Assembly: GCA_029717555.1 (NCBI GenBank)
Contig: JAMDHS010000002.1
Span: 310,001 to 374,000 of the forward strand
Source of the DNA: Peribolospora baueri
Lineage: Eukaryota
Length of the DNA: 64,000 nt
Reading direction: 5' to 3'
Program-made: the position numbers and the translations under genes
Notes under the pieces: generated by a model
Told to the model about the DNA's origin: nothing
Seen by the model: the letters and a program-made list of their open reading frames with translations, nothing else
Database searches by the model: none
Part shown: one piece after another, positions 1 through 64,000 of the stretch
How positions within the stretch are numbered: the stretch's first letter is position 1
How the letters are laid out: every line of letters starts with the position of its first letter

Positions 1-155
1 GTAAAACCCGACCGACCCACGTCGGCAACCCCGCCCTCACAGAGATGAGATAGAAAGACAGACAAAAAGGGCAAACCAGGCAGACAGGCAGACAGGTAGA
101 CAAACAGAGAGACAGACAGATAGAGCAGTGCGGAAAGAGCGAGCGAGAAGCAGGT

Positions 156-1618
156 TCAGTAGAACCCATGCCTAGCGTACCCTCTCCCTCCGCCGCCCTG
201 CCCTCCACCAATCAGAGGCATCCTCGGACCGGCACCGGCGGGCGACATCAATGGGCCATTAGGTCCCCACCCTTCGAGAGGAGGAGCGGGAGAAGCAGCC
301 GACGCCGCGGGCTGGCCGCCTCCCCTGGCCAGTTCGTACGTCGTGCCCTCGGCGGTGCCAAAGGCGTTTTGCCGTGCTGGACGGGGTGCGTAAACGGGCG
401 AGCTGCCGCCGCCGCCGCCGCCGCCACCATAGCCGCCCATGTCGGCTCCGTATCCACCACCACCGCCGCCGTTGGCAGCGTACGAATACGGCGGCTGATG
501 GTGCATCGGCGGATGTCCGGTCTGCACACTGCTCGAGCCGCCGTAGGCCATGTCTCGTGGAGACGAGGCGTCGAGAGGGGAAAGCGAAGGGTCGGCGGCG
601 CGGACGGTGCCGCGGCGGGAGGTGCCGACGGGCGCGTTGGGTGTGCCGTACAGGCTTCGGCGCTTGGACATGGTCGAGGCGGAGTTGGGGTGGTTGTGGT
701 TGTGGGGCGGGTGGGGGACGAGCGTGGTGGTGCTGTTGGCGGCCAAGGTGGCCGTGCTCGCCCCGTTGAGGGACGTCGTGCTTTCGCCGGTGCTCGACGG
801 ACCAGGGCGCATGTCTCCGCCGTCGTGGCCGCCAGGAGAGTGATGAGGCCGGTGGGGATATACGTTTGCGTATCCGTTAGGGGGGTATTGAGAAGAGCTG
901 GCGCCGGCGCGCCTGTCGGGCGGCGAGGATGAAGAGTAGTCATGAGGGCCCAAGAGCTGCCTCTTGCTGCCCATGGCGGGGGAGGCGGGAGGAGTAGCTT
1001 GCTGAAATGGCACCCAAGCGGCTGTGGCGGAGCCGTCGACGCCCCGAGGGGGCGGCGGCCTGAGCTTATTGTCGAGACGGTCCATGGGGAGCGCTTCGGT
1101 GCTCGGAAAGGGGCTTCCCGTGCCGCCGACGCGTTGGGCGGGGTATGATGGCTGATGCCTGCGCGAGGGCGCGGCGCCTGGCTTGGGCAAGGAGCGGTTG
1201 GAGAAGAGGATGCTGCAGAGGATAAGAACGATGAGGATGGCTATGATAACGATGAGGACCATGTCGAAGGTGAAGAAGTACGAGGTGGAGAAGGAAGTGG
1301 CGCTGAAGGCGAAAGAAGGTTGGGAGGGGGGCAAAGGGGCGGGCAGACGTCAGCGGCAATGTGAGAGCGCGAGACAGCCCCATCTGGCCTGGCCACTCAC
1401 ATGCTGCCGGGGCCGATGGACGGCCTGGCGGACGCACTTGCGCTATGCTTCTTGGTGTGGGACGAGGTGGTTTGGGAGGATGCGCGAGCGACCAGAGTCC
1501 GTGTGGCCTCGTGGGAGGCGTCGGTGAGCATCCTGACGACGGCGGCGCGCGTTGTGGAGGAAGGCGCCGTGGCGGTGGCCGACGTGGAAGGAGAGAAGGC
1601 GGCGAGGGAAGCAGGCAT
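156..1618 (-). CDS. Hypothetical single-pass membrane protein with Pro/Gly/Ser-rich cytoplasmic tail (2 exons)
   Basis: ATG at 1618 (MPASLAAF...). A GTGAGT donor at 1400, CTGAC branch and CAG acceptor at 1303-1305 join in frame to ORF 156..1334. One hydrophobic stretch MVLIVIIAILIVLILCSILF. Confidence 0.65.
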
Positions 1619-3359
1619 GGGCGGGGCGTGCTGGCCATAAGGGAAACTTGGTGGGCGACGGACGGTGTGAAAGGCGGCTGGGGCATTCATGATTACGGAG
1701 ACGTGGCGGTCAAGGAGCGTGGGTGAAGGGAATGTCGGTCGCGCAGCGACAGCGAAAGCAGGCAAGGGTCCCGGTGGAGTGGACGAGGCAAAAGGAGTGG
1801 GAGCGAAGAAGGAGCGGAAAGCAGGCGGAGGCGAGGGACGGGCCAAGCTGGCTAGGATATCTTTTGGAAGGGGGAGGGGTGACGGTGACGGTGGTGCGAG
1901 GAGCGGGGTGCTGATCAGCACACGCGCACGGCCTGGCTGGCTGTCGGCGTTGGCGTTGGCGACGGTGTCAGCGTCGGTGTATGGGAGCTTAGTGAGGGAG
2001 GGATGGAGGAAGAAAGATAGACGATGAGAGTCGATGACGACGACGACGACGACGACGAGCGGCTGTTGGCGCGACGGGAAGACCGCGCGCAGCACGCAGC
2101 GCCCAAGGCGACTGAATCGAGTCGGCGACTTGACGTCGACTTTGGACCGTCTAACTAATTCCTTTAATATTAACGGCGGCCCTCGCTTCCACCTCCATTC
2201 CATTCCATTCCAGCCAGCCAGCCAGCCACGACGCGCCACGTTCCGAGAGGGGGCAGGGCAGGGCAAAGAGGGGGAGTGGGAGGAGGCAACAAACAGGAAA
2301 CGGGGGGACGAGAATCAAAGCAGAATGAGTGCTGGCTACGTTCTGCCTCGCTCGACGCTCCCGTTGCAAGATGGAGAAGAGAAGCAGGTACAGTACTCGC
2401 TCCCCGACGCTAATCGTCACTGCCCACGATCATCTCGTCCTGGCATATCATAGGCTATGCGTTAAAACAAAGACGACGACGGGCAAGCGCGTGCCCCGGG
2501 CGGGAAGCGAGGGAGCGCCAAGGCCAAGGGAAAGGAAGGGAAGAGGGAGCAAGCAAGTCTTCTTCGCGTAGTCTCTGAGGTTCCTGCTTCCATTCTAGGT
2601 CTTTATGAACCCAGAAGGGAAGCGGACAAGGGAAGACGACGACGGACGGCGAGCCGGTGGGTAAATAACTCGAGAGGGTGCAGCGCAGCGTCTACGTGGA
2701 CGACCCGCTGCCGCCAACGTCTCCCTTCTCGTTTCCTGAGCAAGAAAGAGATCATATCATGTACAGAGAATGTCATGAGCGAGCTAGGTCCCAAGCTGGA
2801 TGGAAATCAGCATTGAATCCATATGCCTCCTTCGGGCAAAGGAGTTGCTTGGGACAAGGAGAGTGGCATGTTCCTTCATGCACCCCCATGGATGGGCCCC
2901 GGGTGGTCATCTATCTCCCCTTCCATCTACCCTCCTGTCCAGAGATAGAGACACGCACGCACGTACTTGAAAAACGATCGTCGCTGCCGTCGAGGGAAGC
3001 AAAACGCAAAACGCTATCCCGGTCTTCGCTTGGCGCCTCGGGGAGGACAGGAGAGGACGATCGAGACACCACCCCCAACCAACGCCGACGATCCTTTTCT
3101 TTCTATCTTGCCTTTTTCACCCCTTGTCTCCTCTCGTCTCCTCCCTCTCCACTCCCCTCCGCTCCCTTCTCCGCCGTGCCGTCGGTCGTCGTCGTCGTCG
3201 TCCATCGCTCCTGCTGGCCGCCCATCCTCCCCTCCCCGTCCCGCGATCGAATTTGGAAATCGACCCGCCCCGCGGTCGGCGGACAACCAGCGACGATCGT
3301 CGGCCTCGCGTTCCTCGTCCCAGACCTTGACCCTGACTGACTTGCAACCAACGCCATCC

Positions 3360-3388
3360 GACTCGGACTCGGACTCGGACTCGGACTC
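3360..3388. repeat. (GACTCG)n hexanucleotide microsatellite
   Basis: gactcggactcggactcggactcggactc read directly. Confidence 0.85.
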
Positions 3389-3577
3389 ATCGCCTCCCTG
3401 CTACCACCACTCCTTCGCTATCACCATCCCGCGACACCTCCCCGCCCCCCACCTTCTCTTCGTCCGCCTTCACTCTTTACCAACACCCCCGCGCGCGGAC
3501 GCCGTAGCTGTCTGTTCAAGCCCAGCAGACCAAAAGCCCAAGCCCAAGCCCAAGGGAGGCCCACGCACGCACGCGCC

Positions 3578-4367
3578 ATGACCGTCTCGTCCGTCCGATT
3601 CCGAGGCACACCCCCCGTCGTCGTCCGGCTGGCCGGACGGGCGTTGGACGAGCTTTTGGTGCCGAGGGACACGGACACGAAGGAGGCCGATAAGTGAGTC
3701 CCCTCGTTTTGCCATGCCGTCTCGTTTCGCCATCGTCTTAGACAGTACACGCGCTTTCGCATGTCGGACGGCTGACCTAACGGACCATCGCACTTTTCTT
3801 TGGCACGCACACACCTCGCAGTAAGAAAAGCCAAGCGGAGCACACCAAAAAGGTGACCATCATCGGCATCGTTGGTGAGTGAAAGCCCGCTTCCCATACC
3901 CTGCCCCGCCCACTCCTGACCTCCTTCCTCCCATTTCAACGTCGTTCCCTCTCTCCAACGCCCCACCAGTCGGCTGCATCGCCGCCGCCCTCATCCTCCT
4001 CGCCCTCTTCCTCTACTTCCAACGCCGTCGAGGCGAGCGTCAAGCCCGTCGACGCAGGCTCGCCGCCGGCTTTGCCACGGCCCAAGAGGAGCTCGCGTAC
4101 CAGCAGGCCAGGGAGGAGGCCGAGGGCGATGCCGAGCTGCCTTGGTTGCGCGCCAACAGGAGTCGCAGCGTCGCCGCTTTCCCGTCTGCTTCGGACAGCG
4201 GGTTCGTCGGCAACGGAGGAGACCATCCTGGCACCGGTACTGGTCCCCGTGCGCCGACCATTAGATCGGACTGGGAGAGCGGCAGGCAGGCATGGAACGA
4301 GGAGGGTAGGCCGCCGCCGGACTATCGCTCCGCCGCTCTTGGAAGGCCTGCACCCGGCCCGATCTAG
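3578..4367 (+). CDS. Single-pass membrane protein with C-terminal PPxY motif (paralog A)
   Basis: Exons 3578-3693, 3822-3874 and 3970-4367 with GT-AG introns splice in frame: MTVSS...LVPRDTDTKEADNKKSQAEHTKKVTIIGIVVGCIAAALILLALFLYFQRRR...LPWLRANRS...PPPDYRSAALGRP. Confidence 0.75.
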
Positions 4368-5055
4368 CCTAGCCTAGTCTTCTTAAGACGGGCTCCTTTC
4401 CGGCGTGTGCAAAAGCTTCGGCGTACGACTTCGCCGCGCCCGTGCACCTGATGCTATATGCCTGCCGCCGGTGGTGACGCCGCTCTTCCATCCCTCACCA
4501 TATCCTCCATTCGTTCCTCAGGACTCATCCGGCTTGTCACCGTCACCGTCACCGTCGCCGTCGCCGTCAAACTTTGCTTTCCTTCCCTCGCCTTCCACTC
4601 TCATTTCCCAACACCGGACCTTGGCTTCTTCCTTCCTTCCTTCCTCCTTCTCGCTTTCGCTTCGCTGGGCAGGCAGTGCCGCTCGATCGACGCTTGACCA
4701 TCACCCCCACCGACTACCAACCACCGACCACTTACACTTACTTGTACCACGTGCATCTTGTACCCTTACCCACTCCGCTCCGCTCCCTTGCCGTCTCAAT
4801 TCTCAATCTCACTCTGACTCTGGTCCTGTTTCCCTGTCACTGTCGCCGGATTCCAAGCGACGGTATCAGGGCAAATGCATCGCGCCCAGTAGAGGGCAGA
4901 GACGAGAGAAGAGGAGCGAAAAGGGGCGCCATAGAGGCTGCTGCGGAGGGAGGGAGAACTGCTGACGGAGGAGGTGGCCGCGGGTCGGTCATGGCGAGCG
5001 GAGCGGGTCGCAACGCAAGGGATCGTCATTTCGAGCACACTACACTGTTGCACCA

Positions 5056-5080
5056 GTTGCGTTGCGTTGCGTTGCGTTGC
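5056..5080. repeat. (GTTGC)5 microsatellite
   Basis: Five perfect copies, intergenic. Confidence 0.9.
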
Positions 5081-5842
5081 CGGTTTGCGGTTCGGTGCGA
5101 AATCCGTATTCCGTATGCTGGCATGCGGGCATACAGGCACTTCTTTCCTTCGTCCGGTCAGTTACGTCTCCTAATATCTTTACCGGTAACGGATGTAAGG
5201 GGTGGACGTGTACGTGTACGTTCGTTTACACAAGCGCGGGCTAGGGCGGTGGTTGTCCTTTTTTTTTTTTCGGGCTGCGCGGACGATGGTGATGGCGGGG
5301 GCGAAGGGCGTGATGGTGATGGTGGTGGAGGACGAGGGCGCGACTGCGAGGGAGGGGGACGAGAAGGGGGGAGGTGATCCCGTGTGCGTGTGGGCGATGG
5401 CGGGGCGAAACCCAAATCGAGTCTTCCTTCCTTGTAGGACCGCTCGTTCGGCACTGCCGACGGCGAGAACGGCGAAAGCGCGCTTTCGAGCTAACATTTA
5501 TCATACCGGCATATATGTAGATGGATGGCACGGAGTAGATAAAAGAGCAGAGAAGAGCGCGTCCGGTTAGGAACTACAGTACAGCGGCCACTCGGGCAGA
5601 GAGCATATTCGGCGGACGAAGCGGCGGCGAGGTCAGAACCCCAACTCGGGCCGGCTCCCAAGTCGCCGCCGCTGCTGCCATGGGTGGGAAGCGTCAGCGC
5701 GTCGGCCAGCTCGCTCGTCCTCCTCCGATGGTGGAGGCTGTCGCGCTTGGCCGCCGCGGAGGGGAGGGCGCCGTCCAAAGTCGAAGAACGGAAGGAGAGG
5801 AGGGAGAAGGAGGAGAAGAGAGAATCTCTCGGGGAGGAGAGC

Positions 5843-6753
5843 TCATAGGCACGGGGAAAGGTGGAGTAGGGCGGGCTGGCCGTGTCCGTCGCGCTGTGAC
5901 GGGAATGGGACCGCGGTGGGGAGCAATGCGAAGGTGAGTGAGATAGCTGGGTCGGCGGGCAAAAAGGGAGGCGGCCGGTCGTCGTCGTCGTCGAGCGACA
6001 ATCGGTCCCAGGAAGGCCAGCGCGGCGTGCTCTCGTCACCGTGAAGCGACGGACTGGCAGAGAAGAGGACGACAGGCCTGCCGAGGGCGGCCATCTCGTA
6101 CGTCGGCGGAGGTACGCCTCGGTCGTTGAACGCCTCCCGGCCGCTCTCGGCATCCGAACAGACGCTCGTCCTGCGCACCCGTCCGCCTCGCTCGGGACGG
6201 TCGACGAGCGAGCGAAGCATGTCGTCCATGGTTTCCACGTTTCCAGAACGGTTGGGCCGGAGCCAGGGCAAGTCCTCGTCGCCCATCTCGTCGTCCCAGT
6301 GACAATGTCCGTCGCCTCCGGAGGCTGCTGCCAGCTTGGCCTTGCGCTCTTCTGACCGGCGCTGGGAATAGAGGGCCACGACGACGACGAGGGCGGCGAA
6401 GATGACGCCAACGACGATGGCGAGGATCATGACGTAGCGATGGCTCGGAGGACCGCGGTCTCTGACGCGATTGAGGGCGGCCGAGAAAAAAAAAAGACGA
6501 GGAAGAATGGCGAGAGTGGAGGCAAAGTTAGCCAGACCGGTCGCGGGATCGACGCAGAGCTCGGGTCAACCAGCTGGACAGCTGATCCATCGTCAGCATG
6601 GCCCTGCCAACGGCGGCTCCACATCCCCTCTACGCAACCTCCCTCCTCTCTCCATTCGATCGACAAAGAGGTAAAAACTCACGCGTCCTTACCCAATTCA
6701 TGGACGCCGTCCCTTGCGGCCAATGATGTCGGCTGTGACAGCGGAAGCGGCAT
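5843..6753 (-). CDS. Single-pass membrane protein with PPxY motif (paralog B)
   Basis: ORF 5843..6430 (MILAIVVGVIFAALVVVVALYSQRR...LPWLRPNRS...PPPTYEMAALGRP) extends to a CAG acceptor at 6462-6464 with CTAAC branch and pyrimidine tract. A GTGAGT donor at 6682 links in phase to exon 6683-6753 (MPLPLSQPTSLAARDGVHELGKD). The first exon is less certain than the main exon. Confidence 0.7.
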
Positions 6754-8158
6754 CCACATCCGCCGCCTCCTCCTCCTCGCTACCACTCGTCCGATCCCCA
6801 GCAGCGCCTCCATGCGCAGACCCTCTCCTCCCCTCCGCCCCCCGCCCGCGCGCGTCTCCATCGGTAAACTCTGCCTCCTCGCCGACGAGCCATCCCTCCT
6901 TCCACTCCGCCCTGCACGACGGGCACGTTCCGTGCGTTGACAAGTAGCGCGAGGCGCAATGGTCGTGTAGTCGGCAGGAGCATCGAGGTGTCTTGCAGGC
7001 GACGCCCTGGGGGCAGGTACGTTGGGGTGCGAAGGAACAAGGTGCAAACAACCACGTCAGACGGTCGTCCAATCCTGTCATCGTCGCTGCCATCCGATGC
7101 CACGCCGCCGGGACGCACCTTGGTCAAGATGTCCATGCAGAGCGTGCACTCGAGCACGTTGTCCTCGTATTCGCTCTTGAGGTACGATTGGAGCTCGAGG
7201 ATGGCGCGGGAGGACAGCGAGTAGAAGCCTCGGCTGGTGGGACGGAGGAGAGGAGCGCGTCAGGGATTCGCGAACCGGGAAGCAGAGGGTCAAAGGGCGT
7301 ATGGAGGCTATCACTCCACTCACCGGCTCTTGATCAACCACCTCCTCCTGACCAAGCTGGTGAGAAGCGCCTCGGCGGAGGCCTTGGTCATCGGCGGGGT
7401 GAGACGGGAGGACTGGCTGAGGATGGAGATAGCGGAAGCAGAGAAGGCTTCGTTTGGGGCGGTCATGATGAGCTCGATCTAATGAGGTGGGACGAGGAAA
7501 CGAATAGGATACGAGTTCAGTCGTCCATGGGCAGGTGCACGACCGTGTATGAGGTGAAGAGAAGAGAGACGTACGATCTTCTTCACCATGGCGAGCTCTT
7601 GCGGGGAGTATTCCGAGGCCACTTGGGCGATCTCGTCGCCTTTTGTGTTTACCTGTCGGAGTTCGAGCGGACGACGTGGGAAGTGGGGAAGGGCAGATGA
7701 GAAGGGTGAGAGACTCGCTGAATTCAGTTCGTTCGTTCATCGTCGCCCCACACGCGGTGACGAAAACCTAACTCAAGTGCGCCGCGCCTCCGGCACACTC
7801 ACGAGAGCGAGAACGGGAAAACCATGAACCTGGTCTACGAAACGACGGATCTCGAAGCCGAGAGGAGAGATGGAGCGGTTGACGGTGTCGAGGAAGGAAG
7901 GGAAGGCGGTCGGTGTGTAGGGCGCTGCGTCGGAGGGATTCGGGGAAGAGGGGGGAGAAGACGGCGGCTCGTTGGTGTTCGTCTTCGTGACCCCATCCAT
8001 CCATCGATCCCATGGCCTCGGCTGGGCGCCGGTCGGGAGGGCTCACCGTCACAGAGCTTGCAAGCCCTCTCGTGCAGCGCTTTGGCGTGCTTCTCGGCGA
8101 GAGAGCGATGCGTGAAGACGGCTTGGAGCCAGAGCTTGCGGGCCGTGCTTTCGCTCAT
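6698..8158 (-). CDS. NSE1: Smc5/6 complex non-SMC element 1 (winged-helix + RING-like)
   Basis: N-terminus RKLWLQAVFTHRSL. C-terminal RING variant spread over exons: LECTLCMDILTK / GVACKTPRCSCRLHDHCASRY...CPSC...W. Confidence 0.85.
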
Positions 8159-8925
8159 CCTATCCGATCCGGTCCTAATAAGATGAAGGGGAGGATCGTA
8201 TGGGAGGAGCGGGGATCGAGGACGCGGGTGCGCGTTGATGAAGGTGCGCGCTGATCAAGTGTACACGAGTATGCGATTATGCGAGTACGCGGGTACAGGC
8301 GTCGTCGTATAGCAGGCGCACCTGGATGCGACCGCGGAGGAGAACGCCGACTGCGGCTGCTGCGGCTGGTCGCAGGAGACGTAAGGCGTTGTATGCTGTA
8401 TGTTGTATGTTGTACGTACATGGGGCGACTAATGAGTGTTAGGTACGGTATACGGACACGCGCGCACGTACACGCAGGTCTTGGCCTGGCCAGTGAGAGA
8501 GAGCGTGGAGGCGGCGGCGCTGGTCTGGATGCCTTCAGTCTCTCCGTCACGCTTCCATCCATCTCGTCGTCCATCCATCACCCGCTTAGCGGACGACCAC
8601 CACGACGACCACGCCGACCGCATCCACATCCACTTCTTTCAATTCCTCCACTTCCCCTTTCGCTTTTCTTCTCTCTGCTCCCCCTCGTCCGTCGTTGCCG
8701 CTCGCTCGCTCCCCCTCGCGGCTGGCCTCGCAGTGCGACCCGTCGGCAAGAAAACCAGGCCAAGGCCCCCCCGCGCGTTTCCCACCGGCGTCACCACCCC
8801 TCGAGATCGCCAGTCACGACAACGTGGTGGAGCAAGAAGACCAAAAGCCCCCGGCGTCCGCGTCGACGACGAGCGTAGCGCACGCGAGGGGCGGCCGTCG
8901 GCGCATCATCCCCTAGCCGAGGAGG

Positions 8926-11900
8926 ATGCAACCTGTCGACGAGGGGCCGGAGCGCCGCCAACACCACCACCGACGGCTCAGCTCACGCAAGGAGAACCCC
9001 CAAGGTCGGCCTCCGCTCGACGAGCCGCCACAGCCGTCGTCGTCGTCGTCGTCGCTGCCCACGTCGGCCGCGGAACGTCGCCGCGACGCAGACCACCACC
9101 ACCAACGCCAAGATCAACAGCAGGGGCAGGAGCAAGACCAAGACTTAGGTCGAGAGCAACCATCGCATCGTCACCTCGGCCTCCGTACTCGCTCAAAGCC
9201 CGAGAACCCCGTCACACCCAACACCTCCACCTCCGACCTCTCCTCCGTCGCCTTCGAGAACTCCCCCCCCCCTCCTAAGCGCGCCTCTGTGGCCGTCTAC
9301 CACCAGCACCCCCGAGACATCGCCATCGCCGCCCGCGTCAGGTCCAACGGCGCCCTCTCTACCGTCGCCTCATCGGCATCCGGACCGCATGCCTCCGTCG
9401 TCGAGCCCTCTTCCCCCTCCGCCGGCTCGACGTCCACTCGTCATCCCAAGTCTCCATCTCTGCCTCCCATCGATCCAGACATTCACACACCCCTCTTCGA
9501 CGAGGCCCTCGACCCCTCCTTCACCTTCCCTCAATCTCCCGTCGATCCCAGCCCGCCCGCGTCCGCCTCCAGCCCGTCGGCCAGGTCCGGTCAGGCCAGA
9601 GCCTCGGTCGCCTTCGACGACACCGCCGCGGACGACAAGACCGTCCGCATGGTCGACCCCCAACCCCCCTCTCCCCAATCCCGACGACGTGCACCCTCGC
9701 TCCATATCTCCCTCCAGGCTCCCGTTCTGACGTCCCGCTTCTCCGCCTTCTCCTCCGTCAATCCCTCCCCCACCTCTGACCTCCCGCCTTCCTCCTCGTC
9801 TTCGAACAGCCAAGAGCGTGACGCGCTCGTCGCTTCCACCAGACCACCCCATCGCTCCACCCTTTCCGGCATGCGGGCCTCCGCCGCACGGGATGGAGAC
9901 GGCGCGTGCGCCGCGCGCTCCATCGCCGGTCTTGGCCTCGGCTTGCCCTCGTCCCTCTCCGCCCCCGCCGTGGCGCAGGTGTCTCTGGAGGAGCAAATGG
10001 CTCGAGGTCGAGAAGACGATGTCGATGCCACCGACGATGCGCCGAACAGGGAGGATGCGTCGCCAATATCCCCGTCCCGCGGAGTGTCTACAACGCCAGA
10101 CCCGCCCCCCTTTTCCTACGACCGCTCGCGTCAGATCGGGCTCGGACAGCTGGCGACGCCCCGTTGGCACTTTTCCATGTCTGACCATCCGTGGCCCGCA
10201 AGCGCTTCTAGGTCGGCAGCGCCACGGACGTCGGTGGACCAGCAGCCCTACTACGCGACGACCCACAGCGGGCCACCCTCCGCTTCGCTCGCCACCCTCG
10301 ATGGCGCGTCGTCCCGCCAGGCCGAGGCTTACAGGCATGGACGCTCCATCTCCTTCTCCGCCTCGCCCGCCCAACCCGTCGGCGGCGGCGCCGCCGGTCG
10401 CCCCCGCCAGGCGAGCGTGGCAGGTCCTGGCGCCATTGGAGCCATCGTCTCGGCGGGCGCAGACATGCCGCCCTTGCCCGTCTCCACCGGTATCGCGGCC
10501 TCGACCAGTCTGTCGGCCGTCTCTGCGCTCTCCTCTCTCGCCCGCGGATTCCACTCGTCTGATACCGGCTATGACCTCATGTCCGAACTGCACGAGTACG
10601 CCTCCGGCACGAGGGACCTCCTCTCCTCCCCCACCTACTCCATCCAGGCGCTTTCCGTGTCCGACTCAGAGTCCATGACCATTGAGCCAGAGAGCCATCC
10701 TCCTTCGGCAAAGACGGACACCTTCCCCGGTCACCAAAGCAACGGGGCAGGCGAGCGTGCCGCTGCTATCGCCGCGGAAGGAGTTCGGTCGGGTACCGGC
10801 AGCACGTTCCAGACGGCGGACGAAGGCAGCAGCAGCACCGCGACGCACGGCTTGCACTCCGCTTTTGGCGTCGGCGTCCCGCGAGCCACTGAGCCGGTCC
10901 ATCTCGCCGGCCTCGGCCTCGATACCTTGGACCACCGATCTCAGCCGCCTTCTTCGTATCGCGGCGATCCTTTCGGCCGTGGCGACGCCATCAGCAGGTC
11001 GTCGTCGAACATGTCTTCCAGGAGTGAGAGGACGAACTCGAGGAAGAGGTCGGGCGACGATTTCGCTGCCGCCGTCGCTGCTCCGGACCAGACTTCCACT
11101 TCTGCTACCGTAGCCCAGCAGCCGTCGCCGTCGCACGAGTCGTCCGTTTTCAGGACGAGCTTTGACCTTAGTGCGGCCATCGCTGAGCTCTCCAAGGGCG
11201 ACGGAAGCGGGAGCGAAGTCGGCTCGCCGAGCTTGGCGAAGCGCCGCCAACCTTCGCCTTCCAAGGTTAGCCGGCGTGCTTCGCTCGGGCACAGCAAACG
11301 CACGAGCATGTCTGGCCCGACGCGTCACAACACCGCGACCGGCCACGGCCGGTCACCGTCTTCGTCGTCCGTTTCCGCGTTCGCTTCCAAGACGGCCGGC
11401 GACCTGCTGAGCTCGAGGAGCGAGCCGCCCGACTCACCCGCCCGGAGCCCGCTTTCGCTTGACAAGTCGCCCAACGCTGCCGCCAATCGCCGCTCGCGTG
11501 CGCTGTACCCTACGCCGCCTCACACGGCCAGCGGCATGCCCGCTTCTACCACCACCGCCGGCGCCGGTCCGCAGTCGCAGTCTTCGCAGCGTCAAGCTTC
11601 TCGCTCGTCGGCCGCGTCCACCCACTCGTCCTCGCGTAGGCGTGTGTCTACCGCCAGCATAGGCGCATCCATCCTCCGAGGCTCGCTACCCTTCGGCGTT
11701 AGCGGCGAGTTCGAAGGCCTCTTTCTCGACGGCGCCGACATTTCTGGCGAGGGAGACGCGGCTGAAGCGTTGCGCAAGTTGGACGGTCTCGGTTCGAAGC
11801 CCAGCCCGAGGACCAGCAGGGACGGCTCTGGCGGTCGACCCGGAAGCAGCGGTAGGCCTGGAAGCAGCGCCGGAGCGTCTTCGAGGAAGCCTGGCAGCGC

Positions 11901-14900
11901 CGGCAGGGCTAGGACGCCAGGTGGCACTGCGAGCCGAGCTGGATCTCCCGCGGGGAGGAGGAAGAGCGCCGACGCCAAATCAGCCGCTATCGCTGCGGGC
12001 GCTCTCGTCGAGGAGAAGCAGCAGCGCAGCCGGAGTCGGGCGAGCGTCGTGGGCGTTTCCCGTTCCTCCGTGTCGAACGAGCCCAGGACGTCGTCCGTGT
12101 CCTTTTCCTCGGACGCGGCTAGCCCTTCTCGGGCGAACGGGCAACATACGAGCGCGCACCGCAGTCCGCCCTCGGCGGCAGTGTCTGCCAGTTCGCTCAC
12201 GCCCACCAACAAGAAGCCTCCGACTTCGTCGACGCGCTCCTCGACGCCTCCCAGCGCCGTCTCCACCAACACGGCCTCGACGAAGCGCACCTCGACGACC
12301 TCGTCCACGAGCATGACTCAGGGCGGCAACGCGTCTTTTCGCGACTCGACCTCACTCGCAACGAGCATCTCCACTTCCTCCCTCGCCTTTCTTCCTCGTT
12401 CTCCCATCACCAAGAACCGCAGGGGCAGCGGCGGGAGCGAGGCGTCGTCCGTGTACAGCGTCGAACCTTCCAAGAGTGGTGACCGTGGCATGGCCGGTGT
12501 CGTGGCAGGCGAGGGTTGGGAGGAGGGTACTTCGGGTCTCAGCCACATTCCTCCCGTGCCTCCCTTGCCCAAGGCTTGGGAGTCCTCGAGACCCTCCACC
12601 TCTTCCGGCCCCGGTTCCAACGCCGGTTGGAATGCGGTCTCTACGGCTCCCACCATCTCATTCCCCAGTGAGAATCGCATCGATGAGGCGTCATACCGGC
12701 AGATCTCCTCGTCGCAGCCCACATCTCCAAAGTTGTCGTCGTCCAACACCACCTCTTCTGCTTCTGCGCGCTTGACAAAGGCGCCCAGCAAGAAGTGGAG
12801 CCTCTCCAATCTCTCCATCCATCGCAGCCCCGGTTCTTCCCAAAAGGCGCACCGCAACGACGCAAAGCAAATCCAGGCCCATGCCCAGGCTGCGTCCGGT
12901 CTCTCTCCGGGTAGATCCGATCCTTCGAGGAGCCGAGGCTCTCTATCTTCTGGCCGAGGCTCTCTATCTTCTGGCATTCGCTACGGGTCGAGTGATGGTC
13001 GAGGGGTGGGCAGCCCTCAGCCGGTGTCCCCCTCTTCCGGCACGTTAGCGAGCATGCATCCTCCTCCCATGCCTTCTGTCGACGCTGCCGGTAGAGCCAC
13101 GCCTCGGACGCCCAAGACTGCTTCCACCTCTTCCCACCCTGGCAGCCCCCGAGGCTCGACCATGACCACCACGACGACCTCCGGCGGTGGTGGCGCCCCG
13201 CTGAGCCCGCGTAGCCCGCGCAGCCCGCGCAGGACGCCATCCGGCATTCCGTTCTTCTCCCGCAAGTCGTCCTCGAGTAACATTTCCTCCGCTTCAGGGA
13301 AAGACAAAGACAAGAAGAAGGACAAGGACGAGGACGGATCGGTGGTCAGCGGTAGCGGCGCTCGGGCCATCACGCCTTCTGGCCGATCTGGCTCCCGCAA
13401 GTCCATCATCGGCATCAACATTCCCGCCCTGCTCAAGTCTGGAGGCGGCGGCGGAGGATCTTCCAAAAAGGATAAGGACAAGGACAAGGGCGTGCAATCC
13501 CCCCGCGTTTCGGCTTCCACCGCCGCCGGTCTTTCGCAGCGCCACCAGCAGCAGCAGGAGAAGGGCGTGGCGAGCGAGTTCGGACTCGAACTTCGGAGCG
13601 CCAATCGAGCCTCCGTCATCGGCGTCCCCGGTCGTGGCGCATATTCGGCCGCCAAGGCGAACACCGTGGGCGGCAAGGACAAGGATAGGCCTCCACCTCC
13701 GCCCTCGTCGTCGACGACGACCACCAAGGAGAGCAGGCGGGCCAGCGTCAGTAGCACGTTGTCGCTCATGGGCAGGAGGCGGGGCAAGGTGAGTTGGAGA
13801 TGAGAGGTCGGCGTGCAGTCGTCGAAGAATCGACCCAGCCGCTTCCTTTGACAACGTTCTGCGACCGATGCTGACGAGCGCCGTTCCTTTGCCATTCCCT
13901 TTCTTCCCTTCATCCAGACTTTGCCTTCTTCTACTGATCCTCCAAAAGTCAAGCCGGTCAATTTACCGCCCATGCAGATGTCCGCCGAGCCTTCGAACCT
14001 GAATCGAAAGCTTCAGCCTTCGCCTTCTTCTACGGCCAGGACAACGCGGGCGTCTATGCAGCCTTCTCCTCGTTCGGAGCACGTCGGACCATCCTTCGGC
14101 ACCGGCACGGGTGCCTCTACCCTACGCTCCGTCCAACGCGGCTTGCCCACCATCAGCGCCTCGCCAGCCATGTCGTCCGGGCCGTCTCCTTCTGGAGAAG
14201 GCGATTCGGGAAGCATGTCGAAGGACCCTTCTCCGCGCCCCGGTACGTCGCCCTCGGTCGGTCAGACGCCCACGAGGATCCCGCGCATCGCGAACAAGGT
14301 CACTCCTCGATCGACGACAAGCAACAACGCTACCGCTCAACCGCCCGCTTCGACGATGCCCTCCTCGGGATCTGGTAACCTCCGCCGCCTGAGCGCCTCG
14401 TCCAACTATGTCGCCGCTTCGCTGTCCGCCTCGATGCCCCCGAGCAAATCCAACCCTTCGTTAGCCTCCAACTTTGGCTTCAACGGCGGCGGCGCGTCCG
14501 GCGCGCTTTCCGACGATGAGGCGACGCCCACGGCGCAGACGGAGGCGAGCAAGACCGCTTCGTTGTACGCAACGCCGCCCACCACGCGTCGCAAGTCGCT
14601 CGCCATGTCCACCTCGACCTCTTCTACCGCTGCTTCCGCTTCGGGTCACTCCTCGGCCTCAAAGGCCGGTACTTCTTCGGTGCTCATCCCCATCCTCAAC
14701 TCGTATGCCGCCGCCAAGACGTCGGCAGATTTGGAGGAAGTGAGCAAACAGGCCAGAAAGGCTGCCGCCGCTTCCGGGGTCTCTCAGAGCGAATGTGACG
14801 TCTTACTCAATCTCGCCAGTCGGAGTGAGCGGCGGCGGGCTGAAAGTCTCGCCGCAACAGGAGCCAAGGCTACCGACGTGGCCACACCGACGAGCACGAT

Positions 14901-17340
14901 TGCGACGCCGGCGCGCTCGAGCCGTGTCCTGCAGCCCACCTCCTCTTCTCGGAACAAGTCGTCGGGCGAGAGCGCGAGGGAGCCACAGTCGTCTTCAACG
15001 GCGTCCGTTTTGTCCAGCAGCGCCTCCCGAAAGGGAGCGCGCACGTCGACGGTCTCCATCAGTGGCGCCTCTGCTCGTGTCGGACGCGATGCCGTCGCCG
15101 ACAAGCTCGGGATCGGCATCATGGGCTCGGCGGCGCGCGCGTCGATAGGTCGCTCCTCCACCTCCCCCTCGCTCAGCCGGAGTCCCGCGTTCTCCGAGTC
15201 TGGCACGTCGCTCTCCTCCAACTCCAGCACGCCCGTGGATGAGGAGGAGCGCATCGGCGATGATGAAATGATGGCTTATATCAAGCGGCAGCAGGCCAAG
15301 AAGCTCGCTGCGGGTGCTAGGCAGGAAGATTTGGATCGCATGCTCGAGTTCCCAGAGCCTGTCCCGCCGGCCAGGCCCATGAGTCCTACTGGTGAGCGTT
15401 TGGAAATTCAGGATCGGTTCGGCTCGGCTCGGCCCGACTTTCTGGCTTCCCTTTCGCCTGAGCGAGCAAGGCGTTTCGCTCACCCTGATCGTTTCTCTCT
15501 CCTTGGATCTCTCTCTCCCTCCCCCCCCCTCCCCCTCATATGTTCGCAGAATGTGTCCGTCGTTACGGCTCGCGGTTGTCCGAGTATGAGAAAAAGGAGG
15601 TGATGGAGTATCCCGAGGTTTATTTCATCGGCGGCAAGAGCGATAAGAAGTCGGCGACGCCGGAACGACCGGAGAACAACTACGGCTATGACGATGAGCG
15701 GGGCGACTACCTCGTCGTCAACCGGGACCACATCAGGTTCCGCTACGAGGTCATTGACACCCTCGGTCGGGGCTCGTTCGGCCAGGTGCTCCAATGCCGC
15801 GACCACCGGACTGGAAAGTCGGTGGCCATCAAGCTGATCCGCAACAAGAAGCGCTTTCACCACCAGGCGCTCGTGGAGGTCAAGATCCTGGAGAACTTGA
15901 AAAAGTGGGATCCGGACGAGACACACAACGTGATTCACATGGCCGAATATTTCTACTTCCGCAATCACCTCTGTATCGCCATGGAACTATTGAGCATCAA
16001 CCTCTACGAGCTCATCAAGGCCAACGGTTTTGCCGGCTTCTCCACGCGCCTCATCCGCCGCTTCAGCTCGCAAATCCTTGCCTCGCTTTCGCTCATGAGG
16101 CACCATCGCATCGTTCACTGCGACCTCAAGCCAGAAAATGTGCTCCTCAAGCATCCTGCCAAGAGTGGCATCAAAGTCATCGACTTTGGAAGCAGCTGCT
16201 TCGAGCACGAGAAAGGTGAGCCAGCCCTTCGTGTGGACCTGATGGCGTTGGAGGATGGGGGGAATATGGATGAGGGAGACGATCCGGAAGATTGTCGTGG
16301 CGCTGACTTTTTTTTTTCTATTCGTCTCGCAGTCTACACGTACATTCAGAGCCGTTTCTACCGGTCCCCCGAAGTCATCCTCGGTATGAACTACCACACC
16401 GGTAAGTCGCCCTTCGCTTCTCGCTTTATTGATGTTGAGGTCCTTCCAGCTGACGTCGAACTGTGTCTGATCTCCCTTAGCCATCGACATCTGGAGTTTG
16501 GGCTGCATCGTCGCCGAACTGTACACCGGCTATCCGCTCTTCCCAGGCGAGAACGAGCAGGAGCAGTTGGCATGCATCATGGAGGTCCTTGGCGTGCCGG
16601 ATCGGTACCTCATCGAGCGCAGTTCGAGGAAGAAGCTCTTTTTCGGTGAGTGTGCGCTGATCGTGATTTATGAGCGTGACGCCGTCTAATTCTCAGGATC
16701 CGTCTCGCTTTCTCAAAAAAGATCCTACCGGTGCTCCTCGGCCGGTGGTCAATTCCAAGGGCAAACGTCGTCGCCCAGGCACCAAGACGCTGGCGCAAGT
16801 GCTCAAATGCAACGACGAGCTCTTCCTCGACTTCATCTCCAAGTGTCTCGTTTGGGATCCCGAGAGGCGTCTCAAGCCCGATCCCGCTCTCCGTCATCCT
16901 TGTGAGTGGCTCCGCCTCCGTCGCCAGCGTCCTCGAACACCGCCCTCATGCCCTCTTTTTCTTCATTTCTTTTCCGCGGCGCAGGGATCGCTGCTGGTAG
17001 AAGCCGGAGGATGGAGCTGGCGAGCTCAGTCTCGAGCCGTCACGCTTCGCTCACTTCTAACGGCTTCAACGCCTCGTCTGCCCGCAAGTCCACGTCGATG
17101 GCCAACGTCGCGAGCTCTGCGACGCCAAAAAACAAAAGCGGCACCTCTTCCGTCCGTTCCTCCGCCACAATCCAACCGCTTTCCTCCTCCAAGGCGGCCG
17201 CTTCTTCCGCCGCGGCGACGCCGAGTGCCAGCCGCCGACTCACGTCCACCTTGACTTCTTCCGCGGCTTCCTCCGCTAGTCGCGCTCCTCGGACCGCGCC
17301 ATCCGCACACACCTCACTCTCGGCCGTGACGTCGTCTTGA
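8926..17340 (+). CDS. DYRK-family dual-specificity kinase (class II, Pom1/DYRK2-like) with very long low-complexity N-terminus
   Basis: DH box [51 protein letters not shown]. Seven exons (8926-13788, 13918-15391, 15550-16215, 16333-16401, 16481-16645, 16722-16901, 16985-17340) sum to 7773 nt, i.e. 2590 aa. Confidence 0.93.
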
Positions 17341-18077
17341 AAGACCTACCCAACCCGACCTTTTGGGCTCCGTCAGCGCGATTCGGCACTTCGTTTTGAC
17401 AGTATCTTGCCCTCTCCTTTCTTGCGCAATACCCTCCGAACCGTTTTCAGGATTCCCCCACCCGGTCTCGATTGCTATTTTCTCCTTCTCCGTTCGTCCC
17501 CTTCCCTCCCCTCCCTCACCCCGCTTTCCGTCGGCGGGTGGCCTCGCTCTCTCTCATCGCTCGTCGCTCTCACCTAGTCAGACATACACACCGGTCCATT
17601 CGTCCCGTCCATACCGTTCGGTTTCGTCTTCAGCTTTTCCTTCTTTTTTCGTTCTCGCACTCGCCTCAACGACACGTCTTTTTGGCGCAGTATATCCCCC
17701 ACCGCTCGTCGTCCATTCCATTTCTCCCGCTCAGTCTGTCCCCACCCCGTCCCCGTCCCCGTCCCAAGTCTTTGCTCATTGTCCCTCTCTCTATCTGGCA
17801 TTCTTCGCGTGCATAATTCCCCGCCCTCCCCTCCCCCCCTCGGGCTTCTTTTTAGGGTCACCTTTTCTCGTGTACCTGCTTTCTTTTTCCGCACGTTTCG
17901 TCTTCCCTTTTGAACCTGCCGTGGCCGCTGGCTTCCGTTGCGGGGACTCCCTTCATTCCTTGATAATGGTAATGCCGGTTTCGGTTGCATCGCCGACTTT
18001 GGACTAGGTCTACATGAAGCTCGAGTCGCACACCTACAAAAGGGGGAAGACGTGGAAGCCATGAAGAACCGTCCATC

Positions 18078-20140
18078 TCACTCGAAGATGATCTGCTTGT
18101 AGTCGCGCAAGATGACGCTGGGAAGGGAAAGACGCCGGCCGAACGACATGAGAGCATCGTCAGTGGCACTGAACCGATCACTGCTGGAACGTGGTATAAG
18201 GGAAAGGCATGCTCGCGGGCGACTGCCAAGCGAGATCATCGATAGAGAGGGGAAACGCGTGGTGGTCACTTACCCGACAGACTCGGGCCCGCTGAGACCG
18301 ACCTCGCTGGCGATGGCCGAGACGTACCGGGGAGGAGTGAGGTCGTACAAAAAGTTGAGGACGTTGGCCTTGGGTAGGGAATTGAAGTCCTCGAGCGTTT
18401 TGGGGGATACGTCGCCTGTCGGGACGAGGCTTTCGGGCGGTGCTGGCGACGAAAGTATGGAGAGTAAGAGAGAGATAGGGAGGAGAGGAAAACGGCAGAA
18501 AGAGAAAAGAAAGGAGTGGAGAGCGAGACGGGTCGGGAAATGAACCTTTTAGCACGCCTGACCTCTTTTCGTCCCTCAAATTTGAGGAAGGTGAGTGGCT
18601 CACCGAGCTCATTAGTGACGATACTATCGAGCTGGATGCGATCTGAAAACTTGTACGTCTCGCAACAGACGATGACGGGGATCTCCTGTTCCTTGGCCAT
18701 CATGGCCACCGCCGCGGTCCCAACGCGCGAATAGAGGGCTCCGTTGGCGAGGAGGGCATGCGTACCAAGGAGGACGAGAGATGCTTGGGAGACGACAGTG
18801 CCTAAGGAAGTGATCATGGTGTAGGTGCAAGGAACGCCCGCGGAGGAAAGGTTGGAAAGGAGTCGCTTGCCTTCGATAAAGGCGAAGTCGCGAAGAAGGT
18901 TAAACTCGGATTCCCAAGCGCTCTTTGTAATGCCCGTTTGCTTACCTTCGTTGTGAGGTCGCGAGTCCACGACGATCACACTGAACTGAATGCCCCTCCG
19001 GTGGGCCGACAGGAGTACGTTCTCGACGACAGACGACCTGCATGCAGGTTACGCGTATGGATTGAACGTGAGCACGAGACGTTCTCGCATAGCTCTCCAT
19101 CCTCACTTCTTCGCGATCGTTACGCTATACTGACCGAGCGAAGGTCAAGATCACATCTCCGTCTTTAATCTTTCCGTGGACGTGCTCCTGAATCACCTGG
19201 CCTGCGTACCTGATTCGGTCTCGGATAAAATGATCAATACGCTCGCAGAGGCGCTCCTTGGCCTACCTCGGCGAAGACAGACAACTGAAATGATTAACTT
19301 TGCGTCGAGCCCCTGAACGACGTCGACATGAGAGGGCGAAGCGGAAGCGCCAGCTCACCTTTTCTTCAGGAATGTCTATTCCAAGCAAGCTGATCTCGTA
19401 TTTGAGGAAGCGGATCGCGTTGCCCATGCTCACAGACATGGGCCGCGCTTGTACTAGAAAGGTGATCTGAGGGGAGATATGGGTCATGATGTGTCGAGAG
19501 AGGGTCGTGTTGGGGGGAGTGGTATAGTCGTGAATGACCTGCCACGCAGCATGGAATCGAGAACGAAGACTGTTAAAGGAGCCTGGCGACAATATGACGC
19601 CACAAACATGCTGTCGGAATGTAAGCAAGTACTTTTCACACACACCTTCTTGAAAGCCTCAAGAGTGGCTATGCATCGCGCGTTCGCACCGACAATCACG
19701 AATCGCGAGAACTGCAGTCCGAGCCGGAGCACGGCAGGGTGGATATTGCCTTTTAGCGAGGCGGCGACCGTGTCAATCGGCATACGAGGCTCGATGTGTG
19801 AAAATGGCGAGACGCGGGAAGAGCGTTCATTTGATCGCCTCTCGTTGTCCTTCGTGCTCTTCGTGGTAACGTGTGATGAGGTTTTGCTCTCCAGACCTTT
19901 GCCTCCCTCCCCTTCCTTCACTCCACGCTGTCCCCCAGAGCCTGACACCGCACCTCCACTCCCAGATCCGCCCTTCGCCTTCCCTGATATACCCGCACCC
20001 TGACCACTCGCCTCCTTTGCTGCAGCCTTCGTAGCGCGCTGAGCTTCCTGCTGTGCTCTCCTCTCCGCTTTGGTCGAGTCCTTCTTGGACTTCTGCTGAG
20101 ACGCTTGGGCGCTGGGCACCGCGGCCGCTGGGGTCGACAT
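18078..20140 (-). CDS. GCD2: Translation initiation factor eIF2B delta subunit
   Basis: TKAERRAQQEAQRA, IHPAVLRLGLQ...GANARCIATL, ARPMSVSMGNAIR, VVDSRP, LGTHALLANGALYSRVGTA, CCETYKFSDR. Confidence 0.93.
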
Positions 20141-20430
20141 TATCGCCTGCGCAAAAGCGCCGATAAACGAATAATCATTCGATGAAACGCCTCGCTGAAT
20201 CCAGTAAACTCGCGCCGCTTTCGTACTCACTGTGATATGGAGTGCTGGTCGAATCCCGAGTTCAAGTCACGATGTCATGCAGACGTTCAGGTTTGCCTGT
20301 GAAGCGTACGCACGTGATGTGCTGCGGCGGTCATATGGAGAGCGAGCCAAGTACACACACCACCGTCGCCACCATCCATCTTCTTGTCGTCTTCCTCACT
20401 AGCCTCCATTCTTCTTTTCGCCTTCCAATC

Positions 20431-25987
<5,557 letters not shown>

Positions 25988-27079
25988 TATTGCTCTCCCT
26001 TTCTTGCATTGGAACGTCGATAGGCTGCCCGCGCCATAGGGCATGCTCGGAACCAACCTTGGCATTCGAATGCAAGACCTGCACGCCTCGATCGAGGTTC
26101 ACCTTGGCGAGGTGAAAGAGCGGTCTGCACATGCATTTCTTGTCCATTTAGTGCCTGCATACATACAGTCAGTCCGAATGTCCACAGGACGCAGAAGGCG
26201 AATGTTTGAGGGCAGGAGAGGTGTTGAACTGACGTGAAGGAGAGATGTCGACGGGCGGTGGGAGCAAGAGCACAACAATGCTCACGCACACTTACGTCAG
26301 TCACGTGATGAAGACTACCGGGTATACGGATTTACTTGTGGGAATGTCTCGTCCTCCTCCTTCTATGCATACATACGTGCCATGGTCAAGGACGGTTCAT
26401 CAACTCGACTCAAGGCTGCCTTCGACAGGCGGCCAACACCATCAATTCGTCCTGGCCTGCCCGGACGGTAATCGAGCACGTCACATAAGCAAACGGTTCG
26501 TACAAACGTGCAGTGCTTGATTTCACTGTGCCGTAAGTATGTACATCCGGTCCACGCGCTCGGTTCGACATTCATGCCCGCTCTCTCCGCTAATAAAAGA
26601 CGGCTCGACTCGATCGACTCGATCGACTCAGTCCGACTCATTCCGTACCTTTCCCTTCTTGTCCGAGAGCCCTATGACATCCCCATTCGAGCGACAGTGG
26701 CTGAGCACTTAGGCTCTATGGCGTCTCTCTTCCGCCGGCTGTGGCGGTGTCCGTCGGTCGGTCGGCCACCGACAGCGAGTCATCCTCTTCATCCGCTCGC
26801 ATCCGTCCGTCCCTGCACGAAGGAACTCCAAGAATGAAGGAATTCCAGGACACATTGGGGCTATAAAGCATGCTTCTCCTTGCACCTCTTCTCTGCCTTT
26901 CTCTTTCTCTTCATCCTGCTGGCGTTCCCTCTCATACCTCTCGCTGCCACTCTTCGTCCCCACGCTCGTCAAGTTACATTCCTATACCCTAAGCGCAGCG
27001 GTGCAAAGCATCGCCAACGGCAGCCACCATATCTAAAGCCCAGCACCTTGCGCGGTCTCCCATCTTAACTCTGCTCAAG

Positions 27080-29375
27080 ATGCCCAACGAGAGCGACCAA
27101 GCCGCCCCCAGCTTCGCTTCGGCGCCGACCGTGAACGCTTCTTCTAACGCGGGCGCAGGCGCCAGCCCCGACCCCTCCGCCACCGCCGTCGCTCAGTCCC
27201 CTCCAATGGACACAGAAGCGCGCGTTCGTGACCTCCTTACCCGCAAGCTCCTCCCTCTCCTCCGCATCCTCGGGCTCCAAAGCGTGCCCTTCGCCGACGA
27301 CGTCCTCCGCGTCCTCTTTGTCGGTGGTCTCTTGGCCGTTGGTCGAGACTTTATAGGCAGGGTGTGGGAGTGGTTCAAAAGGCGGTTCGTCATCACCGCC
27401 GTCTTTCAGAGCGGACATGAGACTCACGACTGGGTCAGTAACTGGCTGGCTGGCTTGGAGGGAACTAGGAGGGCCAAAGATGTGAGTAGAGTGGACGATG
27501 TGGAGAGTCGCCTTTTAGACTGGCCTCCACCGGTCGGTGTGAAACGCGTTCAGGAAGACGCGATTCGAGGGCATCGCATCCTCAAAGAGGCGTTTCTAGC
27601 TGACCCTCTGAAACGGTCGGCACGCACAACGTTCCATTTGACTAGTTCATCGTTCTCAGCCACACACAACAAGAAGACGAACAGATCGGAGCTGGGTACG
27701 ACATTCCCCTCAAGACCTTGCCCGCGAACGGTTAGCCGTCATTTTCCCTTATTTTCGCGCACGACCATGCCGAACGCGTCGTGTTTGACTTGGGTTTCTG
27801 CCAAACGCTCCAATCAGATACCACCAACTACTTTTCTTACCGGCCCACCTCGGTCCGTCGCCGACGAAAGCGTGGATTCGGCATTACACTCCCCGGCCGC
27901 CGCCTTGTCTGGTTCAGCAGCCACCGTGACAGAGAGCTATTGGCCGGGCAAGAGGGGTCGCACACCTTCCTCCATCTCAACATGCTAACCTTCTGGAGGA
28001 GAGACCTAGAAGACTTGATCATTGAGGCCAGGGCCGACTGGGTCGGTCGCGAGGTTGGCATGACTGGTATTTACATGCCTGGTGCGTTTTTTTTTGTGGA
28101 GGGGAAGAGCGAAGGAAAGCGGAAGAGTGGAGGACGGCGATAAGCCTTCCCGCGGGTTTCTTCCCCCACCACTAGCCTAACCTTACACTCGCTTCTCTTC
28201 TTGCCGCCGCAGACGACTATTCGTGGCGACGCGTAGCGCTGCGACCCAAGAGACCTCTTTCGACCGTCGTTCTGGATGAAGGACAGGCCGAGATGTTGGT
28301 GACGGACGCACGAAGCTGTGAGTCCATCTAGTCGAACTCTTACTCGGCGGCGACTCGTGACACACTGAACGTCGACGAGGGATATTGGCACGAGGAAGCG
28401 CGGGCTGACCTCTGGACTTCTTTTCTTTTCGCCCCTTCGCCAGTCCTCCAAAACGAAGCCTGGTACGCTTCGCGCGGGATCCCCTTCCGCCGAGGCTACC
28501 TCCTCCACGGTCCTCCCGGCGCAGGCAAGACTTCTCTCATCATCGCCCTGGCCGGTGTGCTCAACTTGCCAATCTACATCTTCTCGCTCACCCATCACGG
28601 TGTCACTGATCAATTGCTCCTGTACCTCTCCTCGCGGTGTCCGGAGACTTGCATCCTGCTCATCGAGGACATCGACGCGGCGTTCGCCGGGAGGAAGAAC
28701 ATTGTTGGCGGGCTGGGAGATGAGAAGGAGGGAGGAGGAAGGGAAAATGAGAAGGAGAAGGAGAAGGAAAAGGGGAAGGAGGCTGGGAAGGGCGGAGACG
28801 AGAACCGGGTCTCGTTCTCCGGCCTGCTCAACTTGATCGATGGCGCCGGCGCACCCGAAGGTCGACTGCTCTTCGCGACGACGAATCACATCGAGCGACT
28901 CGATCCGGCGCTCATCCGCCCGGGGCGGATCGACATTAAGGTCCAGTTTGATCGTGCGAGCAAGACGCAGGTGGAGAAGTTGTTCGTCCGGCTGTATACG
29001 CACAGAGCCGAGGAGGACTCGGCGAAGAGGACGGGTGCGGGTGCGGGCGCGTCGGCAGCCGAGAGACGCGCCGACGTCTCATCATCTCGTCCTTCTCTTC
29101 TGTTATCCGACGACTCTGAGCTGGACGAGCCGCGCCCACCGACGCCGGACGATGAGGAGGACGAGAAGCGTCAACGGGAGGCGGAGGAGATGTACGAGAA
29201 ACGGATCCGGAAGATGGCCAAGGAATTCGCCACGCACGTCCCGGAGAGGAAGTTTTCGATGGCCACGTTGCAGGGCTTCTTCATGAAGAGGAAGGAGACG
29301 CCTGAGGAGGCTCTGAGGGACGTAAGGGCGTGGGTGGAAAGGGATGGCCACGATGACTGGGTGGGTCAACTATGA
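27080..29375 (+). CDS. BCS1-family mitochondrial AAA ATPase
   Basis: RPKRPLSTVVLD, WYASRGIPFRRGYLLHGPPGAGKTS, LIEDIDAAF, SFSGLLNLIDG, TTNHIERLDPALIRPGRID. N-terminal hydrophobic segment. Confidence 0.9.
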
Positions 29376-29601
29376 TGGCCGGCCTTCAGACAACGGAGGA
29401 GGAGCGGCCGATAGAGATGGATACCGGACCCTAGAGCATGAGCACTGGTGGCGCATCGTAAGCTATAGTGTATTAATTTGGAGCATCCATTCTGGAATAG
29501 CATTCGTCCCATTGCGCACGAGGCAGGAATGGAGATAATGCCGCGCCGTCGTCTCTGGCAAGGGAAGGGAAGGAAAAGGGGGGGGGCGAGGACTGCCGCA
29601 A

Positions 29602-29739
29602 TGTCATGAATTAACTCGAGGATGAAGTGCTATTCATAAAGCTTTATTAAAATACGGATATGATCAATTTACAATAGAAATTCTAGAGGAAGTAGATGGA
29701 ACTAGTTTATCTACTTTAGAATTACATAATTTATTAGTT
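29602..29739 (+). pseudogene. Fragment of mitochondrial GIY-YIG homing endonuclease ORF
   Basis: Reads CHELTRG(TGA)SAIHKALLKYGYDQFTIEILEEVD..., matching the 'SxIYKALLKYGYxNFxLEILE' helix-strand of fungal mitochondrial intron GIY-YIG enzymes. Confidence 0.8.
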
Positions 29740-29769
29740 GGTATGTGAGTTCGACTCTCACCTATTTCA
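29740..29769 (+). pseudogene. 3' half of a mitochondrial tRNA (T-arm plus acceptor strand)
   Basis: GTGAG-TTCGACT-CTCAC forms a perfect 5-bp T stem with TTCGA loop (29745-29761), followed by CTATTTC-A. No 5' half is present. Confidence 0.7.
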
Positions 29770-29821
29770 TTATTGAATAATAATTAATGATTAATATACT
29801 CAGCGGTTCACATAGTAATGA

Positions 29822-29854
29822 CTGTAGCCATCATTAAAATAAAAATTACAACTC
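29822..29854 (-). pseudogene. cob: Cytochrome b fragment
   Basis: Minus strand GA GTT GTA ATT TTT ATT TTA ATG ATG GCT ACA G = (G)VVIFILMMAT(A), the helix C motif of fungal cytochrome b. Confidence 0.75.
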
Positions 29855-29954
29855 GATCTACACTATTATTTGGTAGCAATTATTATATCTGATAAGATGC
29901 TAACGCTTAAGTGTAGCACCTTGTAAGTATAGAATCAGTGCTGAAAACAAAAAG
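29855..29954 (+). pseudogene. rns: Mitochondrial small-subunit rRNA fragment (central domain)
   Basis: GCTAACGCTTAAGTGTAGCACCTTGTAAGTA...GCTGAAAACAAAAAG resembles bacterial 16S GCTAACGCGTTAAGT...CCTGGGGAGTAC...AAAACTCAAA. CTACACT (29858-64) pairs with AGTGTAG (29910-16) as in helix 25. Confidence 0.65.
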
Positions 29955-30017
29955 ACTGTATTATTGAAGGGAATGTTGTGTTGTTTACAGCTAGAAGCAT
30001 TATTTCAATACTAATTT

Positions 30018-30074
30018 TTCATGACTATTATTGAAAGAAAAGTAATGGGAGCTATGCAACGTGGAGTTGGACCT
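30018..30074 (+). pseudogene. nad1: NADH dehydrogenase subunit 1 N-terminal fragment
   Basis: FMTIIERKVMGAMQRGVGP versus the ND1 signature ERKxxGxMQRRxGP, with AT-biased codons. Confidence 0.88.
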
Positions 30075-30108
30075 TATCTATCGCTCGCCCACCGCCCAGC
30101 GTACGCTA

Positions 30109-30749
30109 CAGTCAACCCTGTCTATAAGCATAAGGGTTGTATAGCCCGGGTGCTATGCAGTATGCGGGAGGTTGACTACCCAGAGGGGCCTATGCATATT
30201 TGCCGCAGCCGTTGCCACAGTCGATAGCGAGACATGAATTCCAAGCTTTACTATAGAGTATGTACACGTCATAACACAACCATGTTCAAGAAGAAGTGTG
30301 TGCAGAAAAGAATTGTCGCTCGTTGACATGTTCTTTGAAAGAGATGGTGAAACGGGGACAAGCACCCACGTCTACATGGTAATGTTAGAACTGACGGTGG
30401 ATGGACGAAAGTGTATGTTACTGGTTCGTTATTGTTAAGAGAGCATACAAAGAGGAAAACCGCAGTAACACCTTTGCCTACACAGTCATGTCCGCTTTCA
30501 GCCGCGTAACCACGGTGCTCGTCGCCGCCAATCTCCAACAGCACGAGGATGCACGTGACCCTCAACCCTAACTGGTAAGGACGGCACCGGTGTCAGTGCT
30601 ATGCAATATGCGGGTATGTCAGTATGCATATAGACCAGTGTTTTGGCTGGGATTAGTTAATTTTTGGCTGGGGAGCAAACGGGAAAGGGAGATCGCTATG
30701 CACTATGCGAAGGCCTATGGACCCGTATGCTAACAGACAGGGTTGACTG
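30109..30749. mobile_element. Non-autonomous Tc1/mariner(pogo)-type DNA transposon (MITE), 641 bp
   Basis: Left TIR CAGTCAACCCTGTCTATAAGCATAAGGGT (30109-30137) and right TIR (30721-30749) match at 26/29. TA flanks both ends (30107-08, 30750-51). No transposase ORF. Confidence 0.88.
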
Positions 30750-31779
30750 TACCTACCTCGCTATCTACCTTCCTACCCGCCAGCGGGACATAATACATAC
30801 ACGGACGAGCAAGGATCGTCATAGACCGTCCCAAGGGTCGGGGGCACGTTGCAGCCGGAGATCGTGTCCGCCGGAAGGACGGGCAGCTCGGACGCGGATC
30901 CCGGCGAGGGTTCTCGTTTGCTCGTCCGCTCGTTTGCTCGACCCGCTCGCTCGCACCAAGTCCAAAGGCGCACGTTCGAGCTGAGGCAGCGGTGAGGGTG
31001 AGGGTGTCGTCGGCGGTGGACGGAGGGAAGGATGGATCCGACTTGGAGGTGGAGCTGGCCGCGGCGACGCTGTTGGTAGGGAGGGATTTGCATCCCCGAA
31101 GGATCCGCACCGACGATCAGCTTGAGCAGCACCATCGAAGTGGAGCCGTTCCTCCGTCGGTCACCATCGAACCCTCCTCCGCTCCTCCATCCATCCGCCA
31201 GCCGCTGAGCCATATGATAGCGAGATGGATCAGCAGCGCACATGCTATGCTATGCATCCTCCTTCCACCAGCCATCGCCCCTTTCGTCCCTCCCTTCGCC
31301 CTCCACCACCGCTCCCACTCCCGGCGCCCGCTCCGTTGCCCCTCCCCTTCTCCGATTTGTCCGACGTGTGTGTAGCAGAACGTACTCATGCGTCCCAAAA
31401 TGGACGACGTCGCGGGGATCACCTCCTATCCCACCTCCCCGACCCTGACCTCCGCCGGGTGGGCTCGTCAGGCTCCGGCCTGCTAGCTAGCTTGCGCCCG
31501 GGCCGTCCACATGAGCATGACCAGAACAGAACAGCTACAGGAAGGAGCTCACGAGCCAATCTGCCTAGTCCCATCCCAGCCGCCCTCGAGCTCATCCCCC
31601 CTCCACCACCTCCTCGGCCGCGAGCTCGCTCCGTAGGCTATGAAAGAGAGGGCCTCGCTCCCGGCTCCTCCAAGACAAGCTCCTTCTCTCACCTCACCTC
31701 CCGTCCTCTCCTATCCACTACCCTTCTCCTCCCCCACTCCCTCCCCTCTCCCCTCTCACTCCATCCCTTCTCCACAGCC

Positions 31780-32718
<939 letters not shown>

Positions 32719-34021
32719 GCACTCGAGCGCGCGTTTGGAGAGAACGCTGGGGAAGGAAATGACGTACAACTGGTCTGTCGGTCGGGGGGGCATTCGAGTC
32801 GACCCAAGCCTGTTCCGATCCGATGCTATGTGTGCGTCTCGCTACCGGGACATTCCTTTCCTCCTTTCACGATCAACGTACGTCACCTATACGACCCATG
32901 AAATGTGAACGGACCGGACCTTTCTTTCCCCTGACGAACATTTTCACGGACGCTGTCGTCGTCGGACGAAGAAGGGCCGAGGAATGTGTGATTCGAGTAC
33001 GGGGAAGACGGGTGCGGCCCGGCCCGGTTGGCCTCCATTGTCTTGCGTATTGGATGGTTAGGGAAAAAGCGGACGGTCGTGAGGTCCAAGGTACATAAGT
33101 AAACGTATACGCACTGTCGGACATACGCACATTCACATTCAACACGTCGACGAGCGAGTCCGTTTTAACCGCCACGTCCGTCGAGGTCGCCGCCGCCGAC
33201 GTGCGGAGAGAAGGCCCGCGGCAATGTTCGGCGAGTTGATCTTGGCACGGCCCTCTGGCCCTCGCACAGACAGACAGACAGGCGCATCGGCCGACTCCGT
33301 TCCGACCGATCATTGCTGCCCTATCCCCGTACGTAACCGACTGACTTGCCTCACCCAATCCGTTCCAGCGAACCCGACTCGGCGATCGACGTCGATTACC
33401 ATATGCATACCTTTCGGACGCCGGTGCTGCGCTTAAAAGGCAGCCGACCATGGCAGGCCGTTCGCGCCGCGGACGGAGTGCTCCGGTCCGAGTGACTGGT
33501 TGCGATTGCGATTGCAATTGCGATTGCGATCGTACATTGTGAGAGCATCGAAATCCCACACGGACGTAAATCGTCGTCCACAAAGTCTTACTTGCCCATC
33601 CGTGCTCCCTCTGTCTATCCCTTTCCTTTCCTTTCCTTTCTTTTTGGCAGCGTCAAGTATGGGTCGGGTTGACTGGATGAGGAAGAAGAAGAAGATACCG
33701 GCGATGGCGACTTCTTCGCCGCGCCCGCCGTACTCGAGTCGAGTCCCTCCTGTTCAGTACGGATGCGATGCAACCGTCGTTCTTTTTCTTCCGAGCCTCT
33801 GCGGCCGACCGATCCTCGCTTGAAAGGTATAAGACATAACCTACAAAGACGCTCACTCACGCCCTGCTCCTTCCCTCGCCGCTCTCACCGCTACTTTATC
33901 GCTGTACCTGCTCCACACTCACAGCGTGTGCATTCGCGGCCGCTCCTTCCTCGTCCGCGCGCTGTGTTGCTCATCCTTCCTCTTCCCTCCACCCTCCCTC
34001 CCCCGCACTACTGTATGGAAC

Positions 34022-35908
34022 ATGTATTCGAACCCGGTGGCTGAAAAGTGAGTCCCCGTTCACATGCGTCAAGGTTTCACCGTCTGTGCCACCCACGCCG
34101 ACGCCGAGGCTTACCTACCGTTCTTCGTCCTCTCTCTAAACACCTTTCGCGATCAGCGTTTTTGGCGCCGTCGGTACGTTCCTTTGGAGCTTCCAGCTCG
34201 TTCCTCAGATCGTCAAGTCGCATCGCAAAAAGTCGACGGAAGGTGCGCTCTCTCAGTCTGTGCCCATCTACCCAACAACAAGGTCGTGGCGTGCCACCAT
34301 TTTTTTTATCTGGCCCAACTCGGCTGACGACTAGGTTGCCGTCTTGAACCTCCCCCCCCCGGGCCGCTCAGGTCTATCCGCATGGCTCCTGTTCATCTGG
34401 CTCGTAGGCTCCGTCTTCCAAGGCGCCTATCTCATCATCCAAGACGTCAGCATTCCCCTCATCCTTCAGCCCCAGCTCTTTGGCCTCTTCGCCTGCATCG
34501 CCTTGGCTCAAGTGCGTCCTTCCGTCCGTCCTCGTTTTTCGTCCCCCGCTCCGTGCTTTCCTTCCTTCCTTGTGCCGGGCCGAGGCCGCCGAGGCCCATT
34601 TTTTTCGCTCAACCTTTCCTTCCTTCCTCTCCCCGCTCTCCGTCCTTACTCGCGCTCGCCGTCTTGCGACGCACAGTGCTGGCATTTTGCCCATAGACGT
34701 TCCGTCCCTTTCTGCCTCGGAGGAACCCTCCTCCTGCTCTGCTCCCTCGCCGGCATCGAATGTGGTCTCACCTTTGGTGCTCGCCACGTCCAGAAGCAAG
34801 ACGGATCTCACGGGGCGACCGAGGCGTTTGGGATCGTGGGCACCGTGCTCATCTTGGGCGGTTTGCTGCCTCAGTATTACGAGATATTCAGATTCAAGGA
34901 AGGTGAGCGGTTATTTTTTTCGTTCGTTCGCCGGCCGACCCCGTAATGTCCTTGAGGCGATCATCTTTCGTAAGGATGTCGAGCTCACCGTGCTCTTCCT
35001 ATTTGGGATGTCCTCTGACGCTGCGCGCAGTCAAAGGCATCAGCTTCGTTTTCCTGGCCATTGACATGTCTGGCGCGGTCGCTTCGTGTCTGTCTTTGGG
35101 TGAGTCGTTCGCCATCAGGGCGGCCGGCTTGTTCATCATTGCCTTCGCTACCGCACTGACTGTCGCATCACCTCTCCCGTTGCATTGTCCGCTCCCACGC
35201 AGTCTTCAAGACTGTGAGTACGTTTTTTTCAGTCCGTCATCGATCGGTCCTCTCTTTGCGCCGCTGCCAAAACGATAGCGTCTCGCTCAACTCGGACTCT
35301 CGTACATACCTTGACAGTACTTCGATGGCGTCGCCGCCAGCAATTACATCGGCATCTTCATCCTCGAATCAGGGATCTGCATCATCGCGCTCATCCTCAA
35401 CCCTCGTGCTCGCCGTCGGAGACTCGAGCAGCAGCAGGAGCGGAGCACTTCCTCCGCTTCCGACGACGCCTCAGACTCCCGTGCGGACGGATACGCGGGC
35501 AGGCAAGAGAAGGAGATGGAAGAAGCGAGGGCGAGTGCGACGGCGATGGACAGGACGCCCAGCTTGCCCTTGAGCGAGACGCTCACCTCCGACGGCACGC
35601 TCATCGCGCATTCGAACATGGAAACCGCGAAGCGGGAAGGCGGCTTCCTCGAGAAGACGGACACTTCTGGACGTGGATCGGAGGAGCGAACCAACGCACG
35701 AGCGGTGAAGCAGGAACGGACGTGGGAGAGAGAGGGTCAAGACGAGCGCGGACAGGAGATCACTGAGATCCCTCCGCGCGTCCACAGAGTGTCGTTGGAC
35801 ATTCACCTCCCCTCCGTGGACCTTCATCTTCCGTGCCACGGCGGTCACACCCGCCGGTCGCACGAATCCGGCAGCGGCAGTAACCCTCAACTCAATGCTG
35901 AGCATTAG
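34022..35908 (+). CDS. PQ-loop repeat membrane transporter
   Basis: NPVAENVFGAVGTFLWSFQLVPQIVKSHRKKSTEGLS, plus a second loop GGLLPQYYEIFRFKEVKGISFVFLAIDMSGA. Confidence 0.9.
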
Positions 35909-36387
35909 CCATTCTGTCTCCGCCCACCTTCATTCAACGTCACCTCCACAACGATGCAACGCACGACGAGACCTCGATGGAACGAAACGACCGCGCCTTA
36001 TATCATGACAACGGCACCGGCAGGGAAGGAATGAATACCGCTTTCGATTTGGATTCTCTCTCAGCATTTTGTTTTTTGCCGCTTGCCGTTTGGATTATTT
36101 TATAGAGTCACCGTTCCTCTCCTTCTCCCTCAGCGCAGTCTCAAAAGGAGGTCACTGTAGCTGTATGTCGTAAGGACTGCGTTCATTACGTGTATGGGGA
36201 ATCGGATCGAAGTCTCCCTCTTTCCCGTCTGCCTACCTCTCAATTCTCTGCGTTTGACCAATCCTTCCACCGTCCACTCTTTCGCTCCTTAAACCTTGCA
36301 ATCCGGCCCGTCACGAGGGCGACTACTCGACGAACACGAACAACGTCAGTGATCCGAATAAGTCGTTACCGAAGGCCAACGCTAAGC

Positions 36388-37640
36388 TCACGCCGCGAGC
36401 CGATCCAAAGTCGATCGCATCCCACCGCCGCCGCCAATCGGTCCCTGTTGTTGTTGCTGCTGCTGCTGCCGCTCGACAGGCCCCGGACCTCTCCCACTCT
36501 CGAGCCTGCTCGCTTCACTCTCTACCCTTCCCGGCTGCTCCTCATCATCATCATCCAAAGATGGCCAATCCTCCTCTTCCGCCTCGGCGATGCTATGGTT
36601 CGCCAGGCGATGGTAGCGGTAGTCTCTTCGACCTGCAGAAGAAGAGGTGGAGCTCAAAGGGATAGAGGTATCGGGTACGGCGGAGGGAGAAGGTTTCGAG
36701 AAGGGGAGGTTGCGGTAGGTACCGTGACGGAGGTGGAGTGCGTACGAGTAGAGGAATAGAGCAAAGTAGATCTGTGCGGTTGATGGAAATGATAGGGGTA
36801 ACCGCTCAGAAGGTCGTTTTTTTATTCCCGGCTTCCTTCCTTGACTTCCGGGAATGAAAATATAAGAGGAAAAAGTACTGATCCGAATCCAACTCACCTT
36901 AATGAGCCATCCAAACACCAAAACGGCGGCGGCGAAACCTTTCTCCTCCCCCCAGATTCCCTCAGCGGCTATCTTCCTCTGCTCATCGGTCATAGCCGCG
37001 GCTCCGGTAGAACCTCCAGCGCCGAGGCGCATGAGATCCTTCTGGGCGTCGGATTTGGCCTCTATTCGGCCGTCGTGAGGCGTGTAGAGGTACCAAACGA
37101 AGGAAAAGAACAGTGTCCATGCAGACGACACGAGGTGATCGAGTGTGAAGAGGTGGGCGTACAGGAGCGCTGCGTGCGGGCTTTCCTGTAGCACAGAGAG
37201 AGGTTATTATCGACGTTTCGTGAGCAAGTTCGCGACAAGAGCGCACACCCGTGCGCACGAAGAGAATTGAATAAATGCAACGCACATCGGTGATGGCTTT
37301 GAGACCATATAAGCAAAGAAAGATGGTAGCGAGCGAGTAGGCGTACAAGCTGAATTGCGAGAACGTGCCACCAGTGAAGACAGCCATGAGACCATATACG
37401 CCGGCAACCTTGTTGAAGATGGCGAAAAGGGTGATGATAGTCGCGCCTGTACGTCGGGTAATGAAGGTAGTGGAGATGGACGATCGTTAGACGACACCAT
37501 ATACAGTCCAGGACACGAAGTCCGATGATCATACCCCATCGCGCACCAGTCCGCCGACACCCACCAATCTTTAGATCCATCACCCCAAGGAAAGACTGGA
37601 TGAATCCGCGCGCATCAGGCGCGCGAAAGTAAATGCGCAT
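36388..37640 (-). CDS. KEI1: Inositolphosphorylceramide synthase regulatory subunit Kei1
   Basis: SFLGVMDLKIG...FAIFNKVAGVYGL...HLFTLDHL...WYLYTPHDGR...WLIKIYFALFLYSYA. Confidence 0.85.
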
Positions 37641-38001
37641 GACGACCACCCTTTCCCTTCGACGGTCCCTTGTCTCCTGATTGCGATTGATTCGACTATG
37701 TTAAATTGGAGCTTTTGGACCGAAGCTTGCGAGTCTCCCCAGCCGCGTCGTTACAACCTTCCAATCTCGATGTCAGTGAGCTGCTGCTGGTGTCGAAGGA
37801 CGCTCCATGTACGGAAGAAAGTAGAGACGCCTTGGAATAGATGAGATGCGAAAGCTCTGAGAAGGAGCTGTGGAGAAGGAGGAAGGAAAGCTGCCGTTCG
37901 GCCTCGAAGAACCGGCACGTGACCTGCTCGACTTTGGTTCGGCGTCCTGTGCATAACGTTACGTCGAACCATCTCACCGTCGCCCCATCCACCTACCGGA
38001 C

Positions 38002-38581
38002 ATGGTGAGCAGTCACGAAAAATGTTTTTCATACAGAGCGGTCTAGCGCGTATTGTGCACGTCCCCTCGTCTGATGTATCCACACACGGTTTGCCTTTTC
38101 TGCGTACCTGCCGAACTTGTAGAGCCACCATCCCGCCTACACCATGGCCGGCCTCTGCGCCGTCGGAGGCACCGTCGGCTTCGCCCGGACACGTAGCATT
38201 CCCTCTCTTGTCGCCGGACTCAGCGTGGGAGCGCTCTACGCTTTTTCTGCGTACCGTATTCAGAACGGTCTGGATAACGGCTACGAGGGCGCCGCCGGTG
38301 AGTGCGAATTGCGTTTCAGCTGGATAATCTCGATCGCGGTTGAAGGGGCTTATTGGCGGCCTTGACTGGTTTTTTTCCATCTGTCCTGACACTGACTTGC
38401 GCCGATGACTCCTCATCGCTGTCCCTGATCTCCATCTTCGACGTCCCCAGCCGCCTCTGCCGTCCTCTTCCTCTCCTCCATCCCCCGTTTCGCCAAGGGC
38501 CCCGTGCCCAAGATGCTGACAGTCGCCAGCTTGCTGACGGGTGCCTACTATGGAAAGACGATCTACGACTTCCGGCAGTGA
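38002..38581 (+). CDS. TMEM14-family small membrane protein
   Basis: ATG-only first coding exon, then SHHPAYTMAGLCAVGGTVGFARTRSIPSLVAG...YYGKTIYDFRQ. Confidence 0.88.
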
Positions 38582-39423
38582 ACCGAATGTGGAGATTTGT
38601 GAGCCGCGCAAACCTTGTGAAGGGATCTCGCGTTCGCAGAGGAGCGGCAACGGTGCTTTCACACTGGGCATAATAGATAAAATCAGTCCGTAGGCTCGAT
38701 CGAAGCGTGCAAACAAGCGAGGTTTCCGTTTCCTCTCACTCATTATCTCAATATAGCCCCAGTCGACGCTCAACAGTCTAAGGAGCCCAGAATGCTACAT
38801 CGTCATAATCGAATATCGGATGGTCGGTGTCAGACCGATGCCCGTTACGACCATCCTGGGCCGTTGGAAGAGGTAAAAGGAAAGCAAGACGACGACCAGA
38901 AAACCAAATTCATGCATAACTGCCGGCGCCTTCATATGCCAGCGTCCTTAGTCCTTGAGCACGTTATATCCTTACAACCGTCTATTGGTCATGCTGTGTT
39001 TATTTGTAGAGCCAGAGACGTCGCGCTTCCTTTGGAGATGTCGTTTCGGAGACCTCGTTCCCGCGAATGTACTGTAGGCCTCGACGGCGCGCGCAGAGCT
39101 GCCACCGGAGACGCCTTGCTCTGCACAGAGACATAGGTTTCGCTGCATGCAAACTCGTATCCAGTCTCCAGTCGAACTAAGTCATCCGCGTGGTGGTGGT
39201 TGGCATCTGCGGCCTTTGACGGCGAGGCGAGTCCATGAGTTCCTACGGCGGCCGCAAGCAAGTCCGTCTCTCACACGCTTCGCGCTCGACGGCGCTGCGG
39301 TCGATGGCGCCGGCGCTACCAGGCGCTCCGCCACGGCGGCCAGCTGCTTACCATTTTTCCTTCCTCTTTCCACCCCGGACGAGACAGAGACAGAGACAGA
39401 AAGGAAGGCAGATTCCTCACAAC

Positions 39424-39882
39424 ATGCACTTTTTCACCGTCCTTCCTATCCTTTTCGCGCTCTGTCTTCTCCTTCCCTCCTGTCTCGTCCAAGCGCAATC
39501 TTCCAACCCGCCCATCTCCCTTCCACCCCACTTCTCCTCCCCCTCCTCTAGCGCGGACGCCTCCTCTTCCTCCAGCACCCCTGTCTCCTCCACGCTCTCC
39601 GGTCTGACCACCACTCTCGCCTCAGGCACCGTGAGCATCATTGGCCCTCTCTCTTCGGCCACGTCGAGCGTCGCGGCCAGCTCTGCGTCCTCCAGCGGTT
39701 CCAGCAGACACGTCAGCAGCGGCGGCATGATCAGCGCGACGACGGCCTCGCCGACGCCGTCGGCACAGGGGAACAACAATGGTGGGACGCGGGCCACTGG
39801 AACCTTTGCGGGAGGGCTCTGGGCGGCGTTGATCGTCAGCGTTGGAGGCGCCTTGCTCGGGACCGCCGTCGGCGGCGTGTAG
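39424..39882 (+). CDS. Small secreted Ser/Thr-rich protein, putative GPI anchor
   Basis: Signal MHFFTVLPILFALCLLLPSCLVQA, Ser/Thr core, hydrophobic C-terminal tail. Confidence 0.7.
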   Translation: MHFFTVLPILFALCLLLPSCLVQAQSSNPPISLPPHFSSPSSSADASSSSSTPVSSTLSGLTTTLASGTVSIIGPLSSATSSVAASSASSSGSSRHVSSGGMISATTASPTPSAQGNNNGGTRATGTFAGGLWAALIVSVGGALLGTAVGGV

Positions 39883-40272
39883 CAAGGCGCATGTATAGAT
39901 TGGATGGATGGAACGCGGAGTGTTAAAGATAGTGAGTTGGAACGTTTGGCATGTAACCGGGATTAGCTAGCGATGGCTAAGCCGCTTTGCATCCTTGCCT
40001 CTGCTCCAGTCCACCAGCTTCTTTTCCTGTAGCTTACACCATGCCGGCCCGACGACGTCCGTCTCGCGCGGCGGACGGATGGAAGGAGCAAGCCGGCTCG
40101 CCCCGCCTGCCTTCCTTTTATACCACCATCACATAGCATTACAAAGCTACGTGCCACTCGACGTTGAAAAGCAGAGCCGGTCTCTTCTTTTGCGCCATCC
40201 ATATCATATCATCTTTCCCTCACTCGCAGCGAGTTTGTAACACCCCTCCTCACGCCTCACCACCTAACGGAA

Positions 40273-40599
40273 ATGAAGTCCCCTATGTCTGGTTTTCGTG
40301 GTCTGCTCGTCCTCCTGCTCCTCTCTTCTCTGGCCGTACAAGTACAGTCCTCATCGGACCCCTCCGCGGGCCCAGCCGCGTCGAGTATCCTCTCCTACGT
40401 CACCTCTGTGCCCGGGGGCGCGGCAACCACGGTGACGAGCGTGGTGGGGAGCGTCGTCCAATCTGGCGCCTCGTCCACCTCGCACGGCAAGAGCGGCACC
40501 GCCAAGGGATCGTCCGCGGATGCGAGGGTCGCCGCGGCTGCAACGGTCGCTCTTGCCGCCGGAGTGGTCGGGGGCATCGCGGGCACGCTAGCGTTTTAG
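40273..40599 (+). CDS. Small secreted Ser/Thr-rich protein, putative GPI anchor
   Basis: Signal GLLVLLLLSSLAVQVQS, Ser/Thr core, C-terminal AAAATVALAAGVVGGIAGTLAF. Confidence 0.7.
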   Translation: MKSPMSGFRGLLVLLLLSSLAVQVQSSSDPSAGPAASSILSYVTSVPGGAATTVTSVVGSVVQSGASSTSHGKSGTAKGSSADARVAAAATVALAAGVVGGIAGTLAF

Positions 40600-41256
40600 G
40601 CTTTTCGTATTTTACAGTGTAAGTCGCCATAGCCGCTTCTCATGTTTGCGGACCCTGTCTCTGTCTCGCCGAGTACGCAAACGCCGCAGTCCTCTTTCTC
40701 ACTGTGGAACTCGCGTTGCCCTCTGAAATCTTGTATTGGCAAGGATAAGACGGGAACCTCTTTCTGCACATCGGAGGACGACAAGCCCGTGTCAAATCGG
40801 TCAGGGGACCAAAAAGAACTTGCCGTGTATCTTGCACCACTTCTCGGTCTGAAAATCAGGTTGGTCAGCGCGTCGCGCGGCTTGGAAGGAAGGTGTCTGA
40901 AAGATTACCGTCGTGTTCTCCCGAGTCAAACCGAACCGAAAGGGATTGATGGCCCTTGTTGTGGTAGCTCGTCTGGGATTCGCTCCCTATCTGAACAGCC
41001 GCCCATCGGCCCCGATCTTATTGTCACTTTTAGTAAGGCTACACAGGCGCCAAGCTCAGCCAACAGCTTGTCGAAACAAAAATGAAATGCGGACGAACGA
41101 AAGAAGTCCAAAGGTGGAAACCGATCTCGACGCACGTTCGAGTTTCTTTCGATCGGCCCGGTGTCGTCGAACGGTGACGTCGAGACCCATCCACCGCACA
41201 TATACATCTCTACGCAGGTCGTAGCCTACCCACTCGCAACCTCACAACGAACAGCG

Positions 41257-42091
41257 ATGGCCTACATCCTTTCCCGCAATTGGACGCGCGCGCTGAGCAC
41301 CAGACCCCTCTCGGTTGCCTCGGCTGCCACCACGGCAGGCAGGAGGTCATTCCGCCTGTCACCGTCTCACGTCAACGAGGATCTGTACGCGGTGGCCGAT
41401 TTTCGCATCGTCTCTGTCGGGTCGGGAACCACGCACGGTTAGTTGGGTGTTACCGTGGCGGGGGACTCCGAAGCCGGTGATGGGGCACTTGACCTGACCG
41501 GCGGAGCGCCGGTAGAGCGACTGTTTGACTGACTGACGGACGGATGGTTTGCGCTTTGCGGACGTGATGCTTTCCCCCACTCCACAGGCAAGTACGTCGC
41601 CGAGGTGCAGAAGGTGTTCGAGGGCGAGGGGCTCAAACACAAGACGCAGTGGGTACCTACTTGACTCGATGAACGGGAAGGCGTCGCCTCCATTCGATTC
41701 ACTCCCACCCCCCCCCCCCGGACGCCTCGAATCTTCCTCCTCTCCCAGCGCGATGGGGACAGACTTGGAAGGACCGCTGCGCGATGTCCTCCTCGCCGTC
41801 GCCAAATGCCATGCCGCCGTGCACGGTCAGGGCGCTCCAAAGATCGAGGTGAGCGTCGAGTCGAGTCTTGCCTTTGCGCATTTCCGGGCAGAATGAAGCG
41901 CTACCGGCAGGTCCAGGTTTGCCAGCGGATTTTTATTTATTTATTTTTTCCGAATGTGTCCTCCCTGCCCGTTCTCACGACAGTCCGACATCCGCCTCGC
42001 CACCAGCGCGACCAACGATGGAGGCGGCGGAGAGATGGAGAGGCGTGTCCGGTCCGTTGACGAGCATAGGAGCCGCGGTGAACACGCGTAG
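41257..42091 (+). CDS. Thiamine-binding YkoF/UPF0045 (Ecm15-like) protein
   Basis: Four exons: LYAVADF...GKYVAEVQKVF...HAMGTDLEGPLRDVLLAVAKCHAAVHGQGAPKIESDIRL. Confidence 0.82.
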
Positions 42092-43547
42092 GCCGGCCGG
42101 GTTAAATGAAGGGCGTGGCTGTTGAGCGAGAGGCGAGACGTGCAAGCGGGGGCTCACTATGGACGGGGACGAAGCAGGAGCGGTGCAGGCGTCGACCGGT
42201 GGACGTGAAAGTAATTGAGCAAGGACGAGGCTGAAAAGGAGCGGGCGCTAACCACGGCGTATGTGTTAGGCGATCTTCTGTGCCTGGGCTCGACTATGTG
42301 AAGACGTGCAATGTATTGAGCAGTTAGTCTTCCGTCTAGGAGCATCTTCGCACACCCCGCGCCTTGGGGCCGACGAGTAGGTCGAGAAGAAGCAAGAGGA
42401 GGCGCGAGCTGTGCACGGCTAGGGCGGGTTTGTACGATAGCTCGAAGCCCTGCCGGACGATACCTTGCGTCTTAAGTGCAGCACAAGTAGTGATCACTGA
42501 TAACGGGCGCAACGGAGGCCGGGAGAGCGATAAATACATAGCTCGATATCTTCGTTGGCCCCACAACAGACCGACCACCAACCGCTTCGAAGGGCACGTC
42601 GAAGGAGGGACAGACAGAGCCTGCTCTGCCCTTCCAACAGCGGTTCCCATCACACGTCTGACTTTTCCTTCCTCCAGCACTGCTTCCATCGATCTATCTC
42701 ACCGCCGCTCTCCTTCGGGCCATCCTACTCTTATCGAGATGGCCCCTCACTCAGCACGGCTGGCTCTTACTGTAGTCTTCCTTGCGTCCACGAACCGTTT
42801 CCTCGTCGACGAGGCTCTCGACATGTCCGGCTCTTGCATGGGCCGCAGATCGTCGAACCCAGCTCCAGCTCCGTCTATGCCCAGTGCCCATCTCCTCTCG
42901 TTTCCCTTCAGCATCGACACCGATCTTGTGGCTGGCTCGATGTCAGTCATATCTCATGTGACCCCACGACCGATGACAGCAGGGCTGGACGCCGCTTCGT
43001 CATAATGCAAGCATCATGTCGGAATTTAAGCAAGGTATGTACTTGCTCACTGCGACTGCTGGGGCTGCCTGCAGACACCCCACTCCGCCTTGGCTTGCCA
43101 CTGCCTACGTTCAGGACGGGCCGCCTGACGACGACGGCGGCTCGCTGGATGACGTTATTGCCCGTCTACAACCCTCTTCTCCGACCCAACGCCGCCGCGT
43201 TAAACGAATTGTCGCACTCGACCCACAGTGACGTCTACCTACGATCGTCCATCAGACGGACGATCATCGCGCGCGCATCTCATCGATCGGTGTTCTTTTC
43301 CTTTCTGGACGCTTCGCCTGCGTAGAGACTCTTGCCTCGTCCTCGGAGTGGAGACGTACTCGGGCAAATTTGCTTTAGACAGCGCTCGCCATTCCCGAAG
43401 ACTCAGCTTACCTTCAACGACGCATTTAAAGAACAGCCCCCGTCGTCTTCCTCATCCGGATCCTCTTCTTCTTTCCCCCTTATTCTTCTGTCACTCAGCC
43501 CACCAGTCCATAGTCAACGACAGTCCGCGCCCAAACCGTCGAACACG

Positions 43548-44172
43548 ATGTTCTTCAACGCCAAGTACTTCGCTTTTGCCCTCTTCTTCCTCTCCATCCA
43601 GCTCGTCGCAGCACAGAGCAACACAAGTTCCTCCCTCTCTAGCCTGTCCAGGTGAGCTCCCCGGGAACCATTGTCATCCCTCTGCCCTCTCCGTCCGTCG
43701 TTGCCTTTTCTCGGCGTTGTGGCTCACCATACTTAACGGTACGTCCCCCAGCTCCTCGTCCGCGGCCTCGTCGGCCGCCTCGTCGGCGGCTTCTCACTCT
43801 TCGTCCGCCAGCCGGAGCATCGCATCTGGCGTATCGTCGCAGATGAGCCGGATCAGGTGGGTGTCCGTCCTCGTCCGCCGCGTGCAGACCTCTGTCCCGT
43901 AGTCTCGTGGCCGTCGCAGTGGCAGAGGAAAACGCAGACGCTTACCGGCGTCGCTATCGTCCCGACCCGATCTCTTCTCTCCAACGATCCGACAATCCGA
44001 CGAAATCAGCTCCTCCGCCTCGAGCGCCTTTTCCTCCCTCAGCTCGTCCATGCCTACCAAGAGCAACGCCGCCGCGCGCCTCCATGGTCCTTCGGACCAC
44101 ACCGCCCAGGCGCTCGTCGGCGCTGGCTTGGCCATGTCGCTCGCTGCCGCTTTGGGCATGTGGGTCGCTTGA
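43548..44172 (+). CDS. Small secreted Ser-rich protein, putative GPI anchor (3 exons)
   Basis: Signal MFFNAKYFAFALFFLSIQLVAA, poly-Ser core, KSNAA omega-like site, tail ALVGAGLAMSLAAALGMWVA. Confidence 0.72.
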
Positions 44173-44780
44173 GCTCGGTCCCTCCCTCGGGCCCGGTCAA
44201 CTCAGCTGGCTGCTTGCTGGGGCCAATCGACAGGCGAGGAACCCGTCCGGCGGCGGCACACCTTTGCAAAAGAAAGGGCCGCTACCCGTCCCGCCTTGTC
44301 GACCGCGCACTTCCCTTCCCTTCCTCCCTTTCCCCGAATGCGGTGTTCCCTGCTTCGCCAGGCACCTACCTACCTACCTCCTAACTTCCATCCCCAGACG
44401 GACCAAACCAGGCCGTTCGAGTTCACGCGCCCGAAGTGACCACCGTATGAACAAAGCATCGATCCATCGCGCGCGCGCCCCGCTCTCCCTTCTTCCTGTC
44501 TTACTTCTCACTTTACCTTCACGTCCATTCTCTCCAACCAGGCCCTCTTCTCCTGTATTCTCTTCTATGCGTCGCCCGAAGTCCTTCCTGACGTCGTGCA
44601 TGTACGTATTGGTTTCACAGATTTACGAAATACGATTGGCAACCAGCGCGCTCGAGGGAGGCATCTGTGACGAATGAGAGGACGACCTGGAATACAGTAG
44701 ACGCAAAGCAAGGGAAGGACTTGGAACAAACATCCTATCTGCCCCTGTGACTTTATATGTACATGTTTGCTACCTCTGGC

Positions 44781-46012
44781 TCAGCGCTCCTCGGCCCACT
44801 CTGCGACATGAGGTTGAATGACAGACAAAGCGGGGGATCGTCGATGGCGGTCAGATCTCACTCTCGCCCGTTTTCAGAGGATGATGGAAAGGCTAGCAGA
44901 CGGCATCGCAAAACTCACCGTTCTCCTTCCTTATCTGCTCCTCCTCCTCTGGAGTGAAGTCGTTCTCAATATTGAACAGCTACGAACGCCGAACGCCACA
45001 GAAGATAAGTACGTGGAACATGTACGTTAATTCGAGCCTGAGACCGGGATGTCTGCGGGACGGCGCCGGAAAGCACTTCGTGCTGATGAACCCTCAAACT
45101 CACCCTTCGGATCTCGTCCGGGTTCTTGCCTTTGATCATGTTCGCCACCGTCTTGCACCCGACGTCCCTGCGAGGGAAATAGATCGGCCGAGGTAAAATA
45201 AGCTGAAAACGCTCGATCCGCTTCCTTCCCAGCCCCACAGGCAATGCAGCAGCAAAGATGCTCACAGGAGAGGCTTAATGTCGAGGTAGTTCGCAGCGAG
45301 AATGATCTCAAACAGCATCTCCTGGTCCACCTGGATGAACTTGGAATCCCAATCGGAAATGTCGGTTGTACGCTTGCGGGTCTCCTCCGCCTCATCAGAA
45401 GGAGGAGGGGGGTCGTTCCGGTGGTGCGTGCAGTATTCGAGCACCTGTGGCAGCGCGGGCGGAAGGACGAAAAGAGGGCGCAGATGACCGGAACAAAGGA
45501 GTGGGAGGGTCGGAGAAGAAGCGCCGGATAGTGGTCTCGATGTCAGTGTCCCTCTTCAGACGGGTCTCACCTCGACACCGCTGCGCAGATTCAGCCTGCC
45601 TCCCACACTGACCTTCTTCAAAACATTGGAAGAGACGTTGTGCAAAGGAATGGTCTCGTCCATGATGCCAACGTCTGCGGGAGAGCGATATCACAGGAGC
45701 CGGTCCAATCTGAGCTCACGAACGGACTGATCGCGGACGGAGGAAGGGGCTGAGCGACAGGGCACCAACCGCGTACCTTCGAGCATGTTCTTGATAAGAA
45801 CTGACCGCTGAAGGAGGCAAAGCGGTCGTCCAGACTATTGAACATCAATGAAGGTACCCCAGAAAGCGAGTTCCCGTGGCGTTGACAGGCCACAGGAGGG
45901 GGCCGTCGGCGCCTCTTCCCACTCCGGCACGCACCTCAATGATGTCCCTGTCCACTTCGAACTGCTCGCCATCGGAGCTCCGCAGCTTGATCTTAGTCTC
46001 AGTCGATGCCAT
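44781..46012 (-). CDS. SKP1: SCF ubiquitin ligase subunit Skp1
   Basis: [77 protein letters not shown]. Confidence 0.97.
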
Positions 46013-46284
46013 GGTTTTGGTAGGAGGGAACGATGATGGTGGAGAGGACAAGGCGCTGTCGTCGCAATCGAGTTCGAGGCGATCGACGAATATGGTCTTA
46101 CTCTCGACGGACCTTTACACTCGATCAACAATGGCGGTAGTGGCGCCCACTTGCCCACTTGCCGCAGCCGCGACATTACATGCGAGCCGCACTCTGGAGA
46201 AGGCCAGCCGACGGACGGTCTGAGCGAGCTACGGCTACGAGACGACGGCAAACACGACGACTCCCACCGCCTCTCCTCGCCGCC

Positions 46285-47623
46285 ATGGCTGACGAAGGCC
46301 TCGAAGTCTCCACCGGGGGGTCGCTTGACATTGGCTCGGACGATTACATCGAGCCAGCCGCCACCCCGGCCCCCCAAGCCCCAGCCATTACTCAGACGGC
46401 GGAAGGAAACACTTCCAGCGCCGATCCGGCCGCCGGGAAAGAGGAGGCGAAGGAGGACGACCCGTCTCCACCCTCGGCGATTTCTGATGGCAAAGAAAGG
46501 GAAAAGGAAGCGGGCGACACCTCCTTCCCCGGCCGCGGCAGGGGTGCAGGGAATAGGCGGGGCACCGGACGTGGAGGCGGCCGGAGAGGAGGTCCCACCA
46601 AAGCCGCTAGCGAGGAGGGAGAGGGTGTGAAGGCGCCCGAAGATGGGTCCAAGGCCGCCGAGGAGGGTGATGCGGAGGCTGCGGGAGCGGCTTCCGGGAC
46701 GGTCAAGCCGATCAGGGCGGAGAGGAAGACGTCCGAGGGTTACATCAATCCGGATAGAGTGAACACCGGTGGCCTTGCGAGGGTGAGTTCCGACCTGATA
46801 CGAAAGCCTAGCAACCTTCTCTGAGGTTGGAGCCTTTGTTTCGTCCTTGGAATCGAGCCAGCTTTGCGACATTTTCTGCTCGGAGACGTCCTGATCTGGC
46901 TTCCCTTTGCGTCCCTATTCACTCTCGCAGGAAAAGCTTACGCCGGACCAGCTGGCGGAGAAGATGGCGAAGATCAAGCTGCAGAATGAGAAGATCATGC
47001 AAAAGCGGGAGGTGAGCTGGAACTGCCTTCTTGCCGGAAGCATCTTGGCGCCTTTACTCGAGACAGGTATTGTGCTCAACCTGACGTTGGCCCCGCGTCC
47101 CATCTGTCCCTGACTCTTACAGCTCGTAGAGAAAGACGAAGCGGAATTTGCCAAACTGGCTGCATCCGATAAGCAGGCACGCGAAGCAGCGATGCGCAAG
47201 GCCGAGGAAACGCGCAAGATCCAGCTCGCACTGGACCAGGAGAGGGAGAAGAGCAGACAGCGAAAGATGATGGGCGCCAACCTGCAGAGGCGAGAGTGGG
47301 ATAGCGAGAAGAGGGAGGAGGACTGGATGACGAGGGATAGGCCATATGCGCGTGGCTCTCGAGGCGGCGGTGGAGGTTTCGGCGGGAGAGGAGGGAGGGG
47401 TGGAGGTAGGGGCGGCCGCGGTGGAGCGGCTTCGCGGAACGAGCCAAAGAGCTCGCCTTCAATGCCCCAAGGCCCTGGCAACGTCGATGACAAGGCCGAG
47501 TATCCTGCCCTCGATTCCGCGGCATCCGGCAAGGCGGACGACTCGGACAAGGCAGAGACGGAGGCGACGGAGGCGAAGCCGGCCGCTGCTGGCTCGGAGA
47601 GTGAACCAGCCGCGTCGACGTGA
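46285..47623 (+). CDS. Hypothetical protein with coiled coil and RGG boxes
   Basis: Three exons in frame: ...YINPDRVNTGGLAR/EKLTPDQLAEKMAKIKLQNEKI.../...QRREWDSEK...RGSRGGGGGFGGRGGRGGGRGGRGG. Confidence 0.75.
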
Positions 47624-47962
47624 TAGGACCTATCACGTCGTTGTCCCACCCTTACCATCCAAAACGCAAGTATTTAAGTCATCAATCGCCCCGCCCTCCT
47701 CCTCCCCATCCTCTTGTTTGTATTTCATTTTTCGAGCTGGACAGGGCAGTCTTGTTCTCATAGGCGCAGTTACGAACATCAATGATACCGCACGTCAATG
47801 AAGCTCATGTCCCGTCGTCCTTCTCCTATCTTTTCAGACGCGCCCTTCCGAGCGTTTGACCTCCGGACGGCTTCGCCAGAGAAAGGCAAATGGCTTCCCG
47901 ATGCGAACGTGTCATTACATACGTGGAAGGGGGACACTAGAACGAATCGAAGGCTCGGAGGC

Positions 47963-48794
47963 TCAGAGGCCGAAGTCGTCGTCATCATCGTCGAACGCCT
48001 TCTTTCGAGTATACTGCAAAGATAGGAATGGTGTTATGGAAGAAATGCCCGTCCATTCAGAGCCAGTTGGACAAGAAGAAACAGATGAAGGCCTGCTCAC
48101 GGTGATCTTTCCGGCGCCACTTCCTTGTCCTCCACCGCCGGACTTGGACTCGACCTGATCGAGAAGCTGGATCAGCTGGTCCTCCGACACACGACCCCTC
48201 AGCTGGCCCGTCTGGGCCATTTGCAGAAGCAGATCTGAAATCGCCCGCTCCTTTTCAGGCTTGACAAGGCCTATGCGGGACACTTCATTGGCGTTGGATG
48301 ACGAGGAAGCCGGTGAAGGGCGAAGGAAGGGGCAGTCGAAAAGGAGGACAAGTCAGTATCCTTCCCCTCTAGGCCTACCGCAAGGAGAAATAAAAAGGAC
48401 TCGTAGAAGGGCGTCTCACATCTCTCTCTCGCCTCGCCTTCCAATACCCGGCTCAGCATCTGTCTCTTCATCTCCTGCTGCGCTGCCAGCTCCTCCTCTG
48501 ACGGTCCACGCTGCCCGCCGTTGCCTTGTGCGCCGCCAAAGCCGCCTCCTGGGAAAGACGGGCCTACACCGCCGCTGCCTCCTGAAGAAGAAAGGTATAG
48601 CAGATAACAAAATAGAAGAGCAGGAGGGGAGGAGCAAAGAGACGGGGAATGCAAAGACAGCGCGTCCGTCACTCCATCCGGTCGACTTTCTCCGACCTCC
48701 CACACGTTCTTATCTAGCCCATATCCTCACCTCCACTCTGCTGCAACTCCTGCAGTCTGGCCGCTCTGATCGCTTTGAGCTCGTCGTCTTCCAT
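47963..48794 (-). CDS. PDCD5: Programmed cell death protein 5 (dsDNA-binding, PDCD5 family)
   Basis: MEDDELKAIRAARLQELQ...QMLSRVLEGEARERLSRIGLVKPEK...LLQMAQTGQLRGRVSEDQLIQLL...YTRKKAFDDDDD. Confidence 0.92.
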
Positions 48795-48991
48795 AATGAT
48801 GGTGCAAGTTGGGGTCGACTCCGGATCCTCTAGATTGCCCGCCTAAGTGAAGTGTCCCGCCGTTGCCGCAGCAGGTCGTGCGATCCAACTCGAATGCCGA
48901 CGACGGATATCAACGCAGCTCACCACCGTTCATCTCGCCGGTCGCCCTTTTGCCACCTTCTCCTCCCGTCTTCACTCTCACTTCTACAGTC

Positions 48992-51532
<2,541 letters not shown>

Positions 51533-51739
51533 ACGGTTTCGCTACCCTTTCGTTTCGTTCTTCCCTCTCCCTTTTTGTGCTACTTGTAACTCTACGCTCG
51601 CGCTCACGGATATGTTCAATATCATGTTACCGGAACGAGCACCAAAAGCAAGCTAATCCAGGCCAAGTATGGAAGTACAAGTACATGGGAGTCGGGGCCA
51701 AGCCGAGAGAACACGAAATATATCCTGCATGCGAAATGA

Positions 51740-53842
51740 TTAAGTAGATGGCATATCGAGTCCCAAAGACTTCTGCATCTGTCGCACGTATGTTTCTGCA
51801 GGTGACGCGCAGACATCGAAACAGAGAATGAAGACAGCGTGCGGGTCGTCAGGAGCGTTGCCCGCCAAGGAAGCGTCGCCATTCCAGGCAAGTAGGAGCC
51901 GCCAGCTTACCGGTCTGTGCTCGAAGCAAAGTGGCCGACTGCTCCAGCCCGGCCAAGTAATTGTCAAAGTCGTTGCGAATGCCCTCGATCTGCACATGTA
52001 AAAGAGAGGCGGGCGCGATCGACGATGAAGTCGGTGGCGCATCGTCAAAGAAATATATGAACCACGCTGTCAACTTGCCTTTGTCTCAAGATCCTGCACG
52101 AGCTTCTTCTGCTCTTCTGTCTCCCTGTCCCTCTCCTGCTTCTCGCTCTTGAGCTTCCTATACTCCTCCGTCAACCGTTCCTGTCTCTCCCTCGCGTCCC
52201 TCCTCTTGGTTTCCATCGCACTCTGTAACCTCGCAAGCCGGTCTGCGGTGGCGTTCATTTTGCGCTCCAGTTGGCTTGCCTTGCTAGCTAGCTCGGCGGA
52301 CTCGTTCAACCTGGCTTGGACCTGCTCCTGTGTTTCGCCCAAACGCGTCTGGGAAGCAGCTAATTTGGCACACTCGAGCTCCACCTCTTCGAGAAGCTTG
52401 ATGCATCCTTGTACGTCCTACAAGCGTGCAAGCGGAGTGATAAGGAAGAATGACGTCAAGGCCAGTCAACATTCATTAGTCGTGCATCAGTCCGATAAGT
52501 TTCACCTCTAGACACTCACACTGATCACTTCTTCCATCATGTCGAGGCGGTGCTGCAGGCTCTTCGCCTGCCTTTCCAACATGCTCAACGAGTTTCGTTC
52601 GTCGTTGAGGTGGGCGTGGCGGTCAGCATTGCCTTGCTTGATCTTCTGAGGTGACGTGACCATGCGTGATCGGAGTCGGGCCAACTCGGCCGCCGTTGTT
52701 TGGATGACGTACTGAAGATTGGTCTGAGCAAGGGGGTGAAAGAAAGTCAAGTCAGTTCTCGACTCGCCTCGACCGCACGCCTAGATCCAGAAGGCTGCGG
52801 GGTAACGGGCGGAAAAGAGAAACGGATACGCACAGACTTCTCCAATATCTCGTTTTTCTCCTTCTTCAACTTCTCCAGCTCGTCCATGAGCCCACTCTGC
52901 ACTTTCCGAAGGCCGAGGAGCCGCTCGTTAGTTTCCTGGTTCTTCAGCTTCGTCTCCTTCACCAATGGTTCCTCCCTTTGGCGCCGTTGCCTGAAATGGA
53001 ATAGAAAGTGAACGTGTTCAGAAGGGGTGAGGTCGAGCAAATGCCATACGGACTTTAGAGTGTTCTATGATCGTAAGTGGAAAGAGAACGAGGAGCTCAC
53101 ATGTGCATCTCAATCGCATTCCGGAGCCTCTCGTTCTCCTCCAATAGCCTCAGCCTCGTCTCCTCATTGTCCTCCATCTCCTTCGTCAGTGCTTCGAACT
53201 CGATCACTCGGTCGTGTCGGAAGCGGTAAAAGTTGACGAGAGCGCTGAGCAGACGTCGAGTACGCTTTGGGTCTGGTCGTGTAAGGTCGCGTACAGTAAA
53301 GTCTTCTACGCCAGAGTGTCGAAAGATACGTTGGCTGTGAATCGAAAGGGGACACTTCAGTAATCGCTCATTTGCACATGCGCCCGGGTCGGCGCCAGCT
53401 ACCACAAAGGAGGTAGTTTCCCGTCTTTCCCTCGCCTTATCAAGCTCACAGTTCATTGAAGAACATGATGAACATGATGGGGTCGTCGTAAAGCTCCTAT
53501 TAACGACGGGCAACAGAGAAGTCAGTCAGTCTTTGAAGGGCGTACAAGGGCGCAGCCACGCCCTCCCAGGCCAAGCTTGACAGTCGAGCTCACCCTGTAC
53601 TCCAACATCCCCAAAGCAGCCTGTTTGGGCCTCTCGAGAGCGTCAAGATCAACGCCAGTGAGGGCCGTCATAAAGGCCGCATAGATCCTCTGCATTGCGG
53701 GCCCGGTCGGCTTTGCGAGGTCCTCAACGGTGCAGTGCAGCTCAAGGTCCTGTACGACCTCCACGATCTCCGCGGGCTTGCATGGCGGAAAGTACGTGTA
53801 CTCGAGCGCCTCGGAAGAGGCCGCATCTTTCCTTGGCGGCAT
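51740..53842 (-). CDS. NUF2: Kinetochore Ndc80-complex subunit Nuf2
   Basis: CH-domain motifs EDLAKPT, GVEDFTVRDLTRPDPKRTRRLLSALVNFYRFR, then a long coiled coil with RMVTSPQKIK. Confidence 0.9.
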
Positions 53843-54671
53843 CGATGACGGTGTAGACAGACGGAATGCGGTGCTCGTGATGGATGATCGAATCTGACCG
53901 ACTTTCGCTCAGGTCGACGCGAGAAAGCGCGTTTGGCTGACACGCGGCGTTCAGCACGTGACTATCAGACTCAAATGAGCTCATGCTCCGCGACCCTTCG
54001 CGAGTGCACATCCGAAGGTCCTCCACAAATCTACACTGGACAGCTGAAACCTTCCCTGTGGACACACGACATGCAGGTACAAAGGGGGGACGAATGTGGG
54101 ATAGAAGGGTGTGTAAGGCAGTAGTCAGGACGTTCGGGCGAGCGAGCGAGCGAACTGCCTCTTGGTGCCCGGCGGCGTCATGCAGTCCGAACTCGCCCTC
54201 GCCCGCTTTCCTTCTCCATTTCACACCCCAGAAATGGCGCTTTTCACAAGTTTTCCACACACAGAACATGTGCCCTACGCTTGTCGTGTGAGAACAAAGA
54301 CGACATGGCACGGCGTAAAGCAAATCTCTTGCAGAAGCTGGGCGTTGGCGAGGATCAGATCGCGGCGATCATCCATGCCCTTCAGTTTAAAATAACGCAA
54401 ATGATACGGACCGAGCTCTTGATATAAGACCATAGCCCCCATCGTAGCATTCGGCGAGGCGGGTGGCTAGATGGCGGGGGTGGAGCGAAGAACCGGTGGC
54501 GACATCGATCCCGTCAACATAGCCTCAAGTAGGTGGTGGTCGTGCGAGCACGGACTCCTCACGGCTGGAAGTAGGGTTAAGATCACGATCGACGTCTAAA
54601 GCCAGATATCTATCTTCGTCGCGGTCGCGGTCGCCGCTCCGTCTTCCATAAACCTCCCTTCGCTACTCGAC

Positions 54672-56067
54672 ATGGCCCGTCCCCGCTCTCGTTCGCCGCC
54701 ACCACCCCGAGCTTCCAGCAGATGGGACGACGACGACGATCGGGCAGGATCTGTCAGCGGCCGACGAGACCGACGCGACCGCACAGGGGATCGGTACGAT
54801 GAGCGCGAAGACAGACGACCACCACCACGGAGCAGGTTTGATGAGGACGAGGACAAGCGGAGGGGACGAGGAGGGTCGTATGGAAACGAACACGACCGAG
54901 GTGGCAGAGTAGGTCGCTCAGGTCGGGATGGACGCTTGCGACGAAGATCAGCATCCCGCTCTCGCTCTCCTTCTCCCGGGCGCCGCTCCAGAGGCGCACG
55001 TTCGTCGGCTGACTTCGAGCGCGATCGCGCCAAGGAGAGGGATGCGTACCGTGCAGCCGCCTCTCGACGAGATGGAGATGACGCTGGCCCAGGGCGAGGC
55101 ACCTCTGAGGAGGTAGAGGTAGATCCGGAGGTGGTGGAGCGAATGAAGCCCAACTTTGAGCGTTCCGGTGCGCTGGCGGCCGAGAGCAATAGCGTGAACG
55201 GTGTGGCTTTGAAATATCATGAGCCGCCTGAGGCGCGGAAGCCGACAAAAGGTTGGAGGTTGTACGTCTTTAAGGGGAGGGAGCAAGTCGGTGAGTGTGA
55301 CGGTTTGCCGATCCAAAGCGGGAGACTACTTCGCTTGCTGACTGGATGTGGGCGCACGCAGATATGCTCATTATCAATCGACAAAGCTGCTACCTGTTCG
55401 GACGGGATAGGGCTGTGAGGTTTCGCGTATTTGAATTATTTCTTCGTCGAGTAGATGCTGTGTGGGCAATGCTGACTCTCCCGACCCGTCGCACCCTATT
55501 TGTCTGCACCTTCAGGTCGTGGACGTCCCTGTCGACCATCCGTCATGCTCCAAGCAACACGCTGTCATTCAGTACAGGCAGATTGTCGAAAAGAATGAGT
55601 TAGGCGATACGAAACGATTCACCAAGTAAGCGCGCCGGCGATCTTGAAACCGTCACTTTGAACGGATGGAGCCCAACGTCGGTACTGATATACCCGGTGA
55701 CATTACGGCAGGCCCTTTATCATTGACCTCGAGTCGACCAATGGCACGCTCGTCAATGACGAGCGAATACCAGACTCGCGATTCTACGAGATCAAGGTGA
55801 GCATTCTATCCAGACAATTGCGGACTTGTCCGTCCCGCGCTTATCTTGTCCCGCCTGGTTGGTTTGCCTGGGTATTTTCCTCGCCGTTTGCGGGGACCTT
55901 TGTACTCAGGTTGGAGATGGTGAGCTGAGTCTTATGGGGTACGCTCCTGAGCTTCTGGCTTTGTGCTGTCTTTTCTTAACACTTTCTCCGATCTTTTTAC
56001 CCTTCCAGTCATCAAGTTCGGCTTTTCTACGCGAGAATACGTCCTCATGCACGACGCCATGACTTGA
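54672..56067 (+). CDS. SNIP1: FHA-domain RES-complex splicing factor SNIP1/Pml1
   Basis: RS/RD-rich N-terminus, KPNFERSGALAAE, LKYHEPPEARKP, WRLYVFKG, YLFGRD, HPSCSKQHAVIQYR, DLESTNGT, IKFGFSTREYV. Confidence 0.94.
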
Positions 56068-56316
56068 GCGACCTGTCTATATCAGCATCGTTCAAGCGAC
56101 AGTACACATATCGCCTCGCTCGCCCTATTGTGCCATTTTTTGTTCTTTTCAGCCCGGTTTTTATGCCAATTCAATTGTCCATCGCGACCTGCAGTACAGG
56201 ACTCGGGTACCAAAAGAGAAGGAAACCTATGTATGCAGCAAGGTGCGCAGTCGCTCCAGGCGGTCAAGAAAAGAAATCGTACACTCCCATCCAGCAGATG
56301 GTCCATCGTGTCGCAC

Positions 56317-57219
56317 TTACGCTGCGACCAATGCCATTGCGGGAAGGGCAGCCAACAAGGCCCATCCGAGCATAAAGCCATGCTGCAGAGATGCTCCGCT
56401 GGACGGTTGCGTGTCTGCGACGTGGGGCGTACCGAGCACGGAAGACGAGGGCATGGAGGCCATAGCGGAAGACAGAGCGGTGGCCATGGGTGCAGAGAGC
56501 GTCAGATTCGCCACCGTCTCCCCGTCGTCCTTCACCACCTCGAGACTCCCCGCCAGTGCCAAATCGAGCCCAGAGAGCGCGGTATCGATCGCGTCCGCGA
56601 CGCCCGTGCCGTTCGTCTTGACCTTCTGAGCGAAGTTGGAATTGGTCAGGGCGTCCGCGGCCATCTGGGCTCCAAGGATGCCGGTCAGTACGGTCGATTG
56701 GTCGGCCAGAGAGGCTTTCTGATTGGCGAGAATGGAGGCGACGACTGCGTTGCGAGCGTCGCCCGGTGTTCAGTATCAGGATGGACGGCCTTTGGCTGCT
56801 GGAGCCTCTTCTTACTCACTGTTTGAAACGCCTGACCCCGCGCTCGTCACGTTCGCCATGGCCTGGTTGACCAGCTCGGACGCCGCTTCATCCCTGAATG
56901 ACGACAAAAGTGTCTGAGCACGCACAGCAGCAGCGACAGAAGTCGAATCGCAAGGCAGAGCTCACTTTGCGCTCGTGGCTGCCGCCATGATGGCACCGAG
57001 GGCGGCCTTTGCCTGACTCAACCCTTGCACGGCGTTCATCCGAGCCTGAACGAGGTCGGCCGTCGCGTTGGCCGATGCGCTCGCACTCGGTGCTGGAGGC
57101 GCCGGCGCCACACTGGATGCCGAGGTGGACGACGGCGTGGCTGCCGGCGCAGCGAGGCCGAAGAGGACAGAGCAGACAAAGGCGAGCAAGAAGCAAAGAC
57201 GACCGGCGGAATGCAGCAT
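56317..57219 (-). CDS. Secreted amphipathic helical protein with putative GPI tail (3 exons)
   Basis: Signal MLHSAGRLCFLLAFVCSVLFGLAA, Ala/Leu-rich amphipathic helices, tail FMLGWALLAALPAMALVAA. TATATA about 145 bp upstream. Confidence 0.75.
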
Positions 57220-57361
57220 TGTGGAGAGAAGAGAGAGAGGTTGAAAGGATCGAGCCTGCTCGTACACGAAAGGAAGAAGGAGCGAAGTAGACGAGGAAGG
57301 ACAGAAGCTAGAAACACTTCGAACCTGGACCGAGAGAGGGACGAGCAGCAGCGCGCCGTTC

Positions 57362-57368
57362 ATATATA
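57362..57368 (-). promoter_or_regulatory. Putative TATA box of the 56317-57219 gene
   Basis: Minus-strand CCCTATATATG about 145 bp upstream of the ATG in a GC-rich context. Confidence 0.45.
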
Positions 57369-58775
57369 GGGCGGGGCATGTGACGTCGAGACGACGATTT
57401 CGCCGACGAGCGCAGGACAGCAATTAACATTGGCTTCGCCCTGTCTCGTTGCTGCTTCATCACCCGCACAGCCACTTGCTCTTGCTCGCTACGAACAGCC
57501 AAGTGTCGACACGATGAGGCAGGGCGCGCTCACGATCGCACACGACCGACGTCTCGTCTCGATGCCGTCCGCGGCTCTTGCTGTCAAATTCGTCGTCACG
57601 TCACGTCGCGCTTCTTTCCCTTGTCCAACCTGGCCGGGCGTTATTTTCTGCACAAGACCCATGCCGAATATGCCGAATGCGGCATCTCCCATCGCGTCTG
57701 CGCTCCCTGCCATCATATTCGGGTCACCTGGAGCAGAAAGAGAAGCTGAAGTAGACCGTCGAAGCATCAGGGTCATTCCTTTAGCGCGGCGGTGAGGCGT
57801 TGGCGCGTCGCACGCCGCACGGTTGCTATCTCGACTGGAACGATCGGCTTCGGGCCGCCGGAGGGAAGGGAAGGGGCCGGAGAGGAGGCATCGTGCTACG
57901 ATTCAGGACTTTGAGCAACAGAGTCGAGAAGAAAAACAAAAAGGTACATTCCATGCCCATGATCCCTTTGTCGGCGTCTGTCGTATGCGTACAGAACGGA
58001 AGGGTGGGTGGGCCAAGGACAAGGTCGCCGGAGTGTCGGTGCAATCTCGAGAGCTCATTGAAACAATACAGACGTCTCCGTAAAAATATGGAAGGCAGAA
58101 CGGACGTGGGACAGCTAATTGACTGACTGATTGATTCGAGCGAGGGCCTCGATGATACACGGAACATCCCGTAAGTGCTTCGGTTATGTACAATACATGT
58201 GTAGGTGAGAGAGAGAGTGATGCAGCCGACCTGAACCCGACAATGTGTAGTGTATGAATGGAGAGGAGAAGCTGCGAAAGCGTCGCGCTATATCTACGTA
58301 GGTATGAATGTCCGAAAACGTGACAGAAAATGCAACAAAAAGCGAAGCGACGAGACGAGCTGAGCGAGAGCGAGAAGCGGGAAGTTACCGAAGGGGAGCA
58401 AAGGGAGAGTAGTACGGGAAGCAAGGAAGCAAGGGCAGCGCAGAGGAGGGCGGGGAGCAGCGGGATGCAGTGCTGGGAATGTGCAAGGCGCCGGCGATGG
58501 AGCAGAGGTGGTGAGAACATTTCGCGTCGGCGGCAGAAGCAGTGCAATTGGTAGGAGTAGCACAGGGCAGGCACAGCAATGAGCATGGCCGCTGCTGGCA
58601 GGGAGGAGGCCATCGCAAATGGCAAGGTGGAGAGGTGAAGGGCGTTCGCAGCAAGTGCAGTGAGCAGAGGCTGCCGCCCCAGCAGCGTGGGCTTCGAGCA
58701 CCGAGCGCCGATGTGGGACGAGAAGCCGAGCGAATAAAATCAAGGACAGCACAGAGGCTTCACCTCCATATCGCC

Positions 58776-60662
58776 TTACTCGCGGCCGCCGCCATGGGAG
58801 AGGACGGGTGCGAAAGAGGTGAGACCAGTCTCGTGGTCGCGGTCGTGGTCGGCCCTCTTCCGCTTCATCATCGTCCGGTCCGAAATCGAAACGCTAGAAA
58901 ACGGTGACCTGGGCTGAGAAGGCCGACGTCGAGAAAGCACCGGGGATGGGGATTCCTCCTGAGACTGCTGGGATGAGTCCACGTGCTCAGTGCGGTCCGA
59001 CTTGGTGTCCTCGCTGTCGGTCGTCCGAATCTCACTGGCGTCGGGAGCGTTCGAGGCGTGGGCCACAGTTGGGGAGGGAGAAACCACCGACCGTCTCTCT
59101 CCCTGTCCGTCGATCTGCCCGTCTCCAGCCGACCTGTCCTCCCTTTCGGTCCTCTCGGCGCCACCTTGCCTGTCGTCCTCGTCGGCGACGATGGGTGAGA
59201 GGCCGCGTACGCGGCGGAACAGTGGAGCCCTCTTGGCAGCTAGGGAAGCTGGACTGGGAGAGAAAGCGAGGCGGACAGGCGGAGGCGGCCGGTCCAGGCC
59301 ATCGTCCTTGGAGTCGACATCTTCGGCCATCTCGTTTCCGTCGCTTTCTCGCACACCTCTCTGGCCGTGCGGGGACGACCACGACGAAAACGACGATGAA
59401 TCGACGCCAAACGACATGGGCGCAGGTGCGAAGGACCGCATGGCGAAGACGTGGCCATCACGGTCCGGAAAAGCAATCACGTGCGATCCGAGGAAGAGGA
59501 GGCCGATGTAGCAGCAGGCAAAAAGCGCCACGGCTACAAGCGAGGAAGTCAGGGCGGGAGAGTCGCTGGCAAGCCTCAAGATGTGCGCTAGAGAACGTCG
59601 TCCTGTTGGGATGTCGACATGGCGGCGTCTACGAGAGGACGCCTTTCCTGAGACATCGTTCGCCCACCACGGAAGGCCCTTTGACACGGACCTGACTGCC
59701 TTTCCGCCAAGCAGGGGCGCAACTGCGTCATAGGGCCAGGAAGGCGAGGCAAGGGTCGAGCGGCCGGCGAAGTCGCGCGTCGGCGACGCAGCCACAGAGG
59801 TGGAGAGAGCAACGTCGCTGACGTCTCGATTGAGATGACGGGTCGTGTGAGACAGCCTTGGCGAAGGGCGAGCACGCAGCTTACTCTCTGGAGAAAGCCC
59901 TGGCGAGCCTTGAAGACTTCCCTGGCGTTCAGGGGTGATGAGGTTGGTGCCGGCGCGAGGCTGTGACGGACGCTCAGGAGTGCCAGTCGTATATCCAGAA
60001 AGGATCCGACTTTGGCGCTTGACGGGTCGGCGCGTCGGAGTGCGCGGTTCTGAATGCGAATCGTGCGAGTCATCCGTGTCCGAGCCTTGACAGGGCGAGC
60101 TGTCGAGACACAATCCGAGGCCAGCGTTCGCCTTAACTTGGCCAGCCGCGTAGAGAGGCAGGGAGGCGACCACCTCTTCCTCGTCCGATGAGGAAACCGA
60201 AAGCCGGCGCTGCTGCTGCTGCTGCTGCTTGATCCTGCGCATCCCAGTTAGTCGGAAACCGCCCCCGAAGGGAGCAGAAGCTGGGGCGGAGGAGGCCCAG
60301 ATGGGCGCGTCGGCCGAAGGGAACGGGGCAAAGACGCCATCCTGCACTAGCTGAGGGCTCGGGCTCGCCGGATGGATGGCAATGCAAATGGGCTGCGCCG
60401 GGCCGGGTGCCAGCGAGGGACTGGACGTCGAACGACGATTGTACGGTAGGCCCGTGGGGACGGCCCAGGAGGCGTAGGATTGGGAAACCCGCCCTGGAGC
60501 AAAACGGCTGTCAAGCGGCACAGACGACGGAATGCAGCCGAGAGAAGGCGGCTGGACAAACCGGCCTCCGTTGCCAAAGCGGGGGGATGAACTGGGGGAC
60601 CGGCGATGGCGCGAGGGAGAGGAGCTGATGGGGGAAGATCGGGCGTGGGCGGAGCGCGGCAT
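58776..60662 (-). CDS. Hypothetical low-complexity protein with one transmembrane segment
   Basis: ~630-codon uninterrupted ORF with poly-Gln and the segment LVAVALFACCYIGLLFLG. No recognised domain. Confidence 0.6.
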   Translation of the reverse strand: MPRSAHARSSPISSSPSRHRRSPSSSPRFGNGGRFVQPPSLGCIPSSVPLDSRFAPGRVSQSYASWAVPTGLPYNRRSTSSPSLAPGPAQPICIAIHPASPSPQLVQDGVFAPFPSADAPIWASSAPASAPFGGGFRLTGMRRIKQQQQQQRRLSVSSSDEEEVVASLPLYAAGQVKANAGLGLCLDSSPCQGSDTDDSHDSHSEPRTPTRRPVKRQSRILSGYTTGTPERPSQPRAGTNLITPERQGSLQGSPGLSPESKLRARPSPRLSHTTRHLNRDVSDVALSTSVAASPTRDFAGRSTLASPSWPYDAVAPLLGGKAVRSVSKGLPWWANDVSGKASSRRRRHVDIPTGRRSLAHILRLASDSPALTSSLVAVALFACCYIGLLFLGSHVIAFPDRDGHVFAMRSFAPAPMSFGVDSSSFSSWSSPHGQRGVRESDGNEMAEDVDSKDDGLDRPPPPVRLAFSPSPASLAAKRAPLFRRVRGLSPIVADEDDRQGGAERTEREDRSAGDGQIDGQGERRSVVSPSPTVAHASNAPDASEIRTTDSEDTKSDRTEHVDSSQQSQEESPSPVLSRRRPSQPRSPFSSVSISDRTMMKRKRADHDRDHETGLTSFAPVLSHGGGRE

Positions 60663-61523
60663 GGGTGCAATGCAGGGGCGGAGCAAGGGAGGGACAGGGG
60701 TGGTAAAATCTACCTATTCACAATCCAGATGTCCGAGGAGTTCATCAAGGTCAGCTTCTTCACCGAGTGTGCGACGTCCCGCTCCATATATAAAACTCAC
60801 CTCCGGCAACGAGGACTGAGAGCAAGCACAAACGAGCGTGGGGGTTGGTAACGAGCGTAGCGGTGAGAAAGCACCAAAGGCAAGCGATGAAGGGAGCGAT
60901 GGGAAGAGAGCACGCTGGGGGCAGTCTGAGAGCCACTTGTCACCAGGCTCTTTTGTACGCTCTCTCCAGCGCCATAACCAGAGCGGTTGGCGGTGTGTAC
61001 GGAAGGGGATGTCATTCGATGGCCTGCCAGCCAACGCCACCGACACTCATCAAAGACGAGCTGATCAAGGAGACAGCAATACGAGGATGACATCTGTCTC
61101 ATCAGTTGGGCGCCGTCGAGCACGTCCATGGCAGACAACGCGAGACATATTTCGACGGACGGGCGTCCTGGACGTCTGTGTCAAGGAAGGTGATGGATGA
61201 TCAGTGCGCACAAGCGACGGCGAGATAAGGGGTAGGCACGGCACGGACAACACAGCAAGGGGTCAGACGGGCAACGTCGATCTTGCGACGGGGAGGAAGG
61301 CGAATGCAAGTCAATATATGCGTTGGCATCCCGCCGGCCACCGTCGTCGACGCGTCGGCGCAAGGAGCGTCGGCACGCTTGGCGCAGATATGAAGCATGC
61401 CGCAGCGTCTGGAAAGCTCCGTGTGTAGTGCAAGCACTACAGATTACACCTCACACCGTCAAACTGAACCGTCTGTCTATACTACGCCATCCCTTCCCTG
61501 ACCACTCCCCGCGAACACCCCGG

Positions 61524-64000
61524 ATGGAGGGGGACGCTGTTGCAGAGGCCAGGCCGGACAAGGCGCTGGTGGTCAAGTGAGTCCGCGAGGGTGCCAGGCG
61601 GAGAATGGCTCGTCCGTCCGGAAAGCGACAGGGAAAAGAGCACTAGCTGATCAAGCGGGTCTATGCAAAGTCCACCCTAGCTATTCCCAACCGTACCTGG
61701 CGTTCTCATCGCTCGTTGTGGCCGTTCATATGTTTCTGCTTTGCATACCTTTAGGTGCTCCTTCGACCGCTCTCTACGACGGATCACTTTTGCATGCGCC
61801 CGCACGGTCACGTTCGACAAGTTCAAGAACAGGGTAAGCTGATCGTTTACTATGTACTGTTGCCTGCTCAGTTTCATTGGCAAGAGCTAGGGTTAGAATG
61901 GGGTGTTCTCGATATGTGTGCTCGTCGCCACGGAGCCAGGAGGAGGAGCGGCGAAGCACTGGCCCGAGGATTAAATTCAGGAAGCCTCGGTTACGCCTTC
62001 GCGGAAATCGGAGCTCTTGATTGACAAGCGACCGATGTTTTCTCCTTTGCTATTGCTTAGGTAGAGCAATGCTTCTCGCTGCGAGCATCGGCATTTCAGA
62101 TCTTCTTCACTGACGATGATGGCGAGGAGGTGAATTGTTCTTTCGTACATCGGCCTCTGCGCCGCCAAGGTTGCACCTCACCGTTGTCCCCGACGCGTTT
62201 TTCGTTTCTTTTTTCACTGTAACGACAGTGTGAAATTGCTTCAGAGGATGACCTTACAGAGGCGATCGCATATTTCGAGTCCGGCGACGTCGATCTCGGC
62301 GAGAATCCATCGTCGACGACAACCACAGCCGAAGGTAGCTCTTCAGCCTCGGCGACGCGCGTCAACATGCGCGTCGCCATCTCCGTGGACTATGATGGAC
62401 CAAACCTCTCCGATACCGCCTCGACGTACAGCTCCTGGACAGCCTCCTCAGCAGCCAGTTCGCGCAGGACTGGCGTGGGCATGGAGAGCGTTGCCAACTC
62501 CGTCACATTCGATCGGTCGGACACTTCGAGTTTCAAATCGGCCGGTGGCCCTTCCGTAGCTCCTCGTGCGCCCGCGCGGGAACTTTACATCGGCCTGGAC
62601 GACTGGGATGACGACGACGATGACGACGACGACAACGATGACGACGACGACGACGACGATCGCCTCACCATCTGCTCTTTCAGCTCCAACCGACGCGCAC
62701 CCTCCCTTCCCTTCGCCCCTACGCGAACGCAGAGCGCCTCGGACGTTTTCGACGCCGATCTCAAGTCTCTGTCCCTGTCTTCTCCGACTAGCTCGGATGA
62801 AGAGGAGAGCGAGGCTGTTGAGGGGGCCTCTTCTCACCGTTCCCGCAGCAGCAAGTACGACGCCCGAAGACCTAGACGACGACGGAACAAGCTAACCCCT
62901 CCCCGTCTATTGGCCCGCGAGCCTACGTACGGAGCGAATTGGACTTCGGTCCCAGGCTCCTCCACCTCAAGCCGCATTGGGCCGCTCACGCCCGAGCCCG
63001 TACCGCCGGCGCCGACGGAGACCACGTGCTGCGCGGCTTGCCGGGCCGATCTGGACTCGCTCCGGTACGTGCGTCGTTTGCGGACCGAGCAAGCCTATCT
63101 CAACAAGCGATTCTGGTACGGCTACCGAGGAAGCGGACCCGACGGGCTACTTGAAAGGAGAGGCGCGTGGTTTTGGAGACACGGCGACAGCTTCTGACGG
63201 CAAAGGAGCCGACCGTGATGACGTGGTGGAGGACGATGGAAGTTTTGGTGCCTCTTCAACCGTGGCGGCGAACGCTACTGCGGAGAAAGGCCTGATTTCG
63301 AACCCACGGACAGACGTGCAGTCGCGATCAAGGCGATCGGGCCGAGTATCGCCACCATCTCCTTCCACCACCGTACCCGCGCTGGTTCCGTCATCCACTC
63401 TTCCGCCGCAGACGGAGGGGGGATTCGAACTGTGCGCATCTTGTGTCGAGGTAGAGGGTCATCAGCACTCCGTCGCCCTCGCCGCGCACGGTCTCTCTTC
63501 CTCTGCTTTGACTGTTGCTGGCGAATCGTCTGGATCCGCACTAAGGACGACGAGACGATTGGGAAAGAGGCCTATGCGTCATGCGTTTCAGGAGTTGATG
63601 TGGGGAGTAGGTGGATGGCAGGAAGTGGGTGAGTACGGGTCCATGCTGTCCCATGACTGTTGACTGTGTCGGAATGGAGAGGCTCGCCAAGTTTGCTCAT
63701 GATCATCTTCCGCTTGTAGAGGACGACAGCGATCGTTCGTGCAGCATCTGTGGCTCTGGGTTGTCGATGGGCCGTTTTAAATGTGAGGGCTGTTCTCCGG
63801 ACGTCATCACCGGCTTCCTGGTCTAACTTGGTCAAGCCGAGCTTCTCAGGCATAGCGCGTTGTCATGCTGACCAACGGGACTCACTTCTGTCGTCTTGGG
63901 CAGGCATTTCGTGCAACCGATTCGACTTGTGTCAACAATGTTATCAGAAGGTCGGCGAAATGTGAGCGACACGGGCATTGATGTTTTTAAATTCTTTCCT
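61524..64000 (+). CDS. PB1-domain / multiple ZZ zinc-finger protein (partial; apparent frameshift near 63069)
   Basis: LVVKCSFDRSLRRITF...IFFTDDDGEECEIASEDDLTEAIAYF (PB1 with OPCA motif), SVDYDGPNLSD, CAAC...RY/CVVC...FELCASC...H, second finger CSIC...RFKCISCNRFDLCQQCY. Runs off the window end. Confidence 0.8.

Follow-up and report, generated by a model that had tools for sequence, protein, structure and literature searches.

In the 64,000-nt window that we analyzed, we lean towards a reading in which a small gene (B) on the minus strand has two exons, with its first coding exon lying inside the 3′ end of the coding sequence of the neighboring NSE1 gene. This exon would start at ATG 6753, or at an in-frame ATG as far upstream as 6861, and end at 6683. 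The 221-nt intron that follows it is likely to be real, and true dual coding of the NSE1 3′ end and the first exon of B is, on balance, probable. Under the two-exon reading, the B product would be a small membrane protein that spans the bilayer once and carries a PPxY motif on the cytosolic side, a prediction that we hold slightly probable. A second gene encoding a related protein, paralog A, lies on the plus strand of the same window, and the coordinates of all features are collected in Table 1. Splicing, transcription start, ATG choice, and protein function are inferred here from the DNA sequence.

Table 1 Position and anatomy of the NSE1, B, and paralog A gene models in the window.
Feature	Position	Strand	Description
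NSE1	8158-6698	minus	gene model built from sequence; six exons, 296 aa, 5 GT..AG introns
NSE1 exons 1-5	8158-8047, 7924-7803, 7652-7575, 7478-7324, 7233-7119	minus	gene model
NSE1 introns 1-5		minus	gene model; 122, 150, 96, 90, 112 nt
NSE1 last (sixth) exon	7006-6698	minus	second half of RING-like zinc finger and tail
Candidate dual-coding segment	6753-6698	minus	56 nt, two open frames on one strand
B proposed first coding exon	6753-6683	minus	71 nt: ATG 6753, 23 codons + 2 nt, phase 2
Further in-frame ATGs of B exon 1	6759, 6813, 6861	minus	read from sequence
B proposed intron	6682-6462	minus	221 nt, phase 2, GTGAGT donor to CAG acceptor
B intron signals	6682-6677, 6531-6527, 6495-6486, 6464-6462	minus	GTGAGT, CTAAC, T10, CAG, in this order
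B second exon	6461-5843	minus	juxtamembrane residues, TM helix, LPWLR.NRS block, PPTY, tail
B TM helix	6433-6368	minus	residues 34-55
B LPWLR.NRS block	6271-6245	minus	conserved
B PPTY	within 6112-6098	minus	residues 142-145
B stop	5845-5843	minus	TGA
Alternative B start	6430-6428	minus	ATG, first Met of uninterrupted frame 6565-5843
Paralog A	3578-4367	plus	188 aa; exons 3578-3693, 3822-3874, 3970-4367

The upstream gene resembles Nse1, the RING-like subunit of the SMC5/6 complex (PDB 7dg2, 9lwi; Pfam PF07574, PF08746), through colinear matches of three exons. The last exon scanned alone, which holds only profile positions 11–43, scores 28.8 bits against the Pfam zf-RING-like model PF08746, above the cut-off of 26.6. 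Exon 2, also scanned as a single exon, aligns with positions 40–69 of SMC_Nse1 (PF07574) at 18.6 bits, below the cut-off of 23.3, and exon 4 has a single PDB match, to the NSE1 homologue 7dg2_A (residues 107–153, E 0.24). The model differs from solved Nse1 proteins in the acidic and glycine-rich tail that follows the RING-like finger, which is 66 residues long here versus about 18 to 30 in two homologues, as judged from match ends at 229 of 247 and 236 of 266. The last 18 of these 66 residues, which end at the stop codon TGA 6700–6698, are those shared with gene B. A pattern scan for donors of the form GT[AG]AG[TC], GTACGT, or GTGCGT inside the last exon found none. Single-exon protein database searches at 'longer' lengths retrieved no NSE1 orthologue with either the last exon or exon 4 (E ≤ 10 for the latter), and a metagenome scan with a single-exon query matched 597 pattern stretches, of which 0 were confirmed.

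Joining 6683 to 6461 produces a single open frame of 229 codons that runs to the B stop codon, with a Kyte-Doolittle 19-residue maximum of 3.39 at residues 34–52 and a tail of ~80 residues that paralog A is without. The sequence-only reading had placed the NSE1 stop, ATG 6753, the donor at 6682, the 221-nt interval, the CTAAC, the CAG, and the in-frame join, and every one of these coordinates holds. The donor GTGAGT is the commonest locally, being used by four of the seven neighboring introns, and the stretch separating the branch site from the acceptor contains no AG. Additionally, the purine content of the proposed intron falls from 0.58 in the 5′ half to 0.31 in the 3′ half, as in NSE1 introns 1, 2, and 5. 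Several features count against the spliced model, however: at 221 nt, the intron exceeds all seven of its neighbors (90–150 nt), the 66 nt from branch A to 3′ splice site compares with 26–50 nt in those seven, and a competing CTGAC (6596–6592) with CAG (6584–6582) would yield a 28-residue dead end. Two other splicing outcomes were rejected. An alternative donor, GTAAGG at 6692, is in phase 1 and meets a stop after the acceptor (read by eye from the sequence), and an NSE1–B fusion protein made through donor 6682 fails because the NSE1 stop comes before the donor.

As the donor of the B intron lies only 16 nt past the NSE1 stop, use of this intron means that the first exon must overlap the coding end of NSE1. 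It had been noted earlier that 56 nt here are dual-coding, and these bases are indeed open in two frames on one strand: they hold the last 18 codons and stop of NSE1 and, in another frame, the first 18–19 codons of B. The overlap would reach at most 164 nt if B starts at ATG 6861. All four ATGs between 6892 and 6702 on the minus strand fall in the exon-1 frame of B, and of the five in the interval 6698–6431 (6701, 6655, 6624, 6599, and 6590), four fall within the proposed intron and would be absent from the spliced mRNA; both observations count for the coding first exon. GC content by codon position over 6753–6701 (0.67/0.56/0.71 in the B frame, 0.71/0.67/0.56 in the NSE1 frame) is only suggestive, since ~18 codons are too few to decide. 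Against the overlap, initiation at Met 6430, right where the TM helix starts, would still yield a product with both this helix and the PPxY motif.

The chance of finding such an arrangement was estimated with shuffled and reversed sequence. In dinucleotide shuffles of 7006–6431, the complete in-frame configuration with strict consensus signals appeared in 3/3000 and 46/20000 cases, and with loose signals in 500/20000. The loose configuration with its acceptor within one codon of 6462 and in the same phase was found in 13/20000 shuffles. In the reversed window, the strict configuration is seen at 1 of 1049 ATG anchors and the loose configuration at 21 of 1049, and none of the 61 anchors that are followed by 100 open codons has the configuration. 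It is thus unlikely that the in-frame exon and intron arose by chance, with the qualification that the case was picked from a 64-kb window, so that these rates are to be multiplied by the number of genes viewed (estimated at a few dozen, uncounted).

Paralog A provides a second view of the gene family. Its first intron is in phase 2 and carries GTGAGT, CTAAC, and CAG, its second intron splits the TM helix, and its product has a Kyte-Doolittle maximum of 3.04 and a PPDY motif at residues 172–175. Exons 2 and 3 contain no Met; paralog A therefore needs its own exon 1 for translation, and a coding first exon would be the architecture of the family. The phase shared by the B intron and intron 1 of paralog A, already remarked upon in the sequence-only reading, is borne out, with the junction codon lying 16 (A) or 15 (B) residues N-terminal to the IVVG that the two TM helices have in common; because the juxtamembrane alignment is weak, the agreement in position is resolved to within one codon. 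The likeness claimed for the two first exons (LAARD versus LVPRD) did not survive comparison with shuffles, 4262 of 5000 of which reach the local score of the A and B peptides, and this counts against the model. The description of B as an inverted duplicate stands at the protein level (44% identity, tblastn E 4e-13) and fails at the DNA level, where the best blastn match between the two regions is 11 nt and no duplication relic is seen in the exon 1 and intron region. Given this protein identity and the lack of DNA similarity, the paralogs are, judged by their sequences, old, and a dead relic of that age would not be expected to retain perfect splice signals.

Our searches suggest that A and B are a lineage-restricted pair of PPxY membrane proteins without detectable relatives. 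A word-indexed protein search with the product of B exon 2 as query found no B orthologue. A profile HMM built from A and B, searched against 1.84 billion representatives for homologues, gave 1 match, a 2533-residue protein with 7 stretches (E 2.8e-4) that we take as low-complexity noise. The A and B alignment matched 181 pattern stretches in a metagenome scan, with 0 confirmed, and matches in the ESM Atlas were only to unnamed fungal clusters with scores of 0.90 or below and low recognition. Pfam includes an RCR model; at E ≤ 1, the matches of A and B in Pfam were only LapA_dom, Syndecan, Anthrone_oxy, and MSC, all at chance level, with no RCR model among them. Elsewhere in the window, a Pfam scan of the ORF at 156–1349 and of the start of the frame at 8917–13803 returned no match.

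If the intron is real, its first exon need not be coding. B RNA might start in the NSE1 3′ end, carry the 221 nt as a 5′-UTR intron, and be translated from ATG 6430, in which case the transcripts overlap and no bases are read in two frames. We regard this arrangement as unlikely, even though the start context speaks for it: the surroundings of ATG 6430 (−3 G, −1 C, +4 A) are identical to those of the paralog A start, and a pyrimidine occupies −3 at each of the ATGs 6753, 6759, 6813, and 6861. It also fits the dissimilarity of the A and B N-terminal peptides. Furthermore, if transcription starts between 6752 and 6702, the spliced RNA has a single upstream ATG, at 6701. It opens a 17-codon uORF with a TGA (6429–6427) that overlaps the start codon at 6430, and such a layout would permit reinitiation. 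Yet in paralog A the homologous intron has coding sequence on both sides, and of the three frames it is the exon-1 frame that continues into exon 2 and bears the four ATGs. The reversed window points the same way, as strict signals alone are seen at 21 of 1049 anchors there, compared with 1 of 1049 once the frame and ATG condition is imposed. That B is instead a single-exon gene translated from ATG 6430, with coincidental splice-like signals and a coincidental in-frame upstream ATG, we judge to be quite improbable. The NSE1 stop and ATG 6430 are 268 nt apart, and this spacer would then comprise the 3′ end of NSE1 and a CT-rich core promoter of B; we expect this to be the model most probably returned by an automatic gene caller. 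The 159 nt immediately upstream of ATG 6430 contain no ATG, the intron length and branch distance beyond the local range are accounted for, and a CT-rich tract lies 50–105 nt upstream of ATG 6430, as it does before the ATGs of NSE1 and paralog A, so that what had looked like a polypyrimidine tract is just as compatible with a core promoter. Set against this are the need of paralog A for an upstream coding exon, the rarity of the full configuration by chance (0.1–0.2% strict, 2–2.5% loose), and the still lower rate (13/20000) at which shuffles place the loose configuration at the site homologous to the paralog A intron.

The RNA that encodes B could also come from the NSE1 promoter, as a bicistronic read-through transcript in which the 221 nt would be an intron of the NSE1 3′ UTR. 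In a mushroom-forming basidiomycete, such transcripts, with at least two same-strand ORFs, were reported at 7.9% of transcribed loci (PMC4503453), and there is no space between NSE1 and B for a conventional terminator and promoter. We nevertheless consider co-transcription very unlikely. Translation of NSE1 carries ribosomes past ATG 6753 ahead of termination at 6698, so B should be unreachable from such an RNA by ordinary scanning or reinitiation, and the available text of that source covers Agaricomycetes rather than smut-lineage fungi, with Ustilago mentioned 0 times in it. An internal start site is more likely than read-through as the source of B RNA.

In the two-exon reading that we prefer, a separate transcription start within the NSE1 gene would give rise to the B pre-mRNA, from which the intron at 6682–6462, whose homologue by position and phase is intron 1 of paralog A, would be removed. 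Translation from an exon-1 ATG would then produce a short, poorly constrained luminal or extracellular N-terminus, followed by the TM helix and a cytosolic tail whose PPxY motif may recruit a ubiquitin ligase of the Rsp5/Nedd4 type. Tolerance of the overlap would rest on low constraint in both of the overlapped pieces, the post-RING tail of NSE1 and the N-terminus of B. More tentatively, the locus may reflect overprinting, a doubtful but possible history in which 56 to 164 coding bases of one strand would be common to two unrelated nuclear fungal genes, the last exon of NSE1 would house the B promoter together with the first coding exon of this Rsp5-adaptor-like protein, and the last 18 residues of NSE1 would come from read-on into the ancestral first exon of its neighbor. 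If so, the DNA that encodes the tail of NSE1 would double as the promoter-proximal region of B, its 5′ UTR, and the coding sequence for its N-terminus, and the expression of NSE1 and B would be mechanically coupled.

Same-strand terminal overlap of coding sequences is rare but known in eukaryotes. To our knowledge, eukaryotic gene callers forbid it, so a gene such as B would be annotated as truncated from Met 6430 or missed. If the junction is real, the locus would be a clean, small terminal dual-coding overlap between independent fungal nuclear genes, it would place a promoter inside a coding exon of NSE1, an essential genome-maintenance gene, and it would suggest that disordered protein tails can absorb the start region of a neighbor. 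Dual-coding regions of eukaryotic nuclear genes are treated in a study of the mammalian 'ARFome' (PMC1868773), and the candidate described here is similar to those regions in that same-strand nuclear DNA would be read in two frames for parts of two proteins. It differs in that the 3′ end of one gene would join the 5′ end of an independent next gene, rather than two frames being read from one transcript. This end-to-start layout is that of compact viral or bacterial genomes, and the putative overlap is short (56 nt, at most 164 nt). The read-through loci of basidiomycetes are similar to the NSE1–B pair in being tandem same-strand genes with a spacer too small for separate transcription units. 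As those loci are presented in PMC4503453, their ORFs are non-overlapping with stop codons in all frames between them, unlike NSE1 and B, whose ORFs would share bases.

The closest parallel to A and B that we considered is provided by Rcr1 and Rcr2, which serve the Rsp5 ubiquitin ligase of Saccharomyces cerevisiae as membrane-anchored adaptors with PY motifs. These proteins have one predicted TM domain and then a cytosolic tail with PY motifs (P/L-P-x-Y) that bind the WW domains of Rsp5 (PMC7401822). A and B likewise form a small paralogous pair, in which one TM helix is followed by a basic stretch and by a tail bearing PPDY or PPTY; both carry a single TM helix and a (P/L)PxY tail, and the PPxY block is conserved between them. 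Their orientation in the membrane is predicted from the basic residues after the TM helix. In contrast to Rcr1 and Rcr2, A and B have no sequence membership in the RCR family, and their binding to Rsp5 is only putative. Peribolospora baueri is a smut-type fungus, and A and B are candidate membrane-anchored ubiquitin-ligase adaptors in smut-lineage fungi.

The 3' end of NSE1 and the start of B, the minus-strand PPxY gene whose transmembrane (TM)/PPxY exon 2 lies at 6461–5843, probably form a dual-coding overlap in this fungus, judging from the reading frames and splice signals. The sequence-only reading of the overlap, donor, branch site, acceptor and join proved exact on recheck, and so did the 56-nt length of the overlap: nucleotides 6753–6698 are common to both frames and cover the last 18 codons of NSE1 plus its stop. 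The donor sits 16 nt past that stop, so use of the intron would oblige the predicted B exon 1 to reach into the NSE1 coding region. No AG occurs from the CTAAC branch site to the acceptor, and removal of the 221 nt leaves a single 229-codon frame ending at 5845–5843. The minus strand has four ATGs between 6892 and 6702 (6861, 6813, 6759 and 6753), each of them in the exon-1 frame. From the NSE1 stop to ATG 6430, the first Met of the uninterrupted exon-2 frame, there are five ATGs, four of which lie inside the proposed intron and are thus removable by splicing. The usual coding GC pattern fits the B frame of the overlap (0.67/0.56/0.71 by codon position over 53 nt) and not the NSE1 frame (0.71/0.67/0.56), which at ~18 codons is only a hint.

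Gene models and proposed splice features of NSE1, paralog A and B
Feature	Position	Strand	Description
NSE1	8158–6698	minus	gene model built here: six exons, 296 codons
Paralog A	3578–3693, 3822–3874, 3970–4367	plus	three-exon model, 188 codons
B exon 1 (proposed)	6753–6683	minus	ATG 6753, 23 codons + two bases, frame other than that of NSE1
B donor	6682	minus	GTGAGT, directly 3' of exon 1
B branch motif	6531–6527	minus	CTAAC, seen in the sequence
T10 run	6495–6486	minus	within proposed B intron
B acceptor	6464–6462	minus	CAG, seen in the sequence

How often such a configuration arises by chance was estimated for the 576 nt that precede ATG 6430, with the downstream ORF held fixed. A complete solution comprised an ATG whose frame stays open as far as a donor, then an intron of 50–400 nt with a branch motif 10–80 nt from the acceptor and no intervening AG, and an in-frame join to the downstream ORF; strict signals were a GT[AG]AGT donor and a CT[AG]A[CT] branch. 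The actual sequence passes the strict test with a single coding solution, the 6753–6683 exon with its 221-nt intron. Dinucleotide shuffles did so in 3 of 3000 and 46 of 20000 cases (loose signals, 68 and 500, respectively). Across all ATG anchors of the reversed window the rates were 1/1049 (strict) and 21/1049 (loose), and both fell to 0/61 when only anchors with an open run of 100 codons were counted. When the frame condition was dropped, strict signals occurred at 21/1049 anchors. As the case was picked from the whole window, these rates need multiplying by the number of genes seen, after which the strict chance rate is still a few per cent.

A tblastn search of the window with the B exon-2 product turned up a single relative (E 4e-13), encoded on the plus strand. 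This paralog A is 44% identical to B over the aligned part of the proteins, and the two have in common the TM helix, a basic stretch, an LPWLR.NRS block and the PPxY block. Exons 2 and 3 of A contain no Met, and therefore its exon 1 must be coding. Intron 1 of A is in phase 2 and splits a codon 16 residues before the common IVVG, and the proposed B junction, also phase 2, falls 15 residues before it, bearing out the claim of a shared phase, here at positions within one codon of each other. Only 13/20000 shuffles produced even a loose configuration with the same phase and an acceptor within one codon of the A-equivalent site. This match is the strongest argument, and it suggests that the B intron is the inherited counterpart of A intron 1. 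The LAARD/LVPRD resemblance claimed for the first exons did not hold up (best local score 14, reached by 4262 of 5000 shuffles), and the second intron of A is absent from B. At the DNA level the two loci share nothing longer than 11-nt words, which marks the duplication as old, and perfect signals would not be expected in an unused relic. After the common AALGRP block, B extends ~80 residues past the end point of A (5843–6095, −), in a tail rich in proline and aspartate with no counterpart in A. A GACTCG microsatellite of about five units lies at 3360–3390 (+), ~190 nt upstream of the A start codon.

In the reading we prefer, transcription of B would start within NSE1, the 221-nt intron would be spliced out, and translation would begin at an exon-1 ATG, so that two frames would be translated from 56 nt or more. 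We consider it likely that the intron is used at all, and give somewhat better than even chances to the whole prediction of a two-exon gene with an exon-1 ATG and at least 56 dual-coding nucleotides. The exon-1 ATGs have a pyrimidine at −3 in four of four cases, while the context of ATG 6430 (G at −3, C at −1, A at +4) is shared with the A start codon. A product from Met 6430 would start at the TM helix and keep all features common to A and B. Translation from 6430 after a non-coding exon 1 is rather unlikely in our judgment; with a start site at 6752–6702, the sole upstream ATG would be 6701, in the third frame, which after splicing opens a 17-codon uORF whose TGA (6429–6427) overlaps ATG 6430 (ATGA). 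Slightly less credible is that B is an ordinary one-exon gene whose promoter occupies a very short intergenic space; no ATG falls within the 159 nt just upstream of 6430. The NSE1 and paralog A start codons are likewise preceded by CT-rich tracts, and the pyrimidine tract can therefore be read equally well as core-promoter sequence of a gene starting at 6430. An NSE1–B read-through RNA, of the kind outlined for Agaricomycetes (PMC4503453), is very improbable, as it would deliver ribosomes poorly to an ATG located upstream of the NSE1 stop.

The proposed intron itself is long (221 nt vs 90–150 nt in seven neighbouring introns), and its branch-to-acceptor distance is 66 nt vs 26–50 nt in the same seven; like NSE1 introns 1, 2 and 5, it is rich in purines over its 5' half and in pyrimidines over its 3' half. 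A second branch site (CTGAC, 6596–6592) and acceptor (CAG, 6584–6582, −) would give a 101-nt intron from donor 6682, nearer local lengths, with a product that stops after 28 residues. This acceptor could compete with 6464–6462, and its use may represent a non-productive alternative splice. Counting both strands, the 64 kb contain just five T runs of at least 8 nt, and two of these flank gene B: T12 at 5259–5270 (+), in the convergent A/B spacer, and the T10 run. Just past the NSE1 stop, in its linear frame, a 16-residue stretch within the proposed intron (6667–6620, −) is identical at 11/16 positions to residues 85–100 of the B exon-2 product (6208–6161; tblastn E 0.19 within the window), which may be fortuitous or the remnant of an internal duplication.

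Viruses and bacteria commonly have terminal overlaps between independent tandem genes, whereas eukaryotes rarely do. At the level of titles and abstract openings we found no case of fungal same-strand CDS overlap, without claiming its absence from print; dual-coding regions as such are described from eukaryotic nuclear genes (PMC1868773).

The window is eukaryotic DNA of high GC content; its introns are short and of the GT..AG type. The NSE1 label is a reasonable one from exon-wise matches, because the matched pieces are colinear with Nse1: the last exon matches the second half of Pfam PF08746 (RING-like finger; 28.8 bits vs a cut-off of 26.6), exon 2 alone matches SMC_Nse1 below threshold (18.6 vs 23.3 bits), and the sole PDB match of exon 4 alone is the NSE1 homologue 7dg2_A (residues 107–153, E 0.24). 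No consensus donor was found inside the last exon, and the NSE1 frame therefore continues to TGA 6700–6698. Homology searches retrieved no orthologues of NSE1, with single exons as queries, or of B. The NSE1 intron 4 donor at 7323 (−) is in phase 2, as is the acceptor at 6462, and a transcript skipping exons 5 and 6 would in formal terms read in frame from the winged-helix part of NSE1 into the TM/PPxY exon, without any indication of this occurring. Head-to-head with NSE1 is a serine/proline-rich frame of 1628 codons without stops (8917–13803, +), with no Pfam match in its first 528 residues.

A and B each contain one strongly hydrophobic helix (Kyte-Doolittle maxima of 3.04 and 3.39, respectively), with basic residues after it and, further into the tail, the conserved PPxY block. 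Membrane-anchored PY-motif adaptors of Rsp5/Nedd4 ligases have the same layout, among them Rcr1 and Rcr2, a pair of yeast paralogs (PMC7401822). The likeness is on paper only: neither A nor B has a Pfam family profile match, and homology searches found no relatives. A long open frame at 156–1349 (−), with zero Pfam matches and zero tblastn similarity to B, has a Met directly at a hydrophobic stretch of ~22 residues, after which comes a tail rich in proline, tyrosine and glycine, a similar layout of TM segment and proline-rich tail.

Follow-up and report, generated by a model that had tools for sequence, protein, structure and literature searches.

The window, which is the whole stretch of 64 kb that was analysed, covers positions 310001-374000 of C220, a 572-kb contig (GC 0.59) in a short-read assembly of 22.7 Mb and 668 contigs. 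The window has spliced genes, and the mitochondrial gene set together with the neighbouring genes marks a fungus. The AT-richest stretch within it is an island of 475 bp (29600-30074) with a GC content of 0.30 as against 0.585 for the window as a whole, and the best composition change points are located at 29600 and about 30046. As an initial annotation had stated, the island begins 225 bp downstream of the stop codon of a BCS1-like open reading frame (stop at 29375), whose AAA and AAA_lid_BCS1 domains were confirmed; a BCS1_N domain is found upstream, within 26993-27985 (Pfam). Neither this gene nor the ribonuclease-like gene on the right is interrupted by the island, and the insert is intergenic. 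The features of the locus are as follows.

28332-29375, plus strand: last coding stretch of the BCS1-like AAA ATPase, the left neighbour (open reading frame; Pfam AAA, E 7e-17; AAA_lid_BCS1, E 6e-16)
29600-29734, plus strand: piece 1, part of an ORF for a GIY-YIG endonuclease of a group I intron (29608-29725 against C20:22528-22645, 70% nucleotide identity, E 1e-9)
29735-29809, plus strand: piece 2, 3' half of tRNA-Met(CAT) with about 40 nt of downstream mitochondrial spacer (87% to C102:2174-2251, E 1e-21)
29810-29821, no strand: 12 bases without assignment, which may be filler, spacer that has diverged, or a seventh scrap
29822-29854, minus strand: piece 3, 33 nt of cob (91% to C20:48040-48008, E 5e-7; Pfam Cytochrome_B)
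29854-29955, plus strand: piece 4, about 100 nt of rns, the mitochondrial SSU rRNA (29856-29955 against C20:43428-43527, 98%, E 5e-45; inside an SSU rRNA match)
29957-30016, minus strand: piece 5, nad4L exon and intron start (92% to C216:120-61; Pfam Oxidored_q2)
30017-30074, plus strand: piece 6, 58 nt of nad1 (98% to C20:39423-39480; Pfam NADHdh)
30075-30106, no strand: nuclear spacer of 32 nt between insert and MITE (no mitochondrial match longer than 10 nt; full-length MITE copies match from about 30107)
30107-30751, no strand: MITE of about 640 bp, TA-flanked, with 31-nt inverted ends, TA included (inverted arms 90% complementary)
32007-32438, plus strand: exon of the right-hand neighbour, a gene for a small secreted ribonuclease-like protein (weak match, Pfam Ribonuclease, E 0.006, under the cut-off)

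The donors were assigned by BLAST of the island against the assembly's own mitochondrial contigs. The mitochondrial reference consists of C68, C20 and C102 (19.6, 54.0 and 7.0 kb; GC about 0.27-0.35), which share overlaps of 127 nt and contain rns, rnl, tRNAs and respiratory genes. The island is composed of six mitochondrial pieces from dispersed donors, four in plus and two in minus orientation, in the order GIY-YIG ORF (+), tRNA-Met 3' half with its flank (+), cob (-), rns (+), nad4L exon-intron boundary (-) and nad1 (+). Their donors are non-collinear, namely C20 at 22.5k (+), C102 at 2.2k (+), and C20 at 48.0k (-), 43.4k (+), 29.8k/C216 (-) and 39.4k (+). The patchwork of at least five non-contiguous mitochondrial fragments in mixed orientation that had been proposed from the sequence is borne out, and collinearity with a single mtDNA locus, tested as its refutation, was not found. 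The GIY-YIG, cob, rns, nad1 and tRNA pieces had also been named rightly, as backed by TIGR01453, Pfam, SSU rRNA and tRNA searches, whereas the two segments that had been called unassigned could be resolved in part: the first is the downstream flank of the tRNA up to 29809 followed by the 12 unexplained bases, and the second is minus-strand nad4L with the start of an intron. Five of the pieces are 87-98% identical to C20, C102 or C216, and the GIY-YIG piece is 70% identical to a paralogue.

The ends of piece 1 (29600-29607 and 29726-29734) are assigned through frame continuity only. Its match to TIGR01453 (E 4.9e-5, NCBIfam) is below the curated cut-off, as is expected because it involves just 31 residues, and Pfam gave no match to the 43-residue piece. 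The differences from the C20 paralogue are mostly in the third codon position (16/35), and the best amino-acid identity in the assembly is 55%. A closer GIY-YIG donor was not found by a genome protein search, by tblastn of 25 mitochondrial or mitochondria-like loci, or among the contigs of the four sequencing runs described below, which prove presence rather than absence and held none at 85% or more. In all four runs 29644-29730 was found at nuclear depth only, with contigs placed at 85% likeness. The frame of piece 1 is interrupted by a TGA at 29623-29625. A tRNA search identified the mitochondrial tRNA-Trp on C20 with the anticodon CCA, and the listed core mitochondrial genes have zero in-frame TGA. 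Because of these two observations, the mitochondrion of Peribolospora baueri may not read TGA as Trp, and the TGA in piece 1 is probably a lesion.

Piece 2 begins just past the anticodon of tRNA-Met, the donor tRNA being located at C102:2135-2209. For the 12 bases that follow, a search of 96.6 kb of mitochondrial and mitochondria-like loci gave no match longer than 12 nt; one of 12 nt in C68 was rejected as their source, its context being unrelated. Rfam returned just three chance matches on the island (E 1.4-5.9) and ARAGORN nothing meaningful, as would be anticipated with truncated pieces. The limits of the cob piece, 29822 and 29854, coincide with the positions at which contigs of mitochondrial depth depart from the window. 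The rns piece reaches 29854 when compared with the C154 NUMT and with X3/X4 mitochondrial-depth contigs (X1-X4 being the four runs). The exon part of piece 5 (29985-30016) is 100% identical to C20:29833-29802, and its remaining 28 nt form the beginning of an insertion that is missing from the main mitochondrial contig. C216 and C20 diverge right after the shared nad4L exon, and C216 encodes a LAGLIDADG_1 domain (Pfam, E 3e-10); the insertion in the C216 form is probably a group I intron with a LAGLIDADG ORF. On sequence grounds, the donor was DNA and not spliced RNA, because an exon-intron boundary and a tRNA spacer are included. A retroposed, cDNA-derived organellar copy is ruled out by the same exon-intron boundary and tRNA downstream spacer.

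Three of the five inner joints are readable, with overlaps of 0, 1 and 2-4 nt. The nad4L/nad1 joint is blunt, and the cob/rns joint has a 1-nt overlap if the donor rns had the base of the C154 NUMT and of X3/X4 mtDNA. At the rns/nad4L-intron joint the overlap is strictly 2 nt, or 4 nt when a single subsequent change is assumed at 29956; both donors agree over the four bases 29954-29957 and the window deviates at 29956, which suggests a 4-nt microhomology with a later mutation at that position. The GIY/tRNA joint is outside the readable set as its true donor is absent, and so is the tRNA/cob joint, which contains the 12 unassigned bases. The readable joints (3/5) support an end-joining type, in line with the end-joining repair proposed at the outset.

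Independent support for the assembled structure was sought in the contigs of four public runs of one study, with two labelled organisms (X1/X2 and X3/X4), placed at 85% likeness. A joint was counted as bridged when passed by 31 bases, within 32 of 600 records. At nuclear depth, an X1 record (28784-29771) and an X2 record (28600-29681) show zero differences from the window, as does a further X2 record at 29913-30006 with a depth of 131; the records of X3 (28600-29875) and X4 (28600-29883) show 21 and 23 differences, respectively. Bridging records have depths of 76-131 vs 1,800-4,300 for mitochondrial contigs, which match the island piecewise and then depart from the window where each piece stops. 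Records of nuclear depth bridge the left flank and the joints GIY/tRNA, tRNA/cob and rns/nad4L; the cob/rns joint is passed by 20 and 28 bases, under the 31-base rule. The contention that the island is not a misassembly holds for the left flank and three inner joints, whereas the right-hand joints 30016/30017 and 30074/30075 have no bridging record among the 32 of 600. The assembly may have been built from X1 or X2. Because X3 and X4 differ from it, their records count as separate support for the left half of the insert. Within the bin 29557-29643, near the left joint of the insert, X3 and X4 are without 26 bases relative to the window.

The insert is common to both labelled organisms, and it is older than the split of the two lineages, since it is present in both. 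All four runs carry it, and neither an empty nor a partly filled allele was found among them. The lineages carrying the insert diverge by about 2%; X3 has at least 17 differing sites from the window in 28600-29599, the BCS1 region, and at least 4 in 29600-29875. At 29789, 29797 and 29849 the X3/X4 nuclear copy has the mitochondrial base and the window differs; these changes therefore arose in the nucleus, after the lineage split. Compared with the best donors, five pieces show 21 differences in all, and the conserved parts 7/253. The insert had been described as recent on account of its unameliorated composition. This is not supported, for the insert is found in two lineages about 2% apart, is decayed, and has a GIY-YIG piece whose donor the mtDNA no longer contains. 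At such depth a low GC content does not serve as a clock, and no GC-ward drift was seen in the insert (AT>GC 7 vs GC>AT 6). Only over a long time scale can the insert be called recent.

The insert was derived from an earlier form of the mtDNA, which still had the GIY-YIG ORF and the nad4L intron. Loose contig ends indicate that X3/X4 mtDNA has the intron form of nad4L and X1/X2 the intronless form: the loose end of X3 at 29957 runs on into C216 sequence, and X1/X2 have the intronless C20 form at 29985. The best explanation is that the mtDNA of this strain has since lost both the nad4L intron and the GIY-YIG ORF, so that the insert is a small molecular fossil. Two forms of nad4L are also seen within the assembly, an intronless one on C20 and one with a LAGLIDADG-bearing insertion on the 902-bp C216. 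The mitochondrial genes recur as variants on many tiny AT-rich contigs (C216, C160, C236, C387 and others), which look like a second mitotype, perhaps present through heteroplasmy or library carry-over.

The genome was further searched for NUMTs with nine stretches covering C20, C68 and C102, and the loci were then re-mapped. The resulting census is a lower bound, each search having scored the best candidates only. There are at least 73 mtDNA-like loci, of which at least 51 have nuclear-type flanks on both sides; the other 22 were left out for being on tiny or mitochondrial contigs or at contig ends, or because one flank had a GC below 0.42 or was not retrieved. The 51 include sets of copies that go back to a single event (C104/C113/C117, C241/C656 and two in C110). 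Mosaics of two or more non-collinear pieces make up 8/51 loci, and those of three or more pieces 5/51; hence, the mosaic of the window is not unique in the genome. It is the richest among the 51 loci, with six pieces, followed by C416, C110:166460 and C645 with four each. Together the eight mosaics contain 29 pieces with lengths of 30-210 bp (median 58), and where joints are flush the overlap is mostly 0-3 nt.

Further mosaics of three or four pieces are located at C416:101561-101815, C110:166460-167086, C645:77527-78275, C15:58599-58741 and C317:484-632, and in the C416 mosaic 2/4 pieces fit the second mitotype at 98%. C154:214371-215124 is a 754-bp single-piece rns NUMT (97%); it retains a base common to the window insert and X3/X4 mtDNA, where the main mtDNA of the strain differs. 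A 278-bp rnl-like piece of about 80% identity is present in at least seven contigs (C104, C113, C117, C332, C318, C131 and C57), and in C104/C113/C117, which have long flanks, it adjoins a tandem array of about 135 bp. The matches in these three contigs were considered as nuclear rDNA and this was rejected, as Rfam found no rRNA there; they were kept in the count. The recurring piece is possibly an old NUMT amplified within a repeat.

The element to the right of the insert, on which the initial annotation was silent, is short and in many copies, with terminal inverted repeats and TA on both sides, as in MITEs of the Tc1/mariner type; from its ends, we take it to be Tc1/mariner-pogo-like. Its family has at least 63 matches (best 40 of 70 candidates scored) in at least some forty places, with TA outside the left end in 22/26 and outside the right end in 22/22. 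Its read depth is 1,000-9,000 vs 70-140. An autonomous DDE-transposase partner was not found at three loci with split or partial copies or in one internal ORF scanned (C208). The latter belongs to a 3.1-kb copy of the MITE (C208:133704-136805) with a long interior and an apparent inverted duplication; the ORF encodes an OrsD domain (Pfam, E 1e-11) and has no transposase match. Another copy, C494:46085-46939, holds a mosaic mtDNA insert of about 165 bp, the ninth mosaic. It comprises a LAGLIDADG-coding piece (Pfam, E 0.007), in part matched by C276 of the second mitotype, a 67-nt stretch with full identity to C20:3704-3770, and a short AT-rich tail without assignment.

Taken together, the island is very probably a complex (mosaic) NUMT. 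It has homology to the organism's own mtDNA and lies on a nuclear contig at nuclear depth (left flank and three inner joints); its donors are non-adjacent and in mixed orientation, and its readable inner joints are within the range of blunt ends to 1-7 bp. The same appearance could in principle come from an assembly chimera of high-depth mitochondrial and nuclear reads, as the assembly is a short-read one in 668 contigs and the right-hand joints have no bridging record. However, every mapped piece differs from the mtDNA, the left half was recovered at nuclear depth in separately assembled contigs of four runs, two of them from a diverged lineage with its own variants, and the overlap of 127 nt between mitochondrial contigs implies a word length that roughly equals or exceeds the length of every piece; a chimera is therefore extremely improbable. 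A break-prone site that took up mtDNA serially, in at least two events with the GIY-YIG piece first, is a more realistic, though still quite unlikely, alternative. The GIY-YIG piece is just 70% identical to the present mtDNA, is at the edge and has a stop, with rns and nad1 at 98%, and the identity spread of 70% to 100% could mean insertions of unequal age. Yet its third-position bias reads as divergence of mitochondrial paralogues and not as nuclear decay, the inner joints are flush with no nuclear DNA separating the pieces, and concatenation before or during integration is the consensus in the available text of the reviews (PMC6215612, PMC2820518). The pieces may also be thought to come from the mitochondria of the other parent, destroyed after mating, such that mosaics record mitotypes the lineage never inherited. 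Among 12 nuclear stretches with a second-mitotype match (the C617 row, a mitochondrial junction contig, being left out), 3 match only there, 4 fit it clearly better (the nad4L piece of the window, C416, C110:166460 and C186), 1 is a tie and 4 are mixed or of the main type; the cob piece differs from both mitotypes at identical sites. Nevertheless, the comparison is biased, for second-type contigs exist only where the types differ, and as the insert predates the lineage split, later intron loss in the strain's own mtDNA suffices without extra assumptions. This origin is accordingly held to be very unlikely.

The proximity of the MITE raises the cause of the break itself, which could have been an abortive transposase cut, a hairpin or insertion damage at the MITE, patched by mtDNA. 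The MITE begins 32 bp from the insert, the ages are of the same order (nearest MITE copy 24/618 sites; conserved insert parts as given above), the C494 copy of the same family has its mosaic mtDNA inside, and a MITE fragment is about 440 bp from a third NUMT. Still, neither the window insert (32 bp outside) nor that of C494 (about 65 bp inside) is at the inverted-repeat end, where the transposase cuts, and the TA and the end of the window MITE are intact. With the discovery locus left out, 1/50 loci is inside or within 100 bp of a MITE vs 0.08-0.13 expected (P 0.08-0.12), and 2/50 are within 1.5 kb vs 0.33-0.52 expected (P 0.04-0.10); an assumed threefold intergenic correction gives P 0.22-0.46. 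This test assumes a copy number of 40-63 besides the threefold factor, and over the 50 loci enrichment of NUMTs near the MITE family is not significant. The co-location is explained by a shared tolerance of intergenic sites, as is argued for another fungus in the accessible part of one report (10.64898/2026.10.20.760510), and a MITE-caused break is unlikely. Both ideas can be combined, in that mosaics would archive mitotypes absent from the strain, the shredded mtDNA of the losing parent filling breaks near an active MITE family; this we regard as no less improbable than the parental origin. A non-exhaustive literature search at the level of titles and abstracts found no claim joining discarded-parent mitotypes, NUMTs and MITE breaks. 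If true, it would provide an archive of discarded mitotypes and lost homing introns (the nad4L intron and the GIY-YIG ORF) and would link uniparental mitochondrial inheritance to nuclear insertions.

For the mosaic NUMT of the window, the following course is proposed. The mtDNA would have been released and cut into pieces of about 30-135 bp; several of these would have been linked to one another by their ends, with order and orientation left to chance, and the resulting chain would have been inserted by ligation at a chromosome break in the intergenic region downstream of the BCS1-like gene. The trigger was presumably a double-strand break and the whole probably one event, with non-homologous or microhomology-assisted end joining as the likely pathway. 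The insert appears to be without function.

Natural NUMTs of yeast were reportedly described by Ricchetti in 1999 and by Sacerdot in 2008. The class of mosaic NUMTs is already known and has been made experimentally in yeast. In the available sections of a study on Saccharomyces cerevisiae, complex insertions, built from two to four fragments, made up nearly 4,000 of the roughly 33,000 at an induced break, and the NUMTs (22-492 bp) were dependent on Lig4 and Pol4, with the nuclease Nuc1 involved (PMC11372161). These HO-break NUMTs of stationary-phase cells are, like the window insert, short, made of several mtDNA fragments and marked by end-joining signatures; the pieces measure 33-135 bp in the window. 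However, the yeast cases have fewer fragments, follow an induced break and have their genetics shown, whereas the window insert has six, is natural and fixed in two lineages, and its pathway is deduced (PMC11372161, as excerpted). Likewise, complex numts and nupts are described, in the text available, as having non-contiguous pieces in differing orientations, blunt or 1-7 bp microhomology joints, and the nature of a 'molecular fossil' of older mtDNA, all as in the window insert, although those data are from plants and primates and the present insert is fungal with very small pieces (PMC6215612, PMC2820518).

Among fungi, NUMTs are found in almost all yeasts (PMC5499181), and in Pichia sorbitophila they are clustered, with 24 in 15 clusters (PMC3284337). 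As far as the accessible text of both papers goes, these resemble the present genome in that dozens of small NUMTs occur per compact fungal genome, partly clustered; they are from ascomycete yeasts, and the likeness is drawn without fragment order within the clusters. The AGO1 NUMT of Cryptococcus neoformans, ascribed to one ancestral event, is also fungal and has 2-4 bp microhomologies as in the window insert; unlike the latter, a decayed six-piece intergenic mosaic with no sign of an effect, it is a single fragment, 100% identical to mtDNA, and disrupts a gene with a phenotype (10.64898/2026.09.15.751489, in the portion available). In Anisogramma, NUMTs are reported from transposon-rich regions, according to the excerpt available (10.64898/2026.10.20.760510). 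A survey of mosaic NUMTs in basidiomycete yeasts was not found in the literature covered, which excludes most subscription journals.

The insert clearly illustrates how a known repair product looks in nature; it has six pieces vs two to four in the excerpted yeast experiment (PMC11372161), and nothing indicates an effect on a gene. Its significance would grow if NUMTs derived from a discarded parental mitotype or clustered at transposon breaks, neither of which is established by the evidence here. Inserts of this kind can mislead mitochondrial marker or assembly work. As a record, the insert documents an mtDNA that, before the two lineages parted, still contained a nad4L intron and a GIY-YIG ORF.
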